From: Octopus bimaculoides
Lineage: Eukaryota
Direction of reading: 5' to 3'
Assembly: GCF_001194135.2 (NCBI RefSeq)
Contig: NC_069000.1
Location: 14,637,705-14,678,044 of the forward strand
Length of the DNA stretch: 40,340 bases
Shown: piece by piece, positions 1-40,340 of the stretch
Position numbering within the stretch: position 1 is the stretch's first letter
How the letters are laid out: each line of letters opens with the position of its first letter
Translations under genes and position numbers: made by a program
Notes under the pieces: model-generated
What the model was told of the DNA's origin: nothing
The model's input: the letters and a program-made list of their open reading frames with translations, nothing else
Database searches by the model: none

Positions 1-75
<75 letters not shown>

Positions 76-91
76 ATGGAATAAGAGAGAG

Positions 92-232
92 TTTTTTGTC
101 TACCAAATTTCACTCAAGGAGCATTGGTCAACCTCACGCTATAGTAGAAAACACTGTGTCAAGATACCACATGCTAAGTGAATGAATAAGAAACCGTGTG
201 GTTCCAAAACAAATTCCTTGACCACATAGTCT
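92..232 (-). mobile_element. Degenerate tRNA-derived SINE (family A), 5' part
   Basis: Reverse complement resembles the head/core of the copy at 1594-1992, but is diverged. Confidence 0.6.
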
Positions 233-309
233 ACAGAGAAGGAACCAATGTCTTTTGGCAGATAAGTCTATATCTCACCTGACACCTTTAATTATTTAAT
301 AACCTCGTA

Positions 310-463
310 ATCTTTATTAATTGCAACTGAGAAAGCTCCAGCTGTTTATGACCTTGTATATCTTTCAAGGAAGAACTGAGTTTTGAGGTAAAGAAGATTT
401 AAAACAACACTTCCCCAATAAAACAACACTTCTCTAATAAAACAATTGATGGGTAGAAATATT
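310..463 (+). repeat. 154-bp duplicated segment, copy 1
   Basis: Matches 3397-3550 with 2 substitutions; contains a 19-bp internal tandem (aaaacaacacttcYcYaat). Confidence 0.9.
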
Positions 464-641
464 AATTCTTTGAGAATATTTCATATATGCTGTCTAAATC
501 CCTACATACAACCCAGATAGGTTTAATTTATCCTTAGTTTATAACTTTGATTTACCTAAAGTTGTTGTTGTTATTATTATTTAATATCAGGAAAGGCATC
601 CAGCTGTAGAACCCAAGCTGAAAACAGATTATGCTGCAAGA

Positions 642-836
642 GATTACACATTACACATTACGTAGAGGCAAATTACACATTACACATACACGGAGGCAAA
701 CACACACACACACACACACACACAACACACACACACACACACATACACACACATATGCAGAAATATACTGGTAGAGAGTGAGTGAGTGAGAGAGGTGGGG
801 AGAGAGAAATTACACATACACACAAACAGAGGCAAG

Positions 837-883
<47 letters not shown>

Positions 884-1240
884 AGAAATATACTGAACAT
901 GAGAGTGAATGAGAGAGTGTGGGGGAGAAGAGAGGAAGATTACACATACACACAAACATAGAGGCAAACACACACGCACACACACACACACATGTGCAGA
1001 AATATACTGAGCAAGAGAGAGTGAGAGAGAGAGAGAGAGACAGAGAGACAGAGATTACAGATACACACAATCATAGAGGCAAATACACACATACACACAC
1101 ACCCACATACACACACACCCACATACACACACACAGTCACACACACACACACACACACACAGACATGCAGAAATTTACTGAGCAAGAGAAAATTGGGGAG
1201 AGAGAGAGAGAGAGAGATTACACATTCACACAAACATAAC
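642..1240 (+). repeat. Compound minisatellite built from (CA)n and (GA)n tracts
   Basis: About four 115-165 bp units, each attacacatacacacaaac..gaggcaa-(CA)n-tgcagaaatatactga-(GA)n. Confidence 0.85.
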
Positions 1241-1312
1241 TGAGTGTTAACACACACATGAACAGAGAGAAGGGGTAAGAATGTGAAAGTCATTAAAATG
1301 AGAGAAACCTCG

Positions 1313-1427
1313 AAACATTTCATGTCAAATAGGTCAAACATTTCATGTCAAATAGGTCAAACATTTCATGTCAAATAGGTCAAACATTTCATGTCAAATA
1401 GGTCAAACATTTCATGTCAAATAGGTC
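1313..1427 (+). repeat. 23-bp tandem repeat, 5 perfect copies
   Basis: AAACATTTCATGTCAAATAGGTC x5, contiguous, no spacers. Confidence 0.95.
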
Positions 1428-1565
1428 AACATCAAATCAGAAATACTGAATAGGCAGCACCAAAATGGCTTCACCAAAATGTCTCATACCCTATCAAACT
1501 GTACTGAGACACCTTATACTCAGCGTGAGTTGGACTTATGAGTTACACTCAAATGTTTGATTGAT

Positions 1566-2231
1566 TAATCCTTTAACATTTAAATTGACCATAGGCGCAG
1601 GAGTGGTTGTGTGGTAAATAGCTTGCTTATCAATACATGGTTCCGGGTTCAGTCCCACTGCGTGGCACCTTGGGCAAGTGTCTTCTACTATAGCCTAGGG
1701 CCGACCAAAGCCTTGTGAGCGGATTTAGTAGACGGAAACTGAAAGAAGCCTGTCGTATATATGTATATATGTATGTGTATATGTTTGTGTCTGTGTTTGT
1801 CCCCTCAACATCGCATGACAACCGATGCTGGTGTGTTTACGTCCCCGTAACTTAGCGGTTCGGCAAAAGAGATCGATAGAATAAGTACTAGGCTTCCAAA
1901 GAATAAGTCCTGGGGTCGATTTGCTCAACTAAACGGCAGTGCTCCAGCATGGCCGCAGTCAAATGACTGAAACAAGTAAAAGAGTAAAAGAGTATATCCA
2001 GCCCAAATATTCTACTTGTTTTATGTTAAAATTAATGACATCCAACCTCTCACACCTACTCTACAATGTCATTCTAAAAATATACACACTCATTTCACAA
2101 CCATTCTACAACCTTCTGAAAATAAGCAATCATTTCATCGAAATTTCAAAGCTACACATAATGCATGATTAATTGAAAATAATGTGGACCGGCATTATAT
2201 TTGACAGAGAAATCTGAAGGCAAAATGGTTA
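1566..2231 (-). mobile_element. piggyBac-type MITE split by the SINE at 1594-1992
   Basis: 1566-1593 and 1993-2231 rejoin into the reverse complement of the family at 34023-34243. Confidence 0.6.
1594..1992 (+). mobile_element. Full-length tRNA-derived SINE (family A) with internal (TA)n
   Basis: Pol III A-box-like tggttgtgtgg (1604-1614), B-box-like ggttcagtccc (1646-1656), CORE-like ccttgggcaagtgtctt, tail gaaacaagtaaaagagtaaaag; many copies in the window. Confidence 0.85.
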
Positions 2232-2328
2232 ATTCCAGCTACCTTATGTATGGCTGACTGAGACCATACTCAACAAGAAACAAAAATGAATTACTTTCTG
2301 TGAGAAGGAGAGAGAGAGAGAGAGAGAG

Positions 2329-2503
2329 NNNNNNNNNNNNNNNNNNNNNNNNNNNNNNNNNNNNNNNNNNNNNNNNNNNNNNNNNNNNNNNNNNNNNNNN
2401 NNNNNNNNNNNNNNNNNNNNNNNNNNNNNNNNNNNNNNNNNNNNNNNNNNNNNNNNNNNNNNNNNNNNNNNNNNNNNNNNNNNNNNNNNNNNNNNNNNNN
2501 NNN
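2329..2503. other. Assembly gap (175 N)
   Basis: N run flanked by (GA)n. Confidence 1.
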
Positions 2504-2596
2504 GAGGGAGAGAGAAAGACATGCACAAAGAAAGAATTAAAAATATATATCATGTTTTGTTTAAAATATTATTGATTATTGATCTTCTTCATTCAG

Positions 2597-2740
2597 GACC
2601 AGTCGTCAGCAGCTGTGCAAACAAATTTGGATGCCGTGCTACAACTATTGCTGGAGCTGTCTTTTGTGCCATAGCCATATTTTGCAGTGGATACTCCAAT
2701 AGTCTGGCAGTCCTAATTGTTAGCTTTGGCATATTTGGTG
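2597..2740 (+). CDS. SLC16/monocarboxylate transporter, first visible coding exon
   Basis: ttcattcag|GA acceptor, G|gtaagt donor, 144 nt; GPVVSSCANKFGCRATTIAG..IVSFGIFG matches MCT TM3-4. Confidence 0.92.
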
Positions 2741-3396
2741 GTAAGTTCTTGGTTCTTAATCTTTTACTCTTTTACCTGTTTCAGCTCAATAACTGTGGCC
2801 ATACTGGGTCACCACCGTTGTCATAATTCACCTTCCATCCTTTGAGAGCTTTTACAACATTTGCTTTGAGTTGTGTTAAGTAGACATTAGTGAGATGGAT
2901 TTTGGACATAGTCACAGATTGGTTTGATGAAAAACTTCATCTGTTGGTATGTTACACCACTCAGAAAAGCCATTTATGGATATGTCCCATCTTTTTTTGA
3001 TCATACTATTAGTCTTCTTTTTATTGTTTCAAGTATGATGATGTTGTCATGGCACTGATCTCTAACTATCATTTGAAATAACTAACTCTATGAGAATTAA
3101 ACAGAAAAGAAAGAATGATAATTTCTAATGTTGGTGCATTTCCAGACAGGCTCAGGAGCAGGGGGTGCAAGGGTGCAAGTGCACCTATTTAAATTTTTGG
3201 TGAGACAATGAAGACGCTTTGAACATCATGGATTGAACCTGGATTTACAACCACTAAGCAAATTTCATTCTCACATTTATGTTTCCAGACATGTTGTAGA
3301 TGAAGGGATTTTGTATTACTTCAAAAATTGTAGAGTTGTTTGTGCTTTGTCTAGACATACCATCTCAGATTTCTAGACTAGAAATGTCCATGGCTC

Positions 3397-3550
3397 ATCT
3401 TTATTAACTGCAACTGAGAAAGCTCCAGCTGTTTATGACCTTGTATATCTTTCAAGGAAGAACTGAGTTTTGAGGTAAAGAAGATTTAAAACAACACTTC
3501 CCCAATAAAACAACACTTCTCTAATAAAACAACTGATGGGTAGAAATATT
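3397..3550 (+). repeat. 154-bp duplicated segment, copy 2
   Basis: 152/154 identical to 310-463; ends 130 bp before the exon starting at 3681. Confidence 0.9.
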
Positions 3551-3680
3551 TATTAGATGGTAATAAAATTAATTAAGATTAAAATATTGAAGATAAGTAC
3601 TTTGTTGAAAGGAGTAAATGTTATGTCTTCCTACAATTTCACAGCAGATGTTGATATAAAATTATTCTGATTCATTTCAG

Positions 3681-4469
3681 GAATTGGTCTTGGATTCATG
3701 TACTTGCCTGCAATTGTCATGGTTGGTTACTATTTTGATAAAAGAAGAGCCTTAGCAACAGGCATTGCAGTCTGTGGATCTGGTATTGGTAACTTTGTGT
3801 TTGCTCCTATTGCTGAGCTCTTGTTGAAGGAATATGGCTGGCGAGGTTCAATGATGATCACATCAGCTCTCATGCTAAATGGAATAATATTTGGAAGCTT
3901 CTACCGTCCATTAAAACCTCCAAAGAACAAAGATCTCCCTTCGATTCCTTATCAAGCTACTGACAATGAAGTTAAAGAACCTATTATAAGACCAGATGAT
4001 AAACACAAACAGTTGAACCTCCGAATGAAATTTAAAAGGATACATGACATAGAACAAGAAAATTACCATGCAAGAAGACATAGATCATTAGATATCACTG
4101 GCACTGGAAGAACTTTTCTTCCTGGTGTTCTTAATGTTAGCAACAACAAAGAACAATCTAATATTGCCCGAATGGCTGCTAGCCATGATATCTTGCCAAC
4201 ACATTTAAATTCAAAAACTCCAGTAAGACCTACAGTGTCACCATTTTACCGTAAAGATGTCCTGTACAGTGGCAGTCTCTTACGTCTCTCTGAAAAGATG
4301 GAATCACCAAATATGGATGAATTCATATCAAGCATGGTTGTGATTCCTTCAGATGAAGATGATAATAAAAAAAGTTGTATGGAAAAGATTGGAAAAGCTT
4401 TTAAGAAATACAAGGATTTGAAACCAACTTTTTTTCTGTATAGTTTTGCATGTTTTCTTCTTATGCTAG
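3681..4469 (+). CDS. SLC16/MCT exon (TM4-6, large cytoplasmic loop, start of TM7)
   Basis: catttcag|GA..G|gtaagt, 789 nt; GIGLGFMYLPAIVMVGYYFDKRRALATGIAVCGSGIG and YGWRGSMMI are SLC16 signatures. Confidence 0.96.
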
Positions 4470-5084
4470 GTAAGTGCTTCAAGTGATTTTTCCTTAATTA
4501 AGATATTGTTTTGTTTTACTCAGGAACGTTTAGAATTGTATAAAAGATGGACAGAAATAATCATATTTCTTAACAGTTATATAGCAAGCAGGATTTGCTG
4601 TGAACTTTGCTACAATTATCATAAAATTACAAACAATTACAATATTTATTCATGTATAAGTTGCACCCCTTATTTAATGCTAAATTTTGATACAAAAGTT
4701 TTCTCCTTTATAGTTTTTAGTTTTGCCCCATGTACAAATTTCACCCCAGTTTTTCAGTTAAAATCATGTTAAAATCATGATAAAATAGTGTAACTTATAC
4801 ACAAGTAAATTTTGTAAATATATCTTATTAACCTTTAGCACACTGTAGGTGCATCATGTCACCATATGAATTTTCTCCCCTGTAGTTACAGAGCAGTGGC
4901 AGGGGAAAAGATTCTAGAGAAAATGCAATATGCTAAAGAGTAAATAAATTTATTTCAGAATTTTGTATGTGACATCTCAATACTAAACAGCTGGGCTGTA
5001 CTAGCTATGTACCAAGTCAAAGACAAATTTCACTTTAAATATATTTGACCCAGGAAGAACAAACAAGAAAAAAAAATGTATTAG

Positions 5085-5235
5085 CCATGCAAAAATCGAC
5101 TTTGCTTTTCATCCTTCCGGGGTCAATTAAATAAGTACCAGTTACGCACTGGGGTCGATATAATCGACTTAATTCGTTTGTCTGTCCTTGTTTGTCCCCT
5201 CTGTGTGTAGCCCCTTGTGGGCAGTAAAAAAATAA
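5085..5235 (+). mobile_element. SINE family C, 3' part
   Basis: tcatccttccggggtc..aaataagtaccagtt..ctggggtcgat motif shared with 8110-8275. Confidence 0.65.
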
Positions 5236-5471
5236 GACATTAAACAATGATGATGATGATATATACTTGTAAGATCAGCAAAATTCAGCTTGTCCAGGAC
5301 ACCAGCGACACTAGATATGGTCCTGTTTGTAGTTAAAGTGAGGGGTAAATGGATAAACTTAGATAAAAATCGATATAACAAAGATGGAAAATTCTGTTTG
5401 TGTTATCAATGTTTTCCCTGATACTCATAACATAAAATTCATTCATTTTTCTTTCTGTTTCTTCATTCTAG

Positions 5472-5741
5472 GTTTCTTTATTCCTTACACATACTTACCA
5501 TCTGTGGGACTAAGGTTGAATTTTTCCAGAAATCAGTCTGCATTACTCTTATCCATCATTGGGATATCAAACACAGTCTTTCGCATTATCATTGGATGGG
5601 TTAGCGATCAGAAATGGTCAAACTGTTTCATCATTAATTACACATCTTTGCTAGTTTCTGGTATTGCAACAGCATTTGTACCTGTATTTACCAATTATCC
5701 TCTTCTAGTTTCATATTGTGTTGTCTATGGCATCTGTATTG
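5472..5741 (+). CDS. SLC16/MCT exon (TM7-10)
   Basis: cattctag|GT..G|gtaagt, 270 nt; GFFIPYTYLP..LLSIIGISNTVFRIIIGWVSD. Confidence 0.95.
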
Positions 5742-5810
5742 GTAAGTAATTTATTGATTTATTAGTTTCTGTTTTTGAAGTAAAACTGAATAAAATATAA
5801 TTCCTATAAA

Positions 5811-6447
5811 NNNNNNNNNNNNNNNNNNNNNNNNNNNNNNNNNNNNNNNNNNNNNNNNNNNNNNNNNNNNNNNNNNNNNNNNNNNNNNNNNNNNNNNNNN
5901 NNNNNNNNNNNNNNNNNNNNNNNNNNNNNNNNNNNNNNNNNNNNNNNNNNNNNNNNNNNNNNNNNNNNNNNNNNNNNNNNNNNNNNNNNNNNNNNNNNNN
6001 NNNNNNNNNNNNNNNNNNNNNNNNNNNNNNNNNNNNNNNNNNNNNNNNNNNNNNNNNNNNNNNNNNNNNNNNNNNNNNNNNNNNNNNNNNNNNNNNNNNN
6101 NNNNNNNNNNNNNNNNNNNNNNNNNNNNNNNNNNNNNNNNNNNNNNNNNNNNNNNNNNNNNNNNNNNNNNNNNNNNNNNNNNNNNNNNNNNNNNNNNNNN
6201 NNNNNNNNNNNNNNNNNNNNNNNNNNNNNNNNNNNNNNNNNNNNNNNNNNNNNNNNNNNNNNNNNNNNNNNNNNNNNNNNNNNNNNNNNNNNNNNNNNNN
6301 NNNNNNNNNNNNNNNNNNNNNNNNNNNNNNNNNNNNNNNNNNNNNNNNNNNNNNNNNNNNNNNNNNNNNNNNNNNNNNNNNNNNNNNNNNNNNNNNNNNN
6401 NNNNNNNNNNNNNNNNNNNNNNNNNNNNNNNNNNNNNNNNNNNNNNN
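5811..6447. other. Assembly gap (637 N)
   Basis: N run inside an MCT intron. Confidence 1.
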
Positions 6448-6559
6448 TTTAGAAAAATTCTTTTATTCATGCTCCAAACCTTAACTACTTGGCTAAAAAA
6501 TAAAAATGTAATTGACTGATAAGATCATGGCAAGTAGTTTAATTATTTTTCATATTACT

Positions 6560-6588
6560 ATATTACTATATATATATATATATATATG

Positions 6589-6637
<49 letters not shown>

Positions 6638-6640
6638 GTA

Positions 6641-6671
<31 letters not shown>

Positions 6672-6680
6672 ATATGTATG

Positions 6681-6712
<32 letters not shown>

Positions 6713-6722
6713 AATGTATGTA
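6560..6722. repeat. (TA)n/(TG)n/(TATG)n compound microsatellite
   Basis: Direct reading. Confidence 0.95.
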
Positions 6723-6950
6723 TAGTCAACTCAAATAAATGAGCAATAAAATTCACAATAACAAAGTAGAGAATGTGCACAAGGAATATATTAGTTTGAC
6801 ATTTAGCAAAAAGAGAGTTTTTGACATTCCTAGCAAATATGTATGTGTATGTATATGTACATATATACATATATATATATATACTCACATACATACATAT
6901 ATATGTGTGTGTGTGTGTGTGTGCATACACACACACACATATTTAAAACT

Positions 6951-7484
6951 GTCACTCCGTCAGTTACAGTGATGAGGGTTCCAGCTGATACGATCAACAG
7001 AATAAGCCTGCTCATGAAATGAATGTGCAAGTGGCTGAGCACTCCCACCACAACACCACTCACCACAGCAGAAATCATATCCTAAGACTGAAGTGCCATG
7101 TAAAAAGCACTGGTGCTGCTGCGACTTAAAAAGCACCCATGATAGCGCCACAGAAAAAGCACCCAGTGCACTTTGTGGAGTGGTTGGCATTAGGAAAGGC
7201 ATCCAGCTGTAGAAACTAAACGAAAACACACTTTGGAACCTAATGCAGCTCCTAGCCTTACCAGTTCCTCTAAAGCTGTCCCACCGATGCCAGCATGGAA
7301 AACGGACATTAAATGATGATGATGATGATGATGATAGCTGAGCACTCCACAGACACACATACCCTTAACATAGTTCTCAAGGAAATTCAGAATATAACGA
7401 GGCTAGCCCTTTGAATTACAGGTACAACTCATCTTTACCAGTTGAATAGGTTGGAGCAAAGTAAAATAAAGTGTTTTGCTCATG
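6951..7484 (+). mobile_element. SINE family E, interrupted by a family D insertion
   Basis: 6951-7045 and 7337-7484 rejoin through the duplicated gctgagcactcc; a related fragment lies at 19617-19658. Confidence 0.65.
7046..7336 (+). mobile_element. (GAT)n-tailed retroposon (family D) with 12-bp TSD
   Basis: TSD gctgagcactcc at 7034-7045 and 7337-7348; ggcatccagctgtagaaac core; ends ggacattaaatgatgatgat. Confidence 0.85.
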
Positions 7485-7519
7485 CACCCTCACACACACA
7501 CACACTTACACACATACAT

Positions 7520-7665
7520 ACTATGGACTTCCAGAGACTTTCCATCTGCCAAATTCATTCTTAAGGCATCGGTTGGCTTAGGATTATAAAAGAAGACACT
7601 TGCACATGGTGCTGGAAACCACATGGTTGCAAAGAGAACTTCTTAAACTCACAGTCATGCCTGCA
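7520..7665 (-). mobile_element. Degenerate SINE family A
   Basis: Reverse complement gives gcaggcatgactgtg..gcaagtgtcttct..gatggaaag. Confidence 0.6.
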
Positions 7666-7740
7666 AAAATAGTCTCAGATATCTCTAATTTTCTTCAAAA
7701 TTCTTTATTTTATTTAACCTATTTCTATCTTTTCTTTCAG

Positions 7741-7866
7741 CTGCTTTTATTTCTCTTCGTTCGATAATAATGGTTGAACTTTTGGGAGTTGAAAATTTAA
7801 CACTTGCATTTGGCTTAATTATAATGGCTCAAGGCATATCATCATTTTTTGGAAGCCCTATAGCAG
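7741..7866 (+). CDS. SLC16/MCT exon (TM10-11)
   Basis: tttctttcag|CT..G|gtaagc, 126 nt; AAFISLRSIIMVELLGVENLTLAFG..GSPIAG. Confidence 0.93.
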
Positions 7867-7906
7867 GTAAGCAACTGTTTATTCTATAAAGGTTAGCAAA
7901 ACTTAA

Positions 7907-8105
7907 CCCTTTAGTACTCAGATTATTCTGATAAATGTGATGTTTTTTTATTCATATAGTTTTTAATTAATTATACATTATCTCATAGTTTTGAAAGTTT
8001 GATGATGTGATTGTATATTTTTAGTATGCTATTGTAGAGCAGATATATGAGGCCAAATCTTGCCAGTCTGAGCATAAAACAGGTAATATATGTATCTGGG
8101 CCTGA
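7907..8105 (+). mobile_element. piggyBac-type MITE, 3'-truncated
   Basis: TTAA|CCCTTTAGTA start; body matches 34023-34243. Confidence 0.7.
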
Positions 8106-8109
8106 TAAA

Positions 8110-8422
8110 GCAGCAAGCTGGCAGAAATGTTAGCACACCAGGTGAAATACTTAGTGATATTTCGTCTGTCTTTACGTTCTCGGTTCAAATTCCACTGGGG
8201 TCGGCTTTGCCTCTCATTCTTTCAGGGTCGATAAATTAAGCACCAGTTGCATACTGGGGTTGATCTAATTGACTGCACAGGCATGGCTGTGTTGTAAGAA
8301 GTTTGCTTCTAAACCACTTGTTCTGAGTTCAATCACATTGCATGGTACGCTGAGCAAGTGTCTTCTATTTTAGACTCAGGCTTGTGAGTGGATTCAGTAG
8401 ATGGAAACTGAAAGAGGCCCAT
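8110..8422 (+). mobile_element. Adjacent SINE family C (8110-8275) and family A (8278-8422) copies
   Basis: tRNA-like heads (gctggcagaaatgttag..ggttcaaattcc; ggcatggctgtgttg..gagttcaatc) followed by the family cores. Confidence 0.65.
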
Positions 8423-8783
8423 CATATATATATGTGTGTGAGAATGTGAGTGTGTGTGACTGTGTGTGTGTGTGTGTGTGTGTGTGAATGTGTATGTGCG
8501 TGCATGTGTGTGTCTTTGTGATAGTTGTAAACAAGTGTTACCATCATACAAATGGTATTGTTCGTCTTCAGTCTTCCATGAAAACATGTTTAGTCATGGG
8601 TAGATGTCACTTCGCTTGGAAACGAGTGAATGCCACTGAAAATCTGCCTCAAGGAATTCCGTCAGACCCATGCAAGCATGGAATTGTAAACTTTAAACAA
8701 TGATGTATGAATGCTGTTACTGTTTTTATTGACCTTAATAGCTTAACAACTGTTTTTTTTGTTTTTTTTTTTCACTGTTATAG

Positions 8784-8983
8784 GTTGGTTATCAGATATG
8801 ACAGGAAATTTTGATGCAGCCTTTTATATGGGTGGAGCAGCATTAGCTGTTTCTGGAATTATTTGTGTTCCCTTGGAAAGGGTTTCAAAATGGGAGAGAA
8901 AACGAGAAGCTTTAAAATCCAAAACAATTGTGGAAGTCAAGGAACTGCAACCAATGATTAATAATTCATTGAATATGCAATAA
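8784..8983 (+). CDS. SLC16/MCT terminal coding exon (TM12, C-tail)
   Basis: gttatag|GT acceptor in the correct phase; GWLSDMTGNFDAAFYMGG..NNSLNMQ*. Confidence 0.93.
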
Positions 8984-9107
8984 TTTTCACCAGCAGTGAC
9001 CTACTTTATATGAACATATAAAGGCACAGTGTTGTAATTGTTTTGTAAACCAATTGTTTTGTTCTCACGTTTATTTTTTTTTAATACATCTTTTTTTAAA
9101 TTTAAAT

Positions 9108-9113
9108 AATAAA
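9108..9113 (+). terminator. Candidate poly(A) signal of the MCT gene
   Basis: AATAAA 125 nt after the stop codon. Confidence 0.5.
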
Positions 9114-9424
9114 ACAAAGTTGGCATGGTACATATTTAATTCCATACAACCTGTAATTTCAGAAAACCAACCTGCAAAGCTACTAGAATTGATTTAAAGC
9201 ATTTGAAACATCAAGGAAGAAAATCTACATTCATAACAATTCATTGTCCCATCCATTTTCATATTTGTTGTGAACATAGTTACATAAACAAACATATTAA
9301 CATTGTCAAGCATGGCTCATATTTAGTGAAATTATTGTTGATGTTATATCATAAAAAATCTCAACTTTATTTTGCTGGGTATGATGGAAAGTGTCAGATG
9401 TCCATAGCCAGCAGACTAAGGTGA

Positions 9425-10780
9425 CACTTGTTTACTGATCATGCGTCAAAAAACCAGTGGAGGACTCTTGCAGTTCCAAGCAATGATTAGTTTTTGTGGG
9501 TGCTCTATGTTTACATTCATTCCAATCTTTTTGAGTTCTGTTGGTCATTGAATGCTGGTACTTCCATGTGCACTAATCACAAATCGTATCACATCCATTT
9601 TCTTTATTGCCCACAACCTGCGTATTTCCCACCTCAATTCATCATAGTTGTTCACTTTTTCTCTTTCCCTTCAATCCTGCTGTCATCAGGACATGCTATG
9701 TTGGTTATCAGGCATGTTTTTTTCTTTTCTGTTCACAACAATTTCAGGTTTTCAGTGTCTAATCTGATGGTCACATTGAATCATTGCATCCCATAAGATT
9801 TTGCAATCCTCATTTTCAGTAACTCCTTCTGGGATTTGGTCATGCCATGTTTTTGAGCTTTCTGGGTCATAATTTTCACAAAGCTCCTAATGGATCATTT
9901 TTGTCACATTACCATGTCACCTTTTGTATTCATGCTGTTACCAATTTCAGGCATTCACTAACAATGTGCCACACTGTTTCACTCCTCTCACCACACTTTC
10001 TGCGTTTGTCACTCTCAGTTGTTTTGTCAATTCTGCACTGCATATGATTTGTCCTCAATGCTTGTTCTTGTGCTGCACTTGTGAGTGCATCTATTTCTAT
10101 CTTCAAGTCACTCTTCTGCATCCATAACCACCAGCCCTTCTGTATCTGTCTTTGCAAACTTACTGTACTTTTTTCTTTTCCATGCTTTTCTCCTCTTCAA
10201 ATTTCTTTTGATGATGCCAGACTTCTTCTCATGCATCAACAATGATTCCACAGCATTTTTTACATACCAGCCTGTTCAAACCTCTCTCAGCCTTTCTTCT
10301 GGACAGTTACATCTGATCAGTGTCACTCTTGGGGTGAAATACTCTGTACAATGTGAATAATTTCTGTGTCTTTGTACCCATAGTCATCAATTCATTCTTT
10401 TGTCAGTTTACGATTCCTGCTCCGTACCAAAGTGATGCTATCACCCATGTATTTACTGTTTGGAATTTATTCCATCCAGTCAATTTTGAGTGCAACATTA
10501 ATTGTAGTCTTCAGAGACACTCTTTCATTTCCTTCCCTGTGATTTCATTGAACTCAAGTATGCCAAGGTACTTATAGGCTTCCTTTTCAATTTGTTTCAT
10601 TACTTTCCTATTTGATAATTCTATCTCTGTCAGGAACTGCACCTTGCTTCTTTTCAGACTCATTTACACCATGCTTCTTGAGTTCAGATTCCATCCAAAC
10701 ATCAGTACTAAAACAATGGACAGTGTTCACCAAGGAATTCACTTGTACCTCATCTTCAAATCATCCATTAAGAGATGATT
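9425..10780 (-). mobile_element. 5'-truncated, decayed non-LTR retrotransposon of R4/Dong type (RT end, zinc knuckle, restriction-like endonuclease)
   Basis: Minus-strand peptides across stops and frameshifts: LMDDLK (about 10752-10772), AAQEQALRTN..CGERSETVWHIVSEC, ENEDCKILWDAMIQCDHQIRH*KPEIVV, NIACPDDSRIE, LLGTARVL. Confidence 0.85.
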
Positions 10781-10974
10781 GATTCTTTGTGTTTTTCCCT
10801 TGATTATTATTAGTTGTTGTTGTTATTTACTTTTAATCTGCAAGTTTGTTGCAATCACTTGCCGAGACACACCCAGCACCCTAGGGCAAGTGAAGGACAA
10901 GAGATCTAACAGTATAACTGAAAGTTGGGGAAGTGAAATGGCTGGGGAATATTATTATTGTTATTGTTGTTTCA

Positions 10975-11520
10975 TCATAATCGTTTAATGTCTGCTTTCC
11001 ATGCTAGCATGGGTTGGACGACTGGCAAGCCAGAAGGCTGCACCAGGCTCCAATCTGATGTGGCAGAGTTTCTACAGCTGGATGCCCTTCCTAACGCCAA
11101 CCACTCCGAGAGTGTAGCGAGTGCTTTTATGTGACACCGGCACGAAGGCCAGTCACACGGTACTGGCAACGGCCACGCTCAAAAAGGTTTTTTTACGTGC
11201 CACCTGCACAGGAGCCAGTCTAGCGGCACTGGCAACGACCTCGCTCGAATAATTTTGTAATGTGCCACCAGCACAAGTGCTAGAAGCCAACGCTGGTAAC
11301 GATTACGCTAAAATGGTGCTATTTACGGGCCACTAGCACGGAAGCCAGACAGCTGCTCTGGCAATGAACACGCTCGACAGTGCTGTTAGTGCTCCACTGA
11401 CGCAGTGACCAAGCATCGAGTATGGTTCTATTACGATTTCACTTGCACCAACAGGTCTTCGCAAGCAGAGTTTAGTGTCCAATGAAGGAGAGGTTGGCAT
11501 GGATGCCAGTCGTCGGATTC
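10975..11520 (-). mobile_element. Longest family D retroposon copy, with four ~65-bp GC-rich internal repeats
   Basis: Same 3' end as 26864-27088; repeat units start at 11121, 11187, 11251 and 11316. Confidence 0.8.
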
Positions 11521-11734
11521 GGTTCGATTTCAATGTTTAACTGTGGTACTGGTTTCAGTCATTGGACTGTGGCCATGCAGGGGCAGAGACACTATCTTCA
11601 AGAGTTTTAGCCGATCATATCAATGCCAGTACTTATTTCATTTTCATATTTGTTTTTGTTTTGAGTGACTTATCTTTATGACACAACATTGCTTTTTAAA
11701 CTGATCAACATTAATACAATGAGACAAATACAAA

Positions 11735-11885
11735 CTTCTGCACAGTTTCCATCTATCAAGTTCTGCTCACAAGATGTTGGTCAAACAGAGAAACAATAAT
11801 AGAAGCCACTTGACTCAGGTGCTATGAGTGAAATCAAACCTAAGACTATGTAGTTACACAGCAAAATTCTTAACTTGCACAATCA
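11735..11885 (-). mobile_element. Degenerate SINE family A
   Basis: cagtttccatctatcaag..agaagccacttg motifs in reverse orientation. Confidence 0.55.
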
Positions 11886-12291
11886 CTGTCACTAATATTA
11901 ATGTGTTGGTTTTCTTTTTGTTTTTATTATTATTAATAAAGAGTCTGTTCTCCATTACAAATTTTCACCTGTCATGTAACTGAATCAAGTACATAAACAT
12001 TTGGAATGTGTATTTATAATTAATTTTGGTTGTAAGAATGTGTTGGAATTACAGGTGGGTCAGCAGCAGAAAACCTTACTGAAGCTGATAGCTGTATAAA
12101 TTAAATGAATGAATAAAGAAATACCATTAAAAAAAAAGTGTTTTTTTTTTAAATTCATGTCTAAGTAAAACTATTTGTTTTCCAATTTATGATTCAAGAT
12201 ATCTAAATATCAAATGCATGCGTGTGTATGCAACAAGCCATTGTAAATTTGAAACCCTTACATATGTATTACTCTAACCCTTATAAAGGAC

Positions 12292-12482
12292 AAAAGTTCT
12301 TGGCTTTGAATAAAAGAAAATACAGGAGGATCAGTTAATTATGATTTTATTCAACATATTCCCCTCTCAGATTCACACACTTATTGAAGCGGTCCTTCAG
12401 TTTTTCTAAACTCTGTAAAAGAATTTGGAAGGTTGGGCCTCCAACTAAGCCTTTCACGATACCCTTAAAGCCAGGAACTTTT
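12292..12482 (-). mobile_element. mariner-derived MITE retaining the transposase C-terminus
   Basis: Inverted ends aaaagttcttggcttt / aaagccaggaactttt; minus strand reads LEKLKDRFNKCVNLRGEYVE*, typical of a mariner transposase end; sister copy at 29522-29712. Confidence 0.8.
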
Positions 12483-12566
12483 CAGCAGGACTTCATATGG
12501 TACAATGTATAGAAAACAAAAACACCATAAAGCAAACAACGAAGAACCCTAACTATGTAAGTTTAA

Positions 12567-12715
12567 CCCTTTAGCATTCAGATTGTTCTTTCGAATGCAA
12601 TGCATATTTAACTCTTCAGCAATCAGTTTACTTTGTGAAATGTAATGTTTTTTTTATTCATATTGTTTTGAATTAATCATTCATTATCTTGTAGGTTTGA
12701 GATTTCAATGGAGAG
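12567..12715 (+). mobile_element. piggyBac-type MITE fragment
   Basis: TTAA|CCCTTTAGCATTCAGA start; 5' half of the family. Confidence 0.65.
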
Positions 12716-12915
12716 ATTACTCTTTTACTTGTTTCAGCCATTTGTTTCTATGGGATTGGTAGTGATGCAGACGTTGGTTTACATATAATTTACTATGTTG
12801 CTCTGGTAAGTAAAACCTAAAGAAAATGAAAAATAGATTCCCCCTGCAACCTTTTTCTTCGTATTTTGTGCTAAACATGCAAGAATAACAATCAGACAAA
12901 TGATAATTCAATTAT

Positions 12916-12925
12916 TTTATTTATT
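12916..12925 (-). terminator. RPS19 poly(A) signal candidates (overlapping AATAAA)
   Basis: Minus strand AATAAATAAA 20-29 nt after the stop codon. Confidence 0.65.
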
Positions 12926-12944
12926 TTTTTCACATTTATACTCT

Positions 12945-13047
12945 CTATTTCGTATGAGCAACATTACCAGTGGTAAGGTGGTTGTATTTTATCTGGGAAG
13001 CAATTCGGTCTAAATCCCGACGACCCTGAGAGGTTAAACGGCGACCA
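12945..13047 (-). CDS. RPS19: 40S ribosomal protein S19, exon 6
   Basis: gctttcag|T; GRRLTSQGRRDLDRIASQIKYNHLTTGNVAHTK*; 103 nt, phase fits exon 5. Confidence 0.96.
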
Positions 13048-13682
13048 CTGAAAGCAAACAAAGTGAAATTTTTTTAAATGCAAAATATGGGAGAGTGAAA
13101 AACAAAAATTGAAGAAATATCTTTATCGAATACTAAGGAAAATCCCTTCTAGTGAAGCACCCGATTTCCCTCACCTCCCATGAAACGTGGAAAACAACGT
13201 GAATAAATAAACATTACATTTAACAGTAACCGGAATGCTAAAGGGATAAGAATATTTGTCATTGCTCTGATTCTTGCTGGGTTGGCAGATATCAGCATGC
13301 AACAGCAGATAATTGGTTTGCTGAATTTATAAATAAGAGCCACAAACTCTTGTTAAGATTCATTATTCCAAAGTAGCTTTTGATTGAGAAAACAACGCTG
13401 AAACACCAGGTGTCCCGAAGTCCTTTCACCAATGAATTGAGAATTATGAAAGAAATTACCCCTCTAATAACGAAATACAACAGTGACTAACATTTTTCAT
13501 GTTTGAATGTCATCAATATAATATAAATTACACACACAAACAAACAAACACTGAAATCAATACAAAGTTATTTTCAAGATCTATTAGCATCCTACATTTG
13601 TAATCACCTCATGAGTTTAAAATTTTCCCCATGTGAGGTGAACACCAGCCATAACTTCACCTAAGACTAAAACAGTTCCTAA

Positions 13683-13756
13683 GTGAGATCTCAGATATAT
13701 AGGTCCTCAATTTCTTTTTCAGACAGGGATAACAAAAAATCATCACAGAAACCCAC
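13683..13756 (-). ncRNA. Box C/D snoRNA, snR38/SNORD1 type (copy 1, RPS19 intron 5)
   Basis: C GTGATGA (13746-13740); guide GTTATCCCTGT (13733-13723) antisense to conserved 28S ACAGGGAUAAC; D' CTGA; C' TTGAGGA; D CTGA (13694-13691); terminal stem gtggg/ctcac. Confidence 0.88.
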
Positions 13757-13870
13757 TTTTCATACAAGCTGGCAAAACCCTTCACTTATTTTTTCCAATT
13801 TAACTGAAAAACATTTTAAAGTAAAAATAAAAAGGCTAAGCTAATAGCAAATGAACTACTTTACAGAGAG

Positions 13871-13907
<37 letters not shown>

Positions 13908-13926
13908 AAAGATTTTTAATACATAC

Positions 13927-14041
13927 CCATTGGGATCTTTCTCAACAAGTTTGAGGTTTTCCAGAGCCTGTAAAACACGTCGGGCAATGGAAGCTGAGGC
14001 GGGACAAAAATGACTGGGCACAGTACCATTCCTTTTGCGTC
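13927..14041 (-). CDS. RPS19: 40S ribosomal protein S19, exon 5
   Basis: ttctgtag|GA..GG|gtatgt, 115 nt; [39 protein letters not shown]. Confidence 0.97.
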
Positions 14042-14209
14042 CTACAGAAAGTAAACGTAAATTTTATACGTAGGTAACGTTCTTGCCATTGACGTATTTT
14101 AAATATAAATCCAGAGCAAACTTTAGAAGATATATTGAAAATATTTTTCTGAGAATTTAATGGGAAAATTTACAAACACCCAAATTTCCCAGTTTTGCAT
14201 AAATACAAA

Positions 14210-14279
14210 GTGAGATCTCAGATAGACATGTCCTCAACAATGTCAGACAGGGATAACAAAAGATCATCATAGAACTCAC
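14210..14279 (-). ncRNA. Box C/D snoRNA, snR38/SNORD1 type (copy 2, RPS19 intron 4)
   Basis: C ATGATGA (14270-14264); the same 11-nt guide (14257-14247); D' CTGA; C' TTGAGGA; D CTGA; perfect gtgag/ctcac stem. Spacers differ from copy 1 while boxes and guide are kept. Confidence 0.9.
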
Positions 14280-15389
14280 ATTCCTTACTGTTTAGGGTCT
14301 GCCAAAAGAATGTGTACACACTTCAGGAAAGGAAAAATCCATATAAATAAGTACCTCTAAAAATAGATATCTCTCTTGATGTTTTATCAAACTGCAGTAA
14401 TACTGAGTAAATTGTAATAACACTGGCTTACAATATTCATAGACTTTTTCCTTTCCTGTGCATATGTTTTTATGGCAGACTATCAACAAATGAGATTTGT
14501 ATCTTATTCTGTGAATATTATTCACTCTACAAATTTACTAAGTGCCTACTATAAATTGCACAGAGCTCATCCTCTTGAACTAAATCCAGATTTAACATCA
14601 TCTTCAGAAGTTTAGCAGGTAAGCAATGATGGAAACAGAAATAACTTGTAGATGTAGCTATTATGAGTAATAGCATTGTTTATCAAATGATACAGGAACA
14701 ATGATGACTTGATTCGTAAAGCCTATGAACCATTCAAGGCTTGGAATATAGTCCTACTTACTGATAGATTCTACAACAAAAATCAGGTCAACAATTCTCA
14801 AAAACATTCAAACTTCAGTTGTTGCTAGAAGAAATTTGATAAGTTTTCAGAACCTACCGGAATTAGCATTCGCAGTAGTAAAAACCAGTAATATGGAGAA
14901 AGCCCCCATAAAGGTTGTTCACAAGACCAAGTAACATAAGTCATTTTATGGTAGTACTTGCCAGATAAACTTGTGCATAAATTGCTTTTAACCAAAGTAC
15001 AATTTATTATACAGCAAGTAAATTTTGCAATTTTTAATTATTTACTACAATATTCATTCTATATCGCATTCTGGAGCAAGCAGAATTATTTTCTGCAGCA
15101 TCCACTCAATATGGAAATTTTGTAAAAACTGATACAATCTAAGCATAGGAAATTATCTACAAGAGGTAATGTTTAAAAAAAATAAGGTGCAAAGTGATAG
15201 CTTATTCTCTCACTCAGTATTGCAAGGGAAAGCAAGTCATGATGTTTTTGTAGTTTACCTTACAAAGTCACTCCTATACTACAGAAGCTTTCTTAATGTT
15301 GTCATTAAAAATTAAACATACACAGAAATTTGATTCTTTTACAAAATAGAGAAAACACTGCACCTCTTATATGCATTTCAGTCCACTAT

Positions 15390-15525
15390 GTAGGGTGGTT
15401 GGTGTTAGGAAAGGCATCCAGTCATAAAAACACCATGCCAAAATAGACACAGCAGCCTGATTAGCTCCTGTCAAACCGTACAACCTATGCCAGCATGGAA
15501 GGCTGATGTTAAACAATGAGGATGT
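15390..15525 (+). mobile_element. Degenerate family D retroposon, 3' end
   Basis: ggttggtgttaggaaaggcatccag..gccagcatggaaggctgatgttaaacaatgag. Confidence 0.65.
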
Positions 15526-15720
15526 CTCACTAGAAATGGAACACCTGTGATTTCTAGTTACATATCTTTTAAATTATATCTTATTCAAAGTGACCATATC
15601 TGTTGTTATTTTCAAGATCTATGAGCATCCTACATTTGTAATCACCTCATGAGTTTAAAATTTTCCCCATGTGAGGTGAACACCAGCCATAACTTCACCT
15701 AAGACTAAAACAGTTCCTAA

Positions 15721-15794
15721 ATGAGATCTCAGATATATAGGTCCTCAATTTCTTTTTCAGACAGGGATAACAAAAAATCATCACAGAAACCCAC
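15721..15794 (-). ncRNA. Box C/D snoRNA, snR38/SNORD1 type (copy 3, RPS19 intron 4)
   Basis: Identical to copy 1 except one base in the 3' terminal stem; part of a 202-bp duplication (15605-15806 vs 13567-13768). Confidence 0.85.
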
Positions 15795-16504
15795 TTTTCA
15801 TACAAGAACTGTTAACTTCTCTTACACTACAGCATCCAAAATCTTCCTGAAACTACATTTTACCGAGTTAGAAAGACAAGCTCGACATTTCCCACCAGCT
15901 GAAAAAAGCCACAAATCAGGACTTGGTTCACGAGTCCGGTCAAAGGATCACTCTGCCATCTTTCAGCGAAACCAGTGCACCATTTCCTGCAGAAGATTGG
16001 TTTGAAATTCAAACAACTAAAGTCAAGGAGATGCTCACAGAAACTGAAACCAATTCAAGATGGTTGTGTTAGACTGCAGATTGAGATCTTTCTGTAGGTG
16101 AAGGTTAATTCAGTTTCCACCACTTCACTCAAACTGTATAGGCTAAAGAGTGAAATGCTTGTAACCGAGATAGCTGATGATGACACAGAAGAGTTTCCAA
16201 TGTTGCAATGGCTTCAATCCCCACCAAGAGGAAAGCCTTATCTCTTAAGTAGCTGCTGCAGTTTCACTGGAGTGCTTTAAGTAACCAGTTAATTGTCTGG
16301 CATTTTCATAATTTGCTTTCAACCAATTAACCCAATTTTTTCAGGAAATAGAAAAACTGTCATTTATTATGTACAGAAAGTTATATTTTTAGCAATATCA
16401 TTATCACAATAAAAAGAAACCAAAGCTAAATATACTCAGTTCAAGAATAACTCAAAATGACATTGACCAGTGGAGCCAATATCAAAGCATATGTATATAC
16501 TCAC

Positions 16505-16573
16505 CTCCATATATTTTTGTGAATGCCCCAACACCAACAGGAGATTTAATATATAAATGCCTGCAAACTGAAG
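16505..16573 (-). CDS. RPS19: 40S ribosomal protein S19, exon 4
   Basis: ttttccag|CT..G|gtgagt, 69 nt; ASVCRHLYIKSPVGVGAFTKIYG. Confidence 0.96.
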
Positions 16574-16658
16574 CTGGAAAAAAAAGAAAAAAAAAAATTA
16601 CTCAAAATAATGTTGTCATGGTATTAAAATAAAATGCAGAATTTAATCATGAAATCCA

Positions 16659-16756
16659 TGTTTCAGAAGTCATTTGAACTCATAAGGCATCAAAACTAGC
16701 ACATCTAGTTCCAATATCCTTCAGTATTAGCATGACCAATAATTCATCATTAACAG
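16659..16756 (-). ncRNA. Box C/D snoRNA predicted to guide U6 snRNA A53 2'-O-methylation (SNORD8/9, mgU6-53 type), RPS19 intron 3
   Basis: C ATGATGA (16750-16744); guide GGTCATGCTAAT (16737-16726) pairs 12 bp (one G-U) with U6 AUUAGCAUGGCC; one spacer nt, then D' CTGA (16724-16721); internal hairpin aactag/ctagtt; D CTGA (16666-16663); tgtt/aaca stem; D box 89 nt upstream of the 3' splice site. Confidence 0.82.
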
Positions 16757-16787
16757 AGACCAATGTAAGATTATATATTATATTTAA

Positions 16788-16931
16788 TCCTTTAGTATTC
16801 AAATTATTGTCGAAAGTAATGCTTATTTATTCAGTTTTCCATTTAATTGTGCCTTTGAGATTTTGATGATGTGAATGTATATTATAGGGTAGGTGTGAGA
16901 GGCCAGATATGGCTTGTTTGAATACTAAAGG
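16788..16931 (+). mobile_element. Internally deleted piggyBac-type MITE in RPS19 intron 3
   Basis: TTAA|TCCTTTAGTATT...AATACTAAAGG|TTAT; body matches the family. Confidence 0.65.
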
Positions 16932-16981
16932 TTATCCAAATATCTAAAATACTATATATATATATGTATACATATATTTAC

Positions 16982-17082
16982 CAGCACGTGTATAAAACCA
17001 ATCTTGACTGTAAGGAGCTAATTCATTGAATCTTCCTAATTTTACAATATCAACCCATTCTGGAATTTTCATTTTACCAGAT
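16982..17082 (-). CDS. RPS19: 40S ribosomal protein S19, exon 3
   Basis: ctttacag|A..G|gtaaat, 101 nt; [33 protein letters not shown]. Confidence 0.97.
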
Positions 17083-17886
17083 CTGTAAAGAAAAATGATG
17101 CATTACAAACGAATGTAAGATGAATTATAAAAGAATAAAGATAAATATCAGACAAATTTAATAATAACTTGTTAATTAAGCAAAATCATGAATCCAAAGA
17201 TTTTTGTAAATAGTCCTCCAGATGTAAAATTTATAAAGTATTTTCATTTTGTAAACCCCATAAGGTAGATTATTTACAGCTATAGTTAAGTCTTTTAATT
17301 TTGAAGTCTTTTCTACATTGCAAGAACTGCTAACCAAACTGACAGATACTAACCAGTTATTAAAAACAAGTCACCTTTACATCAGTTTGTCATGAAAATT
17401 CAAACTTTTAAATTCATAAACTACATATCATTGGAGAAAAGGGAAACAAAAATACAAATCACTCAAGACACATTCGTCAGCCTATACAGAGACTAATCTT
17501 TAATGTATTCCAATAGCCAACGGAAAAAAAAAATACTGTACTTAAACTGGCCAAATGATGAAAAAGCATAGCCTCTATTTGACAGGCTAACGTTTTTGCC
17601 TAATATCCATTTACAACAAATCTAAATAACATTATCAAAGAACAAATCTTTGGAACATAAAATTCCTCACTGGCCACAGATTGACAGAAGGGGAAGTGAA
17701 ACTCCAAGATCGCCCAAGTGGGAACTGCAGTCCCTTTCATTCCAAGTTCGTATTAGAATTGAGCCATTAAGCTGCAATTCTTTTCTTGTTCTATGACCCA
17801 TAATATACAAAGTTTTAAATTCAACTTTGTATTCACAAATATAAATATACCAAGTTTTCCTGGCAAAATAGAAAAAGTATACTAAC

Positions 17887-17954
17887 CTTTTCAGAAAAGC
17901 ACCCAATGCTTTTGTGAATTCATGTTGGTCAACATCTTTGACACTAACGCCAGT
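17887..17954 (-). CDS. RPS19: 40S ribosomal protein S19, exon 2
   Basis: ttttatag|ACT..AG|gttagt, 68 nt; TGVSVKDVDQHEFTKALGAFLK. Confidence 0.96.
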
Positions 17955-19371
17955 CTATAAAATAAAACTCTCAATATTAGTTACTAGTCTTTCACGTTTT
18001 ACTTGCTTTCAACTATTTCCTGTGACCTAACACTATCTCTTAGAGACCTGGCAACTAGGGAGTTAAGGAGCTAATAGAAATCGCACACTTATTTCTAAAA
18101 GGCATCCTAAATAGAATAAAGAACACCCTTGTTTTCGTTAAAGTAATTTTTAAAAAATTAAATTCTATTTTAATATTCTTTAGGCTACCGCTTCTATTAT
18201 GGCGTTTTGGAATGACCGCAAAGTTGGTTAATACTTTGTGTATTAAAAAAATGTTTGTCTCTAAATTACCTACAGGTGCTTGTTTGTGTATACACATTTT
18301 GTGAGACGGACGTCACAGAAAAAATTTACTGGAAAAGGGAACGGAATTTAAAATGTAAAAACCAAAATCAAATTTACGGGGACAAAAATTATGGGTATAC
18401 GTAGAAACAATCATCTATTTCTTGTAATTTTCCTTCTCCATGAGGTAAGCTATTCAGGGGTTACACCCGTCTGGTGAGACGGTGTAAGAGTAAAAATTTC
18501 CTATCAAAAACTACACCAGGATATAGTTAATTTTGAAGATACATGAATTAGGGGAGTTTAAAAATAAAAGATGGGAAAGCAATTGCTTAAATTTTAGAAA
18601 ACTTTAATTTACACCTTCCCGCTAAAAAGCATGCAATGCTTTGAACGGGTTTTATTTCGAATTATGAAATTAAAAATATGTCACATGTTTCATGGCCGTT
18701 TTTCTAAAACTATTTTTGGGTAAAAAAAAAAATTTAATTCCTTAAACGACTAAATAATAATATAACCGAAGTTTTTAAGATTTTTATTATAAAAAAAAAA
18801 ATGTCAAGATATTTTTTTAATCAGTATATAATTAGATGTGCATGAACTTTAGAAAACATTGAAATCTGTGCGCACACGTACCTTTATAGTTAAACACAAT
18901 AATACCCTCACTCTAGAAAATTCGATGATCAGTAAAAAGAAAATCTTTTAAGTCTTAATTTAATAAAATAGGAGGACTTGAACTGCTTGACGTAATTTCG
19001 AGATTCGCTATTTTAGATGAACGATAGGGATATTTCTGATATCATTTAAATGGATAATATATAAAAACCGTTTAAAATGTATATTCAAACACACATAAAT
19101 CATTTATATAAACAAGAGACATACGTAAGATTGACTAAAGCAAATAACTACTTCAACTAAGAAAAGCCATTTCATCAATGTGGATGAAGTGGACAACGTG
19201 ACGGATATTAAACCAACAAAATATGAAGCAGCAAGATGATATTATGTCTCTAAATTTATAAACAACTTTCGGGGGGTACATAATCAGTTAATTAATACGT
19301 TAAAGTTATTTTTAAAATTTGTTTAAGATATATATTTTCAGTAAAAGTAAGAGAAGGTGTACACGACGTAC

Positions 19372-19389
19372 CTTGCGCTCGGAAGCCAT
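19372..19389 (-). CDS. RPS19: 40S ribosomal protein S19, exon 1 (MASERK)
   Basis: ATG GCT TCC GAG CGC AAG|gtacgt, phase 0 into exon 2; the six exons total 474 nt (157 aa + stop). Confidence 0.85.
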
Positions 19390-19395
19390 GATTAC

Positions 19396-19402
19396 AGAAA
19401 GG
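19396..19402 (-). promoter_or_regulatory. TCT initiator / 5'TOP tract of RPS19
   Basis: CCTTTCT fits YCTYTYY and lies just upstream of the ATG, as expected for ribosomal protein genes. Confidence 0.7.
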
Positions 19403-19798
19403 ACGCCCACGTGACTTGAATCAGCCTATCAGATTTAAGCGTTGAACGACTTCCGTCCTCTTCTCAGACGTTAATAGAATGTAATTTTCATTTGAAGAAT
19501 GGGATTTCACACGTGGTTTCGAAGGGAGACAACTAATGTTTATGATTTATCAGGAGTTAGAGCAGCTTATACATTAGCTGACTCTAATTGCCGCATAATG
19601 CTTACTATACGGTTGTTGGCACTCCATCGGTTACGACGACAAAGGTTCCAGTTGATCCTTCAAAATATGTGAAACAAGATTAAGGGCAAAGAAATAACTA
19701 TATTTATTAACGAAACACTGAATTTCTGCTTGTTTCTCGAAAAAAATAATAAAATTGTCAGATATCCGTCCAAAGCTAAATACATAAAGGGAGACAAT
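19403..19798. promoter_or_regulatory. Bidirectional promoter region between RPS19 and N6AMT1
   Basis: ATGs are 458 bp apart and divergent; E-boxes CACGTG at 19408-19413 and 19510-19515; ETS-like ACTTCCG at 19449-19455; aagggagacaa at 19522-19532 and 19787-19797. Confidence 0.7.
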
Positions 19799-19805
19799 TC
19801 TCTTT
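19799..19805 (+). promoter_or_regulatory. Candidate TCT/TOP start for N6AMT1
   Basis: TCTCTTT fits YCTYTYY; the actual TSS is unknown. Confidence 0.35.
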
Positions 19806-19809
19806 CAAC

Positions 19810-19848
19810 ATGTTCTTTTTCCCTTCTCGACTTCATTTCATTTCGTAA
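19810..19848 (+). promoter_or_regulatory. 12-codon uORF (MFFFPSRLHFIS*) whose TAA overlaps the N6AMT1 ATG
   Basis: caacATG at 19810 (A at -3); stop TAA at 19846-19848; main ATG at 19848-19850. Confidence 0.5.
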
Positions 19849-20510
19849 TGTTTTCTACACCAAACTTCTCACACATATCTTCAAAAGATTACGAAAAAAT
19901 TTATGAACCAGCAGAGGACACTTTTCTTTTGCTTGATGCAATCGAGAAGGACTTTTCTTTTATCAAAAGCCGACAACCATTCATTTGCGTTGAGATAGGA
20001 TGTGGCAGTGGTGTTCCTTTAGTATTTTTAGCCCGTCTTCTGGGACCATCTTCGTTTTATATATGCACAGACATTAACAGAGCAGCAGTACAGATCGCCC
20101 GTGATACGGCATTTCACAACGATGTGGTCGTTGAAGCAGTGGAAACTGATTTAATGTCTGGACTACTTCCGAGACTTTCAAACAAAGTAGATATTCTGTT
20201 ATTTAACCCGCCTTACGTGCCGACACCAAGTGATGATATCAAGTTTAATGCTGCCGATCCCGTCGTAGCCTCGTGGGCCGGAGGCACCAAAGGACGTGAA
20301 GTCATGGATAGACTTTTCCCTCTTGTCCCCCACATTCTGTCCGAAACAGGGATACTTTATTTAGTGGCTGTTGCCGAAAACGATCCGCCAGATATTCTTA
20401 AAACTATGAATAGTTATGGACTGTGCGCTGAAACAGTCATTTCTCGTCGCTCTGGACCTGAGCTACTCAGTGTAATAAGATTTACCAAAAAGTCGATTGT
20501 AAATAAATAA
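19848..20510 (+). CDS. N6AMT1: HemK family methyltransferase N6AMT1/HEMK2 (eRF1 glutamine methyltransferase), intronless CDS
   Basis: 220 aa uninterrupted ORF with YEPAEDTFLLLDA, SAM motif VEIGCGSG, NPPY motif (LLFNPPYVPT) and WAGGTKGREVMDRLFP. An AATAAA (20502-20507) overlaps the last codons. Confidence 0.96.
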   Translation: MFSTPNFSHISSKDYEKIYEPAEDTFLLLDAIEKDFSFIKSRQPFICVEIGCGSGVPLVFLARLLGPSSFYICTDINRAAVQIARDTAFHNDVVVEAVETDLMSGLLPRLSNKVDILLFNPPYVPTPSDDIKFNAADPVVASWAGGTKGREVMDRLFPLVPHILSETGILYLVAVAENDPPDILKTMNSYGLCAETVISRRSGPELLSVIRFTKKSIVNK

Positions 20511-20599
20511 CGTTTATAAAATTGTAAGTTAATGGACTTATTTATAATCATTAATAATAATAGCAATAGTTACTCTCCAAAGGATCTTTAAATTGACTG

Positions 20600-20764
20600 A
20601 GTTATCTTTTATCCTTTACTTGTTTCAGTAATTAGACTGCGGCTATGCTGGGGTATCGCCTTCACTTATTGTCGCAGATACTTGTTATGACGGTTCATTT
20701 AGCCGAACCGCCTAGGTTATGAGGACGTAATCACAACAGCACCGGTTATTAAGAGGTGATGTGG

Positions 20765-20797
<33 letters not shown>

Positions 20798-20848
20798 CAC
20801 GACAGGGTCCTTTCAGTTTCTGTATACCAAATCCACTCCTTATTCATA
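20600..20848 (-). mobile_element. SINE family A, truncated
   Basis: ttttacttgtttcag tail and tttcagtttc..accaaatccactc core in reverse orientation, with internal (CA)n(TA)n. Confidence 0.65.
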
Positions 20849-20850
20849 TA

Positions 20851-20976
20851 CAGGGTGTCCAACAAAGTCTGGGTACATGGGGATTAACACATACTTTAAG
20901 AAATTATTATTTCTTATATTTAATTGTTTGTTATAGTTTTATTTACTCCATGTACCCAGACTTTGTAGACACCCGG
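20851..20976. mobile_element. Tc1/mariner-type MITE, 126 bp, TA target duplication
   Basis: TA|CAGGGTGTCCAACAAAGTCTGGGTACATGG ... CCATGTACCCAGACTTTGTAGACACCCGG|TA. Confidence 0.85.
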
Positions 20977-21105
20977 TAGAAAGCCACCACTTATTAATGA
21001 CGGTAATATAGAACCGCGCTTCTGTGTATTGAAGTATCCATCAATTGGTGATGTTATTCGGGTGGAGATTACTGGTTGAATTGAACGTAGGGTACTCGTG
21101 AAGAA

Positions 21106-21582
21106 GAGTGAAACCGCGCTAGTCATTAAGAAGGTGAAAATAAAACAATTTTGGAATTGAAATAAAATGTTATTCATTTCGGTATAATTCAATTTGTTGT
21201 TATTTTAAATGTTTTCTGATATTTTACCATACGTTCAGAGTTTTGATGCTGCATATTCTAAACAAATAGTAGACAGTCTCAATCATTTAAGTTTTAGCAA
21301 ATGTAGTAATAAAATTCAACTAAAATACAGTTCTCTAAAGGAGAAGAATGAGTTGAATTATATAATTGCAGATTCGAGAATATGATGGAAGTATAAACAA
21401 ATATTGAATTCCATGTAGATGAGTTTCTTGGAGGGAAATATATGGGAAAACCGAGGATAAATGTTTTCAGAACATTCTGAAAACATCTTTCGGAATGGTT
21501 TAATTTTGAATAATAACATTTTATTTCAATTTCAAAATTTGTTTTATGTTCATTTTTCTTAATGACTAGCGCGGGTCCACTC
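21106..21582. mobile_element. Probable non-autonomous TIR element, unclassified
   Basis: 27-bp inverted ends gagtgaaaccgcgctagtcattaagaa / ttcttaatgactagcgcgggtccactc; no clear TSD. Confidence 0.6.
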
Positions 21583-22310
21583 AAGATAACTTATCCATTT
21601 TGTCAGTTTGTTGATGTGTGTTGAGTAGGTAGGATGTAATGAAATGCCTTGGTTCTTTAGTATTCTTTGTTGCTTATATTGGCGTGGTGCGGATTGCATG
21701 TACATCAATTATACGATTCCGAGAGAAAAAAAAAGAAGGTAATTATCTATGCACCGAATCTTTTTATACTACGATAAATTTTCCCTTTTACACCGGTTAC
21801 ATTTTCCACAGTCAAGTATTTATCAACAACACCGGTTCTCAAAATTTTATCAAAATTTCATTTTCCTTTAATTTTCTGTTATTTTACACACTTAAAGTGC
21901 TTATAGCGAGAAAAAAAAATCACAGACTTTTTTGGTAATTTTTTTTTCTTGGTGAAAATCGTGCGGGTGTTAATATAAAAATTTACCGAGGAAAGACTTT
22001 GTTTCCTCATAACTTCCAGAAAATTCATATTAATGAAATTTTCTTCAAATATGCTTCTGATAGTGTAAATTCTGATTATATTAGAATTTGTTGTGAAATT
22101 TATTCAGGAAGTTGGGAGAGAAGTTTTGGAAAATTCACACATGTCGGCTTTGTTTGCTCATAACTTTCAGAAAAGTGTATTTGTAAAAAAATTCATATAA
22201 AAATATCCATTTTCCTGGAAGTGGAAAGAAAGTCGGGGTGGAGACACTTGTGTAAGTATGCCGGAGAATGATCCCAAACTCCTAAAACAACATCAACTAC
22301 AATAATAATA

Positions 22311-22649
22311 GGAGAGTATTGTAGTTCGCTTGAAGCATTATGTATTGTTTGTAAAGAATAAAAAGTTTTGAATGGTACAACAATGCATTATAATACAAAA
22401 AACGGACTATATACCTGTTGTAATTTAGTTATCCATAGTCCGATTATATTTCGGAATACAATTCCTTCAGATATTCTTAGATGGAGTCTCTGCAACAGTT
22501 TATAGCAGAGACTCCATCTAAGAATATCTATAGAAGGAATTGTATTCCGAAATATCATCGGACTATGGATAACTAAATTACAACAGGTATATAGTCCGTT
22601 TTTTGTATTATAATGCATTGTTGTACCATTCAAAACTTTTTATTCTTTA
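22311..22649. mobile_element. Foldback (palindromic) element, copy 1
   Basis: Arms 22352-22493 and 22505-22649, 11-nt loop, one mismatch and one 3-nt indel; the intact left end follows TA. Confidence 0.88.
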
Positions 22650-24589
22650 ATAATAATATATTCGTAATCTACACCCTTGAAAACGTATCTACAAAATTTC
22701 ATATAAAATATACCCCCTTTTTCTCCTGCCTAATCCAGAAAATATTTAGGAAATGAAATCGGTGGTAGGGGCACCTAACTAGCTGTAGTTATTTAAACAA
22801 AAAGTGACCAGTGACATGCATTTGAATAACAGACAAATACAGGTATATTAAATACCATACAACATACATGCTTCATTTATTAAAATTACCTCCGCTTCTA
22901 TTGGTTTTATCATAATTACTAAATGGCAATTAAGAACAGCTCCACTCGAGAAGTTAACACCAAGAATTAAGTAATCTCCAAAATTGAAATGCCATTAAGG
23001 AAAAGGACAGGTTTATAGTTTTGAGATAAGAGAGCAATCATGGACACATTTTCCTAACTCAACAATCATTGATAGCATGACAATCATCTTAATTCATTTC
23101 TAGTAACCAAAGGATGCTGTCTTTGTTATATGATATACAGGAGCTGACATGTTGAAAACATTGAGTATCCTGGATTTTACTGTCTAAAATAAATTATTCA
23201 AGATATATACTACACGGTCCAATTCATTTTGATTTTTGTGTATGTGCTAAGAAATTTCAACACAACTACAGCTCCCCATCTGTGACCTGACCAACCTGTC
23301 CATTGATCCCTAACCCCTATGTTAATCCTAACTCCTTTGCCAAATAATATCATAAAATGCATTATATTTTAGTTGCGTTTTATTACTACATTTGCTAAAA
23401 CTTAAATGATTGAGACTATTTGTTTTTAAAATGTTCAGTTTTGTGGGAAGTTTGAGTGTTTATTTACTAAGTAGAATGATTATGTACAGAACTTCATTTG
23501 GCTCAGGCATATTTACTTTAAAAACGCTAGAGTATTGTTTGAGGGAATTTGGCTGCTATTTCATGTAGACTGTGGCAAGGATTATGACAACACTCACCAA
23601 GTTAAACAAGGAGACTGTCTAGAAGAGTTGCAGGAGATTCTGAAGTTGTCTGGAGGCCATGGTTGAAGCCAATGGCGATTTTATTGAATAAATTTACTGT
23701 TTAATATTTTAAGATATTTTTACATAATTTTGGTAAATATATCTGTTAAAATGAGATGTCAGTGTTATTTTCATTTTTGCATAATTTAGACAGCAACTTA
23801 TTCCCCGCACCCTGTATATATATGTATGTGTGTGAGTGTTTATTTATTTATGTGTTTCAGCCAAGTGGCTGCGGTCATGCTGGTGCACATTTACACACAC
23901 ACATATATATATATATTAGGAATTGTGTTTACAAATGGCTGTATGACAGCTACTATTATAGTTAGAGCTTTACACAGATTATTATAATCCAGTCTGCTTC
24001 CTGTTTCCTTGTAATTGTTAACTTCTATACTGGGTAGTATTACCAGTTTCAAGCTATAGAGCGAATGTAGGAGAAATAAGAATGAACACAAGTTTATAGT
24101 GTAGTTCCTACATACATTTCCCCATTATGTTGTTTGGAGCTCTGTAATAGGCATTCCATGTGCATTTAATAGCTTAAAGCAATAAAGTGTTCCCTCATGG
24201 TCTGCTGTAGGTGAACATCTAAATGCACTTGGAACACCTTTATCAGGGCTCCATACAACCACAATGGCAAAATGCATGCAGGAGCTAGAGAACAAAGTTT
24301 GTGTTTATCCTCATTTCTCATGAGAGAGAGATGCTACAACTGAGAGTAAAAAGATGTATCTGGATAGAAAATGTATTTGTGAAATACAAATTTTTATCAG
24401 AGATAACTGTCAAATGTTTATGCGACATAGCATTTGAAGGTTATCCCTGACAAAGTGCCATGTATTCATGAATTTATTTCTGTTAGTTATCTATGTTATA
24501 TTATTGGATTAAATAACAAAATGTTTAACTTATTTATTTTAATTCTTTGTTTTATTTATATGATTAATTGATTGGGTATACAGATCAAA

Positions 24590-24840
<251 letters not shown>

Positions 24841-25315
24841 ACATGTACATATAGATACATAACTGGGTACATGACGTGGCAAAAGAACAAGGACAAAATG
24901 GTAAACAAGGTGCAACAAACAAGCAGGCCACATAGAAACATCCCCTTCATCAGCTGCCACCATTAAAACTCCGGCGTTTCGAAGAATTAAGGCAGTATGC
25001 ATCGTTAAAATGGTTCTTCCCACGAACACAAATTAAATTGTTTTCGTGGAGGGTAGTGGCGGACGGAAAACAAGACAGGAAAACGAAGTGTGTGTGACTA
25101 TGAATATCTCTACATATATGTGTGTGTGTGTGTGTGGTGAGTGTGTTATTTCAGTTTATCATTTCTAATGATTTCATTTTGTAGGTTCATACTAAAACAA
25201 ATTTGCCTCAATGTTTATGAGAAAGAAGAAATTCTAAATGGCTGATTAAAGAATTTCTCATAAGATTCAAAGCATTTTTTTCATTTTCTACAGAACTGAT
25301 GAGGAGTGTATCTTT

Positions 25316-25703
25316 CATCTTTTACTTGTTTCAATGAATTAACTACAGCCATGCTGGGGCAGCACCTTGAAGTGTTTTAGTCAAACAAATTGATCCCAGT
25401 ACTTATTTTTTTTAAAGCCTGGTACTTATTTCATCAGTACCTTTTGTCAAACTACTAAGTTACAGGGATGTAAACAAACTGACATCAATTGTCAAGTGGT
25501 GGTGGAGGCCAAACAAAAATACAAAGATTAGCATGTATACAATGAGTTTTTTTCAATTTCCATCTACCAAATCCACTCAAAAGGCTTTAGTTGCCTCAGG
25601 GCTATGATAGAAGACACTTTCCCAAAGTGTCATGCAGTGGGACTGAACCCAGAACCATGTGGCCGGGAAGCAAATTTTTTTTTACCACACACTCATGCCT
25701 GCA
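25316..25703 (-). mobile_element. Full-length, diverged SINE family A
   Basis: Collinear reverse match to 1594-1992 from head to tail. Confidence 0.8.
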
Positions 25704-26019
25704 ATATTTATCAAATTGTATCTCCTAAGGTTGAGAAAAGTGAAAATTCCAAAGAAATCCAGTAAAATCTAAAGAAGGCATCTATGGAGATACACATACA
25801 AAGATAGATAGCTAGATAGATACATACATACATACATACAATAGGTTTCTTTCAGTTTCCATCTACCGAATCCACTCACAAGGCTTTGGTTGGCTTGAAT
25901 TGGGAACAAAAATTGATGGTTACAAAAGGAATGAAATTCAAAGATATTGAAAAACTACAACTACCATTAATAATAATGATTTTTTAAACTTTGGTACAAG
26001 GCCAAAAATTTCAATGTAA

Positions 26020-26170
26020 TGGAAATAATTGATTGCATCCACCCCTGTATTTGACTGGTATTTATTTTATTGACCTCTGAACGATAAAATGCAAAGATAA
26101 CCATAGCAGGATTTGAACTCAGAATATAAAATAATGCAATGAAATACTGCAAGGCATTTCATCCAATGTT
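26020..26170 (-). mobile_element. Degenerate SINE family C
   Basis: Reverse of ggcaaaattggtagaac..gagttcaaatcc..ggtcaataaaataaaataccagt. Confidence 0.55.
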
Positions 26171-26619
26171 CTACCAATTTTGCCGATCCACAATCAAAGA
26201 GAAAGAAGAGAGAGAGAGTCCTCAAAATTTTACAGTTGCCATAGCTACAACAGTGTGTAAAAGATACTGGTTCAAATTTATTCCTAAGTTCTTTAGTTTC
26301 AAAAATAATCATTATTACAATACAGTTGGGAATTTACCCATTAAGTATTGATTTTTCCTGCAAAATTTCCAATAAATTCCTGTAATACCAAATAGAAGTC
26401 TAAATGTCATGTAATACAATGAATCACTGTGCTATTAATTAATTTTTTTTAAACCCCTCAAAGGACAGTATGAGAGAAGCCTTAAAAACTTTCAAGAATT
26501 CATCTCTACTCCTATCACACTTATTTATTTGCAATCTTTGTTTTCTTTCTAGAAATCTTGCTCCAGACCTGACAAAAAATTCAAAAGTTGACAGTTCCTA
26601 CTCCTACCATTACCACACA

Positions 26620-26710
26620 TATATATGTATATTTATATATATATATGTATATATATATATTTATGTGTATATATATACATGTATATATATATATATTTAT
26701 GTGTATATAT

Positions 26711-26791
<81 letters not shown>

Positions 26792-26796
26792 CATAT

Positions 26797-26835
<39 letters not shown>

Positions 26836-26860
26836 CACGTGTATATATATACACACACAT
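26620..26860. repeat. (TA)n-rich microsatellite
   Basis: Direct reading. Confidence 0.95.
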
Positions 26861-26863
26861 ACC

Positions 26864-27088
26864 ATTTCGAGCGTGGCCGTTGTCAGTACCGCCTGACTGG
26901 CCTTCGTGTGGGTGACACGTAAAAGCACCCACTACACTCTCTGAGTGGTTGGTGTTAGGAAGGGCATCCAGCTGTAGAAACTACCAAATTAGATTGGAGC
27001 CTGGTGTTGCCATCCGGTTTCACCAGTCCTCAGTCAAATCGTCCAACCCATGCTAGCATGGAAAGCGGACGTTAAATGATGATGATGA
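26864..27088 (+). mobile_element. Family D retroposon, one internal repeat unit, (GAT)n tail
   Basis: Ends gtccaacccatgctagcatggaaagcggacgttaaatgatgatgatgat. Confidence 0.85.
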
Positions 27089-27767
27089 TACACACACACA
27101 TACATAAATATACAAGGCGGGATATTATATTTTGCCACCAAGATAAAAGAAATCCCTGACAAGACTGAAGAATACCTCTGTTCTATATTACTGTTTGACC
27201 AACTCTGCCTTTATATTACAAAAATTGACATTGTGTGCTGAATATAGAGAAATCGATCTTCTATAGAAACTTTTAAGCAAGTTTCCAATTTTCAATTATC
27301 ATATGAAAGAGAGAAATACCGTATACAATACAATGTTAAGCCAAAGGAAGCAAATATTTGTAAATCTATTTCATCCTATATTGATTTCCGATAGATACAC
27401 ATTTTGTAGGGAAGAATCAGTTGATTACCTCAACACTGAGTAGAATTTATTTTATAGAGAGCCTGGATGGATAAAAGGTGAAATTGAATTTGGTGGGATT
27501 GATCCTACAATGATAGGCAATGGGTCCACAATAGTGTTTCATTTCATCATACAAAGTACAAAGGCATCACAGGGAAACGTTTTGCATTCGTAAACTTCAA
27601 TAATTTTATACAATTTATACAATGCTTGACCAACAGGAGAGAGAAAGATAAAGAGAGAGAGACTGGCAAATCATTGTAGTCATGCAGCTATGTCAGTACT
27701 ACAATGACTCAAAAATATGAGAAAATATATGTTATTCTCTAAATGTATAGTAGAAATCCCTATAGAT

Positions 27768-28020
27768 GGCACAGGTATGTATGTGTGGTAAGAAACTTGT
27801 TTCTCAACCACATGGCTCTGGGTTCAGTCCCACTGCATGGTACTTTGAGTGTCTTCTACTACAGCCTCAGGCTGACCAAAACCTTCTGAGTGGATTTTGG
27901 TGGACAGAAACTGAAAGAAAACCATTGTGTATATGTGTGTGAGTATATATATATATATATAAATTTAATATGGGGTCTACCTTTAGCATATTAAGAATCC
28001 ACCTAGTGGTCATTCCTCTT

Positions 28021-28055
<35 letters not shown>

Positions 28056-28336
28056 ATATAGAACAAAAAATGGACTGTATACCTGTTGTAACTTGGTAAA
28101 CTGTAGTCCAATGATATTTCGGAATTAGAGTTCCTTCTTCAGATCTTAGCAGAGATTCCAGCAAATTAAGATCTGAAGAAGGAATTCTAATTCCGAAATA
28201 TCATTGGACTACAGTTTACCAAGTTACAACAGGTATACAGTCCATTTTTTGTTCTATATTGCATTGTTATACCTTCCTAAACTTTTTATTCTTTACAAAC
28301 AATACACAATGCTTCAAGCGAACTACAATACTCTCC

Positions 28337-28367
<31 letters not shown>

Positions 28368-28612
28368 GTACAGTTGTATATACTCATCTGTATGTACCTT
28401 TGTGTCTGCGTTTGTCCCACCATCACTGCTTGACAACTGATGTTGGTGTGTTTACATTCCCAGAACCAAAACGTCCAATAGAATAAGTACCAGGCTTTTA
28501 GAAAAACAATAAGTCCTAGGGTCGATCTATTCAACTAAAACCCTTCAAGGCTACAATCTAAAACCCCAGCATAGCCACAATCAAATCACTGAAACAAGTA
28601 AAAGATATAAAG
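27768..28612 (+). mobile_element. SINE family A, interrupted in its (TA)n tract by foldback copy 2
   Basis: Head/core at 27768-27930 and 3' module at 28385-28612, collinear with 1594-1992. Confidence 0.75.
28051..28336. mobile_element. Foldback (palindromic) element, copy 2
   Basis: Arms 28051-28148 and 28167-28264 (97/98 complementary); the intact right end ctctcc|TA mirrors the left end of copy 1. Confidence 0.88.
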
Positions 28613-29195
28613 ACATATGTGTCACCCCTCCCAAAAAAAAAAAAATGTATACACACTTTAACAACTGATAACTCACACATTACAGGGGGAACATCATGTT
28701 AATTTACCAGAAGTTATAGTGTAGTGCAGTTTATCATCATCAACAGGATTAATTGGACCATTCTCTTATGGTACCATAACTTGCTCCATTTATTTGAACT
28801 TGCTCTCATGAGAAGTATAAAAGAGGACTTGAAGATGTAGACATTTTATTTGCATGAACATGGGGCACCAACAACACTACCATAGTAATGTAAGGGCTTA
28901 CCTTTATAAGATTTTACCAAAAAGATTGCATGAAGAGGTCCAGTAGAACACCCTCCATGTTTGCTACTAGAATTTGTTTTATGGAGATACTGCAAAGCTA
29001 AAGTTTACATTACAAAACTAGTAACAATTGACAAATTAAGTCCAGCTATTCAACAAAATTGCTGACAAATACTTCTTTCTTTATATTTGTGATCCCATCG
29101 CTTTGCATTATCAGCAGTGCTTAAACCAGAATGATCATCAGTTTGAAAAACAGGAAATCATAACAAAATTATATTCTCTCTGTAGATTCTATTAA

Positions 29196-29417
29196 CCCTT
29201 TCGTTACAAACCTGGCTGAAACCGGCTCTGGCTCTGTAGTACAAATGTCTTGTTTTCATAAGTTTTGAATTAAAATCTTCCACCAAACCTTAGTCACAAT
29301 TTATGTTCCTAACACTAGCTGAATGATAACTATGTTATTTTACTAAATTCTTTGTTATATTTAAAATTAAATGAAAGAAACACAGAGCATCTTGAAATAA
29401 ATACAGTAATGAAAGGG
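29196..29417. mobile_element. piggyBac-type MITE, second family, 222 bp
   Basis: TTAA|CCCTTTCGTTAC ... GTAATGAAAGGG|TTAA. Confidence 0.85.
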
Positions 29418-29521
29418 TTAAACCTTGGAAGTAAAATGTATTTTAATAAACACCGATTTTGTAATCATTCAACGTATACTTTTTTCTGGGACATCATATA
29501 TATATATATATACATATGCTT

Positions 29522-29712
29522 AAAAGTTCCTGGCTTTAAGTTTATCACAAAAGACCTGGTTGGAGGCCCAACCATCCAATTTTTTTTTCGGGGATTAGAA
29601 AAACTGAAGGACCACTGCAATAAGTGCGTGAATCTGAGAGGGAAAGATGTTGAATAAAATCATAATTAACTGATCCTCCTGTATTTTCTTTTATGTAAAG
29701 CCAGGAACTTTT
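29522..29712 (+). mobile_element. mariner-derived MITE retaining the transposase C-terminus
   Basis: Inverted ends aaaagttcctggcttta / taaagccaggaactttt; GLEKLKDHCNKCVNLRGKDVE*. Confidence 0.8.
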
Positions 29713-31439
29713 CGGCAACCCCGCTCATATATATAACACCACTCGACCCAACCCAACCCATGTGAATATGGATACAACAGTGATAAAACATGTTGCATTC
29801 ATGTGTTTCATGGATATTCTTTAGGTTTCAATCCATTATTACACTTTTTCTTTTATTATACAGGAAAGAATAAGAAGAGAGAGAGAGAGAGAAGAGAGGA
29901 AGAATTATGTTGTATTCAGGAATCAGGAGTTATACATGATTACAACAAAAGAACACACACACATACACAAAAAGTATATAGTAAATTGTCTCTAGCTTCT
30001 CTTCCTTTCTTTTGCTATATTTTTCCTTGACTTTCCATTACATATATATATATATATATATACATACACACACACATATGTAACAGAAGGAAGAAATGTG
30101 TTGGATTCAAAGTAGCTATTTCATCATACAATGACAAACCGTAGAAACATAGGAGTAGATAGATGCATGTATGCTGTGTTTGTTAATGTTTTCGAGTTCA
30201 TCCAATGTGTTAAGTCCACTAAGTGTTAAAAAAAGCTGGGTTATGTCTTAATGTGTCCAGGTTATCATAACAACAAAGATAAGACTATAAGACATGTACT
30301 GTATTGTATTCATGGTTTTTTGTCATTTTGCTTTGCTTTTTTTTTGTTTTGTTTTTTTTTTCACTTTCTTTTCATTTTTTTTCTTTTTTGCATAAAACAA
30401 AAAAATTTTCGAGCCCAGAAGTAAAAGGAGTTTAATTATTTTTGTATATCTTCTTTCTTCATACACAACACACCAGAGGTTTTTTAAAAATCATCAAGAG
30501 AAGGTAGTGTCATAGTAAACGGTATTGTTATCTTCTATTTCATTACATAATGATTAGGCCACAGATTTTTTTTTTTAAAAGGGGAGATAATGTACTAGTC
30601 ATTCCCTCCTCCTAGTTCAATGTTATTATACAATCGGAGACTAGAGATATCATTTGCAGTTGCAAAAATACTTCCATGAAAGAAGAAAAAATTTTGGTTA
30701 TTACATATGGTGCTTACAAATATTCTTTTTTTTTCTTCTCTTTACACTGTACAAATATTTTTGAACAATATAGTTGCAGTCTAAACATCTTTTCTTTTTT
30801 TTTTTAATCTTTCTTTTTTTCTTTTTATTACTTTTTTTTTTTAATGTACAATATTTGCAGATAGATAAGACACATTTTTTTTACTCTTTGGGGAAAAAAA
30901 AAAAAAAAAAAATGTACCCCCGAAACAGTTTAAATATATTTATAAAGCTGGGTAATTTACCCAGAATAATTATAGTTGAAAATTACATTTGCTTTTTCCC
31001 CTACAAAAAAAATTACACTTGGAATTAAAAAAAAAAAAAAATGGTGAAATGTATTATAATCCGGTGCAACTTATATATGCTGGCAAATATGGTATATTTT
31101 AAGGCTTTCAAAATTAAAAAAAAAATTAATAAATAAAATAAAAATAGTCTCAGAACAATATTTGAAATTTTCTTTAGGTTAGGTTGTTTTGAGAGACACA
31201 AAACTTTGTACAAATTCCTTTTTTAAACCTTCGATGGAATTGAGGTTTTCATTACAATAAACAAAAAGACAAAATCCTAACCCTAACAAAGTTGATATTT
31301 TTAAGGGGAATTCTTGAGAGACTATAAGGCCACAACTTGTGTATATTTTTAATTCTGTTATTTATCAAGTAAGTGTTAATGAATGTGCAAATATTTGCTC
31401 TTACAATCATTCACAAGCACACACATACAAACACAGAAG

Positions 31440-33390
<1,951 letters not shown>

Positions 33391-34022
33391 TATACATTCG
33401 CAGTTCAATTTCTCTGTTGTCTTTATCTAAAAATGTGTGAATATTTATGTTTTTTGTTGCTTTCTGCAAGAAACAGTGATGAAGGGAGAGGGTGAATCAT
33501 CAGCTTGAAGCAAATGAATAAACTGCATTACGCACATATATATGTGTTTATGTGTGTGTGTGTGTGTCTGTTCATTTATGATTAAATTTCTAAAATGGAA
33601 GAAGAAAAGATAAGTGAGTTTGAAACAAGTGAGATATTATGCTATAAATATATTATCTTGATAAATTTTACAATATTGATCTTCTAAAGGATAAACTAAG
33701 TTGGCAGAAACTATATAGATCACAAGACAAAAACGTCTTACATCTATTTAGTTTTGATTTTTCTATATGACCTGAATTTAAATTTCTTCAGGCCAACACA
33801 CTACATGCTTTTCATTACATTTCCAGGAACACAGAAGCAATTCAATTGATTGCAATCCATCTCTGTATAAAGCTTATATATCACCTAGTTAGAAAGAAAT
33901 TCTCATCTTTTGAATAGACATACAGTTCTGCTCTAAGTAAGCTAAGTTAACTGACTTGACACTGAATATAATAGCTGTACAAAGAGAGGTATGTGGAGTG
34001 CAGGAATGCGTCCATTCTTTAA

Positions 34023-34243
34023 CCCTTTAGCATTCAAATTACTTTGACGAATGTAATGCTTATTTATTCATATTGTTTTGGATTTATCATGCATTATCTC
34101 ATACTCTCAACATTTCAATGACATGATTATTTTATTCTTAGATTGACATTGTAGGGCAGGTGGGAAAGGCTGGATCTGGTTAGTTTGAACATAAAGCACA
34201 TAAAATATTTTGGCCAGATATAGCCGGTTTAAATGCTAAAGTG
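34023..34243 (+). mobile_element. piggyBac-type MITE, near full length
   Basis: TTAA|CCCTTTAGCATT ... AATGCTAAAGTG|TTTA. Confidence 0.8.
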
Positions 34244-35059
34244 TTTATCAAATCCCTCAACAATCACACCAATAAACATTTCATGTAACAAACAGCACAA
34301 TAACTTAAGGCAAGAGTTACTCTTTATTGTCCTATTATTCACTGGCTTTCCCTGTTAATTCCTAAATCGCAATCCTTACACCCTAATTTGAAGGGGGGAA
34401 GCAGGTAGCAGTCCGGCAATGTTTTTATAGGGGCAGCACTTTTGGATCTGCTGTATAAGCCTCTGTAGGCTGTTTTGAAATAAGTGTTTTTAGTTTTGGG
34501 ACACTAATCACAGCTTTCAATTTAGAGTAACTATGGCATTTGTTTGTGACATACTGTGAATAACTGTACAGGGCCTGGAAAACTCAAGGGCTGCCCCGGC
34601 CTGCATACACTCTAGCTATGTCACCGCTGTAATAGCAAGTGAGTTTATAATACTGGTCTCACTTCAAACTTAACCTTTTTTTTTTTTGTAAACAGTACCA
34701 AACTGGAGAATTACAGTTGCAGTGAGATTAAGGGTATTCGAAAGTTTTAACAGTACCTCTTAGGCAAGGCACATTACTTATAGTACTGGGTTTCCTATCT
34801 GACATTTACATTCTACATCTACTCCACAGCTGAGGTGATTGACCGAAGAGTATCCAACATTCTGTTTTTTTAAGAACAAGTAAATGTTGGAACTTGCAAA
34901 AGAAAGATAAATAAAATAAACCAAAAAATCAAACAAACAAATAATAAGAAAATTAAAAGCTTAAATAGAATGTGATTTGATCAAGCTTCAAATGAGAAGT
35001 ACATCAAACATTTAAAGAATCATACAAATTGTATTCCGTTCTGTAAATTATTTGTAACA

Positions 35060-35762
35060 AAGAAAGTAGCTGTGTGGTTGAGAAATTCACTTTGTAACCA
35101 CTTGGTTTTGGGTTCAACCCTGCTGGACAACACCTTAAGCAAATATCTGCAACTATAAACCCAGGCCGGCCAATGCCATGTGAGTGAGTTTTGTAGATGG
35201 GAACTGTGTGGAAGCCCAAATATATATGTGTGTGTCTTTGTATTTGTCTTTCACTGCTTGATAAATGGGGTTGGTTTGATTACATCCTTTTCGTTAAGTG
35301 GCAAAAGGATACTGATAGGTAAAAGAACTTAAAGTAAGTACTGGGGTCAATTTTATCAACTAAATCTTTCAAAGTGGTGCCCCAACCAGGCTGTAGTCTA
35401 ATTGAATAAAAAACTTATTGGCCCATGACCTCTTAAAACTAGGGGTGTAAGAAATGCCTCACTACTCAAAGTAGCAAGGCATTTCCTCCCCCATATTTTA
35501 TGGATGGGAAACCTAAGGTAATCCCATAAACTGGTCTTCCCCATTTTTAATATAGGATTGGCTGTGTGGTAAGTAGCTTGTTTACCAACCACATGGTTCT
35601 GGGTTCAGTCCCACTGTGTGGAACCTTAGGCAAGTGTCTTCTACTGTAGCCTTCGGCCGACCAAAGCCTTGTGAGTGGATTTAGTAGACGGAAACTGAAA
35701 GAAGCCTGTCGTATATATATATATATATACATACATACATATATGTTTGTGTGTTTGTCCCC
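35060..35762 (+). mobile_element. Two SINE family A copies (35060-35400 diverged; 35553-35762 younger)
   Basis: The second copy closely matches 1600-1800 (ggttcagtcccactg..gcaagtgtcttctact..gacggaaactgaaagaagcctgtcg). Confidence 0.75.
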
Positions 35763-35871
35763 AAAATACCATGCAGTGGGATTGAACTTGGGACCTTGAG
35801 GTTATGAAACGAACTTTTTAATCATTCAGCAATACCACATCTACATTTCAACATATTAACTAACAGCATAA

Positions 35872-36099
35872 CCCCTTAGCATTCAGATTACTTCGTTAAA
35901 TATGCTTATTTATTCACATTGTTTTGAATTAATTGTGCATTACTTCATAGCTTCTAAATTTCAATGACATGATTGTTTATTTCTAGAATGATATTGTAGG
36001 GTGGGTGTGAGAGGCTTGATCTGGTCAGTTTGAACATAACAAAAAAAAAAAACAAGTAGAATATTTGAGTTGGATATGGCTGGTGTAAATGCTAAAGAG
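35872..36099 (+). mobile_element. piggyBac-type MITE, near full length
   Basis: ATAA|CCCCTTAGCATT ... AATGCTAAAGAG|TTAA. Confidence 0.8.
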
Positions 36100-36534
36100 T
36101 TAAGACATAGAAAAAAACAAAGCTGATGGAGGAGCTTATGTACCATTTGTACGAGATATTCAATACAGTAATAAAATTCTACATTTACAAATTCTCTCTA
36201 GTTTTTAAAATGGAAACCAAATTATATATATCCAAAACTTTAGGATAGAGCGTTCCCAGTGTAAAAGCTTGTTGGGAGAGCCATACTTTAATTGATTGTA
36301 CAAACGTCAACTTAAACTGAAACAGATATTTTACAGAGTGTAGCAATATTTATTTTGGGAGGTGAACACATGAGCTGCTTCTTAAACATTCAATTGGCTT
36401 ATGTCTGCGATGCCGAAGGTCTACATAGGACATAGCCAACAGAAGCAACAATTAATAAATAACAACTGGGCTTCTTATATAACATAACAAGATGTTGTTG
36501 ATGGACATATTAAGAAGTAAAATAAACCATTGTG

Positions 36535-36780
36535 AAAGTGTGTGGCCTAGAGCTTAGGGTGTTGTACTAACAATCACAAGGTTCTGGTTTTGATTCCTGG
36601 ACCAGCCAGTATGTTGTGTTCTTGAGCAAAACACTTCATTTCACATTGCTCCAGTCCCAGCAATGGCTGGGAAGTTAATCTTGTGATGGACTGGCATCCC
36701 ATCCAGAGGGGAGTTATAATCTCAGTCATTTGTACACCATGGAAACCAGATTAACCTCCACCTTATGTATCCTTGGACAC
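36535..36780 (+). mobile_element. Degenerate tRNA-headed SINE, another family
   Basis: gtgtggcctagagc..ggttttgattcc box-like motifs, then cttgagcaaaacacttcatttcacattgctccag. Confidence 0.5.
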
Positions 36781-37561
36781 ATGATAGATCCCTAAAATAA
36801 ACCAACAAAACATTGGGATCAAGGATCTAATATAGGGAGACCTATACCTGATCTCTTCACCTGCCAGAAACAGCATCTAAGTTTCCCTCAAATCACACTA
36901 CCTTGTTAAATAAAGGAAGGGTATTTTAGATAATGTACTCTTGCATTTGCTCATGGGTAGGTCCACTTAGACCTGGGACTAAACAGTAACAATACGAAAG
37001 TCAACCTACTTCAGCTACAACACTAAGATACTCAACTCTTAATGGTCTATTCACTTCAGTTATCTCTAAATAGTTATTGTTGATAGATGCAGTTCAGTGA
37101 TGTAGACAGAGAGGAGAAGGGGATTTTGAATGGAATTGGCAATAAGATGATTGTAATTAGTCTTTTGTTCTTATATTTGGTTCTGATGAGTGATATGCAA
37201 GTCAGAGGTGCTTCCAACTCGCAAGGTTTTTCCTGCAATGTCTCACTTGAGCGTCTCAGTAAACTTGCGATAGTGAACTTCAAATTAACGAATAGTCTTA
37301 GGGCAAGCAAAGAAAACCCATCCATCCCGATGTATTCTTCACTTCAATCTCAACATGACAATGATGCCTTCAGTGAAGCCTCATCAAGTCCATAAACCAT
37401 GGAATACAGCTTTTATACTCCTAGCCTATGTAGTTTCACTTTCACAGTTTACCAATCACTGCCACTGATCTCAGCAATATATTTGAGACATCACAGAAAA
37501 CATGGTCACTCAACCTGCTAAACATAGCAAACAAACTTTCCCTCAGATAACAACCTGCCAT

Positions 37562-37940
37562 CTCCATCCATCCATCTCTGCTCATGGTTCCTGAAAGAGT
37601 CATGGACTCAAGCACCTCTTCCCAAGGGTCATACCAGAAGCAACCAACATTAGACTTTCTGGCTGGATTCCCAACTGTGACCAACTGAGGCTATGGATAT
37701 CATCCAATCATTTCATTCTTGGTCTACCCCTAGGTTTTCTGCTGGTCAGTTCAGCTTAAGGAATGTCTTTTGATTCTTTCCTATGACATTCTAAAACACA
37801 TGTCCATAGTACTAGATCTGGAGGGACTCCCTGATCTCCGAGCTATATATCCTGTGGAGTAATGTTTCACCAGAGGTCCTTTGGAGGAACTCTATTTTGG
37901 CCACTTGTATTTGCAATCATACTCTTTTGGTGATTACCCA
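37562..37940 (-). mobile_element. Decayed RTE-clade LINE, 3' end
   Basis: Minus-strand remnants YECWVITKRV, YYGHVF and RKPRGRPRMK*LDDIHSLSWSQLGIQPESL, followed by a (GATG)n tail at 37564-37576. Confidence 0.7.
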
Positions 37941-38294
37941 ACATTCATATCTGAGGTCTCAAAGAAGAAAAAAAAAAAAGAAGTCATTTTAGATAGTCTT
38001 AAAGAGATGAAATAATAACAGCAGGAATTTCATTGGCCATAAGTCTGTTTGATCAAGGCTCATTCTGCTATGGCACTAGTGACACAAGAATATAATCTAA
38101 GTGTAATTTAACTGACACGTATGATGGCTTTCCAGTTCAGAATAATCCTTATGAGTCATGGTTGCTGTTTTATGACTACATAAAGTCTAATGCCAATAGA
38201 TCTTTCAGTAACTTCCGATAGTTAAATCCAAGATCAAACCAGTTCTCACAAGTTATGACTATTAGAGCTTAAGCATTTTCTCAAAATTAATTTC

Positions 38295-38325
<31 letters not shown>

Positions 38326-39529
38326 GGGTGTATAATGATATTTGATGAAGAAAAAAAATGTTAACAGAGGACAAAAATAAACACAAATGAATCATTTCAA
38401 AGTGTTTTGTTTTTGTTTTTCCAAATACTGAGAAAAGTTCACAACATATAACAATATACAAATATTACATAACACCATACAGTGAAATAATGACTTATTA
38501 CATACATAAATATGAGTTATAAAACCTTACTCTAAAATAAATAAAATAATTTTGGGATTTAATTCTGTTAAAAATCATGATCCTTTCCTTGGGCGAGCAA
38601 GGTTTTACACACACACACACGCTTATATAAATAAAACTTTAACAGAGTACATCAAAAAACAACCTGACATAGAAAACAAAAAGGAGCTACTAAAAAAGCA
38701 CACAAAAAAAAAATAGACAAACAGCTTTGAGAAAATAAAATTTCTCACGAAACAGCAAAGTGAATAGTAACACAATGGAGAGAAGGAAAGCATTAAAATA
38801 AAAGGTGGTGAAAAAAAAATGATACTTCTCCCTCTAAACTGCATTGAATAAGATGGCTGGGGAAGCACTCAAAATAAGTACCCTACAGCAACACAGGAAA
38901 TACTTATATTCTGGATAATTTGATTGGATGAGTTTCATAATATTTTGGGGGTCCAATATTTTCTTATGCTAAGCTCTGCGGTTATTTAAGTTGCACCATT
39001 GAAAATAGCTTTGTGTTGGTGTCACAGGGGCCCAAGTGTCTGAGTTTTTGGTGATGGAAAACAAAATGGAAAATAAATAATTAAATAAATAAAAAATAAA
39101 ACAAAGCAAAGAATCAAACAATTTTTTTTTTTAATTTGAAAATCGTTTTCTATTTATATATGTATGAATATTATTATTATTATTATTGTAAATAGATAAT
39201 TGAAATGGGAGTAAGTTTTTTTTTGTTTTTGTCTTTTTTTGTTTTTCAGAAACAAAGCTTGGCAGTTTGGGTTATGAGAAAAATAAATAAATAAATGAAA
39301 AATAAACAGCAGCAAAATCACAGTAATGAAGTCACAGAAAAAAAAAAAAAAGTAAAGAAATAATGCCAGTTATTATTTCAAAGGAAGCTATTTTCCCTAA
39401 TAAATCTTAAACGGTAGCTTTTATAAGACAGCTGGCTGGTGATTTGCTAGCCATTATTGTTTTAGAAAGAAGTGCTTCAGAAGTAGCATATTGTAATCAC
39501 TTTGCAATGAAGGTTTTTGTGATAACAGA

Positions 39530-39935
39530 TACAGGCGTGACTGTGCAGTTGAGAAGCTTGCCTCTCAGCCATGTGGTCTTGAGTTTAGTCTCAGTGCATG
39601 GCACCTTCGGTAAGTATCTTCTATTCTAGCACAAGCCAACTAAAGTCTTATATATTTGGTAGATAGAAACTGAAAGAACTGTGTGTGTGTACCCTTATCT
39701 AGACATCACGTGATGCTTATAAATGAGCATCATTGTTATACAAGCAAGGCTGTTCGTTTCCAGTTGACCAAGAAAATATTTTTTAAAATGTCAAGCAATA
39801 GGAAAATATTGCCTTGCTTGGAAACAGTTGAAAATTGGCAACAGGAAAAGCATCCAGTCGTAGAAAAATCTACCTAAACTAATTCCGTCTGACCCATACA
39901 AGCACGGAAAAGTGGACATTAAAACGATGATGGAC
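39530..39935 (+). mobile_element. Degenerate SINE family A followed by a family D-like 3' end
   Basis: ggcgtgactgtg..ggcaccttcggtaagtatctt..gatagaaactgaaagaa; later gcatccagtcgtagaaaa..ggacattaaaacgatgatg. Confidence 0.6.
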
Positions 39936-40129
39936 TGGCTGATAGTATTAAGCAAATAAAGTTTGGAACTCATTAATTTTGATAACACTAACCAGTTGAT
40001 AACATTATAATTAATTTTCATGAGAGAGTTGTACTGTTTACACCCGTGGTTTCAAAAATGTGGGCTACAAGGGGCATTTAGATGTACTACAGATTTAAAA
40101 AAATATATATTTTAAAGCAAAGCTCGCTT

Positions 40130-40269
40130 TTTGACCAAGTCGTTTTGGGTTCAATCCCACTGCATGACACTTTGAGCAAGTGCCTTCTACTATAGTTTTG
40201 GGCTAACCCATCCATACCTTGTGAGTAAATTTGGTAGATAGAAAGTATACAGAAATCTGACATATATAC

Positions 40270-40340
<71 letters not shown>
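40130..40340 (+). mobile_element. SINE family A running into (TA)n at the window end
   Basis: ggttcaatcccactgcatgacactttgagcaagtgccttctactatag..ttggtagatagaaag. Confidence 0.7.

Follow-up and report, generated by a model that had tools for sequence, protein, structure and literature searches.

RPS19 and its third intron

The window, by which we mean the whole 40,340-nt stretch of Octopus bimaculoides DNA analyzed here, carries on its minus strand the coding region of RPS19 (eS19) in six exons (Table 1). The start codon lies at 19389 and the stop codon at 12947-12945, and the spliced product matches Octopus RPS19 (P0001, PF01090) over its full length at 99% identity. Together, tblastn, reading of the sequence, and this protein identity confirmed the earlier suggestion that the small RNA described below has a ribosomal protein gene as its host. 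Introns 4 and 5 carry three snoR38-type C/D copies recognized by Rfam; with these additional copies, RPS19 is a multi-snoRNA host in octopus.

Intron 3 contains a predicted box C/D snoRNA that begins 226 nt downstream of the 5' splice site and ends (16659) 85 nt short of the final base of the intron (16574). In animals, box C/D RNAs are processed best when approximately 70-80 nt separate them from the downstream 3' splice site (Hirose and Steitz 2001, as cited in PMC2780460). The octopus spacing is near that optimum and thus fits splicing-coupled snoRNP assembly; the canonical distance to the 3' splice site that had been claimed for this RNA holds.

Table 1. Features of RPS19 and of the predicted snoRNA in its intron 3, in positions of the window
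Feature	Position	Strand	Basis
RPS19 (eS19) coding region, six exons	12945..19389	minus	tblastn and sequence reading
RPS19 exons	19389-19372, 17954-17887, 17082-16982, 16573-16505, 14041-13927, 13047-12945	minus	tblastn and reading
RPS19 exon 3	16982..17082	minus	tblastn and reading
RPS19 intron 3, 408 nt	16574..16981	minus	GT 16981-16980, AG 16575-16574
RPS19 exon 4, encodes ASVCRHLYIKSPVGVGAFTKIYGG	16505..16573	minus	tblastn and reading
Predicted mature box C/D snoRNA, ~97 nt, mgU6-53 / SNORD8-9-type	16659..16755	minus	Sequence reading; Rfam snoU6-53 match 16658-16755
Terminal stem, 5' strand UGUU	16752..16755	minus	MFE fold; Rfam structure line
Single A between UGUU and C box	between 16752 and 16750	minus	Sequence reading
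C box AUGAUGA	16744..16750	minus	Sequence reading; high-posterior alignment to C box of Rfam model
C box to D' interval, AUUAUUGGUCAUGCUAAUA	16743-16725	minus	Sequence reading
Antisense element GGUCAUGCUAAU, predicted to pair with U6 nt 61-50	16726..16737	minus	Duplex energy vs shuffles
D' box CUGA	16721..16724	minus	Sequence reading; invariant columns in alignment A2 of relatives
Internal hairpin AGGAUAUUGGAACUAGAUGUGCUAGUUUUGAUGCCU, 36 nt, 15 bp with one bulge, directly after D'	16685..16720	minus	Folds
UA dinucleotide, hairpin to UGAGUU	between 16685 and 16682	minus	Sequence reading
UGAGUU hexamer, probable C' box	16677..16682	minus	Aligns to UGAGUU of Rfam consensus
Spacer CAAAUGACUU, 10 nt, UGAGUU to D box	16667..16676	minus	Sequence reading
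D box CUGA	16663..16666	minus	Sequence reading; Rfam alignment
Terminal stem, 3' strand AACA	16659..16662	minus	Rfam structure line; fold

Read from 16759 to 16655, the element is UCUC-UGUU-A-AUGAUGA-AUUAUUGGUCAUGCUAAUA-CUGA-AGGAUAUUGGAACUAGAUGUGCUAGUUUUGAUGCCU-UA-UGAGUU-CAAAUGACUU-CUGA-AACA-UGGA. It has the general characters of a box C/D RNA, namely boxes C and D, a short terminal stem, and internal D' and C' candidates, and both the span given in the original prediction (16659-16756) and the anatomy assigned to it were correct: this is a complete box C/D snoRNA on the minus strand. The terminal stem UGUU/AACA comprises 4 bp and can be extended to 7 bp by pairing UCU (16759-16757) with GGA (16657-16655). 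There are two candidates for the C' box, UGAUGC in the 3' arm of the hairpin (16692-16687) and the family-conserved UGAGUU (16682-16677), the latter of which is probably the C' box. The central hairpin, previously likened to that of SNORD8/9, indeed lies at the family's place, between D' and C'.

A predicted guide for U6 A53

In humans, mgU6-53 (SNORD8/9) guides methylation of U6 at Am53 (PMC7960923; PMC5855946), and the D' guide of the octopus RNA had been predicted to pair with U6 nt 50-61 and to place A53 at its fifth position. That pairing was found: GGUCAUGCUAAU forms 12 bp with U6 A50-C61, including one wobble (U16735. G59), the duplex has an energy of -18.7 kcal/mol that was reached by none of 2000 shuffled guides, and, counting upstream from D', the fifth nucleotide is U16729, which faces A53. 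A SNORD8-9-type guide has an antisense element of at least 10 nt adjoining D', with A53 opposite the fifth nucleotide, and the octopus RNA has both when set against the U6 sequence used here.

That U6 sequence stands for the metazoan consensus, which octopus U6 is presumed to share, and its nt 50-61 read AUUAGCAUGGCC. It was checked against eight published Nm positions (A47, A53, G54, C60, C62, C63, A70, and C77; PMC5855946), each of which it occupies with the correct base, and it also agrees with the qPCR primers given in PMC11863803. Further, CAUGCUAAU is invariant in all of the relatives found, from the plant snoR53Y consensus to bird and butterfly, which speaks for an equally invariant target.

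The composite pattern TGATGA-N9-CATGCTAATNCTGA, which joins C box and guide, occurs once in the window, even when two mismatches are allowed, and dinucleotide shuffles gave an expectation of 0.01 occurrences per window.

Family assignment

At its default gathering thresholds, Rfam reported nothing in the octopus stretch. When matches were instead reported by E-value, the best family was snoU6-53 (RF00377, snoU6-53/MBII-28). The match scored 27.2 bits, under that family's gathering score of 36 bits, and its E-value was 9e-4 in a search of 601 nt and 0.011 in one of 7.5 kb; of the expectation that Rfam would recognize a SNORD8/9 RNA here, the choice of family therefore stood, and a score above threshold did not. 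The RNA also matches snoR53Y (RF01279) weakly (15.2 bits, E = 9.1), where the gathering score of 43 bits was likewise not reached. Matches of the stretch to mir-2834, snoCD11, and snoZ105 were at chance level (E = 0.56-7) and were rejected.

Likeness to the family goes beyond the guide. With the guide excluded, the octopus D'-D stretch resembles both the Rfam consensus (p = 0.024) and the relative L039 described below (p = 0.0005), as judged against shuffles. The central hairpin and UGAGUU..AA..CUUCU of snoU6-53 are present in octopus as the hairpin, UA, and UGAGUUCAAAUGACUU; the 3' portion (CUCauaugaagAc) of the family's conserved D-side stretch is missing. Taken with the fifth-nucleotide rule, the hairpin-UGAGUU layout, and the rank of snoU6-53 as best Rfam family, this likeness upholds the proposed kinship to SNORD8/9.

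Compared with vertebrate SNORD8/9, the octopus RNA has in common (i) a D' guide of the form CAUGCUAAU-N-CUGA with A53 at the fifth position, (ii) a hairpin after D' and then UGAGUU, (iii) a partial match to AA..ACUUCU, and (iv) an intronic location. It differs in that its host is RPS19, whereas vertebrate mgU6-53 resides in CHD8 (PMC6466398); in that its D side is approximately 13-23 nt shorter, ACUU being followed immediately by the D box; and in that its guide reads GGU where the vertebrate guide reads GCC, which results in the G59.U wobble and an extra pair with C61. Other nucleolar box C/D guides, mgU6-47 (SNORD7), SNORD10, SNORD67, and SNORD94, serve the ISL/ACAGAGA-proximal region of U6, as the octopus RNA would, but differ from it in guide and target nucleotide, and no Rfam similarity to them was detected; in mammals, LARP7 links these RNAs to U6 (PMC11863803). 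The Drosophila U6 guides described in PMC3884663 are mgU6-47 and mgU6-68, the former being known also in S. pombe (PMC3884663; PMC5855946).

Relatives in other organisms and their host genes

Relatives were gathered by scanning metagenomes for the C box-guide-D' pattern and by fetching loci via CHD-type proteins. Most of the 120 metagenome pattern matches were bacterial coding DNA, in which TGATGA…GCTAAT is read in frame, and were discarded; the scan yielded a dozen bona fide C/D RNAs with scores of 26.5-41.9 bits on snoU6-53. Relatives in CHD-type genes scored 48.6 bits (L131), 32.7 bits (L130, from the butterfly Danaus chrysippus), and 30.2 bits (L132, from the CHD8 locus of the bird Upupa epops). 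Across relatives, the scores thus span approximately 26-49 bits and bracket the octopus value. As the bird copy, hosted by CHD8, is itself under the gathering score, the 27.2 bits of the octopus RNA fall within the real range of the family.

The layout of C box, guide, D', and hairpin-UGNGUU seen in octopus recurs in L020, L040, L052, and L128, in L131, in the Danaus copy, and in L117, L039, and L108. Specifically, a hairpin directly after D', 2 nt, and UG(A/C/U)GUU are common to octopus, the Rfam consensus, L117, L020, L052, and L128; the hexamer at this position is UGAGUU in L039 and L117, and UGCGUU or UGUGUU in L020, L052, L040, L128, and L131. The sequences of the hairpin stems differ: octopus has AGG-AUAUUGGAACUAG, vertebrates have GACACC…GGGUGU, and the L020 group has AGAGAU…GAUCUUU. 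Individual relatives have finer details in common with octopus: L040 has a U opposite G59, L039 has AUGAGUUCAA, and L117 and the bird copy have a short D side. That of the L020 group is longer than in octopus.

Host genes were identified from the flanking exons. Those of L020 and L052 encode Helicase_C, and their source names read 'chromodomain-helicase-DNA-binding protein 7'; L131, the Danaus copy, and the bird copy reside in CHD7/8-type helicase genes (CHD8 in the bird), and L039 resides in a SMARCC-like gene, between SWIRM and SANT exons. RPS19 exons lie beside none of the relatives. The octopus RNA, whose host is RPS19, thus lacks an informal trait of the relatives, namely a host intron in CHD8 or its CHD7/8-type orthologue. 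As the relatives lie in CHD7/8-type genes, the RPS19 location appears derived, and the simplest reading of these sequences is that a CHD7/8 intron was the old home and that RPS19 gained its copy on the branch that led to Octopus. Searches with CHD7/8-type proteins returned only exon-sized fragments or fragments of at most 550 aa, with no Octopus entry among them.

Conservation among cephalopods and other molluscs

In the same intron of O. vulgaris (L001) and O. sinensis (L002), the 104-nt element has no substitution relative to O. bimaculoides, while 19 of the 285 aligned sites in the remainder of intron 3 differ (6.7%), with 60 indel columns; the chance of finding no change in 104 nt is approximately 8e-4. 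Intron 3 is approximately 92% identical overall, and the RPS19 introns of O. bimaculoides are approximately 83-88% identical to those of the two other species. The expectation that the guide is kept among cephalopods was thus realized over the three close Octopus species compared, in all 104 nt; the closeness of these species makes conservation only a moderate test.

Outside the genus, a search that allowed two mismatches found no A53-type guide at RPS19 in a chiton (L003), a scallop (L004), or a snail (L005). Nothing in the loci of O. vulgaris, O. sinensis, the chiton, or the snail reached the gathering score. The sole cephalopod-like RPS19 from outside Octopus (P0025; L006-L008) is an intronless, transcript-like sequence, and is therefore uninformative on an RNA in intron 3.

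Alternative explanations

The snR53, snoR53Y (RF01279), and CD11 RNAs (clan CL00080) have the antisense core CCAUGCUAAU upstream of D' in common with the octopus RNA, and their primary documented target is 18S rRNA (Am796/Am801). Since the 18S rRNA of many eukaryotes contains AUUAGCAUGG, as U6 does, the octopus D' element might methylate both U6 A53 and the 18S site equivalent to yeast A796 and Arabidopsis A801. Precedents exist: Arabidopsis snoR53Y has been assigned to 18S-A801 and U6-A48, the equivalent of human A53 (PMC8053127), and a single D' guide of N. crassa CD11 has been assigned to 18S-Am793 and a U6 site (PMC2780460). Moreover, the Rfam snoR53Y consensus contains CCAUGCUAAUgCUGA, the octopus RNA itself matches snoR53Y weakly, and L108 is matched by both snoU6-53 and snoR53Y (36.1 and 32.5 bits). 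We nevertheless consider a dual target rather unlikely for octopus. By direct reading, the guide forms at most 10 bp with 18S rRNA of the AUUAGCAUGGAAU type (AUUAGCAUGGAA type), because its GG (16737-16736) matches C60-C61 of U6 and not the A-A of 18S, so that it is extended towards U6, unlike the guides of snR53 and snoR53Y. The bases of 18S rRNA 5' of GCAUGG vary among animals. In addition, Rfam favors snoU6-53 over snoR53Y for this RNA (27.2 vs 15.2 bits), and snR53, snoR53Y, and CD11 are short and, unlike the octopus RNA, have no long internal hairpin. A second guide on the D side, UGAGUUCAAAUGACUU, directed at another RNA, seems still less probable, even though many C/D snoRNAs use both guides and the 5' part of this region is conserved across phyla, which suggests some constraint. 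The orphan second guide originally put forward, gagttcaaatgactt, dissolves on comparison into the conserved UGAGUU and the 10-nt spacer. In every relative the hexamer lies 2 nt past the D'-C' hairpin, the place of a C' box, and the 10 nt that remain are not conserved: L117 has GAUUUAAAAGAA, and vertebrates and the L020 group have approximately 25 unrelated or longer nucleotides. Nor is the D side complementary to U6, the best duplex between the C'-D region and U6 (-7.0 kcal/mol) being equalled by 80% of shuffles (p = 0.8). An accessory duplex between the vertebrate D-side cuaaaCUUCUC and U6 44-54 (one mismatch) was also considered and rejected, as its energies were not significant against shuffles (p = 0.095 for the consensus, 0.35 for L020, 0.64 for L040, and 0.90 for octopus). 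We conclude from these comparisons that the D-side half is likely to be structural rather than a guide.

Finally, the octopus element could be inactive, either a decayed retroposed copy or a C/D-like motif that arose by chance in AT-rich intron sequence. Its score is under the Rfam gathering threshold, its host gene is unlike that of its relatives, and the duplicated snoRNA copies in the RPS19 introns of the window are a sign of local turnover; being outside a CHD7/8 host, it could be a recent extra copy, which makes its activity uncertain. Even so, we hold inactivity or chance to be highly improbable. The boxes, terminal stem, hairpin, and guide are all intact, the absence of change over 104 nt in three species stands against 6.7% divergence in the flanks, and the composite pattern would be expected only 0.01 times per window. 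Its distance from the 3' splice site is close to the processing optimum, and the CHD8 copy of the bird is sub-threshold as well (30.2 bits).

Discussion

With these alternatives weighed, we think it very probable, on the sequence evidence, that RPS19 intron 3 harbors a functional box C/D snoRNA, which corresponds in octopus to mgU6-53 (SNORD8/SNORD9) of vertebrates. Its expression, assembly into an snoRNP, and methylation of U6 are inferred. The RNA would be transcribed within the RPS19 pre-mRNA and released from the spliced intron 3 by debranching, followed by exonucleolytic trimming to the snoRNP formed on the C/D kink-turn. This snoRNP would presumably contain Snu13, Nop56/58, and fibrillarin, and the D'-side fibrillarin would 2'-O-methylate U6 A53, opposite the fifth guide position, while U6 passes through the nucleolus. 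The D-side half, with its long D'-C' hairpin, degenerate C' box UGAGUU, and 10-nt spacer, would contribute no second guide. The statement in the original prediction that U6 guides of mammals depend on LARP7 is confirmed by PMC11863803, in which LARP7 bridges these guides to U6; by analogy, an orthologue may bridge the octopus RNA to its target.

As A53-type guides are documented in vertebrates, Arabidopsis, and Neurospora, an invertebrate copy was to be expected, and the octopus RNA is an expected, previously undescribed member of an old U6-A53 guide family. In the literature we came upon no report of an A53 guide from a mollusc, and snoU6-53 is not listed in the supplements of the giant-squid genome paper.

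More tentatively, the host genes invite a broader proposal, which we regard as possible but doubtful. The guide may normally be locked in an intron just downstream of the helicase exons of a CHD7/8-type chromatin remodeller, its place in the bird, the butterfly, and several invertebrates, and in the octopus lineage it may have been transferred or copied into RPS19, a TOP-type ribosomal protein gene, which would put the supply of the U6 Am53 guide under the control of ribosome biogenesis. As part of the same proposal, the octopus RNA and L108 would bridge snoU6-53 and the snR53/snoR53Y clan, suggesting one ancient family in which a single antisense element serves both 18S rRNA and U6, since both contain AUUAGCAUGG. 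As guides for the 18S site, yeast snR53 and snoR53Y have been dated back to the last eukaryotic common ancestor (PMC3511168).

The current understanding of how such guides work is unchanged by these results, and only the contrast in host genes and the possible link to snR53/snoR53Y offer points for specialists to follow up. The contrast, with CHD7/8 as host in distant animals and RPS19 in Octopus, is of more interest than the locus itself, as it points to relocation of a snoRNA (or an added copy) between host genes, and possibly to altered regulation of guide abundance. The predicted RNA would also add cephalopods to the vertebrates, plants, and fungi in which the U6-A53 guide is known, and provides a concrete locus for tests of U6 modification in an animal noted for its unusual RNA biology. 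Its presence suggests that animals at large retain U6 Am53, a modification that adjoins the catalytic ACAGAGA/ISL region.

Genomic setting of the RPS19 host gene

The host gene of the U6-53-type RNA, RPS19, lies head-to-head with an intronless methyltransferase ORF, which we read as N6AMT1/HemK2-like. Because the ORF starts ~460 nt from the RPS19 ATG, the promoter between them is suggested to be bidirectional; a TOP-like motif, CCTTTCT, is found ahead of that ATG at ~19402-19396. A major-facilitator transporter gene also occupies the window, and this neighbor was likewise called at the corresponding locus in O. vulgaris and in O. sinensis. Extended microsatellites of the (TA)n, (CA)n, and TATG types take up much of the window and account for the majority of its long mechanical ORFs, and assembly gaps appear as N runs at ~2300-2500 and ~5770-6450 (812 N in total).

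Features annotated in the window
Feature	Position	Strand	Details
MFS_1 (major-facilitator) transporter gene	3698-4486 and 5384-5749	plus	two exons
snoR38-type box C/D snoRNA	13684-13755	minus	RPS19 intron 5; Rfam RF00213, 39.3 bits
snoR38-type box C/D snoRNA	14211-14278	minus	RPS19 intron 4; Rfam RF00213, 45.6 bits
snoR38-type box C/D snoRNA	15722-15793	minus	RPS19 intron 4; Rfam RF00213, 39.3 bits
220-aa intronless ORF	19848-20510	plus	small methyltransferase domain (PF05175 MTS), NPPY motif

Three Logan contigs (SRR8281664, SRR8281693, and SRR20545806) carry RPS19 without introns, at ~79-81% nucleotide identity to the octopus exons; the ~1.1 kb ahead of this sequence is non-coding and contains a TOP-like start. 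These contigs may stem from another cephalopod-like animal, representing either a processed retrocopy or a transcript contig that is chimeric.

Relatives of the U6-53-type RNA

Other small-RNA matches were found at loci bearing U6-53-type relatives. The CHD7/8-like gene that hosts one such snoRNA (L131) contains four copies of SNORD36 in neighboring introns, at 3321-3395, 3963-4037, 6869-6946, and 8640-8717 of the plus strand, all scoring above the gathering score (43.6-48.5 bits). In the kismet/CHD7-like locus of Danaus chrysippus (L130), a mir-965 precursor, likewise above its gathering score (59 bits), lies upstream at 550-622. The contig with the short octopus-like U6-53 relative (L117) bears at 4684-4763 a mir-30-like hairpin, whose score of 36.8 bits falls below the gathering score of 50.2; this sub-threshold match hints that the contig is of animal source.

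In the vertebrate family (Rfam RF00377), the consensus D side, cuaaaCUUCUC, shows complementarity to U6 G44-G54 (10 of 11 positions), a match that directly abuts or overlaps the D' target, although its pairing with U6 was not significant in an energy test (p ~0.1). The octopus RNA, by contrast, lacks this D-side complementarity.

Turnover of snoR38-type copies within RPS19

The three snoR38-type copies in the window, two of them in the same intron, carry the guide GUUAUCCCUGUCUGA. Unlike the U6-53-type RNA, they lie far from the 3' splice site (168 to ~1700 nt). Introns 4 and 5 share a near-exact duplicate of ~200-240 nt (~15803-15562 and ~13765-13567, minus strand), which comprises one snoR38-type copy together with its flanks. 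Both O. vulgaris and O. sinensis have an additional copy immediately 5' of RPS19 exon 3 (L001 12938-13048 and L002 12951-13061, respectively), which is 99% identical to the window copy at 14294-14184, whereas the homologous point in the window (17116/17114) is without any insert. The presence of this insert in the two other octopuses, but not at the corresponding position here, indicates that snoRNA copies have been moving between the introns of RPS19.
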